Assembly (NCBI GenBank): GCA_020632415.1
Contig: JACKFO010000002.1
Span: forward strand, 711,918-775,917
Length of the DNA stretch: 64,000 nucleotides
Direction: 5' to 3'
From: Candidatus Nomurabacteria bacterium
GTDB lineage: Bacteria > Patescibacteriota > Patescibacteriia > UBA1558 > GWA2-36-10
Positions 1-64,000 of this stretch are shown piece after piece (positions within the stretch are counted from its first letter, which is position 1; the number at the start of each line of letters is the position of its first letter). A program made the position numbers and the translations under genes. The notes beneath the pieces are model-generated. The model made no database searches and had not been told where the DNA came from. It saw only the letters and a program-made list of their open reading frames with translations.

Positions 1-1
1 A

Positions 2-1000
2 GGTCACAATTCTTTGGTTAAATTAGGAACAGCAGTTGGCGTAGTTGCTGCGCAGAGTATTGGTGAGCCTGGTACTCAGCTAACCATGCGTACTTTCCAC
101 ACCGGCGGTGTAGCTTCCGAAGCGGACGTAACCCAAGGTTTGCCAAGAGTAGAAGAATTATTTGAAGCTCGTCCACCAAAGAAAAAGTCAATTTTGGCTC
201 CAGCTTCTGGAATTGTTGAAATCGGAGAAATGGGACAATTGGTCAGCAAGGACAATCGAATTATTAAGATCAAAACCCAAGATACCAGAATCGAAGAATA
301 TTTATTGGAAAAGAAAGCCCAACTAAAAGTAGAAGATGAGCAGGAAGTAAAACCAGGACAGACTTTATTTATCATCAACCAAAAAGAAGAGAAAACAGAG
401 CTAGGTGGTTTAGTGAAGATTGAAAAAGGAAAAATTAAAGTCATGCAAAAAGCTGGCGAAGAAATAGAAGTGATTATTCCGGCTGGCTATACTTTGTGGG
501 TCAAAGATCAAGAGATTGTTGAAGAAGGAAAAAATCTAACCGACGGTAGCGTTGATTTACACGAATTATTCCAACATCGAGGAATTTTAGAAACTCAAAA
601 ATACATCATCGCCGAAATTAAGCATATTTATTCTTCTCAAGGACAAAATTTAGACGACAAACACGTAGAATTAATTGTTAGACAAATGTTCTCTCGTATT
701 TTCATCAGAGACATTGGAGATACTGAATTATTGCCGGGTGAGATCATTACTCAAACTCAATTCAAAGAAGCAAATATAGAGAGCAAAGGAGATCAGGCAA
801 CTGGAGATATTTTACTTTTAGGTATTACCAAAGCCTCTTTAACCTCAGACTCTTTCTTGTCAGCAGCAAGTTTCCAAGAAACCGCTCGTGTCTTAATTGA
901 TGCTGCTATTACCGGCAAGGTAGATCACTTGAGAGGCTTGAAAGAAAATGTTATTATCGGACGTAAAATTCCAGCTGGTACTGGTTTTGAAGGAAGATAG
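2..1000 (+). CDS. rpoC: DNA-directed RNA polymerase subunit beta' (C-terminal part; 5' end lies outside the window)
   Basis: The frame is open from the window edge. It contains the conserved rpoC motif [28 protein letters not shown]. Confidence 0.9.
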
Positions 1001-1023
1001 TCAATAAAACAGCTTAAAAAGAA

Positions 1024-1058
1024 ACACCGTCAAGCACTTGATTTGACGGTGTTTTTTG
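1024..1058 (+). terminator. Rho-independent terminator after rpoC
   Basis: 10-bp stem acaccgtcaa/ttgacggtgt with a 9-nt loop, followed by TTTTTT. Confidence 0.6.
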
Positions 1059-1118
1059 GTTTCATTTTTCTTTTAGATATGTTAAAATATACTATATTTA
1101 GTGAAAGTTTATAAAAAT

Positions 1119-3389
1119 ATGGCAAGAAAAAGAAAAGTTGGTCGTCCTCGAAAAAGCAGGGTTTATGAAGAGGAAGAGTTTGCAAGTAGTTGGTCTTTGG
1201 ATCCGGAAACCAAAAAAGGAATAGTAATTGTGGTGATTTTTTTGATTGCTTTTTTGGGCATGCTATCAATGTTTAATTTAGCTGGGGCTTTTGGACACGC
1301 GCTTTCTTCGTCTTTATCTTATGTTTTTGGTTGGGGAGATTGGTTGTTTTTGTTAATTTTATTATTTTTAGGATATGTTTTATTAAATAGCGAAAGATAT
1401 TTAATAAAATTAAGTAATTATATCGGACTTTTTTTATTGGTCCTCGCTTATTCTGGTTTATTTGATTTTTTTAGCAAAAATCTTAGTTATCAAGAGATAA
1501 CTTCTTTAGGAAAAGGAGGCGGAGCTTTAGGTTATGCGGTTGGCAGTATTTTAGAGAACTTTTTAGGTCTTTGGGGAGCAATAGTTTTACTTTTAGCTTT
1601 ATTGATCGTTGGAATTCTTTTAGGATTTAATACATCTTTTCGAGCAATGGTTGATCGAGCAAAAGCTTTGGGAATTTTAAAAGAAAAAATATTACCATTA
1701 GAAAGCGAAGAAGAAGAGGACGATGAAGAATACTTTGAGTACGAAGAAGAATCTGCAGAAGAGTCAGAAGAAGACGAAGATGCTGAAGATGCGGAGCCTG
1801 AAGAAGAGGATGATGAAGAAATTGAAACAGAAGCAGACGAAGAAACAGAGCCCAAACCAGCGCGAAAACCAAGAAAAATAATCATTCCTCTTGAATTATT
1901 AACTCACTCTAATTCAAAACCAAACTCAGGAGACATCGAAGCTAACATGACTAAGATCCAAAAGACCCTAGAGAACTTTGGTATTGAAGTCACTATGGGC
2001 GATGTGAATGTTGGGCCAACGGTGACGCAGTATACTTTGCGTCCAGCAGAAGGCGTAAAATTATCACACATTTTGACTTTGCAAAATGATTTAGCTTTAG
2101 CTCTTGCTGCTCATCCGCTTCGTATTGAAGCGCCGATTCCAGGAAAATCTTTAGTTGGCATTGAAGTGCCAAATCAAACGGTCTCCATTGTAAAATTAAG
2201 AGAAATTTTGGAAGGCGAGGAATATAAGAAGCGCAAAAATAATCTGTTTATCGCTTTAGGAAAAGACGTTGCTGGATCTTCGCGAATGGCTAATTTAGCA
2301 GCCATGCCTCATTTGTTGATTGCTGGAGCAACTGGTTCCGGTAAATCAGTTTGCGTGAACAATATTATTTTAAGCTTGATTTATCAGAACTCTCCTGATG
2401 AATTAAAGTTCATCATGGTTGATCCAAAGCGCGTGGAACTTTCTGTTTACAATGATATTCCTCATCTTTTAACGCCAGTAATCAATGAGTCAGATAAGAC
2501 TATTAATGCTTTGAGGTGGGTAGTCAAAGAAATGGATGAGCGTTATAAACTTTTGCAAGCTGCTGGTAAAAGAAATATTGAAAGTTATAATTCATCGGTC
2601 ATTGTCAATAAAATGCCTTATATTATTGTGATTATCGATGAATTAGCGGACTTGATGCAGGTAGCTGCTAAAGAAGTTGAGGGGGCAATTATTCGTTTGG
2701 CTCAAATGGCTCGAGCCGTTGGCATTCATTTAGTTCTTGCCACTCAACGTCCTTCGACCAACGTTATTACCGGTTTAATTAAAGCGAACATTACTTCTCG
2801 TATTGCTTTTTCAGTCGCTTCAAATATTGACTCTAGAACAATCATTGATTCAGCTGGAGCTGAAAAGTTGTTGGGTAAAGGCGATATGTTGTTTATGACC
2901 TCTGAACTTCCACAGCCACGACGTATTCAAGGTGCTTATGTTTCAGACGAAGAAATTTCCGAGGTAGTAGAATACGTCAAGAGTCAAGCTGAGCCAGAAT
3001 ACAGAACAGAAATTACCGAAAAGGTTGGCGGAGCAAGTGTTTTGGGCGGAGCTTATTCTGGTGATGATTTTGGTGATGATTTAGCTCTTGATGCTAAAGA
3101 GATCGTGATTAAAGCCGGAAAAGCCTCAGCAACATTATTGCAACGTCGTTTACGCGTAGGCTATGCTCGAGCAGCAAGGCTTTTGGATATTTTAGAAGAA
3201 ATGGGAGTTGTTGGTCAGGCCGAAGGTTCAAAAGCAAGAGATGTTTTGATTTCCCAAGAAGAGCTTGAAGAAAACTTTTCTAGCGACTTAGATGAAGAAG
3301 AGCTTTCTGAGCTAGAAGAAGATGAAACGGAGGAAGAAAATCTTGAAGAAGACTTAGACGAAGAAGAGGAAGATGATGAAAGATTTTAA
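1119..3389 (+). CDS. ftsK: DNA translocase FtsK/SpoIIIE with an N-terminal TM domain, acidic linkers and a gamma winged helix
   Basis: Walker A GATGSGKSVCVNN, Walker B IIVIIDELADL and the gamma-domain motif LLQRRLRVGYARAARLLD. The ORF track starts at a GTG at 1101, but the ATG at 1119 (MARKRK) is preferred. Confidence 0.85.
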   Translation: MARKRKVGRPRKSRVYEEEEFASSWSLDPETKKGIVIVVIFLIAFLGMLSMFNLAGAFGHALSSSLSYVFGWGDWLFLLILLFLGYVLLNSERYLIKLSNYIGLFLLVLAYSGLFDFFSKNLSYQEITSLGKGGGALGYAVGSILENFLGLWGAIVLLLALLIVGILLGFNTSFRAMVDRAKALGILKEKILPLESEEEEDDEEYFEYEEESAEESEEDEDAEDAEPEEEDDEEIETEADEETEPKPARKPRKIIIPLELLTHSNSKPNSGDIEANMTKIQKTLENFGIEVTMGDVNVGPTVTQYTLRPAEGVKLSHILTLQNDLALALAAHPLRIEAPIPGKSLVGIEVPNQTVSIVKLREILEGEEYKKRKNNLFIALGKDVAGSSRMANLAAMPHLLIAGATGSGKSVCVNNIILSLIYQNSPDELKFIMVDPKRVELSVYNDIPHLLTPVINESDKTINALRWVVKEMDERYKLLQAAGKRNIESYNSSVIVNKMPYIIVIIDELADLMQVAAKEVEGAIIRLAQMARAVGIHLVLATQRPSTNVITGLIKANITSRIAFSVASNIDSRTIIDSAGAEKLLGKGDMLFMTSELPQPRRIQGAYVSDEEISEVVEYVKSQAEPEYRTEITEKVGGASVLGGAYSGDDFGDDLALDAKEIVIKAGKASATLLQRRLRVGYARAARLLDILEEMGVVGQAEGSKARDVLISQEELEENFSSDLDEEELSELEEDETEEENLEEDLDEEEEDDERF

Positions 3390-3391
3390 AG

Positions 3392-4060
3392 ATGTCCAAT
3401 TTTCAGAAAAAGACAATCAGCAAAGGGCAGACAGTTGCCAACCGTTTAAAAAATTCTAGATTAGAGAAGTCTTTGAGTTTAGATGATGTTAGTGAGCAGA
3501 TTAATGTTCAAAAAAAATATCTAGAAATTTTGGAAAGTGGAAATTATCAAGATTTGCCGGGAGATATTTATGTTCGTAATTGGATCAAGTTGTATGGAAA
3601 TTTTTTGTCAGTACCAGTCAATGAGCTTTTACTTGATTATAAGCTGGAAAAAACTTTAGGACAAAAGTTTACGGCAGTTCAAAATAAAAATAAAAAATAT
3701 CATTGGAAATTTTTAGGACCACATCTACTCAAACGCGCTCTTGTAGTTTTTGTCGTTTTGGTGGTTTTAGGTTATTTTGCTTGGGAGATTAATAACATTG
3801 TTAGTCCGCCACAGGTAAAAGTTTTTCAACCAGAAAATAATACCAAAACAACCGAAAGCGTGATTTTGATCTCTGGTCAAACAGAAAAAGAAATACAGTT
3901 GAGTATCAATGGCGAATTAATTTTACTTGATGCGGAAGGAAATTTTTCTAAGGAAGTAAATTTATCACTCGGCTTGAATAATTTAGTGATAAATGCTAAA
4001 AAGAAACATAGCAAGAAGCGAGTAATTGAGCTCAATATTTTGCGAGAATCAACAGAATAA
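3392..4060 (+). CDS. RodZ-like HTH (XRE) cytoskeleton/morphogenesis protein with one TM
   Basis: N-terminal HTH region LSLDDVSEQINVQKKYLEILESGNYQDLPGDIYVRNWIKLYGNFL, followed by a TM helix and an extracytoplasmic tail. Confidence 0.6.
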   Translation: MSNFQKKTISKGQTVANRLKNSRLEKSLSLDDVSEQINVQKKYLEILESGNYQDLPGDIYVRNWIKLYGNFLSVPVNELLLDYKLEKTLGQKFTAVQNKNKKYHWKFLGPHLLKRALVVFVVLVVLGYFAWEINNIVSPPQVKVFQPENNTKTTESVILISGQTEKEIQLSINGELILLDAEGNFSKEVNLSLGLNNLVINAKKKHSKKRVIELNILRESTE

Positions 4061-4119
4061 TTATTAAAGCAAACCTTAAACTTAAAATAGGCCGGGGATT
4101 GCTGTAAAAGGTAAATATT

Positions 4120-5133
4120 ATGGCAGAAAAAAAGAAATTGGAGGACAAATTTAGCGCAGAGACACTAAATGCGATTACTCAGATACGTAGCCGTTTTGGT
4201 GAAGGTTCGATTATGAAGTTGGGTGAGGCCAAGGCAATGAATGTTGGCGCGGTAACGACCGGCTGTCTATCTCTGGACATGGCTTTGGGTGTTGGTGGTG
4301 TGCCAAAAGGTAGAATTGTTGAAATTTATGGACCAGAATCTTCTGGAAAAACAACTCTTGCCCAGCATATTGCCGCTGAAGTTCAAAAAGAAGGTGGCGT
4401 TGCCGCCTTTGTGGACGCTGAGCATGCCCTTGATCCGGATTATGCTAAGAAAATCGGTGTTAATGTTGAAGAGCTTTTGATTTCTCAACCAGACACAGGT
4501 GAGCAAGCCTTAGAGATTGTTGAAGCTTTGGTTCGATCAAATGGCGTGGGAGTGGTTATTGTGGATTCAGTAGCAGCTTTGGTTCCCAAAGCAGAAATCG
4601 AAGGTGATATGGGTGATTCTCACATGGGCTTACAAGCTCGCTTAATGTCTCAAGCTCTAAGAAAACTTGCGGGCATTGTTCACAAGAGCAACACAATTGT
4701 AATTTTCATTAATCAGATTAGAATGAAAATAGGCGTTTTCTTTGGCAATCCAGAAACAACTTCTGGAGGAAATGCTTTGAAGTTTTATTCTTCAGTTAGA
4801 ATTGAAGTCAGACGTTCAGCGCAAATTAAACAAGGAGAAAAGATTATTGGTAATCAGGTCAAAGCTAAAATAGTAAAAAATAAAGTCGCAGCTCCATTTA
4901 AAGGCGCCACTTTTGACATTATGTATAACGAAGGAATTTCTATTTCTGGGGACACTTTGGATACAGGACTAGCCATGGGAGTGATTACTAAGGCTGGAAA
5001 CTCTTATAGTTATGGCGAGACAAAACTAGGTGTTGGCCGAGAGACAGTGAAAACCTTTTTGAAAGAAAATCCCAAATTAATTGCTGAAATCAAGAAAAAA
5101 GTTTGGCAGGAATATAAGGCTCAAGATATTTAA
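4120..5133 (+). CDS. recA: Recombinase RecA
   Basis: Walker [12 protein letters not shown] and full-length RecA-like sequence (337 aa). Confidence 0.95.
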
Positions 5134-5145
5134 ACCATTTTTAGT

Positions 5146-5179
5146 CCCCGCCTCGCTTAAGCGAGGCGGGGCTTTTTTT
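5146..5179 (+). terminator. Rho-independent terminator after recA
   Basis: GC stem ccccgcctcgc/gcgaggcgggg followed by a T-run. Confidence 0.7.
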
Positions 5180-5195
5180 ATCTGCTTTTTTCGGC

Positions 5196-5201
5196 TATAA
5201 T
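5196..5201 (+). promoter_or_regulatory. -10 box TATAAT six nt upstream of the ATG (leaderless-type promoter)
   Basis: ttttttcggcTATAATagacgcATG. The same ttttttcggctataat string recurs at 55844-55859. Confidence 0.4.
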
Positions 5202-5207
5202 AGACGC

Positions 5208-6635
5208 ATGTCTACGGCAAACAAAATTTTTTCCAACACAGTTTGGCAGATGGTTATTCGAGCTGTAAGTGTTTTGATTGGAGTTTTAAATTTGGCTTTA
5301 ATTACTCGTATTTTGGGAACAACAAATTTTGGTTTTTACACCACAATTTTTGCTTTTGTTCAGACTTTTATGATTTTTGCCGATCTTGGTTTGTATCTAA
5401 CTTTACTAAGAGAGGTTTCCGAAGCCAAAGATTGTAAGCAAGAATCAAGGGTAGTTAATAATATTTTTACAATTAGATTTTTTGCCTCATTATTTTTTTT
5501 AGGGCTCGCTCCTCTTTTGGTTTATTTTTTGCCTTATGACCAGGAAGTCAAAACACACATCACTTATTTCTTACTAGCCTTCTTTTTTCAAAGTTTAGTC
5601 TCAACTCTTTCTGCTGTCTTTGCTAAAAAACTAGAAATGCCAAAAGTAGCAATCGCTGATTTGGCCAATAAAGTAGTTTATTTTTTTGTTTTACTTTATT
5701 TATTTTTTGAATTTGGTAATTTAAAGCAGGTTTTATCTTGGCACTCAGCTACGCAAGCTTTTGGTTTTGTGATTTTGTTTTTCTTTTTAAGAAAACACGT
5801 ACATTTAAATTTTGCTTGGGATTTTAAATATTGGAAAAAAGTATTGATCGCCACTTGGCCACTAGCTTTGACCGTTGTTTTGAACCTGGTTTATTTTAAG
5901 GCAGACACTTTGATTTTATCCGCTTTTGCTAGCCCAGAAGACGTTGGTTTGTACGGCGCTCCTTATCGAATTTTAGAGGTTTTGGTGACTTTTCCGCACA
6001 TGTTTATGAGTTTGATCTTACCTTTATTTACAGCGGCTTATTTGACTGATAATTTAGGCAGACTAAAGGAAATTTGGCAAAATGTTCTTAATTTTTTTAT
6101 AGTTTTATCAGGAGCAATGCTTTTGGGGACTTGGCTGATCAGTAAACCCTTGATGATTTTATTAGCTGGATCGGACTTTGCTATTTCTGGACAAATTTTA
6201 AATATTTTAATTATTGCCACAGTAGCAATTTTTTTCGGCACCCTCTTTACTTACTTGGTTGTGGCGATTGCCGCTCAAAAAGAAATGGTCAAATATTTTT
6301 TGCTAGCCGCCATTTTTGGTTTGCTGGGCTATTTTCTTTTTATTCCATCTTTTGGCTATTGGGCCGCAGCTTGGATGACGGTTTTTGTAGAATTTTTGAT
6401 TGCCTTTTTTGCTTATTTAGTTTTAAGGAAACATCTTAAATTAAAAAGTGATTTAAATGTTTTATATAAAACTGCTGAAGCTTTTTTGCTAGCTTTTGCT
6501 TTTGGCTATTTGATTAGGAGTTGGCATTTTATTTTGGTCTTTGTTCTTTCTTTAACGGTTTACGCCTTGAGTTTATATTTATTAAAAGCTGTTGATTATA
6601 AAACCATTCAACAATTATTTAACAAGTCAGAATAA
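5208..6635 (+). CDS. Polysaccharide biosynthesis protein / oligosaccharide flippase (Wzx/MurJ-like MOP superfamily)
   Basis: 475 aa with about 12-14 TM helices; composition and topology are typical of the Polysacc_synt family. Confidence 0.6.
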   Translation: MSTANKIFSNTVWQMVIRAVSVLIGVLNLALITRILGTTNFGFYTTIFAFVQTFMIFADLGLYLTLLREVSEAKDCKQESRVVNNIFTIRFFASLFFLGLAPLLVYFLPYDQEVKTHITYFLLAFFFQSLVSTLSAVFAKKLEMPKVAIADLANKVVYFFVLLYLFFEFGNLKQVLSWHSATQAFGFVILFFFLRKHVHLNFAWDFKYWKKVLIATWPLALTVVLNLVYFKADTLILSAFASPEDVGLYGAPYRILEVLVTFPHMFMSLILPLFTAAYLTDNLGRLKEIWQNVLNFFIVLSGAMLLGTWLISKPLMILLAGSDFAISGQILNILIIATVAIFFGTLFTYLVVAIAAQKEMVKYFLLAAIFGLLGYFLFIPSFGYWAAAWMTVFVEFLIAFFAYLVLRKHLKLKSDLNVLYKTAEAFLLAFAFGYLIRSWHFILVFVLSLTVYALSLYLLKAVDYKTIQQLFNKSE

Positions 6636-7915
6636 TGTTAGAAATTTTAGCCATTTTTTTAGCCTTTTGTTTTGGAGCGCTAGCTTATCATAATTTGCTA
6701 AAAGCTTTAGCTCTATTGATTTTTTTATTGCCAAGCTACTTGTGGCGTTTAAGTTTTTTTGGCTTGCCCTCTAGCTTTTTAGAGTTATTAATTTTGGCTT
6801 TATTTTTGATTTTTTTAATTAAAGATCAAAACTGGCGTAAATTTAATTTTTTTCAGGCAAAGGAAAATTTGCTAAGTAAAAAATGGCAAGCTTTATTATT
6901 TTTGTGGCTATTGGCAAGTTTGTTTGCTTTGTTTGTTAATTTTAATTTTTCTAGCCTTGGTTTGTGGCGCGCTTATTTTTTGGAGCCGATGATGGTTTTT
7001 TTAGTTTTTATTTACGCTATCAATAAAGAAAAAGATTTAAAATTAATTTATTTATCCTTTTCTGCTTTATTATTTAGCCTTTTTGCTATTGCTCTATTTC
7101 AAGCTTTGACAGCTTGGAATTTACCGGCAGCTTATGACTTTCCTAATCCTAGAAGATTGACTACACTTTTTTCTTACCCCAATGCCCTGGCTCTATTTGT
7201 TGCTCCACTTGCTATTTTTTTATTGAGCTTAGCAAAAATAGTTCAAAATCAAAAAGAGAGAATTATTTATTTCATTTCAGCAATAATGGGTTTTTTATTG
7301 CTTATATTTGCTAGAAGTGAAGGGGCAATTTTAGCTTTAGTTATTGCTTTGTTTATTTTTATTTTTAAAAAATTAAGAAAAAATTTAGAACGGGCGATAA
7401 TATTTGCAGCCTCGGCATTTGTCTTATTTTTTACACCACTAAAAGTTTATTTTTACAAAATTTTTGGTGATTTACTTTGGCCAAACTCAGAATATTTTAC
7501 TAGTTCTTTGGCTGTACGTGGTTTGCAATGGCAGGAAACTTTTGCTCTGTTGCATGACCATTGGTTTTTTGGCGCAGGGATAAATGGCTATCAAAAAATG
7601 ATGGCAATTTACCATCAAATTACTTGGCTAGAAATCTTTTTGTACCCACATAATATCTTTTTAAATTTTTGGGTAGAATTAGGCCTCTTCGGCTTATTAA
7701 TTTTTATTGGTTTATTATTTTTTATTTTTAAAACTTGCTGGCAGTTAATTAAAAATCAAAATATTTTAGCCTGGCCCTTGACTTTAGCCTGGTTAACTAT
7801 TTTAATTCATGGTTTAGTTGATGTGCCTTATTTTAAAAATGATCTTAGTGTTTTATTTTTTATTTTTTTGGCTTTACTGATTATCGCGCAGAAGCAAGGC
7901 AAGGCTCAAGGCTAA
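6635..7915 (+). CDS. O-antigen ligase/polymerase-like (Wzy_C) membrane protein
   Basis: Multi-TM protein with a periplasmic-loop motif LHDHWFFGAGINGYQ and a later LTILIHGLVDVPYF. Confidence 0.55.
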   Translation: MLEILAIFLAFCFGALAYHNLLKALALLIFLLPSYLWRLSFFGLPSSFLELLILALFLIFLIKDQNWRKFNFFQAKENLLSKKWQALLFLWLLASLFALFVNFNFSSLGLWRAYFLEPMMVFLVFIYAINKEKDLKLIYLSFSALLFSLFAIALFQALTAWNLPAAYDFPNPRRLTTLFSYPNALALFVAPLAIFLLSLAKIVQNQKERIIYFISAIMGFLLLIFARSEGAILALVIALFIFIFKKLRKNLERAIIFAASAFVLFFTPLKVYFYKIFGDLLWPNSEYFTSSLAVRGLQWQETFALLHDHWFFGAGINGYQKMMAIYHQITWLEIFLYPHNIFLNFWVELGLFGLLIFIGLLFFIFKTCWQLIKNQNILAWPLTLAWLTILIHGLVDVPYFKNDLSVLFFIFLALLIIAQKQGKAQG

Positions 7916-9280
7916 ATAAACAATAATTAAAACGTGAAATAAGGCAGAGACAGTCAGATTTAATAAAAGCAAAGCTAGCAAAGAACTAAAAAGGCCTAAG
8001 TAAGCAGGTTCTTTTTTTATTTTTTGCCAAACTTTTTTTGTGAGCAAAAAGAAAAAGGTCAAAAAACTCAAAACACCAAAAATTCCCCATTTGATCCAGA
8101 TTTCAAAATAACCCCAATCAAAATAGCGTGTATTTTGTAAATTTCCTTGAGCATTGATCAGTTCCAGATTTTGTCCTAGGCCAGAGCCAAGCACAGGATT
8201 TTCCTTGATTAATTTTTTAATGGGTTTTAATAGCTCTAAACGATTAGTAGCACTTTGATCAGAGCTTGGTTCTTGCAAGCCATTGAGTCGTAGACCCAAA
8301 ATTGCTAAACCAGAGTCTTGTCCTTGGCTGGAAGCTAAATTTAGACCAACAAACAAACAGATAAAAATTAAAAGATTATAGAAAGCCAGTTTTAAGCAAG
8401 GTTTAAATTTGTCTCGAGAGAACAAAAATAAAAAACCAAAAATTAAACTTAAGAAATAAGCTCGAGAAACATTCAAGGCTAAAATTAGGTTTAAGAAAAC
8501 CAAAATTAAAAAATAAATTTTTTCTTTTTTGATTAAATAAAAGTTAGCTGCCAAAAAGAAGAAGGGAATGATTAAGATTTGTTCTGGAAAAACTACGCGC
8601 CAATAAAAAGGCGTGACTAGAGTAATTTTGGCCAAAGCAAAATCACGTAGCCAATTATAATAGGCTTGGTGAATAATCGTCGTTTCACTGACGAATAAAA
8701 AGAAATTTAGTAAAGCCCAGACAGCGCTACTTAATAAAAAAGCAATGATTAAATTTTTGAGGAAGGTTTTATTTTTTTCTGGTTTTAAAAATTCACTTGC
8801 TGGAATAAATAAAATTAAAAAAGCAAAAGGAATCAAATCTTGGTAAATATATTTTAGTTCATGACCAGCTTTGATTCCTAAAAAGGTGGCTAAAAATAAA
8901 AAGCAATAAAAAGTAATTAGAGAAAATAATATTTTTTTATCTATTTTAAAATTTTTGTATTTTTTATAAAATAAAAATTCGCTTAAATACAAAATTAAAA
9001 AAATAAGAGTCAGAGAGGTACGAAGGGAGAGACCGGAAAATTCAAAAAAATGTCCGGCGCCACCTAATAAATATTCACTAAGCAAAATCAACCAGGCTAA
9101 ATTTTTATTTTTTAAATAAATTAAAATAAAACCCAAGAGTAATAAAAAACTCAAAGTATTTGCTAGCAAAGAATGATTGATAAAAGCAAAAGAAAGTCCG
9201 CGGAGCAAAAAAAACCCCAGACTCAGTGATAAAATTTGTAGCCAAGAGATATTGGCTTTTGAGGTAGAAAATGATAACAT
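7874..9280 (-). CDS. O-antigen ligase/polymerase-like (Wzy_C) membrane protein, paralog
   Basis: Multi-TM protein with the motif NRLELLKPIKKLIKENPVLGSGLGQ. It is convergent with the previous gene and the 3' ends overlap by 42 bp. Confidence 0.5.
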   Translation of the reverse strand: MLSFSTSKANISWLQILSLSLGFFLLRGLSFAFINHSLLANTLSFLLLLGFILIYLKNKNLAWLILLSEYLLGGAGHFFEFSGLSLRTSLTLIFLILYLSEFLFYKKYKNFKIDKKILFSLITFYCFLFLATFLGIKAGHELKYIYQDLIPFAFLILFIPASEFLKPEKNKTFLKNLIIAFLLSSAVWALLNFFLFVSETTIIHQAYYNWLRDFALAKITLVTPFYWRVVFPEQILIIPFFFLAANFYLIKKEKIYFLILVFLNLILALNVSRAYFLSLIFGFLFLFSRDKFKPCLKLAFYNLLIFICLFVGLNLASSQGQDSGLAILGLRLNGLQEPSSDQSATNRLELLKPIKKLIKENPVLGSGLGQNLELINAQGNLQNTRYFDWGYFEIWIKWGIFGVLSFLTFFFLLTKKVWQKIKKEPAYLGLFSSLLALLLLNLTVSALFHVLIIVYLALSLALLLRDNQ

Positions 9281-9346
9281 AAGACTAGCTTATTTTAGCA
9301 TTTATTTGTGAATAAGGTAATATATTGGATTGTTTATTAAAAAGAC

Positions 9347-9589
9347 ATGGTTTTTGAGCAGGATTTTTTAGAACAAGCAGAGAGAAGAAGACAAGAAGAG
9401 ACCTTGTTTAATGAAAGAATTGGGGAGTTTAGCCCGGAAGATTTGGAATTAGATGATTCAAGTGCTCCTGATAATAGTGGAAATTATACCAAGTTTGATG
9501 AAAAAATAAGAAAAGTTTTTCCAGAAATTTCGGAAGATAGATTTCCTGCTATCAAAGCAGCTGTAACTATGCATCTTTGTGGTTTTTAG
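9347..9589 (+). CDS. Hypothetical small acidic protein
   Basis: ORF only; no recognisable motif. Confidence 0.25.
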   Translation: MVFEQDFLEQAERRRQEETLFNERIGEFSPEDLELDDSSAPDNSGNYTKFDEKIRKVFPEISEDRFPAIKAAVTMHLCGF

Positions 9590-9604
9590 ATTTATCAATT
9601 ACAC

Positions 9605-9692
9605 GGAGGCGTGCTAGAGTGGTTGAATAGGGCACTCTCGAAAAGTGTTGTCTCGCAAGGGACCGAAGGTTCGAATCCTTCCGCCTCCGCCA
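9605..9692 (+). tRNA. tRNA-Ser (anticodon CGA), type II with a long variable arm and encoded CCA
   Basis: Acceptor ggaggcg/cgcctcc, anticodon loop ctCGAaa, variable stem gtctc/gggac, T-arm gaagg-ttcgaat-ccttc. Confidence 0.8.
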
Positions 9693-9720
9693 ATGAGAAT
9701 TTATCATTAAATAAAAATAT

Positions 9721-10119
9721 ATGAAGGGATTTTTTGCAAACATCGAACAAGACACTCAAGATAATGATAATTTTCGCAAGGTTTTGTATACCGGAAAAAA
9801 TAGTCAGTTAGTTTTGATGTCTTTAAAACCAAAAGAAGAAATTGGAATGGAGATTCATGCTGAAAATGACCAGTTTTTTCGATTTGAAAAAGGAGTAGGT
9901 AAGTGTATTATCGATGGCAATGAGTACGAGCTTAAAGATGGCGTGGCGGTTGTTGTTCCGGCTGGAGCAGAGCACAACATTATCAATACTTCAGAAACTG
10001 AAAGCTTAAAATTATACACTATTTATTCACCGGCTCACCACAAAGATCAGATTGTGAGAGCTAGCAAAGAAGAAGCTGAGGCCAATGAAGAAGATTTTGA
10101 TGGACAGACTACGGAGTAA
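9721..10119 (+). CDS. Cupin domain protein
   Basis: Cupin-2-like motif VVPAGAEHNIINTSE with a beta-barrel sized core and an acidic tail. Confidence 0.55.
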   Translation: MKGFFANIEQDTQDNDNFRKVLYTGKNSQLVLMSLKPKEEIGMEIHAENDQFFRFEKGVGKCIIDGNEYELKDGVAVVVPAGAEHNIINTSETESLKLYTIYSPAHHKDQIVRASKEEAEANEEDFDGQTTE

Positions 10120-10140
10120 TTTTTAAAAAAAGCTTAAAAA

Positions 10141-10169
10141 GAAGCGAGTGTTTACTTGCTTCTTTTTTT
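10141..10169 (+). terminator. Rho-independent terminator after the cupin gene
   Basis: Stem gaagcgagt/acttgcttc (one G-U pair), loop gttt, then TTTTTTT. Confidence 0.55.
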
Positions 10170-10190
10170 GTTAAAGTTTAATATTTTAAT

Positions 10191-10703
10191 ATGCGTAAAA
10201 ATAAAATTAAAGTTGTTGTTAACGACAAAATGCAGAAAAAATATGTTTATTACTTAACTGAAGAGGAGGGTAAGAATTTTGATCCAGAATTTAAGCCAGA
10301 ATTAAGTCCACGAGAAATGTTGCGTCTAGGAGTATTTGGTGGAAAGTATCTATCAGATTGTCAAAAAGAATTTCCAGCTGCTTGGTTTAAAGATGTTCGT
10401 TTTTCAGAAAAATATCATCAAGCAGATTTAAATTTTTTTAAAGTCAATGCTTCTCAGTCTCTTTCGGTTTGGCAAAAAAATGGCTGGATTCATCCAGACG
10501 ATCCGCGCGGTTGGTTTCAGTGGTATTGTCGTTATTATCAAGGAAGGCGTCACCCTGATGATCAAAGACAAATCAAAAGATGGAAGGCCATCAGAAGGCA
10601 TATTGGGCAAGTTAAAAAAAATTGTTATTCTGGAGACCTAGCTTGTCGTCGAAAACAGCGGCAAGCAATTTTGCATTGGGCTTATGATTCAAGAAAGATT
10701 TAA
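10191..10703 (+). CDS. Conserved hypothetical protein (Trp/Arg-rich motif)
   Basis: ORF with the distinctive block GWIHPDDPRGWFQWYCRYYQGRRHPDDQRQIKRW. I could not assign a family. Confidence 0.4.
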   Translation: MRKNKIKVVVNDKMQKKYVYYLTEEEGKNFDPEFKPELSPREMLRLGVFGGKYLSDCQKEFPAAWFKDVRFSEKYHQADLNFFKVNASQSLSVWQKNGWIHPDDPRGWFQWYCRYYQGRRHPDDQRQIKRWKAIRRHIGQVKKNCYSGDLACRRKQRQAILHWAYDSRKI

Positions 10704-10730
10704 TTTTTTGTTTACGAAAAAAGCTATTTT

Positions 10731-10739
10731 TGTTATAAT
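10731..10739 (+). promoter_or_regulatory. Extended -10 (TGtTATAAT) six nt upstream of the galU ATG (leaderless)
   Basis: tgttataatatagttATG. Confidence 0.4.
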
Positions 10740-10745
10740 ATAGTT

Positions 10746-11606
10746 ATGAAAAAAATTCGTAAAGCAGTAATTGCTGTAGCTGGGTCTGGAACAAGGTTGT
10801 TGCCAGCTACCAAGTCTATGCCCAAAGAAATGTTGCCGGTTGTCGATAAGCCGATCATTCAATTAGTAGTCGAAGAGTTGGTTGCCGGAGGAATTGAAGA
10901 TATTATTTTGGTAACAAAATGGGACAAAAAGCCACTTGAAGATCATTTTGATCATTCTTGGGCCTTGGAGCACGATTTAGCAGAAAGCGGTAAAAAAGAA
11001 AAATTAGCCGAAATGAAAAGAATTTCAGAGATGGCTAATTTTATTTATGTCCGCCAGAAAGGACCATATGGTAATGGAACCCCAGTGTTATCAGCAGCTA
11101 GTTTAGTTCAAGACGAAGCATTTATGTATGTTTGGGGTGATGACTTGGTAAGATCAAAAGTTCCTTTTGCCAAGCAGATGATTGATGATTATCAAAAAAC
11201 AGGACATTTAATGATTGGTGTTCAGAAAGTTCCTCGTAACCAAGTTGATCGTTATGGAATTGTTAGTCTCAAAGATAAAAAAACAATGCAGTTAAATGGC
11301 ATTATTGAAAAACCAGAGATTAAATCTGCTCCTTCTCAGTTGGCAGATTTTGGACGAATGATTTTAAATCAAGAAATTGTCGATATTCTTAAAAAAACTA
11401 AACTTGGAAAAGGAAATGAACTTTGGATTGTTGACGCTATTCGTGATTACATCCAGGCCGGAGGAGAGTTTTATGCCAAGGAAGTAAAAGATGGCGAATG
11501 GCTCACCACCGGAGATCCTTGGAACTTGTTGAGAGCAAATTTAGAATACGCTCTTGAAAGAAAAGATTTAAAACAAGCTTTAAAAAAATATTTAAAAAAT
11601 ATTTAA
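10746..11606 (+). CDS. galU: UTP--glucose-1-phosphate uridylyltransferase
   Basis: Signature AVIAVAGSGTRLLPATKSMPKEMLPVVDKPIIQ. Confidence 0.85.
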   Translation: MKKIRKAVIAVAGSGTRLLPATKSMPKEMLPVVDKPIIQLVVEELVAGGIEDIILVTKWDKKPLEDHFDHSWALEHDLAESGKKEKLAEMKRISEMANFIYVRQKGPYGNGTPVLSAASLVQDEAFMYVWGDDLVRSKVPFAKQMIDDYQKTGHLMIGVQKVPRNQVDRYGIVSLKDKKTMQLNGIIEKPEIKSAPSQLADFGRMILNQEIVDILKKTKLGKGNELWIVDAIRDYIQAGGEFYAKEVKDGEWLTTGDPWNLLRANLEYALERKDLKQALKKYLKNI

Positions 11607-11608
11607 GT

Positions 11609-12973
11609 ATGAAAAGATTGCGTTTTTCTATTTTGATTATTTTGGCGATTTTTATAATCACCACTGGTTTTGGTTGTAAACAAAATATTATCAATCAAGC
11701 CCAGTTTGAACCGGTTGCTTTAGAATATTGGGGAGTTTGGGACACTCCGGAACAAATGCAAAAAATTATTGACGCTTATCAAGCTACTCACCCTACGATT
11801 AAAGTTAAATATCGCAATTTTCGTTATGATGAGTATGAACAAAAATTATTAGAAGCTGCTTGGGAAGATCGGGTACCGGATATTTTTATGATTCCGGCTA
11901 CTTGGCTCAAAAAATATCAAGACCGACTTTATCCAATGCCAGCGACAGTCAAGATTCCAGTCAAAGAAGTGCAAGGAACAATCAAACCAGAAGAGGTAAC
12001 AACCTTGAAGACTATCAATAGTTTAAGTAAGCAAGATGTCAAAGATCAATTTGTACAAGTTGTTTATGATGATGTGATTTTGGATGATCAGATTTACGGC
12101 CTGCCTTACTCAGTAGACACTTTAGTTACTTTTTATAATTTAGATTTATTAACTCAGAGTGGAATTCCTGAACCAATGGTAGATTTTCATGATTTAGTAG
12201 AGCATGTTCAGCAATATAAGTTATCAAAAATAGGGGCAGCTAATCAAGTTTTACAAGCAGGAGTTGCTTTGGGGACTGCTGATAATATTCCCCGTTTTTT
12301 CGATATTTTATCAAGCATCATGCTTCAAAATCAAGTCGAAGTTAAAGGAAAAAATTTCAGTCCACTACAAAGCAAAAGTTCAGCTACTAATTTAGCAGAA
12401 GTGTTTAATTTTTATACTGACTTTGCTGATCCGACCAAAGCAATTTATTCATGGAACGATGATCTGCCGAATGCCTTTGAAATGTTTACGCAAGGAAAGT
12501 TGGCTTATTTTTTTGGCTATAGTTATCATGCTGATGAATTACGCAAAAGAGGCGTTCAGTTTGATTGGGAGATTACTAATTTTCCAAAGACCAGAGGCTC
12601 AGAAGGAAGCGTCTATTATTCTAACTACTGGGTAAATGTAGTTCCGCAAAAATCAAAAAATAAGGATGCTGCTTGGAATTTTATTCAGAGCACAGTCAAT
12701 AAAAATATCGTGACAAATTATCTTAGTCCAAATAAAAAACCAACGGCCTTAAGATCTTTGATCAATGGCCAATTACAAGATGAAGATATTCGAATTTTCG
12801 CCTCACAAGTATTGACGGCTGATAATTGGTACGATGGTTATGATATTGATTTAGCTGAAAAATATACTGCGGATTTTATTAATTCTGTTTTAGCTGGAGA
12901 AATAGAAATAGACAATGAGGGTCTGGCATTTTTTGTCAGTCGAATCAATCAAACTTATAAAAAACAAGAATAA
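11609..12973 (+). CDS. ABC transporter extracellular solute-binding lipoprotein (family 1, sugar-type)
   Basis: Lipobox TTGFGC after the signal peptide; SBP-like length and composition. Confidence 0.55.
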   Translation: MKRLRFSILIILAIFIITTGFGCKQNIINQAQFEPVALEYWGVWDTPEQMQKIIDAYQATHPTIKVKYRNFRYDEYEQKLLEAAWEDRVPDIFMIPATWLKKYQDRLYPMPATVKIPVKEVQGTIKPEEVTTLKTINSLSKQDVKDQFVQVVYDDVILDDQIYGLPYSVDTLVTFYNLDLLTQSGIPEPMVDFHDLVEHVQQYKLSKIGAANQVLQAGVALGTADNIPRFFDILSSIMLQNQVEVKGKNFSPLQSKSSATNLAEVFNFYTDFADPTKAIYSWNDDLPNAFEMFTQGKLAYFFGYSYHADELRKRGVQFDWEITNFPKTRGSEGSVYYSNYWVNVVPQKSKNKDAAWNFIQSTVNKNIVTNYLSPNKKPTALRSLINGQLQDEDIRIFASQVLTADNWYDGYDIDLAEKYTADFINSVLAGEIEIDNEGLAFFVSRINQTYKKQE

Positions 12974-12981
12974 AGATAAGT

Positions 12982-13902
12982 ATGAAAAAATTTATTAGTT
13001 TGGCTTTTAGCTTTTCTTTACTGTTTGTGCCCTTTATTTCACATGCTGGCTTTTTAGATGACTTGAGCTGCATTCCTTCTGGTAACTGCGGCTTACTTGA
13101 TGTGGAGTTTGGCTTTGTTTTGCTGACTAAGTTTTTAATCGGCAGCGTTGGCGCTTTGGCCTTACTTTATTTTATTTGGGGCGGCATTCAGTGGCTAACC
13201 TCTTATGGAAACTTGGAAAAAGTCAGACACGGTAGAGAAATAATGTTGCAAACCATCGTAGCTATAGTGATTGCTTTTTTGAGTTTTATTTTGGTTGAAT
13301 TTTTTATCAACGATGTTTTGCAAGCCAGGCAGCCGGTAATTTCTACTGGTTGTGCTGGAAAAACAATGGGAGCTAGTTGCGGAGAAGACAAGCTTCATGT
13401 TTGTACTGGTCAAAAATTTACCGGAGAAGACTCAATTCATAATGAGCGTTGTGTGACAAAATGTGAGCTCAAAAATTTACAAGACAAGGCTAATGTTTGG
13501 ACTTGTTTAGCGCCAGAGATTGCCAGTCAGGCAGGAGTAGAAAAAGAATTGAATTTATGTCCAGGGACAGAAATTTGTGTCAATGCCAATACTATTCCTT
13601 TACGAAATATACCGGTTACCGAATTTAACGATCAAAATCGTTGTTGTGTTGGAGCACCGACTAACAGCGGTTCCGCTTGTCGATCAATTGGGATATTAGA
13701 CACTTGCTTGCCAGGAACAATTTTAAGTGAAAATACTTGTAGTTCTTTGGCGATGTGCGATAGTAATTGGCACACAGATCCAGGTTGCTGTATTGAGGTT
13801 GATCCTGATTCTTCTTTTACTTGTCAGCAACAAACCCCAGGGACTATTTGTGAGTTTAATTTTTCTGCTAATTTATTATGCAGTAGTGTTCCGGGGTGTT
13901 AA
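12982..13902 (+). CDS. VirB2/TrbC-like pilin-family protein fused to a large cysteine-rich C-terminal domain
   Basis: Signal peptide, then the pilin core LLYFIWGGIQWLTSYGNLEKVRHGREIMLQTIVAIVIAFLSFILVEF shared with the four downstream paralogs. This is followed by about 190 aa containing about 26 Cys. Confidence 0.6.
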   Translation: MKKFISLAFSFSLLFVPFISHAGFLDDLSCIPSGNCGLLDVEFGFVLLTKFLIGSVGALALLYFIWGGIQWLTSYGNLEKVRHGREIMLQTIVAIVIAFLSFILVEFFINDVLQARQPVISTGCAGKTMGASCGEDKLHVCTGQKFTGEDSIHNERCVTKCELKNLQDKANVWTCLAPEIASQAGVEKELNLCPGTEICVNANTIPLRNIPVTEFNDQNRCCVGAPTNSGSACRSIGILDTCLPGTILSENTCSSLAMCDSNWHTDPGCCIEVDPDSSFTCQQQTPGTICEFNFSANLLCSSVPGC

Positions 13903-13923
13903 TTAAATAGTTTTTTAAAGCTT

Positions 13924-14262
13924 ATGAAAAAAATAATTTTAGTATTTAGTATCTTATTGTTAGCGCCAATTCATTTCGCTTCAGCTGTCCAACTTTACAA
14001 TCCTTTGGGAAATGGTGTTAATAATTTTCCAGCTTTAGTTAACAATGTGATCAAAGGCGTCTTAGGGTTAACTGGCGCAGTTGCTTTGGTAATGATCGTC
14101 ATCGGTGGTGTGACCTGGATGACTTCTGCTGGTAATGCAGATCGAGTTAGACGTGGTAAAGATACTTTACTTTGGGCGATTTTAGGCTTGATTATCATTT
14201 TTATTAGTTACGCAGTAATTGATTTTGTTTTCAAGGCTTTGTTAAATGGTCAAGCTGCTTAA
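13924..14262 (+). CDS. VirB2/TrbC-like (T4SS-type) pilin family protein
   Basis: Signal peptide and two hydrophobic helices. The core VIGGVTWMTSAGNADRVRRGKDTLLWAILGLIIIFISYAV resembles the VirB2 ...IGISWMFGRAS... topology. Confidence 0.55.
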   Translation: MKKIILVFSILLLAPIHFASAVQLYNPLGNGVNNFPALVNNVIKGVLGLTGAVALVMIVIGGVTWMTSAGNADRVRRGKDTLLWAILGLIIIFISYAVIDFVFKALLNGQAA

Positions 14263-14342
14263 AGTTGATTGAAAAAAAACGTTCTTTGGTTTATAATGTA
14301 GCTATAATTATTAAAATATTTTAAATGAAAGGGGGTGGAAAA

Positions 14343-14690
14343 ATGAAAAAAATTTTGACAGCTTTATTACTAGTCGCTCCAATGATGGTTTCTGCTCAAG
14401 ATAATTTTGGTATTGATGATTTGACCAACACCGGTTTAGGTACTCGTGGTTTAAAATCAACAATTGCTCAATTACTTAACGTAGTTTTAAGTTTCTTAGG
14501 CATTATCGCCGTTTTAATCATCTTGTTAGGTGGTTTTAAATGGATGACTTCACAAGGCTCATCTGATAAAGTAGACGAAGCTAAAAAACTTATCGGCGCT
14601 GGCGTCGTTGGTTTAATCATCATCTTAGCTGCTTACGCTATTGTGCGTTTTGTCTTAACTGAGGTTTACTCTGCGACAACCGAGGCATAG
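14343..14690 (+). CDS. VirB2/TrbC-like pilin family protein (duplicate A)
   Basis: SD aaggggg lies 8 nt upstream of the ATG at 14343. The ORF-track start at 14325 merely translates the SD. Core LLGGFKWMTSQGSSDKVDEAKKLI. Confidence 0.55.
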   Translation: MKKILTALLLVAPMMVSAQDNFGIDDLTNTGLGTRGLKSTIAQLLNVVLSFLGIIAVLIILLGGFKWMTSQGSSDKVDEAKKLIGAGVVGLIIILAAYAIVRFVLTEVYSATTEA

Positions 14691-14797
14691 AGGCAGGGTA
14701 AGATGGGCTATTATAGTCTAGACTATAGTAGGCCAAAACTTGGCCTACTAAAGCGTAGATTATAAAAAATTGTTTTATAATGAAAGGGGGTGGAAAA

Positions 14798-15139
14798 ATG
14801 AAAAAAATTTTGACAGCTTTATTGCTAGTTGCTCCAATGGCCGCTTCTGCTCAAGCCAACTTTGGTATTAATGATTTAAATGGTACTGGTTTAGGTACCG
14901 CTGGTTTGAAGACAACAATCGGATCATTGCTTAATGTTGCTTTAAGTTTCTTAGGCATTATCGCCGTTTTAATCATCTTGTTAGGTGGTTTTAAATGGAT
15001 GACTTCACAAGGCTCATCTGATAAAGTAGACGAAGCTAAAAAACTTATCGGCGCTGGCGTCGTTGGTTTAATCATCATCTTAGCCGCTTACGCTATTGTT
15101 CGTTTCGTCTTAACCGAAGTTTATAACGCTACAACGTAG
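14798..15139 (+). CDS. VirB2/TrbC-like pilin family protein (duplicate B)
   Basis: The C-terminal half is near-identical to duplicate A at nucleotide level, while the N-terminal mature region has diverged. Same SD context. Confidence 0.55.
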   Translation: MKKILTALLLVAPMAASAQANFGINDLNGTGLGTAGLKTTIGSLLNVALSFLGIIAVLIILLGGFKWMTSQGSSDKVDEAKKLIGAGVVGLIIILAAYAIVRFVLTEVYNATT

Positions 15140-15226
15140 TTCGTAAACACAGCGTAACATAGGCTATTATAGTCTAGACTATAGTAGGCCAAGTTTTGGC
15201 CTACTAAAGCGTAGATTATAAATTTT

Positions 15227-15601
15227 ATGTATAAATTACTTTTTGCTTTTTTATTGTTAATGCCATTTCATTTTGCTTCAGCTTTGACCGCTGAAGAAGG
15301 CTTACGTAGCGCTGCTGAAGGTACTGGTTTGAGCATTGAAAAAAAGATTCCAGATTATATTGGAATGTTAATTCGCGGTGCTCTTGGTTTACTGGCTGCT
15401 ATTTTTTTGGTTTTGATTGTTTTGGCCGGATTTAAGTGGATGACCTCTGCTGGTAATTCTCAGAAGATAGAGAGCGCTAAAGAAACAATTCTTAACTCGG
15501 TTATTGGTTTGGTGATCGTTTTGGTTTCCTATGCGATTGTTGAGTTTGTTTTAAGAGCAATGAAAGGGGCAACTAATGCAGGTGGAGTAATTACGCAATA
15601 A
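15227..15601 (+). CDS. VirB2/TrbC-like pilin family protein
   Basis: Core VLAGFKWMTSAGNSQKIESAKETILNSVIGLVIVLVSYAIVEFV. Confidence 0.55.
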   Translation: MYKLLFAFLLLMPFHFASALTAEEGLRSAAEGTGLSIEKKIPDYIGMLIRGALGLLAAIFLVLIVLAGFKWMTSAGNSQKIESAKETILNSVIGLVIVLVSYAIVEFVLRAMKGATNAGGVITQ

Positions 15602-15616
15602 TTTTTTAAAAAATAG

Positions 15617-15653
15617 AGCCCTCTCGCAAGCTGATGCTGCGAGAGGGCTTTTG
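15617..15653. terminator. Bidirectional rho-independent terminator between convergent genes
   Basis: 12-bp stem agccctctcgca/tgcgagagggct flanked by T/A runs on both strands. Confidence 0.65.
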
Positions 15654-15668
15654 GTTCCAGAAGGATTA

Positions 15669-16280
15669 TCAGCGGAGCTCGACGTACCAGTCGACTGGCT
15701 TACCATTGAATTCCACCTTGTGACGATCGTCACGAATCGTCACCTTGGTGTAGTGGTTTTCTCCACGCGAAGTTTTCCAGTGAATGGTCATGGGGCCTGG
15801 GCTCAGGTAAAGCGCCTGACTAGCTTGACCGACTTCCAAGTGACCAACATTGCTGTAGCCACGGTAGGATACGATGTCAATTGGCTCTCGATAAGTATTG
15901 ATGAAGTAGCCTTCCAGTCGAGGCATGTTGTTTAGCAGGAAATCGTCTAGCTTAATTTCCTGAATTCCAGACCAGCGTCCGGTTCGCTGAATTGTGATCG
16001 CTTGTTCGTCTGAATATTGATCGATTTCGAGCCAGTACTTGACTCTCAGTCGAAGCTGGTCTTGGCGCGGCGTTTGAAAGCTGTGGCTTTGACCGGGCAG
16101 TAATTCAACGTAGGAGTTTCCCGAAGCTTCGGCCACGCTGAACATTACTCGCTCTCTGTCAGCTACGACTTTCCACTGACAAAACTCTTCGTTGTAATTC
16201 ATGCCACCATGGTAAGTGGCGCAGCCGGTCAGGAAGGCGACAAAGAGGATTGTCAGCCAGAGCAGTTTGTTGATCTTCAT
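15669..16280 (-). CDS. Hypothetical lipoprotein in a GC-rich island
   Basis: Signal peptide MKINKLLWLTILFVAFLTGC with lipobox. SD aggaaaag precedes the ATG at 16280. Local GC is about 50% against about 30% in the flanks. Confidence 0.55.
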   Translation of the reverse strand: MKINKLLWLTILFVAFLTGCATYHGGMNYNEEFCQWKVVADRERVMFSVAEASGNSYVELLPGQSHSFQTPRQDQLRLRVKYWLEIDQYSDEQAITIQRTGRWSGIQEIKLDDFLLNNMPRLEGYFINTYREPIDIVSYRGYSNVGHLEVGQASQALYLSPGPMTIHWKTSRGENHYTKVTIRDDRHKVEFNGKPVDWYVELR

Positions 16281-16392
16281 GGTCTTTTCCTTCTGCTTGT
16301 TTGATTGTCCAAGGTTCAAATCATTATATTATACTCTATTTTATCTATTTTGTCAATACACTTCGTCTTTTTGCATATGCTATAATTTAGCT

Positions 16393-18243
16393 ATGATTTT
16401 TTGGTCTAAAATGGGCTTATTTTTGGAAAAACACAGCAAGAAGCTATTAGTTCTGGCTATTGTCTTTTTTGCTCTATTTCTCGCCTTTTTGAGCCTCAGA
16501 AAGCTTGATTACTTTGCTTACAATGCCTTTGATTTGAGTATTTTTAATCAAGTTTTTTATAACACTCTGCATGGTCGTTGGTTTGAGATGACGATCAATC
16601 TTAATAGCTATTTAGCCGATCATTTTACACCAATCATTATTTTGTTTTTACCTTTTTATGCGCTGTGGCCCAAGGCCGAAGGATTGTTAATTTTGCAGTC
16701 TTTTATTTTAGCCTTTTCGGCTTGGCCGATTTACTTGATTAGCCGGCATGTTTTGGCTAACAAAAAAATTTCTTTTTTCATTGCCCTAGCTTGGCTATTC
16801 AATCCTTTTGTTCATAGCGCTCATTTTTATGAATTTCATCTATTGCCAATCGCAGTTTTATTTATTTTTTGGGCTTTTTATTTTTATCAAAAAGAAAAAT
16901 TTAAATATTTTATTTTATTTTTCATTTTAAGTTTATTAGTTAGAGAAGATGTTGCTTTGATTTTGTTAGGCTTCCCTTTTTTGGCTATTTTGGAACAGAG
17001 AAAAAAATTTTGGGTTATTCCAAGTTTGGTTTTGGCGCTATGTTATTTCTTTTTAAGTTTAAAAATTATTGGTCATTTTGATCCCAGCGGTTCTTATAAA
17101 TTTTTTATTTATTATTCTTGGCTAGGCGGACATAGTTTGGGCGAAATTATTTTTTCTTTTTTAATCCATCCTTTAAAAGTTTTACAACATATTTTTAGTT
17201 TGCAAAATATGTTTAATTTGGCAATAATTTTTTGGCCATTTTTATTTTTTCCATTTTTAAAACCAAAGTATTTTATCTTTTTTCTTTTACCATTGTTACA
17301 AATCATTATGACTGGTGGAGGATTTTCTTCAATGGTTTATCAGAGTCATTATATTTTATTTTTTTTACCTGGCTTATTTTTTGCTTTTATTTTTTCTTTT
17401 CAAAAAATCATTAAATTTAAGAATAAAAGTTTTATTTATTTACTCTTGTTTGTGACTGTAATTTATTTAGATTTATTTTTATCACCAGTTAAACAAGTTT
17501 TTCTTTATCCAAAACAGGAGAGCTTTATTACAGCAAAACAAGAAATGATCAAAACACTTGGCAGCGACAAAACATTGGCAGTGAGCGCTTCTTTTTTGCC
17601 GGCCTTAAGCACTAGAGAAAAAATTTACGCAGTTAATTATAGCTATTTTGCCAAAAGTCAGTTTGCTAAAAAAGATTTTATTTTACCAGATGTAGATTAT
17701 ATTTTGCTTGATTATAGCGACTTTATTGCTGATTTGCTAGAAAAGGAAACTAACAATCTTTTAGCTAGTCAAAGACCAAAGATGAATGATCGCTGGAAAG
17801 CCTTACTAGATAATTATCATTTAGAAAAAATAGATCATGATTTATTTTTATTCAGTAAAAAAACAGCAGAGGATCAAGAAAAATATCGGTTATTAGATTT
17901 CATTGAGCGTCCTGACAATCTACCAAATAAACTGATCTTAAATCAAGAATATATAGTAGATAAAGATGTTTTGAGCTTGGAGTTTAATCCTGATTTTTTT
18001 GCCGAAAATTATTTGATTCGTTTTTATGCTCAAGATTTTTTTTATGATTTACCGCTTGACTATGCTCTGATTTCCAAGGCTTTTCTAGACAAGCAGAAAG
18101 TGATTAAATTAAATTATTATCTCAGCTCAGAAATAAAAGCTTATCAGGTATTTTCTTGGAGCGGAGAAAACAAATTAGGATTGATTGGCGAGGTTGTTCC
18201 AGATTTGCAAATAAAAACTCTAAACGAAAAAATAAGCCTATGA
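16393..18243 (+). CDS. DUF2079-like polytopic membrane protein (putative envelope glycan-modifying enzyme)
   Basis: N-terminal motif AYNAFDLSIFNQVFYNT and many TM helices. TATAAT at 16381-16386 lies 6 nt before the ATG. The longer ORF from 16216 overlaps the convergent lipoprotein and was rejected. Confidence 0.5.
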   Translation: MIFWSKMGLFLEKHSKKLLVLAIVFFALFLAFLSLRKLDYFAYNAFDLSIFNQVFYNTLHGRWFEMTINLNSYLADHFTPIIILFLPFYALWPKAEGLLILQSFILAFSAWPIYLISRHVLANKKISFFIALAWLFNPFVHSAHFYEFHLLPIAVLFIFWAFYFYQKEKFKYFILFFILSLLVREDVALILLGFPFLAILEQRKKFWVIPSLVLALCYFFLSLKIIGHFDPSGSYKFFIYYSWLGGHSLGEIIFSFLIHPLKVLQHIFSLQNMFNLAIIFWPFLFFPFLKPKYFIFFLLPLLQIIMTGGGFSSMVYQSHYILFFLPGLFFAFIFSFQKIIKFKNKSFIYLLLFVTVIYLDLFLSPVKQVFLYPKQESFITAKQEMIKTLGSDKTLAVSASFLPALSTREKIYAVNYSYFAKSQFAKKDFILPDVDYILLDYSDFIADLLEKETNNLLASQRPKMNDRWKALLDNYHLEKIDHDLFLFSKKTAEDQEKYRLLDFIERPDNLPNKLILNQEYIVDKDVLSLEFNPDFFAENYLIRFYAQDFFYDLPLDYALISKAFLDKQKVIKLNYYLSSEIKAYQVFSWSGENKLGLIGEVVPDLQIKTLNEKISL

Positions 18244-19976
18244 CAAGTAATTTTAATTTTTTAAAAAAAGTTTTTGCAGCCAATATTTTTATTGTGTGTT
18301 TTTTTGGTTATTTAAGTCTTTATTTTTTGCTTTATCAGGGTAATTATTTTTTCTTTTTTGATCTTTTAAAAATAATCGCGATTTTATTTTTGTTTTTAGT
18401 GGGGGCCATCTTTGTCCCCCAAAGACACATCAAATATCTAGCCGCGCTATTAGCAGGGTTTTTTGTTTTAGATTTTGCTTTGCTTTTGTTTCATTTATTG
18501 CGACATGCATCTTTTAATTGGTTTTACTTTTGGTACAATCGACAAGAAGCTTGGCAGACCATTGATTTAGTTTTTCAGGGTGCGTGGTGGTATTTGTTGG
18601 CAGCTTTATTTTTTATTTTTACTTTTTTTTATTTTATTAAGCATTTGTTTGTGTTTTTTAAAAATAAGTTTAAGCTAAAGAGTGAAAAATATTTTTTTCT
18701 ATTTTTAGTGATACTGCTGCTGAGCCTTTCTTTTATCTCTACAAACAATCTTGAGCTGGTCAAAGTTATCAAGGAGGCATTTAGTAGTAATTCCGAGATT
18801 GTTAATCTGTATCAAGACTATTATCAAAAAATAATCAAAGATTATACTGTCAAGAATCAGAGAATTTTAGATAATTCAATCTTGAATTCGGAAGCTAATA
18901 TTTTTTTCTTGCATTTAGAAAGTTTAAATGGTGAATTTTTAAGTTCAGAAATTACGCCAAATTTTCAAGGGTTAGAAAACAAGGGCCTGGTTTTTAAAAA
19001 CATGCAGACCAACAATGTTCAGACAATTCGTGGTGAAGAAAATATCCTTTGCCCGGTTTTAGCCTCTATTGACCAAGACTTGCATCGCTCTGGCTTGAGC
19101 TCCCAGGCTCTTTGTTTGCCAAAAGTTTTAAAATCATTGGGCTACAAAACAATTTTTTTTAAAAGTCATGATTTATCTTTTGCGGACACCGGTGAATTTA
19201 TGAAAAACATCGGCTTTGATGAGGTTCATAGCTCAGATATCATGTCTCCAGAAGATCAAGAGTTGGCTTGGGGCTATCGAGAGGATCTTTTTTATCAAAG
19301 AGTTTTAGAGTATTTAAAGCAATATCAAGATCAAAAGATTTTTGCTTATATTGCTGTCAGCACCACTAATCACGTGCCTTTTGTTTTGGGTCAGAATTAT
19401 CAAGATTTAAATCTACAATTGCCATCCACTGGAGATAGTTTTTTGGCGCGTCTAAAAAATACTACTTTTGTTCAAGATTATTTTTTTGGAAACTTTTTAG
19501 AGCGATGGCAAGAAAAATATCAAAGCAATTCTCACCTTTTTGCTTTTGGTGATCAGGCTTGGCCAGTTGGCAAGCATGATAATTATTACAATGAAGCCTA
19601 TGCTTATCAAGAGAATTTTTTGTCCAGCTTGGCTGTGTTATCTCCAGAATTAAAAACTTTTGGCTTAAAAGAAAATTATCTTAGTCAAAATGATATTTTT
19701 CTTAGTATTTTGTCATTGCTTGGCCTAGATAGTTTTCAAAGTCCTGGCAAAAATATTTTTACTACAGATAATAAATGTATTATTGCTGTGCAGCCTTATT
19801 CGCGTCGTTATATCACGGCGATTAATTATCCAGAAAAATATATTTATAATATTTTAGATAATATTTTAGAAATTTATAATTTAGCAGATGATCCAGCAGA
19901 AAAAAATCCACTGTTTGTTGGAACAGCAGACGATTTGTCTTATTTAGAAAATTGTTTAGAAAATATCGCTAATTAA
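18240..19976 (+). CDS. LtaS/MdoB-like membrane-anchored sulfatase (alkaline phosphatase superfamily, phosphoglycerol-transferase-like)
   Basis: N-terminal TM helices plus a C-terminal sulfatase-like domain. Its start overlaps the upstream stop by 4 nt (ATGA), indicating translational coupling. Confidence 0.55.
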   Translation: MTSNFNFLKKVFAANIFIVCFFGYLSLYFLLYQGNYFFFFDLLKIIAILFLFLVGAIFVPQRHIKYLAALLAGFFVLDFALLLFHLLRHASFNWFYFWYNRQEAWQTIDLVFQGAWWYLLAALFFIFTFFYFIKHLFVFFKNKFKLKSEKYFFLFLVILLLSLSFISTNNLELVKVIKEAFSSNSEIVNLYQDYYQKIIKDYTVKNQRILDNSILNSEANIFFLHLESLNGEFLSSEITPNFQGLENKGLVFKNMQTNNVQTIRGEENILCPVLASIDQDLHRSGLSSQALCLPKVLKSLGYKTIFFKSHDLSFADTGEFMKNIGFDEVHSSDIMSPEDQELAWGYREDLFYQRVLEYLKQYQDQKIFAYIAVSTTNHVPFVLGQNYQDLNLQLPSTGDSFLARLKNTTFVQDYFFGNFLERWQEKYQSNSHLFAFGDQAWPVGKHDNYYNEAYAYQENFLSSLAVLSPELKTFGLKENYLSQNDIFLSILSLLGLDSFQSPGKNIFTTDNKCIIAVQPYSRRYITAINYPEKYIYNILDNILEIYNLADDPAEKNPLFVGTADDLSYLENCLENIAN

Positions 19977-21507
19977 TTTGATAAATTTCGACTTCCTGAT
20001 CTTCATAAACTAAAGAAATGTTTTGGTCAGCGACTAAAGCATTTTTTAATTCTTCTTTTTTATTTTCTTTTTCTAATAAAATATAATTACTATGAAATTT
20101 TTCTTTGATTGTCGTAGCCAAGTCATCGGTCTCTTGGCCAGAGCCCAAATCTAAATACAATTGATGTAGATCAAGGCTGTAATTATGCATAAAGGTTGGA
20201 TCCAGGCCAATGAGATAATAATTTTTTTGGTTGTGATAAAAAAGCATCGGCCACTGATCCCAGTCATCGTGAAAAACAATGCTTTGTTCTGGAGTATTAT
20301 TTTTAAGCCAAGCACTTGCAGCAGCAAATCTGTCGAAAGCTAGTCTTTGTGGCAGATTAAAAGTAAGCGCTTTGTTCAAAATCAAAGGGATGACCACGAT
20401 CAGCAAAATGCTCAAACTGATCGCAGTGTATGTTTTTAAATAAATATTTAATTTAAGCCAAAAATTTTTAATATTTTGGCGATTAAAAATACTTTTTAGA
20501 TCATTGGCGGCAAAGCTCACAAAAAGCAACAAGAAAGGTAAAAAATATTCAATATAACGACTAGATTTGATCGTTAATAACAAAAAACCAAAGCTTAACA
20601 AAAGACTAAAAGTTGTTTTTTGTGTTAATTTTTGGTAATTAAAGACCAATAAGATGATAAAAAGCCAACTTAAGATAAATAAATGTGGAGCAGAAGATAA
20701 GATTTTGAAAAAACTTGCCCCATACCATTCTCCGCCAACAGCAAACTGATTGCCAAGATTGATTAGTCCGATTTGGATCACTTGCTGCCAATAGAAATAA
20801 AGATTTTCTGGCCAATAAGGATGAGAAATTAGTCCAGCTAATATTCCTCCTAGGCTCCAGATTATTTTTTGCCAATGATAATGTATTTTGACTGAACTTA
20901 TTTTATTGTTGAGCCAAATACTGACAAAATAAGCCAAGAGGATTGGGAAAATAATTGGCCAGCCACCATAAAGCCAAACAAATAACCAGCTCAAAGCAAA
21001 GAGTAATTTATTTTTATTTTTTAAGAGAGCATAAATAAAAAATAAGCAAAGAATAAAGCTCAAAGAATTTGTTTTGATCAAGCTCCAGCGGAAGTTTAAA
21101 TTTGGCAGGGTCAGAATCAAGAGGCTAAAAAGCCAGGCAAAGGTTATGTTTAGTTTTTTTAGAAGCCAATAGAAGCTCAAAACTGCTAAAGTAGCAAATA
21201 AAACAGCAGCAATTTTGACGCCCCACAAAGGATCAGAAAATCTGACAAAAGGAATGAGAAAAATATGATACAAAAAGTGATGATCAGTAAAATTTTCAGC
21301 CAAAGTGCTGAATTGCATCCAAGGTAGTGCGTGTAAGATCTTTCCTTGGCCTAAAATTTGAGCTATTTTAGCATGATAAAAGCCATCAGGGTCACCGATG
21401 ACGGGATTTTTTTGCCAAAGCCAATAAAAGCTCAAAAAAATAAAAAACAAAGACCAGTAGTCAAATCGCCAGGCTTGAATTTTATTTTTTAGGGAGTCTG
21501 ATTTCAT
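19969..21507 (-). CDS. GT-C-like polytopic membrane glycosyltransferase candidate (ArnT/PMT-like)
   Basis: 512 aa, more than 10 TM helices, and a first-loop acidic motif GDPDGFYHAKIAQ. On the minus strand TGCTACAAT lies 9 nt upstream of the ATG. Confidence 0.4.
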   Translation of the reverse strand: MKSDSLKNKIQAWRFDYWSLFFIFLSFYWLWQKNPVIGDPDGFYHAKIAQILGQGKILHALPWMQFSTLAENFTDHHFLYHIFLIPFVRFSDPLWGVKIAAVLFATLAVLSFYWLLKKLNITFAWLFSLLILTLPNLNFRWSLIKTNSLSFILCLFFIYALLKNKNKLLFALSWLFVWLYGGWPIIFPILLAYFVSIWLNNKISSVKIHYHWQKIIWSLGGILAGLISHPYWPENLYFYWQQVIQIGLINLGNQFAVGGEWYGASFFKILSSAPHLFILSWLFIILLVFNYQKLTQKTTFSLLLSFGFLLLTIKSSRYIEYFLPFLLLFVSFAANDLKSIFNRQNIKNFWLKLNIYLKTYTAISLSILLIVVIPLILNKALTFNLPQRLAFDRFAAASAWLKNNTPEQSIVFHDDWDQWPMLFYHNQKNYYLIGLDPTFMHNYSLDLHQLYLDLGSGQETDDLATTIKEKFHSNYILLEKENKKEELKNALVADQNISLVYEDQEVEIYQIN

Positions 21508-21727
21508 CTATTTGGTATTGTAGCAAAACAAGAAATCTCCGCCAAGCATGGGGGCGGAGATTCAGATATTTTTCCTGTTGGTATCTTATTATGGAAAGAG
21601 AAAGTCGTCAAGTTTTCTCTGGCCTCAGAGCAATGATTTAGGTTGATTTTTGTCTGCATTTTTGCTACAATAGTTTTATCAACCGAGCATAAATATCTTT
21701 TATTTATGCTTTTTAAATAAAAAATAT

Positions 21728-22432
21728 ATGAGTGGACATTCCAAGTGGGCGACAACTAAACGAGCCAAAGAGGCCAAGGATTCAAAGCGGAGCAGTCTTT
21801 TTACCAAGCTTTCAAAAAACATTACCATCGCTGCTCGTGATGGGCAAGATCCAGATGCTAATTTTAAATTGAGAATGGCCGTTGATAAGGCCAAGGCTCT
21901 GAGTATGCCAAAAGATAATATCGAAAGAGCGATTAAGCGTGGCGGCGGAACTGGTGAGGGAGACAATATCGAAAGTCTGGTTTACGAAGCTTATGGACCA
22001 GAAGGCGTGGCGATTATCCTTGAGGTTTTGACTGATAATAAAAATCGAACCGTTGGCAATTTAAAACATGTTTTGAGTAAGGCCGGTGGAAATTTAGGTT
22101 CAAGCGGTAGTGTTTTGTGGATGTTTGAGATGAAAGGACAAATTATTTTAAAAAATTCTAGCCTTTCAGAAGAAGAGGAATTAAAAATTATCGAATCTGG
22201 TGCCGAAGACATTGTCCGAGATGAACAAATTCAAGTGCTTACCAATAAAGAAGACTTAGCGTTAGTCAGAGAAAATTTAGCTAAAAGTAATTTTGAAATT
22301 GAGGATTCGGACATCATTTATTTGGCCAAAGATAAAGTTTCAGTTAGCGATGAAGAAAAACTTTTACGCTTACTTGATGCCTTAGATGACGATGACGATG
22401 TAAACAATATTTATACTAACGCCGACATTTAA
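21728..22432 (+). CDS. yebC: YebC/PmpR family transcriptional regulator
   Basis: MSGHSKWATTKRAKEAKDSKRS...NIERAIKRG. Confidence 0.9.
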   Translation: MSGHSKWATTKRAKEAKDSKRSSLFTKLSKNITIAARDGQDPDANFKLRMAVDKAKALSMPKDNIERAIKRGGGTGEGDNIESLVYEAYGPEGVAIILEVLTDNKNRTVGNLKHVLSKAGGNLGSSGSVLWMFEMKGQIILKNSSLSEEEELKIIESGAEDIVRDEQIQVLTNKEDLALVRENLAKSNFEIEDSDIIYLAKDKVSVSDEEKLLRLLDALDDDDDVNNIYTNADI

Positions 22433-22935
22433 TGTCTAAACAAATTAAAAAACAAATTATTTTAGGCTTAGATCCAGGATTTGCTGATACCGGCTTTGGT
22501 GTTTTGGAAAAAAACGGCAATCAGCTGACTTTTTTGGAAGCAGGGAGCATCAAAACTAAGGCGAAGACTGATTTTAGTGAACGCTTGGAAATAATTTATC
22601 AAGAAATAAACAAACTAGTTCTTAAGTGGCAGCCAGATTTAGTGGCAATTGAGAAATTATATTTTGCTCGTAATGTGACCAATGCTCTAGACGTTGGTCA
22701 AGCTAGAGGAGTTGTCTTGTTGGCCTTGATTCAAAATCATTGTCAAATTTTGGAATTCACTCCTCTGCAAATTAAACAGGCTTTGACTGGCTCAGGAGCA
22801 GCTAGTAAACGTCAAGTTGGCCTGATGGTCAAGAGTTTATTGAAGATCAAAGAAGTGCCTAAACCAGATGACGCAGCTGACGCAGTTGCAACGGCAATTT
22901 GTGGCGCTTTTTTTAATAAGAGGTTATCATTATAG
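22432..22935 (+). CDS. ruvC: Crossover junction endodeoxyribonuclease RuvC
   Basis: IILGLDPGFADTGFGVL at the N-terminus; length is RuvC-like. Confidence 0.85.
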   Translation: MSKQIKKQIILGLDPGFADTGFGVLEKNGNQLTFLEAGSIKTKAKTDFSERLEIIYQEINKLVLKWQPDLVAIEKLYFARNVTNALDVGQARGVVLLALIQNHCQILEFTPLQIKQALTGSGAASKRQVGLMVKSLLKIKEVPKPDDAADAVATAICGAFFNKRLSL

Positions 22936-22955
22936 TATAATTAATATTTAGTGGA

Positions 22956-24443
22956 ATGAAATCTTTAAAAATTGTTTCCATTTCAGCAGAACTTGATCCT
23001 TTTTCTAAAACGGGTGGTCTAGCTGACGTCTCACGTTCTTTGGCTAGGAGTTTGCATCGTTTAGGACATGATATTATTGCGATTACGCCTTTGTATAGCA
23101 AAGTGATTGATCGTGATAAGTTTAAATTAAAAATAATTTATCGAGACGTTCAGTTAAATTTAGATAAAGAAAACACAGTTAAGGTTAGCTATTATCAGGG
23201 GGAGCTAATGCCTGGTTTGCCGGTTTATTTTGTTAGATGCGATAAATATTTTGGTCGTAAAAAATGGCCCTATGGATCGTCACGAGAAGGGGCGCGTTTT
23301 TATTTGTTTGACGTTGCTGCTTTAAAATTAATTTCTTTATTAAAATTTAAAGCGGACGTTATTCATTGTCATGATTGGCATACGGGCCTGATTCCTTATT
23401 TAAAGAAAAAACGTTTTTATCGTAGCAAAACCTTAGCTTCGGCTGCAACTGTATTTACTATCCATAATCTTACTTTTCAAGCAGGCATGAATTGGTGGGA
23501 AATACCAGTTAAATATCGAGATAAAGGTAAGGGTGTTTTGCCCTTATTTAAAGATGAAAAGATAAATTATATTAATTTTTCTAAAAGAGCCATTCTAAAC
23601 GCGGATGTTATTAATACAGTTTCCGAAACTTATGCCGATGAAATTATTAAGAAAAATTTTGGGCAAGATTTACATCGTATTTTAGTTAATCGCCGGCACA
23701 AACTTTTTGGAGTAGTCAATGGCATTGATTATAATGACTATAATCCAAGGACAGATCAGGGATTAAAAAAGAGATACTCGATTGAAACAATTCATCGTAA
23801 GATTGTCAACAAACGTCATTTGCAAAAAATGTTTAAATTACCCACTGATGATCGCATTCCAATCATTAGTTTTACTTCACGTATTGCTGAACAGAAAGGG
23901 TTTGATTTATTATTGGATATTTTACCTACGGTATTATTACGCGATGTTCAATTGATAATTATGGGTGATGGCGATAAGAATTTGATTGATAGAATTAACA
24001 AAATAAAAAAACTTTTTCCAGGAAAGATACATCAGTTTCCATTTTATGAAAATCGTAAAATGGAAACCCTACTTTATGCGGGTGGTGATTTGGTATTAGT
24101 CCCTTCTAGATTTGAGCCGTGTGGTATTACTCAAATGAAAGCTTTTCGTTATGGCTGTGTGCCGATCGTCAGATCAACAGGAGGCTTGTCTGATACGGTA
24201 GATAATTTCGATCCGGTAGATTATGATAATGGCAATGGCTTTACTTTTAAGAATTATAAATCACAAGAATTGTTAGTAGCAATTACTCGCGCTTTGGAAA
24301 CTTATAAATATAAAAATGTTTGGAAAGATTTAATGCGTCGAGGAATGCGCGCTTCTTTTTCTTGGGAGCTGCCAGCTAAAAAATATTTAGAATTATATAA
24401 AAAAGCCAAAAAATTTCAAAATGAAGAAAATAACTTGGATTAA
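22956..24443 (+). CDS. glgA: Glycogen/starch synthase-like GT5 glycosyltransferase
   Basis: KIVSISAELDPFSKTGGLADVSRSL (KxGGL motif) and a C-terminal GT-B fold. Confidence 0.75.
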   Translation: MKSLKIVSISAELDPFSKTGGLADVSRSLARSLHRLGHDIIAITPLYSKVIDRDKFKLKIIYRDVQLNLDKENTVKVSYYQGELMPGLPVYFVRCDKYFGRKKWPYGSSREGARFYLFDVAALKLISLLKFKADVIHCHDWHTGLIPYLKKKRFYRSKTLASAATVFTIHNLTFQAGMNWWEIPVKYRDKGKGVLPLFKDEKINYINFSKRAILNADVINTVSETYADEIIKKNFGQDLHRILVNRRHKLFGVVNGIDYNDYNPRTDQGLKKRYSIETIHRKIVNKRHLQKMFKLPTDDRIPIISFTSRIAEQKGFDLLLDILPTVLLRDVQLIIMGDGDKNLIDRINKIKKLFPGKIHQFPFYENRKMETLLYAGGDLVLVPSRFEPCGITQMKAFRYGCVPIVRSTGGLSDTVDNFDPVDYDNGNGFTFKNYKSQELLVAITRALETYKYKNVWKDLMRRGMRASFSWELPAKKYLELYKKAKKFQNEENNLD

Positions 24444-25578
24444 TTTTTTACATATTTATCAACCTCCTTGGCAAGAGCGAGGGATTATTGAACAAGCTGC
24501 TAATGAGAGCTATGAATATTTATTTCGTTTGTTCGAAAAACATAAAAAATTTAGAGCGACGATAAACATCAGCGGCTCTTTAGTTGATCAGTTAGCAGAA
24601 TTTCGTCCGGAGCTGTTAAAAAAATTACAAAATCTAGTCAAGAAAAACAAGCTTGAATTAACAGGTTCGGCTAAATATCACGCGCTCTTACCCCTTTTGT
24701 CTGTAAGTGAAATAAAAAGACAAATTATTTTAAATCAAGAGACTTTAAATAAATATTTTCCAGATGCTGAGATCAAAGGTTTTTATTTACCAGAAATGGC
24801 TTTTGCTCCTTTTTTAGGAAAAGTGATTAAAAACTTTGGCTATCAATATTTAATTGTTGATCCGATTATCTGTTCTGATAAAATAAACAATAAATTTAGT
24901 TATTTTTTAAAAGATTCTGGCTTGCAAATTATTTTTCGCAATCGAGAAATTTCAAAAGCTTATCCAGCGGAAATTATTTTTGAAAAATTAAAAGTAGCAG
25001 AAGACGAGAGAGAGCTCATTATCACTGGTACCGATGGTGAAATGTATGGCCATCGACATGAAGATTGGCAAGGACATTTGGAGCAGATTTTGCAAAATAA
25101 GAATTTGGAGGTTTTGCAAATTAGAGATTATTTAAGTTTATCAGAAGATAAAAAGATAATTAGTTTAAGTTCTGGTTCCTGGGAGAGTACTAAAAACGAA
25201 CTAAAAAAAGGCATTCCCTTTGCTTTGTGGAATGATCCTAAAAATGCAATCCATCAGTTTTTGTGGGATTTAGTCAATTTAAGCACGGAGCTGCTTACTA
25301 AGTATAAAAAAGATCCGAATTTTTATTGGGCTCGACAGCATTTGGATCGAGGTTTAGCTTCTTGTACTTTTTGGTGGGCCTCTGCCAAAAAACCGTCAGA
25401 TTTTTCTCCACTAACTTGGAATCCAGACATGATTGATAATGGTTCTGAGGAATTAGTGCGTAGCATTCGTTCTCTGAATCGCGCCTCAGTTCAAGAGAGG
25501 ATAAAAGCCGAACGTTTATACATTGAGATCAAAAAAAATACTTGGGAAAAACATTGGAAAAAATATCATAAACAATAA
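24421..25578 (+). CDS. Glycoside hydrolase family 57 protein (alpha-glucan branching / glucanotransferase-like)
   Basis: FLHIYQPPWQ (GH57 region I), LPEMAF (region III Glu nucleophile) and GTDGEMYGH (region IV Asp). Confidence 0.6.
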   Translation: MKKITWINFLHIYQPPWQERGIIEQAANESYEYLFRLFEKHKKFRATINISGSLVDQLAEFRPELLKKLQNLVKKNKLELTGSAKYHALLPLLSVSEIKRQIILNQETLNKYFPDAEIKGFYLPEMAFAPFLGKVIKNFGYQYLIVDPIICSDKINNKFSYFLKDSGLQIIFRNREISKAYPAEIIFEKLKVAEDERELIITGTDGEMYGHRHEDWQGHLEQILQNKNLEVLQIRDYLSLSEDKKIISLSSGSWESTKNELKKGIPFALWNDPKNAIHQFLWDLVNLSTELLTKYKKDPNFYWARQHLDRGLASCTFWWASAKKPSDFSPLTWNPDMIDNGSEELVRSIRSLNRASVQERIKAERLYIEIKKNTWEKHWKKYHKQ

Positions 25579-25582
25579 AATC

Positions 25583-26656
25583 ATGAATTCAAGATCAATT
25601 TTAGATGACAAAATAAAAGAACAAGTCGCTCAAGTGGCTAATCATGATTTTGTCAGAGAAATTTTGGACGCTAATTTAAACAAATATTATCCAGACTTTC
25701 AAAAAATAGAAGAATTGACACTTAAGGCCTACAAGAAACACATTGGTAAGACTAGTGCAGTTTTTGTAATTGGTTATAAAATAAAATATTTAAATACTGA
25801 TAACAAGATTGGTAAATTAGAGCTATTTGCCACAGCTCATTCTGATGACTCACGAAAAGCTGCTTTTGAGAAATTAAATTTTTTGTATCAAAATGGTTTT
25901 AATCAAGGAAAATTTCAAGTTACTCGACCATTATTTTTTTTGAGCGAGCAAAAAGGATTTTTTTATGAATCATCAGTTGGCCGTAGTTTGTTTAGTTTTT
26001 TTAAAGAAGATAGTTTTGTTGATTTGGGAAATGCTTTGGACTTAGCTGCTGGTTGGGTTAGAGAATTGCATTCTTTGAAGGACAAAAGTACATTTTCTTG
26101 GCCAAAATTTTCAGTGAGCAACATGATTCCTTCGCCACAGCAATTTTTACCAGACTTTATTGAGCATGATCAGCTTTTGGGCTCAAAAATAAAGAGAATA
26201 GTTTCTCAAATTCAAAATTGGGAAAAAGAATTAAAGAAAACTTTTCAAGAGACTTTAATTTATGGTGACTATCATCCAGAAAATATAATCATTACCGATT
26301 TGCAGGCCCAGAACTTAAAAATGATTGATTTTACAGATGTGGCCTTAGGTGATCCAATGACAGATTTAGGTACTTTTTTGCAGCAATTTGATTTCATGGG
26401 GCATCGTTTTTTCTCAAGAGAAAAAATAAATCAAGATAAAGAATATTTTTTTAATAGTTATTTTCAAAAAAGTTTGTCAGAAGTAGAAGAAAATTATTTT
26501 CAAAGAATAAATCTTTATCAAGCCTGGACAGCTTTGCGTACTGCGGTATTCTTATTTTATATGCATCGAGATGATTCAGTAAAAGAGTTGTTAAGAGAAG
26601 TTGAAAGTTATATTCTCTTGATAGACAATAAAGAAAAAAGAATTAACATACACTAG
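25583..26656 (+). CDS. APH/choline-kinase-fold putative sugar kinase
   Basis: Catalytic-loop motif GDYHPENIIITD (HGDxxxxN). The start was reassigned to the ATG at 25583, after the upstream stop. Confidence 0.5.
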   Translation: MNSRSILDDKIKEQVAQVANHDFVREILDANLNKYYPDFQKIEELTLKAYKKHIGKTSAVFVIGYKIKYLNTDNKIGKLELFATAHSDDSRKAAFEKLNFLYQNGFNQGKFQVTRPLFFLSEQKGFFYESSVGRSLFSFFKEDSFVDLGNALDLAAGWVRELHSLKDKSTFSWPKFSVSNMIPSPQQFLPDFIEHDQLLGSKIKRIVSQIQNWEKELKKTFQETLIYGDYHPENIIITDLQAQNLKMIDFTDVALGDPMTDLGTFLQQFDFMGHRFFSREKINQDKEYFFNSYFQKSLSEVEENYFQRINLYQAWTALRTAVFLFYMHRDDSVKELLREVESYILLIDNKEKRINIH

Positions 26657-26659
26657 TTT

Positions 26660-27232
26660 ATGAAAGCTCATAAAATTATTTTTGAAGGAGCAGAGTTAAC
26701 GGGTAAAAGTTGGTTGATGAGCCAGGTTTATGATTTTTTGGAACCAAAATATAATAGTGGCGGAAAAATTTTGGATGGCTGTCATTGGTTTAACTGCGAT
26801 GTTGGAATTTTTGGAACAAAGTATGGCAAAGTGGCAATAGAAAAATATTTGGAATTAGCAGAATCTTTGCCAAAATCAAATGTTATGTTAGAGAAATTTC
26901 ATTTGAGCGAAGCTGTTTATCAAAAATTGTATAATCAAAAAAATTTTAATTTTATAAAAATTGAAAAACGCTTAAAAAAACTTGGTGCCAAAATAGTCTT
27001 GGTCACTTTTCCAGAGGATAAAAAATTGATCAGCAAAAGAATTGAAGATCGCCTCCGGCTTTATCCTCATTATTCTCGAATCGTCCAAAAACCCGAAGAT
27101 TATATTAAACAACAAAGACTATTTATTAGCTTGTTAAAGAAAAGTAAACTAGAAAATATTATTATTGAAACAGAGCATTTGCCTGATGAAAAAAAAGTTC
27201 AAGAGATCCTGGACTTCTTAGAAGAAAAATAA
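26660..27232 (+). CDS. P-loop nucleoside/nucleotide kinase-like protein
   Basis: Walker A GAELTGKS; 190 aa. Confidence 0.45.
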   Translation: MKAHKIIFEGAELTGKSWLMSQVYDFLEPKYNSGGKILDGCHWFNCDVGIFGTKYGKVAIEKYLELAESLPKSNVMLEKFHLSEAVYQKLYNQKNFNFIKIEKRLKKLGAKIVLVTFPEDKKLISKRIEDRLRLYPHYSRIVQKPEDYIKQQRLFISLLKKSKLENIIIETEHLPDEKKVQEILDFLEEK

Positions 27233-27303
27233 AAACGCTCTCGATAAAAAGGGTGTTTTTTGTTATAATGATTCTATATTTTATAATAAAATAACAAATA
27301 AAA

Positions 27304-28779
27304 ATGATAAATAAAATGAAAGTTTTGTTCGTTGGCGCAGAACTTGCTCCCTTAGTTAAAGTGGGCGGGTTAGGAGACGTGATGGGTTCTTTGCCAAAAG
27401 CCTTGATAAGAAATAAAGTAGATTTGAAAATAATTATTCCTTTTTATGGAGCGATAGATAAGAAAAAATTTTTAATAAAATTATTTAAGAAAAATATAAA
27501 ATTAGAAATTGATCAGCAGAAATTAAATTTTGATCTCTACCAAACATATCTACCAGGAAGCAAGATTAAGGTTTTTTTAATAAAGCACAAATTATTTGAT
27601 CATAAAGAAATTTATGTAGGGCACCGTAAATATTTAAAGGGCAGGGTTTATTCTCGTTCCCTTGGCGACATTGAACGTTTTGTCTTTTTTTCCAAGGCTG
27701 TTGTCGAAACAATCAAACAATTAAATTGGCAATTAGACATTGTTCATTGTCATGATTGGCACACAGCTTTGATCCCAACCTTGATTGATGAATATAGTTT
27801 AGAAGATCAGAATTTTAAAAATATTAAAACTGTTTTTACCATTCACAATTTAGCTAATCAAGGAGTGGCTCCTTTAGACATTGTTGACTATGGAGGTTTA
27901 CACCATGATCTGACGCCTGCTTTGATGGAAGATTATTATGATCGCGATGGTGATAAGATTGACATGATGAAAGTTGGTATTTTGTCAGCAGATTTAGTTA
28001 ACACTGTTAGCCCAAATTATGCCAAAGAGATTTTAAGCAAAGAATACGGAGAAAAATTAGAAGCATATTTATTAAGGCGTAAGAAACATTTGTTTGGGAT
28101 TGTTAATGGCATTGATCTGGATTTTTTTAATCCTCAAAAAGATCAGTTGATTTACAAAAAATATAATTTAAAAAATTATAAAAGTGGCAAGCTAGCCAAT
28201 AAGCAAGCTTTGCAGAAAGAATTAAAATTACCGCTTGTTGACGTTCCTGTTTTTGGCTTGGTTTCTCGCTTGGTCAGACAAAAAGGATTAGACATTTTGA
28301 TTCCGACTCTCCAGAAGCTATTACACAAAACAGAAATGCAGATAATTATTTTAGGAACCGGCCAAGAAGAATACGAGGATGACTTCAAAGCTTTAGAAAA
28401 AAAATATCCAAGCAAAGTAAAAGCAAAAATTACTTTTGATATTAAATTAGCCCAAAAAATTTATGCTGCTTCCGATTTCTTTTTAATGCCTTCTAGTTTT
28501 GAGCCTTGCGGTTTAGGACAAATGATTGCGATGCGTTATGGAAGTTTGCCGATCGTTAGGGCAACCGGGGGCTTAAAAGACACGGTCAAGCATAAAAAAA
28601 CAGGCTTAGTATTCAAAAATTATAAAGCCTCAGAATTACACAAGGTGTTTTTACAAGCTTTAAAGCTTTATCGTCATAAATCAGCTTTTGATGTTATAAT
28701 AAAAGCAGCGATGAAAGAAGATTTTTCTTGGGCTAAATCGGCAGCAGATTATATAAAATTATATAAAAAATTGATTTAA
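27304..28779 (+). CDS. glgA: Glycogen/starch synthase-like GT5 glycosyltransferase (second copy)
   Basis: MKVLFVGAELAPLVKVGGLGDVMGSLPKAL. Confidence 0.75.
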   Translation: MINKMKVLFVGAELAPLVKVGGLGDVMGSLPKALIRNKVDLKIIIPFYGAIDKKKFLIKLFKKNIKLEIDQQKLNFDLYQTYLPGSKIKVFLIKHKLFDHKEIYVGHRKYLKGRVYSRSLGDIERFVFFSKAVVETIKQLNWQLDIVHCHDWHTALIPTLIDEYSLEDQNFKNIKTVFTIHNLANQGVAPLDIVDYGGLHHDLTPALMEDYYDRDGDKIDMMKVGILSADLVNTVSPNYAKEILSKEYGEKLEAYLLRRKKHLFGIVNGIDLDFFNPQKDQLIYKKYNLKNYKSGKLANKQALQKELKLPLVDVPVFGLVSRLVRQKGLDILIPTLQKLLHKTEMQIIILGTGQEEYEDDFKALEKKYPSKVKAKITFDIKLAQKIYAASDFFLMPSSFEPCGLGQMIAMRYGSLPIVRATGGLKDTVKHKKTGLVFKNYKASELHKVFLQALKLYRHKSAFDVIIKAAMKEDFSWAKSAADYIKLYKKLI

Positions 28780-28782
28780 ATT

Positions 28783-29718
28783 ATGTCTAAAAAAATACAA
28801 TCAGAAATTCGCAAAGACTATATTCAGGAAAAATACGTCATTATTGCCCCTAAGCGTGGTAAGCGACCACATGACACTATCAAGCCCAAGCAATATCATA
28901 AACCATTAGAGACTTGTGTTTTTTGTCCAGATAATTTAAAAAATACCAAAAGTTTGTACCAACAAGGAAAAGGGAATAACTGGAATATTAAAATAATTGC
29001 CAATAAATTTCCAGCTGTTTCTTTGGATAATCCCAAGGCCTACGGACAACAAGAAGTAGTAGTGGAAACTCCAGATCACACGAAAGAATTAGAGGATTTG
29101 TCAGTGACACACATTGCTAATTTATTAACTGCTTATCAAGAACGAACCAAGGCAATCTCTAAAAATAAAAAAATCGAATATATCTTGATTTTTAAAAATG
29201 ACGGCGGTGTTGCTGGCGCTAGTTTGCAACATTCTCACTCTCAGATTTTTGCTACTCAATTTTTACCACCGCATCTTTTTGATAAATCACAGCGTCAGCA
29301 AGCCTATAAATTAGAGCATGGTAATTGTGTTTATTGTGACGTGATCGCTAAAGAATCAAAAAACAAACGTTTGGTTTACAAAGATAAACATATTATTGCT
29401 TTTACACCTTATGCTTCAACTTTTAATTATGAGATTTGGATCATGCCCTTAAAGCACCGTGATAATATTACCGAGCTCACTGCCCCAGAAAAGACAGCCT
29501 GGGCAAAAATATTGAAACACATTCTTACGAAGATTAGCTTATTAGATTTACCGTATAATTTTTATTTTCATCAAGTAATCAATGACAATGACCAGCATTT
29601 ATACATGAAGGTTGTGCCTCGTGGTTCAGTTTGGGCCGGTGTTGAAATCGGATCTGGTTTGATTATTAATCCTATTTTACCAGAAGATGCAGCTGAGTTT
29701 TATCGTCAAGGTTTGTAG
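28783..29718 (+). CDS. GalT-like HIT-superfamily hexose-1-phosphate (or NDP-sugar) uridylyl/nucleotidyltransferase
   Basis: Zn-site CVFCPDN and active-site LQHSHSQIF (HxHxQ). Confidence 0.6.
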   Translation: MSKKIQSEIRKDYIQEKYVIIAPKRGKRPHDTIKPKQYHKPLETCVFCPDNLKNTKSLYQQGKGNNWNIKIIANKFPAVSLDNPKAYGQQEVVVETPDHTKELEDLSVTHIANLLTAYQERTKAISKNKKIEYILIFKNDGGVAGASLQHSHSQIFATQFLPPHLFDKSQRQQAYKLEHGNCVYCDVIAKESKNKRLVYKDKHIIAFTPYASTFNYEIWIMPLKHRDNITELTAPEKTAWAKILKHILTKISLLDLPYNFYFHQVINDNDQHLYMKVVPRGSVWAGVEIGSGLIINPILPEDAAEFYRQGL

Positions 29719-29736
29719 ATAAATTAAAATAATTTT

Positions 29737-30372
29737 ATGTTTAAAAAAATTGCATTTTATAACGCATTTGCACTCATAAATTTTATACTTTATGTGATTT
29801 ATTTTTCTGCTGGTTACAAAGGGCAAGCTTTAGAAATTTATTCTTATGTTGCGTTGGCAATTGGCGCTGTGTCTCTAGGCATCATATTTATTTTGGCTAG
29901 AAATTTTAGTCTGCTATCTTTTAAAAAAAAGATTTTATTAATAATATTTAATATATTAGCATATTTTCCTTTTATGTTTTTTGTATCTCATGTGTATGAC
30001 AGGATTGTCGGCCTAGAATCAATGACTTCAGATGAATCTGGCTTTGCTCTGCTTAGTACTTATTTTATAATAACAATGATCGCAGGAGCAACAACGGCTC
30101 TTTTTAATATTATTAGCATTATGAGAAACGATCAAATTAAATTTTTAACCGTTGTTGTTTTAGTAGTAATACCCATTGTGTTTGCGGCGTTGTATTATGG
30201 GTATGCGTATTTAGCAAGCGTTATTTTTAGTCAACAATATACTGCTTCTGCCTTTTTTATGATATTTTGTGTACCATTTATATCTGGAATTATCTTTGGA
30301 TTTATCGCTAGCTTTGTTTTAACTTGGTGTATATCACTATTAGTTAAGCTCGGAAGATATGTAGCTAAATAA
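29737..30372 (+). CDS. Hypothetical polytopic membrane protein
   Basis: ORF with 5-6 predicted TM helices. Confidence 0.4.
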   Translation: MFKKIAFYNAFALINFILYVIYFSAGYKGQALEIYSYVALAIGAVSLGIIFILARNFSLLSFKKKILLIIFNILAYFPFMFFVSHVYDRIVGLESMTSDESGFALLSTYFIITMIAGATTALFNIISIMRNDQIKFLTVVVLVVIPIVFAALYYGYAYLASVIFSQQYTASAFFMIFCVPFISGIIFGFIASFVLTWCISLLVKLGRYVAK

Positions 30373-30409
30373 AAAAACACCCTTTTAAAGTGGCGTTTTT
30401 TTATTTGAA

Positions 30410-31624
30410 TTATTTTATCTTAGCAAATTTTCTTTTACCGGCTTGAATGATATCATTAGGCTTGAGATTCAAGTCTTTTTCCCAGGACGAAACTTTTTCT
30501 TTGTTTAGTTTCATGCCATTGCCTTCGATTAAACGCCGAGCTTCATTTTTAGAATTAACAAATTTTAAAGTTATTAATAAATCAACTGGATTTATCTTTT
30601 TGTTTGTTAAATTAAATTCTTGAATTTGATCAGGATTTTTTTTGTTTTTAAAAATTTGTTCAAAATTTTCTCCAGCCTGTTTTGCCTGTTTTACTGAATA
30701 GTAAATAGAAACTATTTCTGTAGCTAGTCTAAATTTTAAATCACGTGGGTTTGTATCTTTTTCTAATTCTTTTTTTATTTCTTTTAATTCTCGATCATCT
30801 ATTTTTGTGCAAAGTTCAAATCCTGGTAAAATCATACCATCAGTCCAGGACATTACTTTGCCAAACATTTCATTTGCTGAATCAGAAAAGCTTAACATAT
30901 TGCCTTCTGATTTACCCATTTTTAGACCAGAGCTGTCAGTCAAAAGTTTCATGGTCAAGACAAATTTTTCTTGATTTAACAATTGCTTCATTAGAGTTCT
31001 GCCAGCCAGCATGTTAAAAGTTTGATCATTGCCACCGATTTCCCCATCTACTTTTAGCATTACTGAGTCATAAGCTTGCATCACAGGATACATTAGTTCG
31101 TGTAAGCTAATTGGCTTTTCTTCTTTAAGACGTTTTTGGAACATATCTCTTTCCAAAAGTTGTTGAGTAGTAAATTTTGATGACAAGTCTAAAATCTCAG
31201 CGAACTTCATTTTAGCAAACCATTTGCTGTTATAGCGGTACTCAGCTTTGTTTGAGCCGGTGAATTTGATAAATTTAGCCGCTTGGTTTTTATAGTCTTT
31301 AGCATTTTTTAAAACCTGCTGGCGAGTCAGTGGTTTGCGTGTGGCGTTTTTATCAGTCGGATCGCCAATTGTTGCTGTGAAATCACCGATTAAAATAATT
31401 ATTTTATGACCCAGTTCTTGCCATTGACGCAATTTTTCTAGTTCAATAGCATGTCCTAAATGTAGGCTTGGTCCGGTTGGGTCGATGCCATAGTAGATGC
31501 TTAGTTGTTTTCCAGATTTTAGTTGTTTTTCAAGGAAATCTCTTTTAGGGTAGATATTTTCTATTCCTCTTGACAAAAAGTGTTGAATTTTGTCTGAATC
31601 TGTATTAATCTTAGGCATAAACAA
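30410..31624 (-). CDS. tyrS: Tyrosine--tRNA ligase
   Basis: HIGH-motif region PTGPSLHLGHA, KMSKS-like KMGKSEGN and a C-terminal S4 domain. Confidence 0.9.
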   Translation of the reverse strand: MFMPKINTDSDKIQHFLSRGIENIYPKRDFLEKQLKSGKQLSIYYGIDPTGPSLHLGHAIELEKLRQWQELGHKIIILIGDFTATIGDPTDKNATRKPLTRQQVLKNAKDYKNQAAKFIKFTGSNKAEYRYNSKWFAKMKFAEILDLSSKFTTQQLLERDMFQKRLKEEKPISLHELMYPVMQAYDSVMLKVDGEIGGNDQTFNMLAGRTLMKQLLNQEKFVLTMKLLTDSSGLKMGKSEGNMLSFSDSANEMFGKVMSWTDGMILPGFELCTKIDDRELKEIKKELEKDTNPRDLKFRLATEIVSIYYSVKQAKQAGENFEQIFKNKKNPDQIQEFNLTNKKINPVDLLITLKFVNSKNEARRLIEGNGMKLNKEKVSSWEKDLNLKPNDIIQAGKRKFAKIK

Positions 31625-31667
31625 TAAATTTCTAATTTCTTATATTCAAATTATAGCGTATTTTTGC

Positions 31668-31673
31668 TATAAT
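31668..31673 (+). promoter_or_regulatory. -10 box TATAAT nine nt upstream of the PBP1A ATG (leaderless-type)
   Basis: tttttgcTATAATtcaaatactATG. Confidence 0.4.
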
Positions 31674-31682
31674 TCAAATACT

Positions 31683-34625
31683 ATGTCTACAAACTTTTCT
31701 CGTCGCAAAATCAATGAAAATTCGAGTTTTCAAAGACACAAAATTAGCGACATCAAACCAATAAAGATTTTGGTCAAAAAACCAAAATTTAAAAAAGAAA
31801 AAATCCAAGCTTTTTGGAAATTTTTTTCTTCTCGAAAAACAAATAGTGACCCCAAGGACTTTTGGCTCAAGAGATTGTTTAAGCGTTTTTGGCGCCAAGC
31901 TTTAGCATTATTTTTTATTGGTGGTATTTTTTTTGTTGGTTTGGTCGCTTGGTATTCAAAAGACTTACCAGATCCTTATAAAATCATGGATAGGTCAGTG
32001 CCATTGAGCACTAAAATTTATGACCGGACAGGAGAAGTTTTATTGTATGAAATTCATGGCCCAGAAAAAAGGACCTTGGTTAATTTAGAAGACATTCCAG
32101 ATTATGTAGTCAATGCTACGATCGCTGTAGAAGATAAAAATTTTTATAACCACGGAGGAGTTTCTATCTGGGGAATTTTGCGTGGGCAAATTGTTCCTCG
32201 TTTACAAGGCAAAAGATCACAAGGTGGTTCGACTTTGACTCAGCAGTTTGTCAAAAATGCTATTTTGACTAACGAGCGCGCTTTGTCTCGTAAGATTAAA
32301 GAATGGATCTTGTCTTTTCGTTTGGAACAAAAATTTACTAAGCAAGAAATTTTACAATTATATTTCAATGAAATTCCTTATGGTAGCTCTGCCTATGGAA
32401 TCGAATCAGCGGCTAATTATTATTTTGATAAATCAGCCAAAGATTTGACTTTAGCCGAAGCTGCGGTACTTGCTGCTTTGCCGCAAGCCCCTTCTTACTA
32501 CTCTCCTTATGGTTCTAATCTGGATGGTTTAATAGCCAGACAAAATGTCATCTTGGATTTGATGTTTGAACAGGGTTATATTACCGAGCTCGAGGCTGAA
32601 AACGCTAAGAGCGAGGAGTTAACTTTTAAAAAACGACAAGAAAATATTAAGGCGCCACATTTTGTGATGTATATCAGGCAGTTGTTGGCAGAAAAATATG
32701 GCGAAGCAGTTATTGAGCAGAGTGGTTGGAAAATCATCACTACTTTGGATTGGGATAAACAACAAAAAGCAGAAGAAATAATTTTGGAAGCAGCACCAGC
32801 TAATCAAGAAAGGTTTAATGCATCTAACGCCGCTGCTGTTGCCTTGGATACTCAAAATAGTGAAGTCTTGGTCATGGTCGGTTCGGCAGATTATTTTAAT
32901 GATGATATTGATGGCCAAGTAAACGTTGCTTTGGCGGAGCGTCAGCCAGGTAGTTCACTTAAGCCTTTGACTTATCTGACAGCTTTTAATCAAGGCTATC
33001 GACCAGAAACAATTTTGTTTGACTTGAGCACTAACTTTGCTGCTTCAGGACAAGCTTATCAGCCAAAAAATTATGACTTAGGGGAGCGCGGACCAATTAG
33101 CATGCGTCAGGCTTTAGCGGGTTCTTTAAATATTCCAGCAGTTAAGACTTTGTATTTAGCTGGGGTTTATAATGTTTTAGATTTAGCTGATGGTTTTGGC
33201 TATACAACCTTAAAAGATCGTGACCGTTATGGATTATCTTTGGTTTTGGGCGGTGGCGAAGTAAAGCTTTTGGATCACACCAATGCCTATGCTAGTTTTG
33301 CTCGCGAGGGTGTCTACAAAGAAGTAATGCCAATTTTAAGAATCGAAGATTCTAAGGGCAAAGAAATTGAAAATAATGAAAATAACAAAGGCCGCCGAGT
33401 TTTAGAAAAAGAGCCGGTTAGATTGCTAAACAATGTTTTGTCAGATAATGCTGCTCGTTCTTATGTTTTTGGTGAGAGCAATTATCTTACTCTGCCAGAT
33501 AGGTCAGTTGCTGCTAAAACCGGCACGACCAACGACTATCGCGATGCTTGGACCATGGGCTATACACCACAGGTTGCTTTGGGCGTTTGGGCTGGCAATA
33601 ATGACAACAGTGAAATGTCCGGTGCTGCTGGTGGCTCGGCAGTCGCTGCGCCGATTTGGAATAAAATCATGAGAGACTTGGTTAAGGATTTGCCTGTTGA
33701 GTCTTTTAAAACAACAGAATTAGAGCCCTGTACCAAGCCAATGGTTTGTGGTTCTTTGGGCGCAGAACAAATTGTAAAGATTGACAAAATGTCAGGTAAG
33801 TTAGCCACTGAGTACACGCCATATACTCAGATTGAAGAAAAGAAATTTTTACAAGTTCATAATATTTTACAATATGTAAATACTAATGATCCTTTGGGCG
33901 ATCCTTTGGCTGATCCGAATAATGATCCGCAGTATGCACTTTGGGAAGGGCCAGTTCGAGCTTGGGCGGAAAAAGAGGGTTATACCAATGATTTGGTGCC
34001 GACGGAATTTGACGATGTGCATTTAGCAAATTTACGACCAAGTATAAACTTTGTCTACCCACAAAGCAATCAGACAATCAGGGATAATAATTTTACTTTA
34101 CAAGTCCAAACTTCGGCACCACGGGGTGTACGTAGAGTGGAGTATTTTATTGACGGACAGAAGATTGGTCAAAGCACCAACGAGCCATTTTCTTTTTCTT
34201 ATCAAGTTAATCCTTTGTTAAATAACGGACGTCATGAGCTCAAAGCAATTGCCTTTGATGATCTTGATAACTTTCAAGAAAGCAAAATAAATTTTGATTT
34301 GCAAAGTGATCGTTCTTCTAGTAATTTTAATGTGATTTGGTTGAATCCGGAAAATGGTCAAAATTTAAATCTAAATAATTTACCATTAGAAACGAGATTA
34401 GCGATTACTAATCCAGGTAATATCAAAAAAATAGATTTTTATTATCTTGATCCAGCAGACTCTTCTAATTGGTTTGGTTTTTTAGAATACCCAGGAGAAA
34501 GTGTAGCGGTTAATTGGGGAAGCAATGTCTCTCAGCCCGGTGTTTATAAATTGTATTTAGTAATTAACGATATTTATAATAACGTGATTACTTCTCCTCC
34601 AGTGATTGTCAATATTAATCAATAA
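31683..34625 (+). CDS. Penicillin-binding protein 1A (bifunctional GT51 transglycosylase / transpeptidase) with a roughly 290-aa C-terminal extension
   Basis: GT51 motif EDKNFYNHGGV and TP motif SSLKP. The start was moved from the ORF-track 31590 (which overlaps tyrS) to the ATG at 31683. Confidence 0.85.
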   Translation: MSTNFSRRKINENSSFQRHKISDIKPIKILVKKPKFKKEKIQAFWKFFSSRKTNSDPKDFWLKRLFKRFWRQALALFFIGGIFFVGLVAWYSKDLPDPYKIMDRSVPLSTKIYDRTGEVLLYEIHGPEKRTLVNLEDIPDYVVNATIAVEDKNFYNHGGVSIWGILRGQIVPRLQGKRSQGGSTLTQQFVKNAILTNERALSRKIKEWILSFRLEQKFTKQEILQLYFNEIPYGSSAYGIESAANYYFDKSAKDLTLAEAAVLAALPQAPSYYSPYGSNLDGLIARQNVILDLMFEQGYITELEAENAKSEELTFKKRQENIKAPHFVMYIRQLLAEKYGEAVIEQSGWKIITTLDWDKQQKAEEIILEAAPANQERFNASNAAAVALDTQNSEVLVMVGSADYFNDDIDGQVNVALAERQPGSSLKPLTYLTAFNQGYRPETILFDLSTNFAASGQAYQPKNYDLGERGPISMRQALAGSLNIPAVKTLYLAGVYNVLDLADGFGYTTLKDRDRYGLSLVLGGGEVKLLDHTNAYASFAREGVYKEVMPILRIEDSKGKEIENNENNKGRRVLEKEPVRLLNNVLSDNAARSYVFGESNYLTLPDRSVAAKTGTTNDYRDAWTMGYTPQVALGVWAGNNDNSEMSGAAGGSAVAAPIWNKIMRDLVKDLPVESFKTTELEPCTKPMVCGSLGAEQIVKIDKMSGKLATEYTPYTQIEEKKFLQVHNILQYVNTNDPLGDPLADPNNDPQYALWEGPVRAWAEKEGYTNDLVPTEFDDVHLANLRPSINFVYPQSNQTIRDNNFTLQVQTSAPRGVRRVEYFIDGQKIGQSTNEPFSFSYQVNPLLNNGRHELKAIAFDDLDNFQESKINFDLQSDRSSSNFNVIWLNPENGQNLNLNNLPLETRLAITNPGNIKKIDFYYLDPADSSNWFGFLEYPGESVAVNWGSNVSQPGVYKLYLVINDIYNNVITSPPVIVNINQ

Positions 34626-34684
34626 AAAAACACCCCGCGCCTCTCTCGCTTTTTGCTGAGAATGATGATAGGGGTGTTTTTTAA
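34624..34684. terminator. Bidirectional terminator (long-loop hairpin acacccc...ggggtgt flanked by A- and T-runs)
   Basis: aaaaaaacaccccgcgcc...ataggggtgtttttt. Confidence 0.45.
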
Positions 34685-34932
34685 TAGCCTTCGTGAGCGT
34701 GTAGCCTAGCTGATTGCTCTTGATCTAAGTTTTTGGCTTCCAGATAGCCGTAGTTTAAGAGATTAAGGATGATTAATAATAAACCTAAAATTGCCGTGAT
34801 AATAATTAGCCAATTTGGCATGCTAACTGCAAATAATTTGAAGAGGGCACAAAATGAAAGTGCCAAAAGAAAGAAGCCGATAAAAATATTGAAATGTATT
34901 GGGCAAGAACAGCGTTTTTGCATAGTATCCAC
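34681..34932 (-). CDS. Hypothetical small membrane protein
   Basis: ORF with two TM helices. Confidence 0.3.
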   Translation of the reverse strand: MDTMQKRCSCPIHFNIFIGFFLLALSFCALFKLFAVSMPNWLIIITAILGLLLIILNLLNYGYLEAKNLDQEQSARLHAHEGY

Positions 34933-35048
34933 CTCCTTTCCTAGTTTGATTAAACTTAATTTTATTGTAGTTTTTTTTAGGAATTTTGTAAAATAGGGAT
35001 TTTAAAGAGAATTGATTTTTAAGGATTTTTTTGTTAAGATAGCTACTT

Positions 35049-37019
35049 ATGGATTTTCAATTAGTTTCAAAATTTAAACCAGCCGGTGACCAAGAACAGG
35101 CAATTAAAAAGCTCTATCAGGGCTTAAAAAATGGTCATCAGGCTCAGACTTTATTAGGGGTTACTGGTTCTGGTAAAACTTTTACGGCTGCAAATTTAAT
35201 TGCGCAAGTAAATAAGCCGACTTTGGTGATCTCGCACAATAAAACTTTGGCTGCGCAACTTGCTTCAGAATTTCAAGATTTTTTTCCGCATAATGCTGTG
35301 CACTATTTTGTTTCTTATTATGATTATTATCAACCAGAGGCTTATCTGCCAGCTTCGGACACTTATATTGAAAAAGAAACACAGATCAACGAAGAGATTG
35401 ATCGTTTGCGTCACGTTTCCACTCAAAGTTTACTTACTCGTTCTGATGTTTTGATCGTTGCTTCTGTTTCTTGCATTTATAACTTAGGTAGTCCAACAGA
35501 GTATCAGAATTATAAATTAGAATTAAAAGTTAATAATATTTATAATCGTCCGCAAATCTTAAAGCAACTAAATGATTTGCAATATCAACGTAATGATTTA
35601 AATCTAGTTCGTGGCACTTATGCAGTACGTGGTGAAATAGTAGAGATATTTGCTTCTGGACAAGAGGATCAATTTTATCGTTTAGTTTTTTTTGGTGATC
35701 ATTTAGAGATGATTGAATTAGTTGATTTATTAAATAAAAAAGTTCAAGAAAAATTAACGGAAATAGAAATTTATCCAGCAAAGCATTTCATGACCAACAA
35801 AGAGGATTTACTTGAAATAATCAAAGAAATTCGTCGGGACTTAAAAAAGGAGGTAGCTGCTTTTGAAAAACAAGGAAATTTAGTTGAGGCACAAAGACTT
35901 GATACTAGAGTTCGTCATGATTTAGAAATGATTTCAGAAACAGGGTATTGTAATGGCATTGAAAATTATTCCCGTTATTTTTCTAAAAGAAAAATTGGTG
36001 ATCCGCCAATTAGTTTGCTGGAGTATTTTCCAGATGATTTTTTAGTTTTTATCGATGAGTCACACATGACCATTCCACAGATCAGAGGAATGTACGCTGG
36101 TGATCGTGCTCGCAAAGAGAATTTAGTTAGATTTGGGTTTAGACTTAGCGCCGCTTTTGATAATAGGCCCTTGAAGTTTGCAGAATTTTCAAAGTATTTA
36201 AAAAAAGTCATCTACGTTTCAGCAACACCAGCTGATTATGAGTTTGAAAATTCTCAAGATGTAGTAGAGCAATTGATTCGTCCAACTTTTATTCTCGATC
36301 CAAAGATTGAGATTAGAAGCAGCGCTGGACAGCTAGACGATTTGAGTCAAGAAATTGTCAAAACCGTAGCCAAAAAACAAAGAGTTTTAGCAACAGTTTT
36401 GACTAAGCGTTTAGCAGAAGATTTGGCTGAGCTTTTGCAAGAACGAGGAATCAAAGTTCAGTATTTGCACTCAGAAGTAAAAACTTTGGATCGAATTCAA
36501 ATTTTACAAGATTTAAGAAGCGGTAAATATGATGTTTTGGTGGGGGTAAATTTATTAAGAGAAGGTTTAGATTTGCCGGAAGTCTCTCTAGTTGCTATTT
36601 TGGATGCTGACAAAGAGGGCTTTTTGCGCTCCAAATCAGCCTTTATTCAGCTAATGGGCCGTGCTGCTCGTCATCAAGATGGTAGGGTGATTATGTATGC
36701 TGATAAGACTACAGGCTCGATGAGTGAGGCGATCAAAGAAACTACTCGTCGTCGTAAAGCTCAAGAAAAATATAACCAAGAACACAAAGTTTCCCCGCTC
36801 TCAATTCAAAAAGACCTCAAAGAAAAAAGTCTAAAAGAGCTTGATCGTCAAAAGACTTTTGCTGAGCAGATTAAAGATTTTGATCAAAAAACTTTAAAAC
36901 TTTTAGAAAAAGAATTAAATCAAAAGATGAATTTGGCTGCCGAGAATTGGCAGTTTGAACAAGCGATACTTTATCGTGATCAATTAGCAGAAATTAGTAA
37001 ACAAAAAAATCGTGATTAA
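35049..37019 (+). CDS. uvrB: Excinuclease ABC subunit B
   Basis: Walker A GVTGSGKTFT, helicase motifs and a C-terminal UvrB-UvrC interaction region. Confidence 0.95.
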   Translation: MDFQLVSKFKPAGDQEQAIKKLYQGLKNGHQAQTLLGVTGSGKTFTAANLIAQVNKPTLVISHNKTLAAQLASEFQDFFPHNAVHYFVSYYDYYQPEAYLPASDTYIEKETQINEEIDRLRHVSTQSLLTRSDVLIVASVSCIYNLGSPTEYQNYKLELKVNNIYNRPQILKQLNDLQYQRNDLNLVRGTYAVRGEIVEIFASGQEDQFYRLVFFGDHLEMIELVDLLNKKVQEKLTEIEIYPAKHFMTNKEDLLEIIKEIRRDLKKEVAAFEKQGNLVEAQRLDTRVRHDLEMISETGYCNGIENYSRYFSKRKIGDPPISLLEYFPDDFLVFIDESHMTIPQIRGMYAGDRARKENLVRFGFRLSAAFDNRPLKFAEFSKYLKKVIYVSATPADYEFENSQDVVEQLIRPTFILDPKIEIRSSAGQLDDLSQEIVKTVAKKQRVLATVLTKRLAEDLAELLQERGIKVQYLHSEVKTLDRIQILQDLRSGKYDVLVGVNLLREGLDLPEVSLVAILDADKEGFLRSKSAFIQLMGRAARHQDGRVIMYADKTTGSMSEAIKETTRRRKAQEKYNQEHKVSPLSIQKDLKEKSLKELDRQKTFAEQIKDFDQKTLKLLEKELNQKMNLAAENWQFEQAILYRDQLAEISKQKNRD

Positions 37020-37770
37020 AAAATTAAGCTCAGAAAAAATAGCTAATATTTTAAATGATCCTCAAGCTGGGTTTTATCTTGTCGACAAAGAAAAAGATGT
37101 TAATTCTTTTCGGGCTGTTTCGACTTTTAGAAAGATTTTGAATCAGCAGAGCATTGGTTTTTCCGGGACTTTAGATCCTCTTGCCTCTGGATTATTGATC
37201 CTTGCTTCCGGCAAAGCAACGAAATTATTAGACGCCTTTCATCTTTTGCCAAAGACTTATCAGGCAGAAATTTTATTTGGCTATACTTCGGATACTTATG
37301 ACTTAGAAGGAGACTTGATAAAAAATAAAAAATCTTCTGAATTTTCAAAAGTTGAATTAGAGCAAGCTTTAAAATTTTTTTTAGGAAAAAGTTTACAAAC
37401 TGTACCAGCTTTTTCTGCAGTCAAGGTTAATGGTCAGAAGTTATACAAGCTGGCACGTCAAAAGAAAGAAATAGATTTACCGCAAAAGCCTATCGAGATA
37501 TTTTCTTTAAAAATAAAAAACTTTGCTTATCCAAAATTATTTCTGGAAGCAAAAGTTTCGGCTGGCACTTATATTCGTAGTTTAGTTTCTGATCTGGGAG
37601 AAAATTTAAAGACGGGAGCAGTTTTGACAGATTTAAGAAGAACAGCGATTGGTGAATTTTCCATTGAAAAAGCCCTGCCTTTAGCAGAGCTCAAACAAAG
37701 TAATTTAAAAAATTGCGCTTTGGATTTAGCAGAGACTACACGGTATCTAAATCAACTTCTTGACCAGTAA
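37012..37770 (+). CDS. truB: tRNA pseudouridine(55) synthase
   Basis: GFYLVDKEKDVNS and GTLDPLASGLLIL. Confidence 0.85.
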   Translation: MIKKLSSEKIANILNDPQAGFYLVDKEKDVNSFRAVSTFRKILNQQSIGFSGTLDPLASGLLILASGKATKLLDAFHLLPKTYQAEILFGYTSDTYDLEGDLIKNKKSSEFSKVELEQALKFFLGKSLQTVPAFSAVKVNGQKLYKLARQKKEIDLPQKPIEIFSLKIKNFAYPKLFLEAKVSAGTYIRSLVSDLGENLKTGAVLTDLRRTAIGEFSIEKALPLAELKQSNLKNCALDLAETTRYLNQLLDQ

Positions 37771-37981
37771 CTTCTTTGGTAAATCTCTCGACATAAAGAT
37801 CAGAAAAATCAGTTTGTCGCATTTTACGACAGAAATCACTCATTAGCATTTGATGATCGCCCATTTTCCCTATTTTATCTTGGTATTTTTCGTTAAATTT
37901 TTTAGTGGAAGACATAGCATCATAGGATCGATAAAGTTTCTTAATTATCTGCATTTGTTCTTCTCGAGAAATGTCGTACAT
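37736..37981 (-). CDS. Hypothetical small protein
   Basis: AT-rich ORF whose 3' end overlaps truB on the opposite strand. No SD. Confidence 0.2.
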   Translation of the reverse strand: MYDISREEQMQIIKKLYRSYDAMSSTKKFNEKYQDKIGKMGDHQMLMSDFCRKMRQTDFSDLYVERFTKEVTGQEVDLDTV

Positions 37982-38123
37982 ATTTCTTTATTTTTAGTTA
38001 ATTTTAGCCAAAATTTATTCTTGACAGTTAAGGTTCTTTATGTTAATATAAGCCTACTTTTTCCCAAGACTTTTGGGGATAGATAAAATCTGACACTTAT
38101 TATTTTAAACGAAATCATAGATT

Positions 38124-38429
38124 ATGCCAAATAAGAAAGCTGCAATTAAGTATTTGCGTCAAAGCGTAAAACGCCAGACAGCTAATAACTTGATGAAACG
38201 CAAAATCAAAGAACTTGTCAAACAAGGCAAAAAAGCCGTTGTTGATGGTACTATTGAAACTAAAGCTAAGGAATTAGCTCACGATTTACAAAAAGCTGTT
38301 GATAAAGCGGTTAATTCTGGTGTGCTAAAAGCTAATACTGCTAATCGTCGAAAATCGCGTTTTATGGCGATGATTCAAAAAACAGAAAAAGCTCCAGCTG
38401 CAGAAAAAACTGAAAAGAAGACAGAATAA
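38124..38429 (+). CDS. rpsT: 30S ribosomal protein S20
   Basis: MPNKKAAIKYLRQSVKRQTANNLMKRKIK. Confidence 0.85.
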   Translation: MPNKKAAIKYLRQSVKRQTANNLMKRKIKELVKQGKKAVVDGTIETKAKELAHDLQKAVDKAVNSGVLKANTANRRKSRFMAMIQKTEKAPAAEKTEKKTE

Positions 38430-38487
38430 TTTTTTTAAATTTTATTTTAATAAAACCTCGTTTTTGAATATAATCAAGAGCGAGGTT

Positions 38488-39441
38488 TTATAGTTGTTCA
38501 ATCATTTGTAGGAAAAGAATTTTTTCGTTTACGCTTTCTCTTTTTAGCTTAGCGTCAATTTGCAGGAGGAGTTGGTAAATTTTTTTCAAATCTTTTAGTT
38601 CATAGAATTTACTTTGCTCCAAGGTTTTTTTGGCGACAAAACTATGAATCTTAAGAGCTTGGGAAATAGCAAAAGAATTGTTTATTTTTTCGCTTAATAG
38701 CTTTACTTTGATTAAAATTCTAAACTGTCTAGTAATCATTGATAAAATATAAAGCGCATTAACTCCGCTATCTAGCTGTTGTTCTAATAAGAGTAAAGCA
38801 TTTTTTTTATCTTTTTTTCCGATTAGATCGACTAGCTTAAAAATATTATCATCAGTTTTTGCTTGGACCAATAGCCTGACTTCTGCAGCGGAAATTTCTT
38901 CAGCTTGAGTGAAGTTAATCAATTTGCTAAGCTCTTGTTCTAGCTGCCAGAGATTTTCCCCGACATAAGCCAAAAGTAAATTAAGGGCAGTGGGGTCAAT
39001 TTTTTTGTTTTTGTTACTTAGTTCTTTTTTGATCCAGTTGCTTACTTTGTCAGGAGTAAGTTTTTCAAACTCTTCGGTGTATTTGAATTTTTTTAAAGTT
39101 TTGTATAATTTATTTTTTAGATTTGGCTTTGAAGTTTGCCAAAAGATTAGGTAATTTTCTTCAGTAGTATCTTGTTGTTTTTCTAAATAATTAATCAAGG
39201 GTTCTTCCAGACTCTTTAGTTTTTTATTGTCAAAAATATTTTTGATTACTACTAGTTTTTTGCTAGCCAAAAAACCACCAGCAGTGACAGTTTGAAAAAA
39301 ATCATCCAAATTTAGATTTTCACCATCTAAACTTTCAATACTGTGTCCGCTAGGGTCAACTGTAGTTTTAAACTTTTCTTTGATCGCTGCTATTTTATTT
39401 TTAGCGCGAAAAGAATCTTCACCGTAAAAGAAAAAAATCAT
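38488..39441 (-). CDS. holA: DNA polymerase III subunit delta
   Basis: N-terminal MIFFFYGEDSF...; HolA-like length and helical C-terminus. It is adjacent to polA. Confidence 0.6.
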   Translation of the reverse strand: MIFFFYGEDSFRAKNKIAAIKEKFKTTVDPSGHSIESLDGENLNLDDFFQTVTAGGFLASKKLVVIKNIFDNKKLKSLEEPLINYLEKQQDTTEENYLIFWQTSKPNLKNKLYKTLKKFKYTEEFEKLTPDKVSNWIKKELSNKNKKIDPTALNLLLAYVGENLWQLEQELSKLINFTQAEEISAAEVRLLVQAKTDDNIFKLVDLIGKKDKKNALLLLEQQLDSGVNALYILSMITRQFRILIKVKLLSEKINNSFAISQALKIHSFVAKKTLEQSKFYELKDLKKIYQLLLQIDAKLKRESVNEKILFLQMIEQL

Positions 39442-39443
39442 AA

Positions 39444-42164
39444 TTAAATTTTTTCTAGACTATTCCAATTTTTACCAAGCTCAAGGTCAACGACCAAAGG
39501 AACGCTGAGTCGATAAACTTCCTCCATGGTTTTTTTGATGAATTTAGCTACTTTTTTTGCCTCAGCCTCTGGAACTTCCAAGACCAATTCATCGTGAACC
39601 TGTAAGACCATCTTAGAGTCTTTGCTAATCTTTGGCAAGTCACGACTTATTTTGATCATTGCTAATTTTAGTAAATCTGCTGCTGTGCCTTGCAAGGGCA
39701 TATTGATCGCCATTCTTTCCGCAGAAGCAACTAGCATGGGCATAGAGGAATTAATTTCCGGTAAATATCTACGTCGACCAAAGATGGTTTGGGCGTAGCC
39801 ATATTGATGAGCAAATTTTTTGGTTTTTTCGATATAGTCTTTAATTTTTTTGTAGATTGTAAAATATTTCTCGATAAAGTTTTTGGCCTCTTGGCGGTTC
39901 ATATCTGTTCGCTGGGAAAGTCCCAATGAGCCTAGGCCATAAAGGACGCCAAAATTTACTTCTTTAGCCGTGCGACGAATATCTTTGGTCACATCTTTTA
40001 GATCAATGTTGTGAATTTCGGCAGCGGTTCTAGCATGAATGTCTTCGCCATTTAAAAAACTTTCGGTCATTTTTGGATCTTTAGAAATTGCCGCAGCCAG
40101 TCTCAGTTCAATTTGCGAATAATCAGCAGCAAGTAATAAATAACCCTTTGGCGCCACAAAAGCTTGACGAATTTTGCGACCAAGTTCCGTACGGATTGGA
40201 ATATTTTGTAAATTTGGATCAGAAGAAGAAAGTCTACCAGTAGCGGTGATTGTTTGGTTGTAGCTGGTGTGGATTCTTTTGTCTTTCGGATTTACTAGTT
40301 CTGGCAAGGCTTTGATATAAGTTGATTGTAGTTTACTTAATTCTCTGAATTCGATAATCAAAGGAATGATCGGGTGCTCTTTTTTCATTTTTTCAAGTTC
40401 TGAGGCTGCGGTAGAGAGTCCGGTTTTAGTTTTTTTGATTCCTTTGCTTTGGATTGCTAGTTTTTCAAAAAGAATTTCTTTGAGCTGAAGAGGCGAGGCA
40501 ATATTAAATTCTTGGCCAGCAATCTGATAAATTTTTTTTGTTAACTTTTTAAGCTCTTGAGCAAATTCTTTTTCCATCTTTTTTAAAAATGGAATATCTA
40601 AGATAATTCCCTTTAGCTCCATTTCAGCCAAAATAGGAATCAAAGGAATTTCCATCTTAATCAACAGTTCATAATTTTTCTTTTCCTGACTTTCTGGTAA
40701 TAATTTTTGGTATAGACGCCAGGTAATGTCAGCGTCTTCAGCGGCATACCAGGCTAATTTTTCTTCAGGGATTTCGCTAATCTTAATTTCTTTTTTGCGA
40801 GATTTTTCTTCTTCTGGTAACAAGTCAGCGAGTTTTAATTTTTTATAACCCAAATAAGCAAAAGCTAATTCTTCTAACTTTAAGCCACGATCAGGATTGC
40901 TTAAATAAGCAGCCAACATTGTATCAAAGGCAATGCCGCGCAAGCTAATATTTAAAACTTTTAAGACTTTATAATCAAATTTTAAATTATGTCCAACTTT
41001 GGCAATTTTTTCGTTTTCTAAAATTGGCTTTAATTTCTCTAGAGCATATTTTTGAAAATCTTCATTTTCTAGTTGGACAAAATAAGCTTCTTCTGCCTGC
41101 CAGGAAAAAGAAAGGCCAATAATTTTTTCTTGCAGAACATCGAGTCCAGTGGTTTCGGAGTCTATGGCAAATATTTTTTGTTGAGCTAAAATTTTTAAAA
41201 ATTGATCAAAAGATTTTTTTTCTTTAATTTTTTGATATTTTTCTTTTGCGGTATTTATTGTTTGATGTTGTTGAATGGCTTGTTTTAGTGGGATTTTATT
41301 TAAGAGAGAATTAAATTCTAATTTTTGAAAAATTTGATAAACTTCTTCGGCATCAAAATCACCAAATTTTGCTTGTTCTAAATTCCAGTCAAGTTTCAAG
41401 TCATTGACAATTGTTACCAGCTCTTTACTGTCCAGAGCTGCTTGATGGTCGGCTTTTAGTAGTTCTCTAGTTCGATCTTTTATTTTTGGGCTATCGATAT
41501 TTTGATAAATATTTTCGACTGAGCCAAATTCTCGGATTAAATCACTAGCTCCTTTTTGGCCAATTCCCTTAACGCCTTTAATGTTATCAGAAGAGTCGCC
41601 CATCAAAGCCTTGAGATCGATAATTTGTTTTGGTTCTAGATTAAATCTTTCTCTGACAGCTTGAGGGTCATAAATCATTATTTCGTTGAAGCCTTTTTTT
41701 AAGGTTACTACTTTGACGCGGTCGTTGACTAGTTGTAGAGCATCTAAATCTCCAGTAACAATATAGACTTCGATATTTTTGTGTTTTTCATAGACTTCTT
41801 TGGCGATGCTGCCCAAGACATCATCAGCTTCAAAGCCGCCTTTAGATAAAACGGGGATTTTGAACGTAGCCAAAACATCTTCAGCTAGAGGAATTTGTTG
41901 ATAAAACTCATCAGCTTGTTTGACTCGCTGGGCCTTGTAAGTTTCGGTTTTTTTATGACGAAAAGTCTCCTCAGCCAAGTCAAAGGCAGCTAGCATATAA
42001 TCAGGCTTTGTTTCCTTGATAATGTTTAAGATCAAAGAACTGAAGCCAAAAACAGCATTGACCATCAAGCCTTCTTTATTATGTAAAGGAGGGACAGCGT
42101 GCCAGGCTCGATGCAAGAGCGCATGGGAGTCGATAATTACTAATTTTTCTTTTTTATTAGCCAT
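39444..42164 (-). CDS. polA: DNA polymerase I
   Basis: 5'-3' exonuclease N-terminus (IIDSHALLHRAWHA), a 3'-5' exo-like middle and polymerase motifs (RRTAKEVNFGVLYG, QVHDELVLE). Confidence 0.95.
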   Translation of the reverse strand: MANKKEKLVIIDSHALLHRAWHAVPPLHNKEGLMVNAVFGFSSLILNIIKETKPDYMLAAFDLAEETFRHKKTETYKAQRVKQADEFYQQIPLAEDVLATFKIPVLSKGGFEADDVLGSIAKEVYEKHKNIEVYIVTGDLDALQLVNDRVKVVTLKKGFNEIMIYDPQAVRERFNLEPKQIIDLKALMGDSSDNIKGVKGIGQKGASDLIREFGSVENIYQNIDSPKIKDRTRELLKADHQAALDSKELVTIVNDLKLDWNLEQAKFGDFDAEEVYQIFQKLEFNSLLNKIPLKQAIQQHQTINTAKEKYQKIKEKKSFDQFLKILAQQKIFAIDSETTGLDVLQEKIIGLSFSWQAEEAYFVQLENEDFQKYALEKLKPILENEKIAKVGHNLKFDYKVLKVLNISLRGIAFDTMLAAYLSNPDRGLKLEELAFAYLGYKKLKLADLLPEEEKSRKKEIKISEIPEEKLAWYAAEDADITWRLYQKLLPESQEKKNYELLIKMEIPLIPILAEMELKGIILDIPFLKKMEKEFAQELKKLTKKIYQIAGQEFNIASPLQLKEILFEKLAIQSKGIKKTKTGLSTAASELEKMKKEHPIIPLIIEFRELSKLQSTYIKALPELVNPKDKRIHTSYNQTITATGRLSSSDPNLQNIPIRTELGRKIRQAFVAPKGYLLLAADYSQIELRLAAAISKDPKMTESFLNGEDIHARTAAEIHNIDLKDVTKDIRRTAKEVNFGVLYGLGSLGLSQRTDMNRQEAKNFIEKYFTIYKKIKDYIEKTKKFAHQYGYAQTIFGRRRYLPEINSSMPMLVASAERMAINMPLQGTAADLLKLAMIKISRDLPKISKDSKMVLQVHDELVLEVPEAEAKKVAKFIKKTMEEVYRLSVPLVVDLELGKNWNSLEKI

Positions 42165-42264
42165 ATTTCTTCTTTGATTTTAGCATTTTTACCCAAGAAT
42201 TGAAAGTTGCTCTAGACTTGAAAAATATGTCAAAATCTGTTAAATTTTAGTAGTTATTTTTTAG

Positions 42265-42338
<74 letters not shown>

Positions 42339-42697
42339 GAGACTAGAGTTTTTTAAAAAGACTCTTTTTTTGTTAAAACAAAAACCCTGTCAGGGTTTCC
42401 AACAGAGCTTGCTATTTTAGTCCGTATTGTTTGAGATTGTGATTTTTGTTTGTATGCATTTTATTCCCCAGTGGTTTAATCAGAGAATGGTGAATAAAAT
42501 AGCTACTAACAATACCCAAGACAAAAGGACTGACCAAAATCATTTCTGGCATATTTTGTTTTTGCTTTTAATGATAACCTCCTTTAAATGTACGAGAGAA
42601 TCATTGTAGCACAAATGAAAAATTTTGTCAGGGTTAAATTTGTGGATAATTTTTTAAAAACAAAAAAACAGCGTTTTAAGCTGATCTTTTAATAATA

Positions 42698-42783
42698 TGG
42701 TACCGGCGATCGGACTTGAACCGATACGGCCAAAGGCCACAGGATTTTAAGTCCTGCGTGTCTACCAATTCCACCACGCCGGC
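42698..42783 (-). tRNA. tRNA-Leu (anticodon TAA), type II, CCA encoded
   Basis: Reverse-complement anticodon loop ctTAAaa and a long variable arm ggcc-ttt-ggcc. Confidence 0.75.
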
Positions 42784-42817
42784 ACAATAAACAACAATCC
42801 CGAAAATCGAGATAAAC

Positions 42818-42894
42818 TGGAGCGAGTGACCGGACTCGAACCGGCGACCTTTTCCTTGGCAAGGAAACGTTCTAGCCAACTGAACTACACTCGC
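42818..42894 (-). tRNA. tRNA-Gly (anticodon GCC), CCA encoded
   Basis: Reverse-complement anticodon loop ttGCCaa and acceptor gcgagtg/cactcgc. Confidence 0.75.
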
Positions 42895-42958
42895 ATTAAA
42901 TTAAAATGAACATAAGTATTATACTGAAAAATGACAAAAAGTCAAGGATGAGGAGCTC

Positions 42959-43762
42959 TTATATTTTTAGTTTGTTTAGTTGATTTTTGAGTGTCTGATG
43001 GATTTTTTTGTTAGCAGCTAATAAGGTTTTTGATTTTAAATTCCATTCTTTGCCTTGAAAGTCAGTGACCTTTCCACCGGCCTCACGAATTAAAATTATT
43101 CCTGCTGCAATATCCCAAATCTTTGCTTGCGCTACTATCAAGGCCTCGGTATTGCCGGCAGCCACCATGGCTAGTTCTAAAGTTGTGCTGCCAAAGTGTC
43201 GGCAATCACGCGCAACTTCATGAAAGTGTTCGTAAACTTTGTAAGCTTGTCGATGAGTCTTTAGGGTCTGTCCATGACAGTAAGTAATGAAACTTTTTTT
43301 CAGTAAATTAATTTCAGAAACTTTAATTTTTTTATTGTTTCTAAAGGCGCCAGCCCCAGAAACAGCATGGTACAACTCGTTTAAAACAGGCATGTAAGTC
43401 ACACCCAAGACAATTTGATCTTTATAAAGCAGACTAACCGAAACAGTAAACAGGGGATTGTGAATCGTAAAATTACTAGTGCCATCCATTGGATCGATAA
43501 CCCATGAATAGTCACTACTTTTATTATTCTTGCCACTTTCTTCAGACAAAACAGCGTAATCGGGAAAGTTTTTGTTTAGAATATTTAAAATAGTGCCTTC
43601 AGATTTTTTATCGCACCAAGTGACAATTTCATCGTGTTTTTTGTAAGTTGCCTTACCGCGTTGCCATTTCTTAAATTCTTTTTCCAAAGCTTCGCCAGCT
43701 TTGATTACGGCTTGTTTAACAATTTTTAATTCTTTTTGGTAGTTCATTTTTATGCTTGACAT
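42959..43762 (-). CDS. Inositol monophosphatase family protein (SuhB-like)
   Basis: WVIDPMDGTSNF and IMPase-like length. Confidence 0.75.
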   Translation of the reverse strand: MSSIKMNYQKELKIVKQAVIKAGEALEKEFKKWQRGKATYKKHDEIVTWCDKKSEGTILNILNKNFPDYAVLSEESGKNNKSSDYSWVIDPMDGTSNFTIHNPLFTVSVSLLYKDQIVLGVTYMPVLNELYHAVSGAGAFRNNKKIKVSEINLLKKSFITYCHGQTLKTHRQAYKVYEHFHEVARDCRHFGSTTLELAMVAAGNTEALIVAQAKIWDIAAGIILIREAGGKVTDFQGKEWNLKSKTLLAANKKIHQTLKNQLNKLKI

Positions 43763-44274
43763 TTATTACTTGTTCCACAATTATAGCTGCAGCAATCAGA
43801 ATCAGAGGAACATCCTGAATCATTTGCCACACAAGATTGACAAAAATCTACGCCATCGTTATGTTCAAAACATTTTTCATCGGTACAAACAATTAGTTCA
43901 TTTGGATTTGATGTTTTTTGAATTTCTAGACAAAATTTTTGTTTTTGGTAATTTGATCTTATTTTTCGATAAGAATAATTTTCTATAGTTGGCCAACGCC
44001 AATTATTCAAAAAATTATAGCAAAGAAATTCTGGAGGCGTCGGAACACTTAAAGAACATTGAAGCCCTGTGCATTGTAAATTTGCACCAGAGTCTAAACA
44101 CAAAATAGCTTCGGTTTGCAGAGCTTTGATCTCTCCTAGTGCAGCGGCATTTTTAGCATCTTCGCGTGCTGAATTTAAATTGATTACCGCCACAGAAGAT
44201 AGTATGCCAATAATTGAAATTACTACTAATAATTCCACTAAAGTAAAACCTTTTTTGTTTTTCTTTTTGATCAT
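43750..44274 (-). CDS. Type IV pilin (prepilin) with a Cys-rich C-terminal domain
   Basis: Class III leader MIKKKNKKG|FTLVELLVVISIIGIL. The start at 44274 abuts the upstream stop. About 13 Cys in the last 90 aa. Confidence 0.7.
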   Translation of the reverse strand: MIKKKNKKGFTLVELLVVISIIGILSSVAVINLNSAREDAKNAAALGEIKALQTEAILCLDSGANLQCTGLQCSLSVPTPPEFLCYNFLNNWRWPTIENYSYRKIRSNYQKQKFCLEIQKTSNPNELIVCTDEKCFEHNDGVDFCQSCVANDSGCSSDSDCCSYNCGTSNKCQA

Positions 44275-44780
44275 TTTATTTCGTTTAATAAAATTAACCT
44301 TGCTTTGAGAGTGGACATTTCTATTATAGCAAATGTTGGGGCACAACGGATATTGGCAACATTGCCAGAGTTTAAAATTTTGGTTTTTTCCCAAATTTGT
44401 TCCCAAGGTTGATGAGTGTGTCCGTGTAGAGCTAAATCGTATTTAATTTTTGATTTTGCAAATATTTTTTTTAAGGTTGTTGGGTAATGAGTGAAAATGA
44501 TTTTTTTATTCTCAATTTCTGCTGTGCCGACATTAGCAAATAGTTTTATATTTTTTAGTTGTTTTTGTAAATTTTCAAAACCTAAAATATCGTGGTCAAC
44601 ATTACCAAATACTGCCCAGGAAGGAATTTTTAATTCATCTAATAAAAGCCAAGCTTCTAAACTTTGAACGTCGCCAGTACAAATCAGATAATCTATTTTT
44701 TCTTTTTTGATTAGTGCCAGGGCTTTGTTTAGATTAGGAATGTTATCATGAATGTCAGAAATGACAGCGAGTTTTGACAT
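44271..44780 (-). CDS. Metallophosphoesterase (YfcE/MJ0936-like)
   Basis: DIHDN...GDV...GNVDH...HGHTH calcineurin-like motifs. Confidence 0.7.
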   Translation of the reverse strand: MSKLAVISDIHDNIPNLNKALALIKKEKIDYLICTGDVQSLEAWLLLDELKIPSWAVFGNVDHDILGFENLQKQLKNIKLFANVGTAEIENKKIIFTHYPTTLKKIFAKSKIKYDLALHGHTHQPWEQIWEKTKILNSGNVANIRCAPTFAIIEMSTLKARLILLNEIK

Positions 44781-44793
44781 AACTATATTATAG

Positions 44794-44836
44794 CAAAAAA
44801 AGTGAAAACCCCGCCATCCTTGTCGGACGACGGGGC
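44794..44836 (-). terminator. Rho-independent terminator of the GC-rich hypothetical gene
   Basis: ccccgcc...gacgggg hairpin followed on the minus strand by a T-run. Confidence 0.5.
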
Positions 44837-44846
44837 AAATTGCTGT

Positions 44847-45248
44847 TCAGCCTCTAAGTAGAGCCATGATCCTTCCCATTGCTGCGAGCTCGTCTTCTCC
44901 CTTGGCCTTGATCAAGGGGAAGAATGACCGACAAAAACGAGTATGGTTGTCGTTCCACCAAGAATCAACAAAGCCGTTGAGCATATTTCTCGCGCAAGAT
45001 GTTTTTTCTTGCTCGAATAAGCTAAGGCAATACAGGACTTCCAAGATGAGCAACTTATCGATTTCTTCGGCGCTGATTTCTACCCCTTCTTCTCGGAGCA
45101 CGTCTGCGCTTTTGAAGTACACAATTAACTGTAAAAAGCCGAGGACGTTTTCTCGATAGTTTAGAGCGCACCTTAAGCCGAAGTATTGCTCTTGGGTTTT
45201 TCTGTCAAAGGGATCGCTGATGACTAGCTCTATCTCGTTGATCTTCAT
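44847..45248 (-). CDS. Hypothetical protein in a GC-rich island
   Basis: 133 aa; SD GGAGG 8 nt before the ATG; GC about 48%. Confidence 0.45.
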   Translation of the reverse strand: MKINEIELVISDPFDRKTQEQYFGLRCALNYRENVLGFLQLIVYFKSADVLREEGVEISAEEIDKLLILEVLYCLSLFEQEKTSCARNMLNGFVDSWWNDNHTRFCRSFFPLIKAKGEDELAAMGRIMALLRG

Positions 45249-45322
45249 TGCTTTTTCCTCCCCTCAAAGGTGCTGTGTTTAGTCAAAAATTACCTTATCA
45301 TTTCTCAGATTTTTGGTCAAGA

Positions 45323-46531
45323 TTAGAAATATTGTTGAGGCTTTAAGTCATCTGGCCAGTGTTGCTGATTTTTAATGTCCTCAGATTTTGAGTCAGGAGC
45401 ATATTTATAGCCTTGTCCATAGCCTAGGTCTTTCATTAGTTTACTTGGGGCATTGCGTAAGACTAAGGGCACGCCTAAGTGACTGGTTTTTTGAGCATCT
45501 TGAGCGGCTCTTTGGTAAGCAGCGTACAAAGCGTTAGATTTTTTGGTTTTAGCAAGATAGATGACTGCTTCGGCTAGAGCAAGTTTACACTCTGGCAAGC
45601 CAACAAAATGAACCGCTTCCTTGGCAGCAACAGCAAGTAGTAAAGCATGGCTGTCAGCAATTCCGACATCTTCAGAGGCAAAGCGGATTAGACGTCGGGC
45701 AATGTACAGTGGATCTTCACCAGCCTCCAGCATTCGGGCTAGCCAATAAAGCGCTGCATCAGGATCAGAGTCGCGTAAGCATTTGTGTAGGGCCGAGATA
45801 ATATTGTAGTGTTCTTCACCATTTTTGTCGTAATACAAAATTGAACTATGAATCGCTTCTTTGATCACTTTTTCATTAATTGTTTTAGCGGTGGTATTGG
45901 TCGCTATTTCTAAGGCAGTTAATAATTTACGAGCATCACCTTGAGCAAAGTCTAATAAAATATTTTTTGCCTGATCGTTAATTTTTATTTTTTTAGAACC
46001 TAAGCCGCTTTCTTTATCTTGTAAAGTAAGATCCAGGATTTTTTCTAAATCTTTTTTCTTTAAATGTTCTAAAGTTAAAACTCGACAACGAGAAAGTAGA
46101 GCGGAATTAATACTAAAAGAAGGATTTTCAGTCGTTGCTCCGATCAAAATCAAAATGCCTTTTTCAACATAAGGCAACAAAACATCTTGTTGAGCTTTAT
46201 TGAAACGATGAATTTCATCCAAGAATAAAATTGTTTTAGTTTGAAAAAAGTTTAAGTCTTGTTCCGCGGTTTTGGCTAACACTTTAATTTCTGGTACACC
46301 AATTAAGACTGCGCTGCTTTCAATAAAATTTGCTTTGATATTTTGAGCGATAATTTTAGCTAGAGTAGTTTTTCCAACTCCTGGTGGTCCCCAAAAGATC
46401 AGAGAATTCAAAGCTTGATTGGCTAGCATTTGGCTTAAGATTTTTTTGGGGCCCAAAAGATGCTCTTGGCCAACGTATTGTTCAAGTTTGCTTGGGCGCA
46501 TTCGATCAGCTAGGGGCTGGTTATTACTCAT
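45323..46531 (-). CDS. rarA: Replication-associated recombination protein A (MgsA)
   Basis: AAA+ Walker A GPPGVGKTTLAKII. Confidence 0.9.
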   Translation of the reverse strand: MSNNQPLADRMRPSKLEQYVGQEHLLGPKKILSQMLANQALNSLIFWGPPGVGKTTLAKIIAQNIKANFIESSAVLIGVPEIKVLAKTAEQDLNFFQTKTILFLDEIHRFNKAQQDVLLPYVEKGILILIGATTENPSFSINSALLSRCRVLTLEHLKKKDLEKILDLTLQDKESGLGSKKIKINDQAKNILLDFAQGDARKLLTALEIATNTTAKTINEKVIKEAIHSSILYYDKNGEEHYNIISALHKCLRDSDPDAALYWLARMLEAGEDPLYIARRLIRFASEDVGIADSHALLLAVAAKEAVHFVGLPECKLALAEAVIYLAKTKKSNALYAAYQRAAQDAQKTSHLGVPLVLRNAPSKLMKDLGYGQGYKYAPDSKSEDIKNQQHWPDDLKPQQYF

Positions 46532-46559
46532 ATAGTTTATCTTAGCAGATTTTTAGCAA

Positions 46560-46592
46560 ACAAAAAATCCCCAATTTCTTGGGGATTTTGTG
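46560..46592. terminator. Bidirectional terminator after tig
   Basis: Stem aaatccccaa/ttggggattt, loop tttc, T/A runs on both sides. Confidence 0.6.
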
Positions 46593-46596
46593 GTTT

Positions 46597-47877
46597 TTAT
46601 TTAACGATTTTGTCAGTAATAAATTTAACGATTTTCTGGTTGGTTAAAAAGTTATTTAAATATTGACGGTAGTTAGGAGTTTTAATGTCTTTTAAGGCTT
46701 GAGGATTATCTTGGTAACTTAGTTCTTGTTTCTTGACTTCGGTATCAATTTCTTCTTCAGTGGTTTCTATTTTTTCAGTTTCAGCCAATTTTCTTAAAAC
46801 CAAAGAAGCTTTGATTCTTTCCTCAGCTTGTGGCTTGAATTCTTTTTCTAAGTCAGCGTGAGTTTTGTTGATTGACTTTAGGTAGCCGACAAAATCCATG
46901 CCTTGTTGTTGGACGCTGTGTTGTAATTCATGAATCATTTTATGAATTTCAGCATGAATCAAACCTTCAGGAAGATCTTCGACGGTACTTGCTTTGACCA
47001 CTGCTTCAATCGCTGCTCTTTCTAAACGTTGTTGTTCTTTTGCAGATTTTTCTTTTTCAATATTTTCAGTGATTTGTTTTTCTAAAGCTTTTAAATTTTC
47101 AAAACCAATATTTTTGGCAAATTCGTCATTGAGCTCTGGTAAAGTTCTTTCAAAAACTGTTAATACTTTTACTTTGAAAGTAGCTAGTTTTCCAGCTAAG
47201 TTAGTTTGAAAATATTTGTCAGGAAATTTTAAGTCAAATGTTAATTCATCGTTAGCTTTGCTACCAACAATTTTCTCTTCAAAGCCAGGAATCATTTTTC
47301 CTTCTCCCAAGACTATTGGATATTTAGAGCTTTTACCACCCTCAATAACTACCTTGTCAATTGAAACTTCAAAATCAAGCTCAACCTTATCGCCGTTATT
47401 TGCTACGCGGTCAACGACAGCTTCTTTGACCTGCATTTCTTGTAAATGTTTGTAAGTTTGCTCTAAGTCTTTTTTTTCAATTTTAACTTCATTTTTTTTG
47501 ACCTCAGCTTTTTGCCAGTCACCCAAAACAACTTCTGGTAATAAAGAGACAGTAGCTGTATAGACGATTGGGTTGCCAGGAGCAAGCTTTTCTACTTTGA
47601 TATCTGGTTGGCCAACTGTTTCTAATTTTTCTTTAGTCACTGCTTGATAAAAAGTTTGGCTTAAAATTTCGTTTAAAGCTTCTTGCCAAATAGTCATTTC
47701 TCCTAGTTTTGCTTTGATTAAGTCAAAAGGAGCCTTGCCGGGCCTAAATCCTGGAATAGAAGTTTTGCTGCTCAAGCGAGAAGCGGTTTTTTCTAGATGA
47801 GGCTTTATTTCTTCCAAAGAAACTTCAATTTTTAATTCCAGCTGATTTTTACTTAGTTCTTTTTTCTCAATTTTCAT
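46597..47877 (-). CDS. tig: Trigger factor
   Basis: N-terminal ribosome-binding region with GFRPGKAP, a central FKBP PPIase domain and a C-terminal arm. Confidence 0.9.
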   Translation of the reverse strand: MKIEKKELSKNQLELKIEVSLEEIKPHLEKTASRLSSKTSIPGFRPGKAPFDLIKAKLGEMTIWQEALNEILSQTFYQAVTKEKLETVGQPDIKVEKLAPGNPIVYTATVSLLPEVVLGDWQKAEVKKNEVKIEKKDLEQTYKHLQEMQVKEAVVDRVANNGDKVELDFEVSIDKVVIEGGKSSKYPIVLGEGKMIPGFEEKIVGSKANDELTFDLKFPDKYFQTNLAGKLATFKVKVLTVFERTLPELNDEFAKNIGFENLKALEKQITENIEKEKSAKEQQRLERAAIEAVVKASTVEDLPEGLIHAEIHKMIHELQHSVQQQGMDFVGYLKSINKTHADLEKEFKPQAEERIKASLVLRKLAETEKIETTEEEIDTEVKKQELSYQDNPQALKDIKTPNYRQYLNNFLTNQKIVKFITDKIVK

Positions 47878-47931
47878 GTGATTTTGATCAAGGATAAAGT
47901 AGGGGGATTATAGTCAAAATGTGCTTTTTTG

Positions 47932-47972
47932 TCAATGAAAAAGACCCGGACGCACCAAGTGGTGGCCGGGTC
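47932..47972 (-). terminator. Rho-independent terminator of the GC-rich island gene
   Basis: Stem gacccgg...ccgggtc followed on the minus strand by a T-run. Confidence 0.55.
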
Positions 47973-47994
47973 AAAGATTGTGCAATCAATGCAA

Positions 47995-48936
47995 TTAGGA
48001 AGTGATCGCTTCGGGTTTCGTTTTCGTGGGTTTCTTGAAGATGGCTTTCCACACCAGAAGCAGGAGCCAGGCGCTCAGCTTGCCACAGGCGATGTAGCTG
48101 ATGAGCAGGACGTTGAGGTGGAGGTAGTTGAGGTCTAGTTGTGGCAAGAGCAGACCTTTCATGATGACGCCATAGCAGGCAAAGAAAATTAGTAAATGGA
48201 ACGCAGAGATAATAAGTCTCCAGTCTTCGCTCCAACGTTTCTTTCCTCGCACGGGAGAGAAATGGCCAAGTAAGACAGAAGCAACTACTATCATGATCAT
48301 GTACGATAGAAAAAGTTTGTCATAAATGACCGTCAGATTGAGAAAGCCCAGAGCCAGCAGGTAGTAGCCGAAGCTAAACCAGCCAAAGGGATGAAACTTG
48401 TTTTCCTTCGCTTTCACTCGAATCAGCCAGAAGAACCAAAAGCCCAGAGCAAAGAGGGGCCAGAACAACCAAGCTATCACTGGCGCTTTTTGATTGGCTG
48501 GTGTTTTTCCGCTCTGGTCAACGAAAGATCGATTCAGATCGTCAATGGTGATGATGTGCGTTGTTCTCTCACCGTGGAGCAATGGCACTGACCAGGGAGG
48601 AAAGAGTTTGATGCCTTGCCAATGATTGGTTTCGATTTGGATCGTGTCTCGTTGGCCATTGGTCAGGCCATAGAGCCAGTATTGGTGAACCAAGTTTTGA
48701 TCTAGTAGCTTCTGAACGCTTTCCGGAATTTGATAGCTCGCCTTCCGTTGCATCGGCTTAACGATTTTGATTTCGATGATCTCCTGTTGGTCGATGACCA
48801 TCGACTGGCCGACGATGTTGAAGTCTTGTTCTGTTCTTGCGTTGTAGCTGCTATCTGCTTCGGCCATCGGATAAGCCAGGGCAGTGGCGCTGGCTAGCAG
48901 AAGGCTGAGCCAAAAGGCGCAAAAGAGGTTCTTCAT
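47995..48936 (-). CDS. Hypothetical secreted/membrane protein in a GC-rich island
   Basis: Signal peptide, a periplasmic domain of about 150 aa, then 4-5 TM helices. SD GGAGA; GC about 48%. Confidence 0.5.
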   Translation of the reverse strand: MKNLFCAFWLSLLLASATALAYPMAEADSSYNARTEQDFNIVGQSMVIDQQEIIEIKIVKPMQRKASYQIPESVQKLLDQNLVHQYWLYGLTNGQRDTIQIETNHWQGIKLFPPWSVPLLHGERTTHIITIDDLNRSFVDQSGKTPANQKAPVIAWLFWPLFALGFWFFWLIRVKAKENKFHPFGWFSFGYYLLALGFLNLTVIYDKLFLSYMIMIVVASVLLGHFSPVRGKKRWSEDWRLIISAFHLLIFFACYGVIMKGLLLPQLDLNYLHLNVLLISYIACGKLSAWLLLLVWKAIFKKPTKTKPEAITS

Positions 48937-49057
48937 GGGAATTTCTCCGGTCTGTGTGTGATGATTGCATTGTTGTTAAAAGAGCTTGGATTTTGTAGTT
49001 TTTAGGCTACAAAAAGCAATATTTTATATTAGCATATTCTAAGTATTTTGTCAAGGT

Positions 49058-49090
49058 TAAATAAAAAACACCCTAACTTAATAAGGTGTT
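49058..49090 (-). terminator. Candidate terminator downstream of hppA
   Basis: Stem aacacc/ggtgtt followed on the minus strand by a T-run. Confidence 0.35.
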
Positions 49091-49112
49091 TTTTGTATAC
49101 TAGAGAGTAATT

Positions 49113-51146
49113 TTACAATAAAGCAGCGATAAGTAATAAAGCAACGACATTCAAGATTTTGATCATTGGGTTGATCGCTGGGCCAGCAGTATCTTTGTAT
49201 GGATCGCCGACTGTATCACCGGTCACAGCTGCTTTGTGAGCATCTGAGCCCTTTCCGCCATGATGTCCGCTTTCGATATATTTTTTGGCATTGTCCCAAG
49301 CGCCACCACCAGTGGTCATAGAAATGGCGACGAAAATACCAGTAACAATACTGCCCATCAAAGTTCCTCCTAAGACTAACCAACCATTAGTTTTGCCAAA
49401 AACTAATAAGATTAAAATTGGCACGACTACTGGAATCAAAGCAGGAACAGTCATTTTTTTCAAAGCGCCCATTGTGACGATATCAACGGCTTTGTCGTAT
49501 TCTGGTTTTTCAGAACCATCCATAATGCCTGGTTTTTCTTTGAATTGACGACGAACTTCTTGAACAATGGCGCCAGCAGTTTTACCAACTGCTTCCATGG
49601 ACATCGCTCCAAAAATATAAGGCAAAAGTCCACCAATAAATAAACCACCGATGACATAAGGATTGTCTAAGGCAAAGATAATTTCTTTTCCAACAGCAGC
49701 CAAATCTTCAGTGTAAGCAGCAAACAAAACTAAAGCGGCAAGTCCAGCGGAGGCAATGGCATAGCCTTTGGTCACAGCTTTGGTGGTGTTTCCAACGGCG
49801 TCTAATTGATCAGTAATCTTACGAACATCTTCTGGCATTTGAGCCATTTCAGCAATTCCGCCAGCATTGTCAGTGATCGGACCATAAGCATCTATGGTGA
49901 CAATAATGCCAGCTAAAGAAAGCATGCTGACTGCAGCAATAGCAATGCCATAAAGACCAGCAAAACTGAAAGCGGCAATAATACCAGCAACAATGACGAC
50001 GATTGGCAAGGCAGTAGCTTTCATACTGATTGCTAGTCCTTGAATAATATTTGTACCATGACCAGTCTCAGAAGCTTTAGCAATACTTTTGACTGGACCG
50101 TATTTGGTAGAGGTATAGTATTCAGTGAGCCAGACAATACAAGCAGTAACAACTAAGCCGACTAAACTAGCATAGTAAATATTTAAATAACTATAATCGA
50201 TCAAGTCATTCATTAAATATTTTGTGACAAAGAAGAAAGCAATTGCTGATAAAATTCCGGCAGCAATTAAGCCTTTGTACAAAGCTTTCATGATGCCATC
50301 ATTTTTCTCAACTTGCTCTATGCTTTGTCCTTTTTTCAAACGGATAAAACTTAGGCCGATCAAAGAAGTGAAGATGGCTGCAGCACCTAAAGCAATTGGA
50401 TATAAAATTGCTGACTCCATATTAACAAAAGTTAAAGAGCCCAAAAGCATCGCAGCAACTAAAGTAACGGCATAAGTTTCGAATAAATCAGCGGCCATAC
50501 CAGCACAATCGCCAACATTATCACCAACATTGTCGGCAATCACAGCGGGGTTGCGAGGATCATCTTCGGGAATTCCAGCTTCTACTTTTCCGACTAAATC
50601 AGCGCCAACGTCAGCAGCTTTGGTAAAAATTCCACCACCTAAACGAGCGAATACAGAAATCAAAGACCCACCAAAACCCAAGCCGATTAAATGTTTGACC
50701 GTAAAGGCTGGGATAATATAAAGTCCGGCAACGCCTAGTAAGGCTAGACCAACTACTAGCATGCCCGTGACCGCTCCGCCTAAGACAGCAAGATTCATGG
50801 CTGGTTCGATGCCCTTGCTAGCTGCTTGAGCAGTACGGACATTGGTGCGAACAGAAATGTTCATGCCGATAATACCAGCGGCAGCTGAGAAAGCAGCGCC
50901 GATCACAAAGGCTAGGGCTGTCCACCAATCAATCAAGAAGCCCAAAATTAAAAATAAAGGTAAAGCCAAATAAGCAATAGTTTTGTATTGGCGAGTAAGA
51001 TAAGCTTTGGCGCCACTTTGAATGGCGTTGGCAATTTCTTTCATTTTGTCATTGCCGCGAGATTTTTTTAAAATCATTTGGATCATTACTGCTCCAGAGA
51101 TGATTGAGGCTAAAGCGGCAAGGATCGCAATTAATGTTACGTTCAT
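49113..51146 (-). CDS. hppA: K+/Na+-stimulated membrane-bound H+/Na+-translocating pyrophosphatase
   Basis: [22 protein letters not shown] and other V-PPase signature blocks. Confidence 0.95.
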
Positions 51147-51181
51147 AAGCTTTTGTTAATTATTTAGAATTTTATTAATTA

Positions 51182-52420
51182 TTATTCTTTTGTTTCTTCA
51201 CTTGGAGTTTCTTCAACAACTTCTTCGTTTGTTTCATTCAACTCTTCTTCGACTTCTTCGCTTTCTTCAAGATCTTCAGTTTTTTCAACTTTAGGTTTTG
51301 GATTGTTAGAAAGAATATCTATTTTCCAGCCCACAAGCTTAGCGGCTAAACGAACGTTCTGTCCGCTTTTGCCAATTGCTAAAGATAATTGATCATCAGC
51401 AACTGTTACTTCAGCAGTTTTATCGTCTTCATTTAACTCAATCTTTTCTACTTTAGCAGGAGACAAGGCATTGGCAATGAATTTTTTTGGATCTTCTTCC
51501 CATTCAATGATGTCAATTTTTTCTCCACCTAGTTCACTGATGATGGTTTGAATGCGAGCGCCTTTTTGACCAACGCAAGAACCAATTGGATCAATGCTTT
51601 CGTCTTCGGTATAGACAGCAATTTTTGAGCGACTTCCTGCTTCACGAGAAATGCCTTTGATCTCAACATTGCCAGAAGCAATTTCTGGTACTTCCATGGC
51701 AAATAATTCTTTGACAATATCTGGATGAGTACGAGAAAGGACAATCTCTGGTCCTTTGTTAGTCATGTGAACTTTAACGACATAGAAATTTAAACGAGCA
51801 CCAGCATTGTATCCTTCGCGGGGGATTTGTTCCTCTGGTGGCAAGACGGCAGTTGCTTGTCCTAGATCGATTAAATAACGGCGTCCTTCGCGACGAGAAA
51901 CGGTTCCCAAAACCAAAGTTCCTTCTTTGTCCTGGTATTCATTGAAGACATGATCGCGTTCAGCTTCACGAAGTCTTTGAATAATCACCTGTTTAGCGGT
52001 TTGAGCAGCCATGCGCCCATATTCTTCTGGTACTTCTAATTTAGTTTCAATTACATCACCAATTTTATAATCAGAATTTATTTCTCTTGCTTCAGAGAGC
52101 ATAATTTCAGAGCGAGGATTAAAGCGTTTAACTTCCTCGTCTTCATCTATTTCCTCGCCAGCTTCACGACGTTCACGTAAGGCTTCTAGCTCTTTTTCTT
52201 GTTCTTCTAAGTCAACATCCTCAACAACAGTTTTGACATCAAAAACTGCAGTGTGAGCATTGTCAGCATTGAAGACGACCTTAATATTTTGGTTTTTATC
52301 ACCAAAATCTTTACGATAGGCAGCAGCTAAGGCTGCTTCAATGGCACCGATCACAGCATCTAAAGGGAGGTTTTTTTCCTCACAAATATGCTTGATGGCG
52401 GCGTTAATTTCATTGGCCAT
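51182..52420 (-). CDS. nusA: Transcription termination/antitermination factor NusA
   Basis: N-terminal domain, S1 and tandem KH domains, and an acidic C-terminus. Confidence 0.9.
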   Translation of the reverse strand: MANEINAAIKHICEEKNLPLDAVIGAIEAALAAAYRKDFGDKNQNIKVVFNADNAHTAVFDVKTVVEDVDLEEQEKELEALRERREAGEEIDEDEEVKRFNPRSEIMLSEAREINSDYKIGDVIETKLEVPEEYGRMAAQTAKQVIIQRLREAERDHVFNEYQDKEGTLVLGTVSRREGRRYLIDLGQATAVLPPEEQIPREGYNAGARLNFYVVKVHMTNKGPEIVLSRTHPDIVKELFAMEVPEIASGNVEIKGISREAGSRSKIAVYTEDESIDPIGSCVGQKGARIQTIISELGGEKIDIIEWEEDPKKFIANALSPAKVEKIELNEDDKTAEVTVADDQLSLAIGKSGQNVRLAAKLVGWKIDILSNNPKPKVEKTEDLEESEEVEEELNETNEEVVEETPSEETKE

Positions 52421-52440
52421 TTATTTATGTTTAATAATAA

Positions 52441-52490
52441 TTTCTTAAAAAATAGGCTAGTCTACGATCAGTAAACTAGCCTTAACTATT
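52441..52490 (-). terminator. Candidate terminator after yraN
   Basis: Stem aggctagt/actagcct followed by a minus-strand T-run. Confidence 0.4.
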
Positions 52491-52555
52491 TTTAGTATAT
52501 TGTTTTTTGAGTTTTTTGTCAAGGTTGATCAAATCTTGGGTTTAAATATTTTATC

Positions 52556-52897
52556 TTAAAGATAAAAACGGTAAATTTTAGCTTTTTTATTTTTGATTTC
52601 AATCACGCAGATTTCTAAGTCACAATTAATTGTGATTTTATTTTTCATTTTAAAAATTTGCCAAGCAGCTTTCAAATTTTTTATTTTTTTATTTGAAACA
52701 CTTTCTTCGCCAAAACCAAAGTTAGTGTTATTTCTAGTTTTTACTTCAACGATGAGTATTTTTTGATTTTTTTCTAAAACTAAATCTAATTCGCCGTAAC
52801 GAGTGTAAAAATTTTGTATTAAAACTTTCCAGCCCAAGCTTTGATAATATTGACGAGCTATTTTTTCTCCTAATTTGCCAAGATTTTTTTTGAACAT
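52556..52897 (-). CDS. yraN: YraN family (UPF0102) endonuclease
   Basis: GEKIARQYYQSLGWKVLIQNFYTRYGELDLV...VEVKTR. Confidence 0.7.
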   Translation of the reverse strand: MFKKNLGKLGEKIARQYYQSLGWKVLIQNFYTRYGELDLVLEKNQKILIVEVKTRNNTNFGFGEESVSNKKIKNLKAAWQIFKMKNKITINCDLEICVIEIKNKKAKIYRFYL

Positions 52898-52962
52898 AAA
52901 ACAGACCTTTGGCCTGTTTTATTTTTTTAATTAGATCCTGAAATAAATTCGGGATAGCTACG

Positions 52963-53370
52963 CTATTTTTTAGCTTTTGGTAACCATTTTTCAAATTCTT
53001 CTTTTTCTTTTTGGGTCTGGATTTTTAATGGTAATTTAATTTTCCAATAATAGATAATAAATCCCAGCCAGATTAAGGCAATGATAATCCAAAGTAAAAG
53101 CCAGATTCTTGATCCCAAATAAACGGCTCGGACTTCTCTAAAAAACATTAGCAGTAAACCAATTGGGCCAACGGAAAATCCCCAAAGTTGTAATTTTTTC
53201 CAAGTACTTTTTGGGCCATGAATATTTTTTATTTTATTGATTGAAAGTAAGGCAATAAAAATACTTCCTAAAAATAAGATTAAGAGTGTAATTCTGATTG
53301 GCCAAGAAAAGCCATTTAAGGCGTAAGGGGCAACTAAATAGTGCCAGTCAAATAGTTTTGTTAAATTCAT
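52963..53370 (-). CDS. Hypothetical membrane protein
   Basis: ORF with 3-4 TM helices. Confidence 0.4.
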   Translation of the reverse strand: MNLTKLFDWHYLVAPYALNGFSWPIRITLLILFLGSIFIALLSINKIKNIHGPKSTWKKLQLWGFSVGPIGLLLMFFREVRAVYLGSRIWLLLWIIIALIWLGFIIYYWKIKLPLKIQTQKEKEEFEKWLPKAKK

Positions 53371-53465
53371 ATTTTGTCTAATTAAAACAGTAGTATCTTA
53401 AAAGAAAGAAGATTAAAAGTCAACCTTTTAATCTTATTCTAGACTTTGTCTTATGGGCAGTTAAA

Positions 53466-54044
53466 TTATTTGATGAAGATTAAACCAAAATGATAGTTTC
53501 CAGCTACGAACTCTTCTTCTAGACTGAGGCTTAAGTTTTGGGCAATTTGCAAGACCTCCTCTTTATTGACTTGTAGATTTTGCGGAGGAGCAAATCCAGG
53601 AGTATTATCTGACCAGTCAATAATCGTCAATTTTCCGCCTGGCTTCAAAAGACGAATTGCCTCAGTAATCATCTCAGATTTTTTTTGTGATTGAAATAAA
53701 ATATTTATTAGCATTGCATGATCTAAACTTGCTTCTGGAATTTTTGTTGCGCCCAAAATCTCTAAGTTGCTCCAAATAGTTTTGACATTATAAAGACCAG
53801 ACATTTTTGCCTTGGAATCAATGCTAGATAAAACATTTTTTACAACATCAACAGCATAAACCTGTCCTTGATCGCCGACAATTTTTGCTGCTTGCATTGT
53901 AAAATAAGCAGCACCACCAGCGCCTAAGTCAGCAACTACTTCTCCAGCTTGAATTTTTACTTTTTGAGTTAAAATATATTGAGCATCTAGAAGATTGTTG
54001 CCACCGGAAAATTTATTTATTTTCTGCGCTTCAATGTTTTCCAT
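53466..54044 (-). CDS. Class I SAM-dependent methyltransferase
   Basis: Motif I VADLGAGGAAYF. Confidence 0.65.
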   Translation of the reverse strand: MENIEAQKINKFSGGNNLLDAQYILTQKVKIQAGEVVADLGAGGAAYFTMQAAKIVGDQGQVYAVDVVKNVLSSIDSKAKMSGLYNVKTIWSNLEILGATKIPEASLDHAMLINILFQSQKKSEMITEAIRLLKPGGKLTIIDWSDNTPGFAPPQNLQVNKEEVLQIAQNLSLSLEEEFVAGNYHFGLIFIK

Positions 54045-54101
54045 ATTTTTATAATTACTTATTAAGTATACAAAAAAAATAGCTTTTGTGCTACTATTAG
54101 T

Positions 54102-55334
54102 TTGAAAAATAATAAAAATATGAATTTATTAAAAAAATTTTTTAGCAAAGAAGAAGAGTCAGATTTTGAAGAAATTTCAGAGAAAAAGACTTCAACAATG
54201 GGTTATGTTTTGTTGCTGTTGATGTTCTTTTTTATTTTGATTATTGGTAATACCATTATTAGTGATTTAAAAAGTATTCCCGACAGACCAAATAGACCAG
54301 CTAGTTGTTTGAGCTCTTTGATGAGAACCGATCTTGGATCTAGCTCATATCTAAAATCTTTTAGGTCTAACACTTGTCATTTTTCAGAAATTGATGCTAG
54401 ATTTGGTTTGGATTCTTTGCTGGCATCTTTACAAAATAATTTTGATAAATTAACAGAATTAAATAGTAAACTTTCTCAAATAGAAGTACAGATTAGGGAT
54501 AATAATAGTCAAATTAGTAAAGCTGAAAAAACCTTAGATAACTTGGCCAAGCAGTACAATTTAAGTTTGCAAGAAATCATGGCTGGTGTGCCAGTTATTT
54601 TGGACAATCAAAACATCGTTCAGCAAATTCAGACCAGCCGAAGTCAGCTTCAGAATTTTGAAAGCCAAGGTGATTCTTTGCAGAATCAAAAAAATTCTAA
54701 AAATGAGGAGATTAATCAAGAGATTAATCAGATTGCCTCAAGTAATAATTTTAGTAAACTAAAAAAAGCTTACGCAGATGCCAATGATTATTACAATCGT
54801 AAACATGCAATTTATAATTTCATTTTGTTTTTGCTAGAGCTGATATTTGTCTTACCATTCTTTTTGTTTGCTCTTTATTTTTATTTAAAATTAAAAAGAA
54901 AAAATAGTCCCCACACCATTATTTGGACTTCTATTTTTTCAGCTGCTTCCCTATTGTTTTTGGAAAGTGTCTTAAAATTTTTATACCATATTTTACCTTT
55001 TGAATGGCTTCAGAAGATATTTAAATTTTTATTAGAAATTCCTGCTTTGAGATATATCATTTATTATGGTAGCGTAATTTTGGTTATCATTATTTTTGGA
55101 GGGATCGTTTATTATTTGCAAAAGAAAGCTTTTAGTCCTAAAAAAATTGCTTTAAGAAGATTAAAAGATAATAAATGTCCCAACTGTTCTTTTCTTCTTA
55201 ATTCAGATCATAATTTTTGTCCAAAGTGTCGGCAACAATTAAAAACAAGATGTTCTAATTGTGGACAGGCTAGAATTATGTATTTAGACTATTGCCCGTC
55301 TTGTGGTAGCAAGGAGGCAGAAAAAGCAAGTTAA
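54102..55334 (+). CDS. Membrane protein with a coiled-coil region and a C-terminal double zinc ribbon
   Basis: TM1, a Q/N-rich coiled coil, three more TM helices, then CPNCSF...CPKCRQ and CSNCGQ...CPSCGS. Confidence 0.5.
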   Translation: MKNNKNMNLLKKFFSKEEESDFEEISEKKTSTMGYVLLLLMFFFILIIGNTIISDLKSIPDRPNRPASCLSSLMRTDLGSSSYLKSFRSNTCHFSEIDARFGLDSLLASLQNNFDKLTELNSKLSQIEVQIRDNNSQISKAEKTLDNLAKQYNLSLQEIMAGVPVILDNQNIVQQIQTSRSQLQNFESQGDSLQNQKNSKNEEINQEINQIASSNNFSKLKKAYADANDYYNRKHAIYNFILFLLELIFVLPFFLFALYFYLKLKRKNSPHTIIWTSIFSAASLLFLESVLKFLYHILPFEWLQKIFKFLLEIPALRYIIYYGSVILVIIIFGGIVYYLQKKAFSPKKIALRRLKDNKCPNCSFLLNSDHNFCPKCRQQLKTRCSNCGQARIMYLDYCPSCGSKEAEKAS

Positions 55335-55353
55335 TTTTAAAGTAAAATAGCTC

Positions 55354-55395
55354 AAATAAAAAACACTCCACAAGAAGTGGAGTGTTTTTTATTTT
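55354..55395. terminator. Bidirectional terminator between the zinc-ribbon gene and cspA
   Basis: Stem acactccac/gtggagtgt flanked by A- and T-runs. Confidence 0.6.
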
Positions 55396-55408
55396 TTAAC
55401 TTAAAGAA

Positions 55409-55606
55409 TTAAGCTAAAGTTACTTTTGTAGCAGCTTCACCCTTTGGGGTATCAGCGATTTCAAAAGTTACATTATCACCTTCACGAAGATCGTCAAAAT
55501 TAGCATCTACTAATTCGTTGGCGTGAAAGAATAAATCTTTACCGTCACCTTCAGGAGTGATAAAACCAAAATGTTTATTGGTTAATTTTTTGATTGTTCC
55601 TTGCAT
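55409..55606 (-). CDS. cspA: Cold-shock protein (CspA family)
   Basis: MQGTIKKLTNKHFGFITPEGDGKDLFFH. Confidence 0.9.
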   Translation of the reverse strand: MQGTIKKLTNKHFGFITPEGDGKDLFFHANELVDANFDDLREGDNVTFEIADTPKGEAATKVTLA

Positions 55607-55679
55607 AATATAGAAATCAAAGTTAATTAGATATAGAAGCTTGAAACCCGACTTTGATTTCTCTACTTGCTATATTGAT

Positions 55680-55754
55680 TGGTGACCCCACGGGGAATCG
55701 AACCCCGCTTGCCAGGATGAAAACCTGATGTCCTAACCACTAGACGATGGGGCC
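55680..55754 (-). tRNA. tRNA-Glu (anticodon TTC), CCA encoded
   Basis: Reverse complement ggccccatcgtctagtggttaggacatcaggttTTCatcctgg...ggggtcacca. Confidence 0.75.
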
Positions 55755-55892
55755 TTATTAAAAAGGCCTTTTTTCTTAATAACGCTCAGTATCATAGCCA
55801 AAATTTGATAAATTGTCAAGGTGAGCTTGATTTGTTTTTTTGTTTTTTTCGGCTATAATTAAGGCATTGTTAATTCATTAAAGAATAAAATC

Positions 55893-56126
55893 ATGAAAAA
55901 GCTAATTAAAATTCAATTTGCTGTCCTCTTGTTAGGCACTGTTTTTGCTTGGGGCAACTTTATTTGGGAGCTAGTTTACTATTTACAAGAAAAAGCTTGT
56001 CCAACCGGCTGCGTGGTTGGTTTGGTTAATCCATTTTTGACCCCTTGTTTTTATGGGGCTTGTTTTTTCTTAATTGCCTTTGTTTTAAGTGCAATGATTT
56101 TGAAAGAAAATAAAAAAGAAAATTAA
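55893..56126 (+). CDS. Hypothetical small Cys-containing membrane protein
   Basis: 77 aa with two TM helices; CPTGC...C...C. Confidence 0.35.
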   Translation: MKKLIKIQFAVLLLGTVFAWGNFIWELVYYLQEKACPTGCVVGLVNPFLTPCFYGACFFLIAFVLSAMILKENKKEN

Positions 56127-56710
56127 TGCAAATTGAATACGAAGCAACTTATTTAGATGTTGATAAAGACGAGGTAAGGAATCGATTAAAAAAAGCTCAT
56201 GCTAATTTAGTAAAACCAGAATTTTTGCAGCGACGTTGGGTTTGGCATCTACCTCAAGGACATGAAATTCCCGGCTCTTGGGTTAGAGTACGAGATGAAG
56301 GTGGTCAAATTACCATGAGCGTCAAAATTGTTGATGGCCGTGATCTAGAAGATCAAAAAGAAGTGATGATTAAAGTAGATGATTTTGAAAAAGCGCGAGA
56401 AATTTTAAATTTACTTGGTTGCCAAGAACGAGCTTATCAAGAAACTAAGAGGGAGTTATGGAATTTAAACGGTGTAGAAATCACTATTGATGAATGGCCG
56501 TTTTTAGAACCATTTGTGGAAATTGAAGGAAATTCAGAAAAACAAATCAAAGAAATTTCTGAAAAAATTGGCTTTGATTATAATCGAGCTCAATTTGGCT
56601 CAGCGGATTATTTTTATGCGGAGAAATATAATATTTCGATTGATGTTTTTAATAAAAAAACGCCTCGTTTAACTTTTGAAATGCAAAATCCTTTTATTAA
56701 AAAATCTTAG
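56126..56710 (+). CDS. CYTH-domain protein (triphosphate tunnel metalloenzyme / class IV adenylyl cyclase-like)
   Basis: N-terminal MQIEYEATYLDVD and size typical of standalone CYTH proteins. It is a paralog of the downstream convergent gene. Confidence 0.45.
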   Translation: MQIEYEATYLDVDKDEVRNRLKKAHANLVKPEFLQRRWVWHLPQGHEIPGSWVRVRDEGGQITMSVKIVDGRDLEDQKEVMIKVDDFEKAREILNLLGCQERAYQETKRELWNLNGVEITIDEWPFLEPFVEIEGNSEKQIKEISEKIGFDYNRAQFGSADYFYAEKYNISIDVFNKKTPRLTFEMQNPFIKKS

Positions 56711-56711
56711 G

Positions 56712-57290
56712 CTAAGGCCTAAGATTTTTTTCATCGTCAAAAGTAAAATATAATTTCGGCTGTTCAAAAGGTAATTGATTTTCTTTACAGTATTCCAAAA
56801 ATATTTCGGTACAATTTTTTTGTAAAGCTTGATTTAAATCAAGCTGATATTTTTGGCAAAATTGTTCAATCTCTTCTTCATTTCCTTCGATTTCTAAAAA
56901 GTCTTTGATAAATGGATATTGGTCAATCGTGATTTGTAGTTTTGGAAAGTATTTATTTTTTAAATAAATTCTAGTTTTTTCAGCTTTGGCTTGGGGGATA
57001 AAGCCTAAAGCCAAGATAAATTTTTCCGCGATCTCATCTTGGCTAATTGGAAATTCTAGCTCTTCGCGAACCAAAAGACTCTGGTGTTTTTCTCGGGGTC
57101 CTTTGTAGGTCAAAAAATATTGCGCATTTTCTTTTCTGAGACGCAATACTTTATCGTCTTTGGAAAAATCTAGTTTCGGATGATCAAAGTAAATGTCTAA
57201 GATTTTTTTCTTAGTCAAAATTTTAAAGTCAGAATTTTCCTGATAAAGATCAGGATCTTTAAGTTTAAATTTTGCTTCAATTTCTTTCAT
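56712..57290 (-). CDS. CYTH-domain protein (class IV adenylyl cyclase / triphosphatase-like)
   Basis: N-terminal MKEIEAKFKL (the EIExKF hallmark). Confidence 0.6.
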   Translation of the reverse strand: MKEIEAKFKLKDPDLYQENSDFKILTKKKILDIYFDHPKLDFSKDDKVLRLRKENAQYFLTYKGPREKHQSLLVREELEFPISQDEIAEKFILALGFIPQAKAEKTRIYLKNKYFPKLQITIDQYPFIKDFLEIEGNEEEIEQFCQKYQLDLNQALQKNCTEIFLEYCKENQLPFEQPKLYFTFDDEKNLRP

Positions 57291-57698
57291 TTATTTTTTG
57301 TATTTTCTTAAAAATTCTTTTTGATCATCATATTTGGTAAAATTTTTATGATGTTTTGGTGGAATAAAGTTTTGACCTGGCTTATGTTGGATACCACACC
57401 AATAGCTTTCTGTTTCGGCTGCGATCATAACCCAATAATTAAAAAGTCCATTAGCATAACCACAGTACATACAATTTATTTTCTGCCAGTTTTCTAAATA
57501 AGAAAGTTTTTGTCGATCAATTCGAATATATTGTTTGCGATCAACATATTCTAAGCCATACAGAGCAAAACAAGCATGATGATAAATTTCGATCACCACG
57601 TCTAGTATGAATAAAAATGGCAAAACTCCCCAAATAAAAGGCAGAGATAAAACGTGATACAAATCTTTAAATGATCTTTGGTCTTTAAAATATTCCAT
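57291..57698 (-). CDS. Hypothetical TM/Cys protein
   Basis: ORF with HHAC and CMYCGY motifs. Confidence 0.35.
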   Translation of the reverse strand: MEYFKDQRSFKDLYHVLSLPFIWGVLPFLFILDVVIEIYHHACFALYGLEYVDRKQYIRIDRQKLSYLENWQKINCMYCGYANGLFNYWVMIAAETESYWCGIQHKPGQNFIPPKHHKNFTKYDDQKEFLRKYKK

Positions 57699-57759
57699 AG
57701 CCTAAAATTTTTTAGTAATCAATAATTTAATGCTTTAATAATAACATATTTTTTTGCAG

Positions 57760-57800
57760 AAAAGAAAAAGCCCGCTACTCTCAAGAGAGAGCGCGGGCTA
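57760..57800 (-). terminator. Rho-independent terminator of the SemiSWEET-like gene
   Basis: agcccgc...gcgggct hairpin followed by a minus-strand T-run. Confidence 0.55.
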
Positions 57801-57819
57801 CGGGTGCGTGGAGATTTGT

Positions 57820-58107
57820 TCACGAGAAGTGTCGATAGTAGAAGATGAGCATGATCACGGTTGTGGTGACAAGCGCGCTCAATGTCATGCAGACCACAAG
57901 GACATTGCTTCTCTTGATGTAGCCCTCGAAAGCAAAGGCGATCTGAATGAGAAAATAGATCGCAAACATTTCGATGGCTAGTCCCTCGGTTTGCTTTGTC
58001 TGGATGAGGCGGATGAGCTGAGGAATCATTGCCATTACATTGACCAATCCCGCTATCCAGATGATGAATGACCAACGAATTTTGGCCGCGAATTCTTCGC
58101 GTGTCAT
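57820..58107 (-). CDS. PQ-loop / SemiSWEET-like three-TM protein (GC-rich island)
   Basis: AMIPQLIRLIQTK PQ-loop motif in 95 aa with three TM helices. SD AGGAGAAGG precedes the ATG at 58107. Confidence 0.55.
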   Translation of the reverse strand: MTREEFAAKIRWSFIIWIAGLVNVMAMIPQLIRLIQTKQTEGLAIEMFAIYFLIQIAFAFEGYIKRSNVLVVCMTLSALVTTTVIMLIFYYRHFS

Positions 58108-58127
58108 GGCCTTCTCCTGTCCGTGGA

Positions 58128-58736
58128 TTATACCCATTCAGTAATAGGCAATCGGTTCCTGATGCGATAAACGCACAGAACGCCACATATCATACTTGCG
58201 GCAATGAGCATGTACACTGGCAGTGCGTAGTTAGCGAAAGTGTGCTCAGTGATGGCGAGGATCGACAGGCCATAGCCGATGCCGAACATGCCCCAGGCGA
58301 ATGGACGATCTTCATGTGGGTTTTTCCAAACAAACTTAAGTATTGGAATTCCAGCACAGGCATCGGCTATAATTGCTAAGTATAGTGCGAATTGGACTTT
58401 TGATGGCTCGTTGCGCACTAAGATCCATGATGCGATTGCGATGATGCCGATTAACCCGCAAGCGATGTCCCAGCCGTCAATCTTTTTACTTGATCCGCGC
58501 CACCACGCAAGTACGGTGATGATTGTGGGGTTTGCCGCTCCCAGTATTGCGGGCCAGATATTGCTAGTTGCACCGGAGGCATCATAAGTGGCTAGTAGCG
58601 CCCAACCAATAATTGACCAGATGATCCAACTGATTAAGTTCAGCGTAATTTTTCTCTGATACACTCTGATTGCGTATGGCATTGCACTTACCATAACAAT
58701 CAGGCCAGAGATTTGACCGATCGTCTCTGCTTTCAA
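58128..58736 (-). CDS. Hypothetical polytopic membrane protein (internally repeated; possibly PnuC/SWEET-fold-like), GC-rich island
   Basis: TTG start with SD AGGAG. Two similar halves (AMPYAIRVYQRK... and AGIPILKFVWKNP...) and Trp-rich helices. Confidence 0.45.
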   Translation of the reverse strand: MKAETIGQISGLIVMVSAMPYAIRVYQRKITLNLISWIIWSIIGWALLATYDASGATSNIWPAILGAANPTIITVLAWWRGSSKKIDGWDIACGLIGIIAIASWILVRNEPSKVQFALYLAIIADACAGIPILKFVWKNPHEDRPFAWGMFGIGYGLSILAITEHTFANYALPVYMLIAASMICGVLCVYRIRNRLPITEWV

Positions 58737-58915
58737 GGTGGTTCTCCTCGTTTTATTCTCAATGTTCCATTAAGCTTTGTTAGCCTAAATATCATATTAT
58801 AATATCATATTTCTAGAATTTTGTCAATATTAAGTAAAACCTGTTTATTATTGACATTTTAGCTATTTTTCTTTATATTTATTAATCTTTTCTTAAGTAT
58901 GTTATAATAAAAAAG

Positions 58916-59962
58916 ATGCGAATTTTAGCCCTAGAATCCTCTTGTGACGAAACAGCCTTGGCCATTATTTCTGGCTCTGGTTCAGATTGGGTTTTGGAAA
59001 AAGATATTGTTTACTCGCAAATTGCTATACATCAAAAATACGGTGGCGTTGTCCCAGAAGTAGCAGCTCGCAAACACGCGGAAACTATTTTTCCTTTACT
59101 TACAGAAACTCTAGGTGAAGAAAAATTGGCAACAATAGATTATTTAGCAGTGACTGCTGGCCCAGGTTTAGTTGCTTCTTTGCTTTTGGGAGTAACTGCG
59201 GCTAGAAGTTTAGCTTACGCTGCCGCTAAACCTCTTTTACCGGTAAATCATATGGAAGGTCATATTTATTCTAACTGGCTTTCTAATTCAGAGCTTAAGA
59301 ATAATGATCAAAAATATTTTCCTAGTCTAGCCTTAGTTGTTTCCGGTGGGCATACTGAATTAGTGTTAATGAAAAATCATGGTGATTATCAGCTGCTAGG
59401 CACAACTCAAGATGATGCAGTCGGTGAGGCTTTTGATAAAGTGGCAAAAATTTTGAATCTTGGCTATCCAGGCGGACCAATAGTTTCTAAGGAAGCTTTA
59501 GAAGGTGATGATCAGGCCTATAAATTGCCACGTCCAATGTTAAATTCCGGAGATTATAATTTTTCTTTTTCCGGATTAAAAACTGCGGTGCTTTATACTT
59601 TGGAACGAGAGAAAAATATTTCCCAAGCCGCAGTCAAAAATATCTGTGCCAGCTTTCAAGCAGCAGCAGTTGAATTATTAGTTAAAAAAACTATCAAAGC
59701 AGCGCAAGAGTTTCAAGTAAAATCAATCATGATCGCTGGCGGAGTCTCAGCTAATCAACTTTTACGTGAAGAATTAAAAAAAGAAAGCACAAAAATATCT
59801 TTGCCCTTATTTTATCCAGAATTAAAATATACCGGAGACAACGCGGCAATGATTGCAGTAGCAGCTTATTATGGTTTACAGAACAAAAATAAAAAAATAT
59901 TAAAAGGAGAAGAAATTTTTAGCGCTAAACCTCTTTCTAATTGGCAAATTTTTTTAAAATAA
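58916..59962 (+). CDS. tsaD: tRNA N6-adenosine threonylcarbamoyltransferase
   Basis: MRILALESSCDETALAII and HMEGHI. Confidence 0.9.
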   Translation: MRILALESSCDETALAIISGSGSDWVLEKDIVYSQIAIHQKYGGVVPEVAARKHAETIFPLLTETLGEEKLATIDYLAVTAGPGLVASLLLGVTAARSLAYAAAKPLLPVNHMEGHIYSNWLSNSELKNNDQKYFPSLALVVSGGHTELVLMKNHGDYQLLGTTQDDAVGEAFDKVAKILNLGYPGGPIVSKEALEGDDQAYKLPRPMLNSGDYNFSFSGLKTAVLYTLEREKNISQAAVKNICASFQAAAVELLVKKTIKAAQEFQVKSIMIAGGVSANQLLREELKKESTKISLPLFYPELKYTGDNAAMIAVAAYYGLQNKNKKILKGEEIFSAKPLSNWQIFLK

Positions 59963-59978
59963 AAAGCGATTTAAATTT

Positions 59979-60404
59979 ATGAGAGAATATATTTCTAATA
60001 ATCTTCAAGAGACAAATGAATTGGCAAAAAAAATTATTGCTGATTTACAAGATAAGCGTTTGATTGCTTTATCGGGTAATCTTGGTGCTGGTAAAACTGC
60101 CCTGGTTAAAGCGATTGCTGAAAATCTAGGAATCAAAGAAGCGATCACTAGTCCGACTTTTGTTTTGTTAAAAGTTTATAATTTAAATTTTAAAAATTTA
60201 AAAAAATTGGTCCACATTGATTGTTATCGTTTGGATGGCGAGGAAGATTTGCAGGATTTGGGGCTAGAGGATTATATCGCTGATCCAGAAGCTTTGGTTT
60301 TGATCGAGTGGGCAGAAAAGATCAAGAATTTACCAGAAGCTAATTTGTTAAAAATAAAGATTGAAATTTTAGGAAATAAGGAAAGAAAAATAATAATTTC
60401 ATAA
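59979..60404 (+). CDS. tsaE: tRNA threonylcarbamoyladenosine biosynthesis ATPase
   Basis: LSGNLGAGKTALVK...SPTFVLLKVY. Confidence 0.85.
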   Translation: MREYISNNLQETNELAKKIIADLQDKRLIALSGNLGAGKTALVKAIAENLGIKEAITSPTFVLLKVYNLNFKNLKKLVHIDCYRLDGEEDLQDLGLEDYIADPEALVLIEWAEKIKNLPEANLLKIKIEILGNKERKIIIS

Positions 60405-60417
60405 TATATCATATTAT

Positions 60418-60452
60418 TGACTTTTTTATCTTTTTGGTGTATAGTATCAAAA
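60418..60452 (+). promoter_or_regulatory. Near-consensus sigma-70-type promoter (TTGACT, 17 nt spacer, TATAGT)
   Basis: ttgacttttttatctttttggtgtatagtat. Confidence 0.45.
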
Positions 60453-60555
60453 TCGTCGGGTACATTGATGAAACCAAGTAAACTGACAAGGGGTCAGTTT
60501 TTGGTTTAAAGTAACGTGAGAAAGATTGACTCACGTTAGCACGGAGGGAAGTTTC

Positions 60556-60816
60556 GTGAGTGCAGCAGCAGGCAAACAGAAGAAGCCGACAGCCTTCGAG
60601 AGACGGTCGCAGTTTCGCAAGGGCAAGACCTTGGATCAACTGAGCGAGGAGCAGATTTCGAACTTGCTCAGGGATTCCAAGACTTGCACCAACGCTCATC
60701 TGCGCGTCGACGGAAAGTGTATCTGGATTTCGTCAATCAACGGCACGGTCACCGGCTACGATTGTCGACGTCAGACACGTCAGTTCCGTCGGGAAGAATG
60801 CGAAGTCCTGATCTGA
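60556..60816 (+). CDS. Small basic Cys-containing protein encoded in a GC-rich island (GTG start)
   Basis: GGAGGG lies 7 nt before the GTG. The ORF is 87 codons at about 55% GC with GC3-rich codon usage, and a strong terminator follows. Confidence 0.35.
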   Translation: MSAAAGKQKKPTAFERRSQFRKGKTLDQLSEEQISNLLRDSKTCTNAHLRVDGKCIWISSINGTVTGYDCRRQTRQFRREECEVLI

Positions 60817-60841
60817 ACTTCTGGCCTCACGAGCGCGTCAC

Positions 60842-60878
60842 ACACTGTCGATCTTCGGGTCGACAGTGTCTTTTTTTT
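60842..60878 (+). terminator. Strong rho-independent terminator (UUCG tetraloop hairpin followed by T8)
   Basis: acactgtcgatc-ttcg-gggtcgacagtgt then tttttttt. Confidence 0.75.
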
Positions 60879-60934
60879 GACAAAATGAAGAAAATAGATT
60901 ACTTTTATAGTACAAGTAAATAAAAAACATTTGA

Positions 60935-61112
60935 TCCAAGATTTAATGTCCCTTGGAGAGTTGCTGAAAGAAATCTAAAGTTTAGAAAGTAGACTCAGTC
61001 GGGGTGCGCCCGTTATTGCGCTAAAATTAAGTGTCTCTTAGTTCAAGAGAAATTAAGGTGGTACCGTCAAGTTTTGACTTGACCCTTAAACGCAAATTAA
61101 TGCGTTTTTTAT
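60935..61112 (+). promoter_or_regulatory. T-box riboswitch leader of valS
   Basis: T-box core aaattaaGGTGGTACCGtc at 61051-61070, against the consensus AAUUAGGGUGGUACCGCG. A downstream terminator aaacgcaaattaatgcgtttttt sits at 61088-61110. Stem-I-like agagttgctgaaag and a candidate GUA specifier lie upstream. Confidence 0.5.
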
Positions 61113-61126
61113 TTTAAATAAAATTT

Positions 61127-63667
61127 ATGGATAAACAAGATAATTTTAATTTAGCCAAAGCTTACGAGCCACAAGAGTATGAGGCAGAGATTTATCGTCT
61201 TTGGGAGGAGTCAGGATTTTTTAATCCAGACAATTTATCTGAAGGCAAAGAGTCTTTTACTATTTCTATGCCACCACCAAATGCAACTGGAATTTTGCAC
61301 TTGGGTCATGCTTCGACCTTGGCTTATCAAGATTTAATGATTCGTTATCAGCGTTTACGTGGTAAAAAAACCTTGTGGCTACCAGGCACTGATCACGCGG
61401 CCATTGCTACACAAACTAAGGTTGAAAAAATTTTGGCTGAAAAAGGGGTGGATCGACATAGTTTAGGTCGCGAAAAATTTTTGGAAAAAGTCAAAGAGTA
61501 CGTGGCAGACTCTCAAGGCACCATTCGTAATCAAATTAGAAAAATAGGGTCTAGTTGCGATTGGTCTCGTGAGGCCTATACTTTTTCAGATAGTTTGTCT
61601 GTCGCGGTTAACGAAGCTTTTGTGCGCATGTATAACGATGGCTTGATTTATCGTGGCTATCGGATAGTAAATTGGTGTCCACGTTGCGCTTCGACTTTAG
61701 CTGATGATGAAGTGGAATACCAAGAACAGCTTGGTAAATTATATTACATCAAATACGGACCATTTGTTGTGGCAACAACTAGACCAGAAACAAAATTAGC
61801 CGATACTGGCGTAGCTGTAAATCCCGAAGACACTCGTTATCAAGATTATCTAGGACAAGTTTTAGAAATTGATCTAGCTGGTCATAAAATCAAAGTCAAA
61901 GTTTTTGCCGATGCGCAGGTAGATTCAGAATTTGGCAGCGGTGTAGTTGGAGTTACGCCAGCTCATAGCGCTGTTGACTATGATTTCGCTCAAAAAAATG
62001 ATTTAGAGATTATCAAATTAATTGATGAACAAGGAAAAATAATGTCTACTGGCGGTAAATATGCTGGTTTGACAGTTTTAGAAGCTCGTGAAAAATTTGT
62101 CAAAGATTTGGAAGCAGCAGGACAAATTGAAAAGATTGAAGATTTAGAAAATAATTTGTCCATTTGTTATCGTTGTGATACTCCGATCGAGCCTCTGACT
62201 TCTGAGCAATGGTTTGTGGCGGTAGACAAAAAAATTCCCGGTCGCGATCAGACTTTGAAAGAGTTGGCTATTCAAGCGGTTAAAAATAAAGAAATAAAAA
62301 TTGTTCCTGATCGTTTTTCCAAAGTTTATTATCATTGGATGGAAAATTTACACGACTGGTGTATTTCTCGACAAATTTGGTGGGGTCATCAGATTCCAGT
62401 TTGGTACAGCGAAGATCAAAAAATGATCGTGGCTATTTCTGAAGAAGATGCCTTAAAAAAAGCAGGTGGCCAAAAGATTGCTCGCGATCCAGATACTTTG
62501 GATACTTGGTTTTCTTCTTCTTTGTGGACTTTTTCAACTCTTGGTTGGCCAGAAAAAACAAAAGATTTAGATTTATTTCATCCGACAAGTGTGATGGAAA
62601 CGGGTTATGATATTTTATTTTTTTGGGTAGCACGCATGATTTTGATGTCAGAGTATTTACTTGAAAGTAAGCCTTTTGAAACTGTTTATCTTCATGGCAT
62701 GATCAGAGATAAAGAAGGTAAGAAAATGTCTAAGTCTTTGGGCAACGGCATTGATCCGATTGAGATGATCGAAAAATTTGGCACCGATGCCTTACGTCTT
62801 TCTTTGATTATCGGTTCAAGCCCTGGGGCAGATTTAAGGCTTTACGAAGAGAAAATTGAAGGCTACCGTAATTTTGTAAATAAACTTTGGAATATTTCTC
62901 GTTTTGTTTTTTCACAAGTTGGAGAAATAAAAATAACTGAAAATTTACCAAAAACAGAGACTCTAGCGGACGCTTGGATTTTAGCGGAGTTTAATTTATT
63001 GATTAAAGAAGTGACTGAAAATCTAGAAACATTCAAGTTTTCTTTAGCTGGTGAAAAACTTTATGAATTTACTTGGTCAAAATTCGCTGATTGGTATTTA
63101 GAGGTTGCTAAAATAGAAAAAAATAAAGATGAGATTTTGTTGTATATTTTGCCAAGGCTGTTAACTATTTGGCATCCTTTTACGCCATTTGTAACAGAAG
63201 TAATTTGGGAGCAATTTAAGTCTGATAAATTTTTGATGATTAATCAATGGCCAAAAGCAGATGAGTCAAATCAAGAAGCTCAGGAAAATTTTAAAGATTT
63301 TATTGACTTAGTAACTCAAATTAGAAATATTAAGGCGGAAAATAAGATTCCACCAGTTGAGTTTGTAGATTGTTATCTAGAAAGTCAAGTTTTGAGCTCT
63401 GCTGACTTAGAGGTTGTAGCAAAATTAGGACGAGTTAATTTAAAAACAGAAGAAATAACAGGGGAGAACTTTGCTTCTTTTAAGTCCCGTGGTCAAATCA
63501 AGGCTGCAAAGGCGATGACTGAAAAGGAGAAAGAGGATTTAGAAAAATATATTAAGTCCCTGGAAGCAAAGCTTGGTAACAAGGCTTTTGTTGAAAATGC
63601 TCCGCCAGAGGTAGTAGCAGATAATCAAAAGCGTCTTGAAGAAGCAAAACAAAAATTAGCGAATTAA
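61127..63667 (+). CDS. valS: Valine--tRNA ligase
   Basis: HIGH region PPPNATGILHLGHA, KMSKS, and a C-terminal coiled coil. Confidence 0.95.
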   Translation: MDKQDNFNLAKAYEPQEYEAEIYRLWEESGFFNPDNLSEGKESFTISMPPPNATGILHLGHASTLAYQDLMIRYQRLRGKKTLWLPGTDHAAIATQTKVEKILAEKGVDRHSLGREKFLEKVKEYVADSQGTIRNQIRKIGSSCDWSREAYTFSDSLSVAVNEAFVRMYNDGLIYRGYRIVNWCPRCASTLADDEVEYQEQLGKLYYIKYGPFVVATTRPETKLADTGVAVNPEDTRYQDYLGQVLEIDLAGHKIKVKVFADAQVDSEFGSGVVGVTPAHSAVDYDFAQKNDLEIIKLIDEQGKIMSTGGKYAGLTVLEAREKFVKDLEAAGQIEKIEDLENNLSICYRCDTPIEPLTSEQWFVAVDKKIPGRDQTLKELAIQAVKNKEIKIVPDRFSKVYYHWMENLHDWCISRQIWWGHQIPVWYSEDQKMIVAISEEDALKKAGGQKIARDPDTLDTWFSSSLWTFSTLGWPEKTKDLDLFHPTSVMETGYDILFFWVARMILMSEYLLESKPFETVYLHGMIRDKEGKKMSKSLGNGIDPIEMIEKFGTDALRLSLIIGSSPGADLRLYEEKIEGYRNFVNKLWNISRFVFSQVGEIKITENLPKTETLADAWILAEFNLLIKEVTENLETFKFSLAGEKLYEFTWSKFADWYLEVAKIEKNKDEILLYILPRLLTIWHPFTPFVTEVIWEQFKSDKFLMINQWPKADESNQEAQENFKDFIDLVTQIRNIKAENKIPPVEFVDCYLESQVLSSADLEVVAKLGRVNLKTEEITGENFASFKSRGQIKAAKAMTEKEKEDLEKYIKSLEAKLGNKAFVENAPPEVVADNQKRLEEAKQKLAN

Positions 63668-63671
63668 AAAA

Positions 63672-63701
63672 ATCACTCCTCAATTCGGGGAGTGATTTTT
63701 T
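63672..63701. terminator. Bidirectional terminator between valS and pilB
   Basis: Stem atcactcc/ggagtgat with flanking A- and T-runs. Confidence 0.65.
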
Positions 63702-63713
63702 ATTTTTTTAAGT

Positions 63714-64000
63714 TTACTCGGCGGCTTTATCAAAAACTTCTTCCAAAGAAGTCAGTCCGTCCATAGCTTTTAATACGCCATCTTGGAACATTGTCACCAT
63801 GCCTTCTTCGATCGCTATTTTTTCAATATCGTATTCTGAAACATCACCAGATAAAATAATTTTTTCAATGCTTGGACTCATGGTCATGATTTCATAAATT
63901 CCCAGTCTTCCTTTGTAGCCCAAATCATTACATTCAGGGCAACCAACAGCTTTATAAAATTTTAGATTAGCTAAATTATCTACTTTAGCTCCCGATTTAG
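63714..64000 (-). CDS. pilB: Type IV pilus / type II secretion assembly ATPase (PilB/GspE family), C-terminal fragment; continues beyond the window
   Basis: Manual translation upstream of the ORF-track start gives ...KFYKAVGCPECNDLGYKGRLGIYEIM..., the GspE zinc-finger/C-terminal signature. The frame is open to position 64000. Confidence 0.7.
   Translation of the reverse strand, partial: KSGAKVDNLANLKFYKAVGCPECNDLGYKGRLGIYEIMTMSPSIEKIILSGDVSEYDIEKIAIEEGMVTMFQDGVLKAMDGLTSLEEVFDKAAE

Follow-up and report, generated by a model that had tools for sequence, protein, structure and literature searches.

A reduced valine-specific T-box leader upstream of valS in CPR bacteria, probably acting by transcription attenuation

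Identification of a T-box leader upstream of valS

The valS leader described here is a valine-specific T-box of a reduced, CPR-specific subtype, which most likely attenuates valS transcription. It lies in a window of 64 kb, the whole stretch of DNA analyzed, and its features are collected in Table 1. The downstream gene encodes a valyl-tRNA synthetase (ValRS; Pfam: tRNA-synt_1, E 4e-135; Anticodon_1; Val_tRNA-synt_C), and a strong terminator at 63667-63701 follows its stop codon. The initial annotation had proposed a T-box in a CPR-like genome. The genome indeed belongs to the Parcubacteria group within the Patescibacteria group, and the nearest valS loci all came from Patescibacteria-type MAGs (80/80).

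Table 1. Features of the valS leader and regulated gene (positions in the window)
Feature	Position	Strand	Elements and basis
Promoter-like region	60867..60901	+	TTGACA 60867-60872; 17 nt; TACTTT 60890-60895; TATAGT 60896-60901
Stem I with K-turn-like base	60927..60961	+	C-stem 60927-28/60960-61; tandem GA 60933-34 and 60958-59; 6-bp helix 60935-40/60952-57; 11-nt terminal loop 60941-51; Rfam alignment, compensatory changes in relatives
Specifier codon GUC (valine)	60948..60950	+	Stem I terminal loop; followed by one unpaired nt (C here)
Stem II	60963..60999	+	lower stem 60963-67/60995-99; upper stem 60974-77/60983-86; S-turn strands AGAAA 60969-73 and AGUAGA 60988-93
Stem IIA/B pseudoknot	61000..61021	+	IIA CGG/CCG 61000-02/61010-12; IIB GCGC 61006-09 with GCGC 61018-21
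Discriminator, part 1	61029..61052	+	AAGUG purine string 61029-33; Stem III 61034-39/61045-50; AA linker 61051-52
Antiterminator	61053..61089	+	A1 UUAAGG/CCUUAA 61053-58/61084-89; A2 GUCAAG/CUUGAC 61066-71/61078-83; 7-nt bulge UGGUACC 61059-65 (Rfam alignment)
Intrinsic-terminator-like hairpin	61088..61115	+	AAACGCA/UGCGUUU 61088-94/61101-07; 6-nt loop; U-tract UUUUUUAUUUU to 61115
valS (valine--tRNA ligase, 846 aa), regulated gene	61127..63667	+	ORF; Pfam; ATG at 61127

The Rfam model RF00230 aligned to the leader from end to end (model positions 1-219) and scored 51.9 bits; the E-value was 1.2e-10 when a 401-nt region was searched and 1.9e-8 when both strands of the entire 64-kb window were. 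This match is far above chance and was seen in a permissive search only. The check with this model that had been proposed initially gave a full-length match with a low E-value, but not a score reaching the Rfam gathering score of 93, so a default Rfam search reports no T-box at this locus. The related CPR leaders scored 45-62 bits or escaped detection with the same model, and gathering-score searches will therefore miss these elements. The leader contains the UGGUACC bulge, helices A1 and A2, the RRRxG-Stem III-AA arrangement, the S-turn of Stem II and the IIA/B pseudoknot. Its T-box core had been placed correctly at 61050-61068 (AAATTAAGGTGGTACCGTC), as had the hairpin with its U-tract at 61088-61110 (AAACGCAAATTAATGCGTTTTTT), which ends 16 nt upstream of the start codon.

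The region upstream of the leader appears promoter-like, to judge from its motifs. Their order, TTGAC(A/T)-N17-TACTTT-TATAGT, was kept in the relatives L001 and L010 and was similar in L011, L088 and L002, and a consensus scan did not flag the region. Within the 64-kb window we found no tRNA-Val gene and no second copy of the CPR-type leader. No T-box was found upstream of tyrS, the other synthetase gene of the window, where the intergenic gap is only ~62 nt.

Conservation and distribution of the leader family

Twelve related valS leaders, which come from CPR genomes and metagenomes, have the same fold, and the family comprises 13 distinct members. When six members were used to build a model, it retrieved 13 of 13 (E <= 2e-14) and had no other match within 740 kb. 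In the family alignment, 96.5% of the cells were paired and compensatory changes were observed in 29 of 37 pairs; the alignment behind these covariation counts was itself fitted to the model. The covariation score was 0.64, compared with 0.21 for shuffled alignments (0/500) and at most 0.14 for slid ones. A MAFFT alignment of 12 leaders was good for conserved blocks only, and the model-based alignment was used instead. The latter puts Stem I in the wrong place for L037, L081 and L090, whose leaders carry an additional hairpin, and does likewise with the long L016 and L037 terminators. We therefore determined Stem I and the junction anew from the leader sequences themselves.

Among species representatives, the element was present at 6 of 80 Patescibacteria valS loci, and a model search of the other 74 revealed no further members. 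In close relatives without the leader, valS either directly follows tsaE or stands behind the same promoter. The ValRS proteins of the lineages carrying the leader are just 56-74% identical.

Structure of the tRNA recognition module

Stem I is strongly truncated. The Rfam alignment places 12 nt where the model has 75 Stem I positions, and there is therefore no AG bay/distal-loop platform for the tRNA elbow. All six pairs of the remaining helix showed compensatory changes among relatives. A K-turn at its base is plausible in the window, with the two GA dinucleotides facing each other next to an AC/GU C-stem. The GA/GA motif was clear only in the window and L010 and partly so in L001, and in most relatives the 5' GA is replaced by UA, CA or UU.

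The GUC specifier was invariant at a fixed loop position in 12 of 12 full-length members, always upstream of a ValRS gene, and was followed by G (six members), A (four) or C (two). The contig of member L085 encodes a tRNA-Val with anticodon GAC, A73 and CCA, in which the anticodon is complementary to the specifier and the terminal ACCA to the UGGU of the bulge. A GUA codon had previously been suggested as the specifier. Upstream of the T-box core, GTA occurs only once in the leader (60989-60991), where it belongs to the AGUA of the Stem II S-turn; the real specifier is GUC. The GA-rich region that had been likened to Stem I is likewise the 5' strand of Stem II.

In Stem II, the AGAAA and AGUAGA strands of the S-turn were invariant or almost so in 12 members, with AGUAGA aligning to the conserved AAGUA of Rfam, and 5/5 pairs of the lower stem covaried. 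The IIA pairs were invariant across the family. IIB was 94% paired, compared with at most 57.5% when slid, and showed compensatory changes; its outer pair was GC in four members, UA in three, GU in two and AU in one.

The AAGUG and AA around Stem III fit the RRRxG and AA flanks of the discriminator, and all six Stem III pairs covaried; Stem III was absent in relative L011. In the antiterminator, the inner four pairs of A1 and the bulge were invariant, the outermost A1 pair covaried (UA in seven members, AU in three, GC in three), and compensatory changes extended to 6/6 pairs of A2. A G.U wobble at the base of A2 has been described as the steric sensor of the aminoacyl group (PMC7583486). The corresponding pair in the window is G61066-C61083 and not a G.U wobble, and across the family it was GC (seven), UA (two), AU (one), GU (one) or other (two). 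The control leaders L086 and L097 have A-U at this position, showing that G.U is not universal in valS T-boxes.

Taken together, the leader is almost certainly a genuine valine T-box. The initial annotation would have abandoned this assignment for want of an RF00230 match above threshold or of a mutually exclusive terminator/antiterminator fold. Both are wanting here, yet these demands are too strict, and the T-box identity stands because the E-value is low, the model aligns over its full length, covariation extends across the family, and codon and tRNA match.

The putative terminator and its junction with the antiterminator

The hairpin at 61088-61107 passed a terminator scan. A hairpin followed by a U-run was found in 13/13 members with differing stem sequences, and all five modelled pairs covaried. 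With 7 bp and -6.3 kcal/mol, the hairpin in the window is far weaker than the gene-end terminators there (11-18 bp). Terminator-like sites were enriched in the genome (29, against 17.0 ± 4.3 expected), the strong ones being located at gene ends. NusA is also encoded in the genome. The distance from hairpin to start codon varied from 16 nt in the window to more than 100 nt in L081 and L090, where the hairpin is consequently no ribosome-binding-site sequestrator. Shine-Dalgarno-like sequences were found neither in the 16 nt upstream of the valS ATG nor across 61090-61126.

A1 and the terminator have only nucleotides 61088-89 in common, and the two helices abut; no spacer was present in any of the 13 members. 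At the last position of A1 the nucleotide is A, U or C, and in 13/13 members it had a complementary partner (U, A or G) both in A1 and in the 3' arm of the terminator; the nucleotide beside it had partners in both helices in 12/13. There are three junction types, one in each of three sub-clades, which amounts to only about two independent changes during evolution.

Nearest-neighbor thermodynamics predict no switch between antiterminator and terminator. The two helices had been proposed to exclude each other, a claim that folding contradicts: with just these two nucleotides in common, both are contained in the minimum-energy fold of the window. Enforcing the antiterminator cost 0.2 kcal/mol there, and 5/6 terminator pairs remained. 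Enforcing the full antiterminator required 0-1.1 kcal/mol in the leaders compared, and their terminators went from 6 to 5, 7 to 4, 12 to 11, 13 to 13 and 9 to 9 bp; this comparison leaves out L001, L010 and L016, which were cut at a U-run inside the terminator loop and are covered by the junction analysis. In four canonical controls with overlaps of 8-12 nt, by contrast, the same constraint cost 7-16 kcal/mol and left 0 terminator pairs. Without the two shared nucleotides, the hairpin lost just 1.4-3.8 kcal/mol, and the U-tract still lay 3' of the shortened stem. In L082, where a single nucleotide is shared, the 13-bp terminator (-20 kcal/mol) would hardly be affected by the overlap.

Folding and inspection by eye revealed no conserved alternative helix between the antiterminator 3' strand (61078-61087) and downstream sequence. 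Pairing of the IIB 3' strand (UUGCG, 61017-21) with CGCAA of the terminator 5' arm is possible in the window; it is not possible in L001 or in leaders of the L016 type and was rejected because it is not conserved. In the window, all 11 nt of a 5' A-tract (60908-60918) have their complement in 61104-61114 near the start codon, a match that 0/300 shuffles reached. As a competitor of the terminator, this pairing was also discarded: it is at chance level in about half of the relatives and cannot act while the U-tract is inside the polymerase.

Comparison with known T-boxes

The leader shares with class I, or transcriptional, T-boxes (RF00230; for example Bacillus subtilis tyrS and glyQS) the UGGNACC bulge between A1 and A2, Stem III with its purines, the Stem II S-turn, the IIA/B pseudoknot, a codon matching the synthetase gene, and a hairpin with U-tract before the gene. 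It differs in that class I elements have the specifier in an internal loop of a long Stem I with a distal platform, whereas the CPR leader has it in a terminal loop and lacks the distal Stem I. Moreover, the class I terminator reuses the antiterminator 3' strand (8-12 nt in the controls), whereas the overlap in the CPR leader is 2 nt.

Class II ileS T-boxes, which act on translation, have been described from Actinobacteria (PMC7583486, PMC11297988), including Mycobacterium tuberculosis and Nocardia farcinica. They resemble the CPR leader in the truncated Stem I, the codon near the 3' side of the terminal loop, the discriminator architecture and a presumed reliance on S-turn purines and the IIA/B pseudoknot. 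The actinobacterial elements precede ileS, read AUC and use an SD/anti-SD sequestrator helix, whereas those of Patescibacteria precede valS, read GUC and have a hairpin with U-tract instead. In the CPR leaders, a recognition module resembling that of the actinobacterial ileS class is joined to an intrinsic terminator.

Six GC-rich leaders from the same metagenome scan (L086, L094, L096, L097, L099 and L104) also precede valS and, at ~60 bits, also fall under the gathering score. Their likeness to the CPR leaders in the IIA hairpin CGGGGUNCGCCCG and the core AAGGUGGUACC exists by construction, because the search pattern demanded both. They differ in that their Stem I is long, and model R1 of the CPR leaders matched them only weakly. 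L086, L097 and L099 have a canonical platform, in which 11-12 nt of the A2/A1 3' strand are drawn into the terminator, which is gone when the antiterminator is enforced.

In antitermination of the BglG/SacY/LicT type, a ligand-stabilized upstream structure (RAT) shares with the terminator no more than its 5' foot and blocks its completion. In that system a protein serves as the ligand and several nucleotides overlap, whereas in the CPR leader tRNA would be the ligand and the overlap is 1-2 nt.

Proposed mechanism and alternative explanations

By homology, uncharged tRNA-Val(GAC) would be read at two sites of the leader. Its anticodon would pair with GUC in the terminal loop of the 6-bp Stem I, which has no elbow-binding distal platform, and the UGGU of the 7-nt bulge, within the discriminator composed of Stem III, A1 and A2, would pair with the free 3' end ACCA of the tRNA. 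The weak hairpin with its U-tract, 16 nt upstream of the start codon, would act as an intrinsic terminator. It starts with the last two A1 nucleotides without a spacer and, in contrast to classical T-boxes, does not reuse the antiterminator 3' strand. Bound tRNA is expected to lock A1 and Stem III and so hold the two shared nucleotides. The rigid, bulky T-box:tRNA complex at the 5' foot of the terminator would then prevent the hairpin base from closing in the RNAP exit channel, and a base kept open would lead to read-through into valS. In the absence of uncharged tRNA, the weak A1 helix with only two G-C pairs would fray, the hairpin would be completed and transcription would stop. The steric part of this scheme draws on what is generally known about how hairpins close in the exit channel of RNAP.

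We consider the parts of this scheme with different confidence. Transcription attenuation is the likely read-out of the leader. That the coupling runs through the A1/terminator junction, and is then probably steric, is proposed tentatively and falls somewhat short of an even chance. The full version, a platform without mutually exclusive helices in which a tRNA-locked discriminator blocks the adjacent terminator sterically or topologically, with a truncated Stem I lacking the elbow contact that is considered a requirement for rapid capture of tRNA during transcription, is more speculative and, on present evidence, rather doubtful.

A different read-out is conceivable, in which tRNA sensing is genuine, the hairpin is a constitutive leaky attenuator or RNA-stabilizing element, and the complex controls translation initiation, processing or decay of valS. 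This would agree with the link elsewhere between a short Stem I and translational T-boxes (PMC11297988, PMC7583486), with the lack of thermodynamic competition between terminator and antiterminator, and with the 11-nt A-tract match near the start codon. The leader nevertheless offers no Shine-Dalgarno or anti-SD pairing to sequester, and the hairpin lies at widely differing distances from the start codon. The A-tract complementarity, too, is at chance in about half of the relatives, and an unlinked hairpin would need neither the zero spacer nor the doubly complementary junction nucleotide found in 13/13 members. We therefore regard another read-out as unlikely. The arrangement initially assumed is a canonical class I T-box with mutually exclusive helices and a GUA specifier. 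The T-box core and the downstream hairpin with U-tract are present as it predicts, and GUA does code for valine. However, both helices occur together in minimum-energy folds, the overlap is 1-2 nt and not the 8-12 nt of the four canonical controls, the distal platform of Stem I is missing, and GUA sits inside the invariant AGUAGA of Stem II whereas GUC is invariant in the Stem I loop. Such an arrangement is scarcely credible.

The missing parts could also be read as signs of decay. The leader would then be a relic of a T-box, inherited or acquired from a Terrabacteria-type ancestor, that lost the distal Stem I, the switching platform and regulation itself and survives only as structured RNA with a leaky terminator. 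Its patchy occurrence in 6/80 species representatives and its absence from close relatives fit this idea, as do the missing G.U sensor pair, the K-turn missing in many members and the loss of Stem III in L011. The conservation pattern is hard to reconcile with it: compensatory changes are found in every helix among lineages as divergent as their ValRS proteins indicate, and specifier, bulge, S-turn and IIA are invariant. Purifying selection of this kind on ~190 nt is unexpected in genomes under strong reduction, and a relic thus appears improbable. Regulation of valS by transcription attenuation remains the reading that we prefer.

Implications for T-box regulation and CPR biology

Current reviews associate a short Stem I with translational control, and a long Stem I with elbow docking with the kinetic demands of transcriptional control. 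The CPR valS leaders unite a short Stem I with a terminator, and if the steric platform is true, short-Stem-I T-boxes are not inherently translational. Helix competition, the usual basis of riboswitch platforms, is apparently missing in these leaders, yet every helix is under selection. They therefore allow one to test, in a natural setting, whether the position of an RNA with its bound ligand is by itself enough to block termination. At ~170-190 nt they would rank among the smallest T-boxes that contain Stem II, a size that suits structural studies and use as components of the genetic tools emerging for these bacteria.

Published T-box phyla belong mostly to the Terrabacteria, and the T-box described here would be in keeping with a kinship of CPR to that group. 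Given its patchy spread (6/80), horizontal transfer may also account for it. To call the element taxonomically informative, as had been done at the outset, is reasonable, but the signal is weak because so few loci carry it.

Gene regulation in the reduced genomes of CPR/Patescibacteria has been described as virtually unknown (PMC11665869), and a full-text literature search found no paper connecting T-boxes with CPR, Patescibacteria, Parcubacteria or Saccharibacteria. If the steric platform holds, T-box control would give ultrasmall CPR bacteria a minimal sensor of tRNA charging that needs no protein. In an organism unable to make amino acids, such a sensor of tRNA-Val charging would directly report the nutrient supply from the host.

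Identification of a T-box leader upstream of valS

The main landmarks of the initial annotation, a T-box riboswitch upstream of valS, were recovered where they had been placed: the T-box core AAATTAAGGTGGTACCGTC at 61050-61068 and the terminator AAACGCAAATTAATGCGTTTTTT at 61088-61110, which stops 16 nt short of the ATG (61127). The ORF at 61127-63667 encodes valyl-tRNA synthetase (ValRS), and the hairpin at 61088-61107 passed a terminator scan. An identical ValRS belongs to ‘Candidatus Nomurabacteria bacterium’ (Patescibacteria, Parcubacteria group), in agreement with the proposed CPR-like genome. A search with RF00230, the Rfam T-box model, gave a significant full-length match (model positions 1-219 on 60921-61090, permissive filters) with E-values of 1.2e-10 (region) and 1.9e-8 (64-kb window), yet its 51.9 bits are below the gathering score of 93. 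In this alignment, 12 nt stand in for 75 Stem I model positions. At gathering scores, Rfam returned five tRNAs and no T-box in the window.

Distribution of the leader

Scanning species-representative genomes yielded 80 valS loci, all in Patescibacteria-type MAGs. A T-box core was present 70-110 nt upstream of valS in six of them (L001, L005, L010, L011, L016 and L037), whose ValRS are 56-74% identical to that of the window. In other close relatives valS lies directly 3' of tsaE, and in L002 it follows the same promoter-like sequence as in the window, with the leader absent. A metagenome scan for the pattern IIA hairpin, gap and core yielded 24 loci. The metagenomes provided six more distinct CPR-type leaders (L081, L082, L085, L088, L090 and L095), all with valS downstream; canonical controls came from the same scan, namely GC-rich valS leaders and a single metS-like leader. 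Both the IIA hairpin and the core were prescribed by the pattern, so the sampling covers leaders that match in these two blocks. The family sample comprises 13 sequences from about three sub-clades.

A covariance model built on six members and run over 740 kb recovered 13/13 CPR leaders at E <= 2e-14 and matched the GC-rich leaders weakly; it found nothing else of note in the 740 kb and no second copy in the window. Rfam scores of the relatives were 45-62 bits, with no RF00230 match at E <= 1e-3 for L011, L016, L037 and L082. The metS-like L091 scored 113.9 bits. Since the GC-rich L086 and L097, the two of these leaders scanned with Rfam, reached only about 60 bits against the required 93, the default threshold also misses T-boxes outside the CPR.

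The GC-rich leaders (L086, L094, L096, L097, L099 and L104) are on metagenome contigs of 61-72% GC and show the canonical terminator/antiterminator overlap; the IIA hairpin and core that they have in common with the CPR family were required by the search pattern. Several Patescibacteria-like valS loci (L003, L004, L008, L009, L010 and others) are in records titled ‘uncultured Gammaproteobacteria bacterium’, which are probably mislabelled.

Architecture of the leader

Features of the valS leader in the window
Feature	Position	Remark
K-turn-like base	GA 60933-34 with GA 60958-59	
Stem I	60935-40 / 60952-57	11-nt terminal loop
Specifier	60948-50	GUC
Stem II	60963-99	S-turn strands AGAAA, AGUAGA
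IIA	61000-02 / 61010-12	
IIB pseudoknot	61006-09 with 61018-21	
Purine string	61029-33	AAGUG
Stem III	61034-50	
Linker	61051-52	AA
Antiterminator helix A1	61053-58 / 61084-89	
Bulge	61059-65	UGGUACC
Antiterminator helix A2	61066-71 / 61078-83	
Terminator	61088-94 / 61101-07	then U6-A-U4

In the 13-member model alignment, standard pairs occupied 96.5% of cells and 29/37 pairs changed on both sides. The covariation score was 0.64, compared with 0.21 after shuffling (0/500 reached 0.64) and <=0.14 with slid partners. As this alignment was fitted to the model, key parts were re-derived straight from the sequences. In Stem I, 4-8 bp close a 10-11-nt loop, and the arms diverge widely among members (UCCAAG/CUUGGA, CUUAAG/CUUAAG, GUGCGG/CCGCAC, GGUACGG/CCGUACU). 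The GUA initially proposed as candidate specifier (60989-91) turned out to lie within AGUA in the S-turn of Stem II; the specifier is GUC, found at an identical Stem I loop position in 12/12. The IIB pseudoknot was 94% paired versus <=57.5% when slid, its outer pair being G-C, U-A, G.U or A-U. The L085 contig encodes a tRNA-Val with anticodon GAC, discriminator A73 and CCA, which is complementary to the GUC specifier and the UGGU of the bulge. A K-turn is plausible in the window, yet it is not kept across the family.

Some members deviate from this layout. L011 (2796-2966) is without any Stem III, reported to be indispensable for binding of the tRNA 3' end, and its purine string leads straight into AAUUAAGG. 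An extra hairpin lies between Stem I and Stem II in L081 (4158-4530), L090 (3708-4110) and L037 (2711-2800), and contains AUGUC in L037. More than 100 nt between terminator and valS start are unexplained in L081 and L090.

Expression platform

Mutually exclusive terminator and antiterminator structures had been expected, but the minimum-energy folds of the window leader contained the two next to each other, as did those of 10/13 family members. In controls L086 and L097, the terminator took up the 3' strands of A2 and A1. Enforcing the antiterminator cost 0-1.1 kcal/mol in CPR members and changed their terminators from 6 to 5, 6 to 5, 7 to 4, 7 to 4, 12 to 11, 7 to 6, 13 to 13, 9 to 9 and 11 to 9 bp, versus 7.1-15.6 kcal/mol and complete loss (12, 11, 12 and 8 bp to 0) in controls L086, L097, L099 and L091.

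No spacer separates A1 from the terminator in 13/13. A1 consists in every member of the canonical AAGG/CCUU and two further pairs, the outermost of which covaries (U-A in seven, A-U in three, G-C in three). Its 3' nucleotide (61089 in the window) doubles as the second nucleotide of the terminator stem, where the nucleotide opposite (U, A or G) matches it in 13/13; its neighbour 61088 likewise has a match in 12/13. Because partners match in both A1 and the terminator, both ways of pairing the shared nucleotides seem to be kept. Three junction types track the three sub-clades. With both shared nucleotides deleted, the terminator lost 1.4-3.8 kcal/mol of stability (from -6.3 to -4.6 in the window leader); in energetic terms the overlap hardly matters.

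Terminator-like sites are enriched in this genome (29 observed vs 17.0 +/- 4.3), strong terminators occur at gene ends, including that of valS, and NusA is encoded. The 7-bp leader hairpin is far weaker than the gene-end terminators (11-18 bp). The tail form U5-6-A-U3-6 repeats across the family. At its 5' end the leader has an A-rich stretch, AAAUAAAAAAC (60908-60918), that is a perfect 11-nt complement of GUUUUUUAUUU (61104-61114), the terminator G and U-tract, matched by 0/300 shuffles; complements of 7-8 nt exist in L001, L010, L011, L016 and L088, the others being at chance level.

Genomic neighbourhood

In the window, tsaD and tsaE are followed by a GC-rich ORF of 96 codons, the leader and valS, in this order. 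The ORF (60526-60816, no Pfam match), possibly a small acquired gene, is in a 54% GC island (60520-60870; flanks 31-37%) closed by a strong 12-bp terminator (60842-60869). An ORF with weak similarity (29% identity/72 aa, E 0.003, small database) lies at the equivalent position, 5' of the T-box, in L010 and L093, and L002 carries a GC-rich stretch there that also includes a strong terminator. A promoter-like layout, TTGAC(A/T)-N17-TACTTT then TATAGT (60867-60901), is kept in L001 and L010 and recurs in similar form in L011, L088 and L002. The same TTGACT box upstream of valS in L002, which is without a T-box, suggests a fixed promoter, with loss or gain of the leader downstream of it.

Apart from valS, the window has a single aminoacyl-tRNA synthetase gene, tyrS (30410-31617, minus strand); no T-box was found in its upstream intergenic region (31618-31679, ~62 nt, divergent, common to a PBP1-type gene), so T-box control is not general for the synthetase genes of this genome. 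An Rfam cspA-thermoregulator match (55354-55694, minus strand; 37.6 bits, below the gathering score of 78) spans the gene of a 65-aa cold-shock protein (55409-55606, minus strand), after which comes an 18-bp bidirectional terminator (55354-55394); tRNA-Glu is adjacent. The region looks ordinary.

Proposed mechanism

This valS leader is a conserved, structured RNA that has T-box tRNA-contacting elements and a Val codon, and a hairpin with a U-run is always present after A1 and always abuts it. Covariation in every helix contradicts a non-functional relic. The canonical competing-helix model is likewise contradicted, as the helices coexist, overlap by 1-2 nt and leave the CPR terminator in place when the antiterminator is enforced. 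A rival to attenuation is a translational or stability read-out, against which stand the lack of an SD and a hairpin-to-start distance varying from 16 to >100 nt.

We infer that the leader hairpin is an attenuator, and that tRNA-Val(GAC) would bind as in actinobacterial ileS T-boxes. A2 is a self-contained hairpin, which limits the reach of the tRNA to A1, the bulge and how Stem III packs in the tertiary structure; as these alone would be altered, any coupling to the terminator must run via the A1/terminator junction. Closure of the hairpin foot plays a role in intrinsic termination. Bound tRNA may lock the six-pair A1 and Stem III, withholding the two shared nucleotides from the terminator and setting a bulky, rigid complex against the 5' foot of its hairpin, whose last base pairs could then not close in the polymerase RNA exit channel. 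Without tRNA, the weak A1 (two G-C pairs) would melt to a flexible linker and termination would follow. Against this junction proposal count the survival of the terminator at little cost under an enforced antiterminator, the small energetic effect of deleting the shared nucleotides, and L082, with a 13-bp terminator and a 1-nt overlap.

Relation to known T-boxes

The leader is homologous to T-boxes and probably works like one; it has the discriminator, specifier, Stem II and IIA/B elements expected of them. Unlike in classical transcriptional T-boxes, its Stem I is short and has no elbow platform, its terminator does not compete with the antiterminator, and it scores below the Rfam gathering score. 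The A2 base is G-C in the window, in contrast to T-boxes with G.U there. The tRNA-recognition half is common to class II translational ileS T-boxes of Actinobacteria, whereas the SD sequestrator is absent and gene and phylum differ.

Surveys in the literature report T-boxes from Firmicutes, Actinobacteria, Chloroflexi, Deinococcus-Thermus and two delta-proteobacteria (PMC2494555), and regulation in Patescibacteria was called ‘virtually unknown’ in a 2024 perspective (PMC11665869). Our full-text search, mostly without subscription journals, found no paper joining T-boxes with the Candidate Phyla Radiation, Patescibacteria, Parcubacteria or Saccharibacteria; given this coverage, and because some CPR T-boxes may already be in automated annotations, a first report cannot be claimed. 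What we rate as new is an apparently CPR-specific valS T-box with a short Stem I and a terminator that abuts the antiterminator and does not compete with it.
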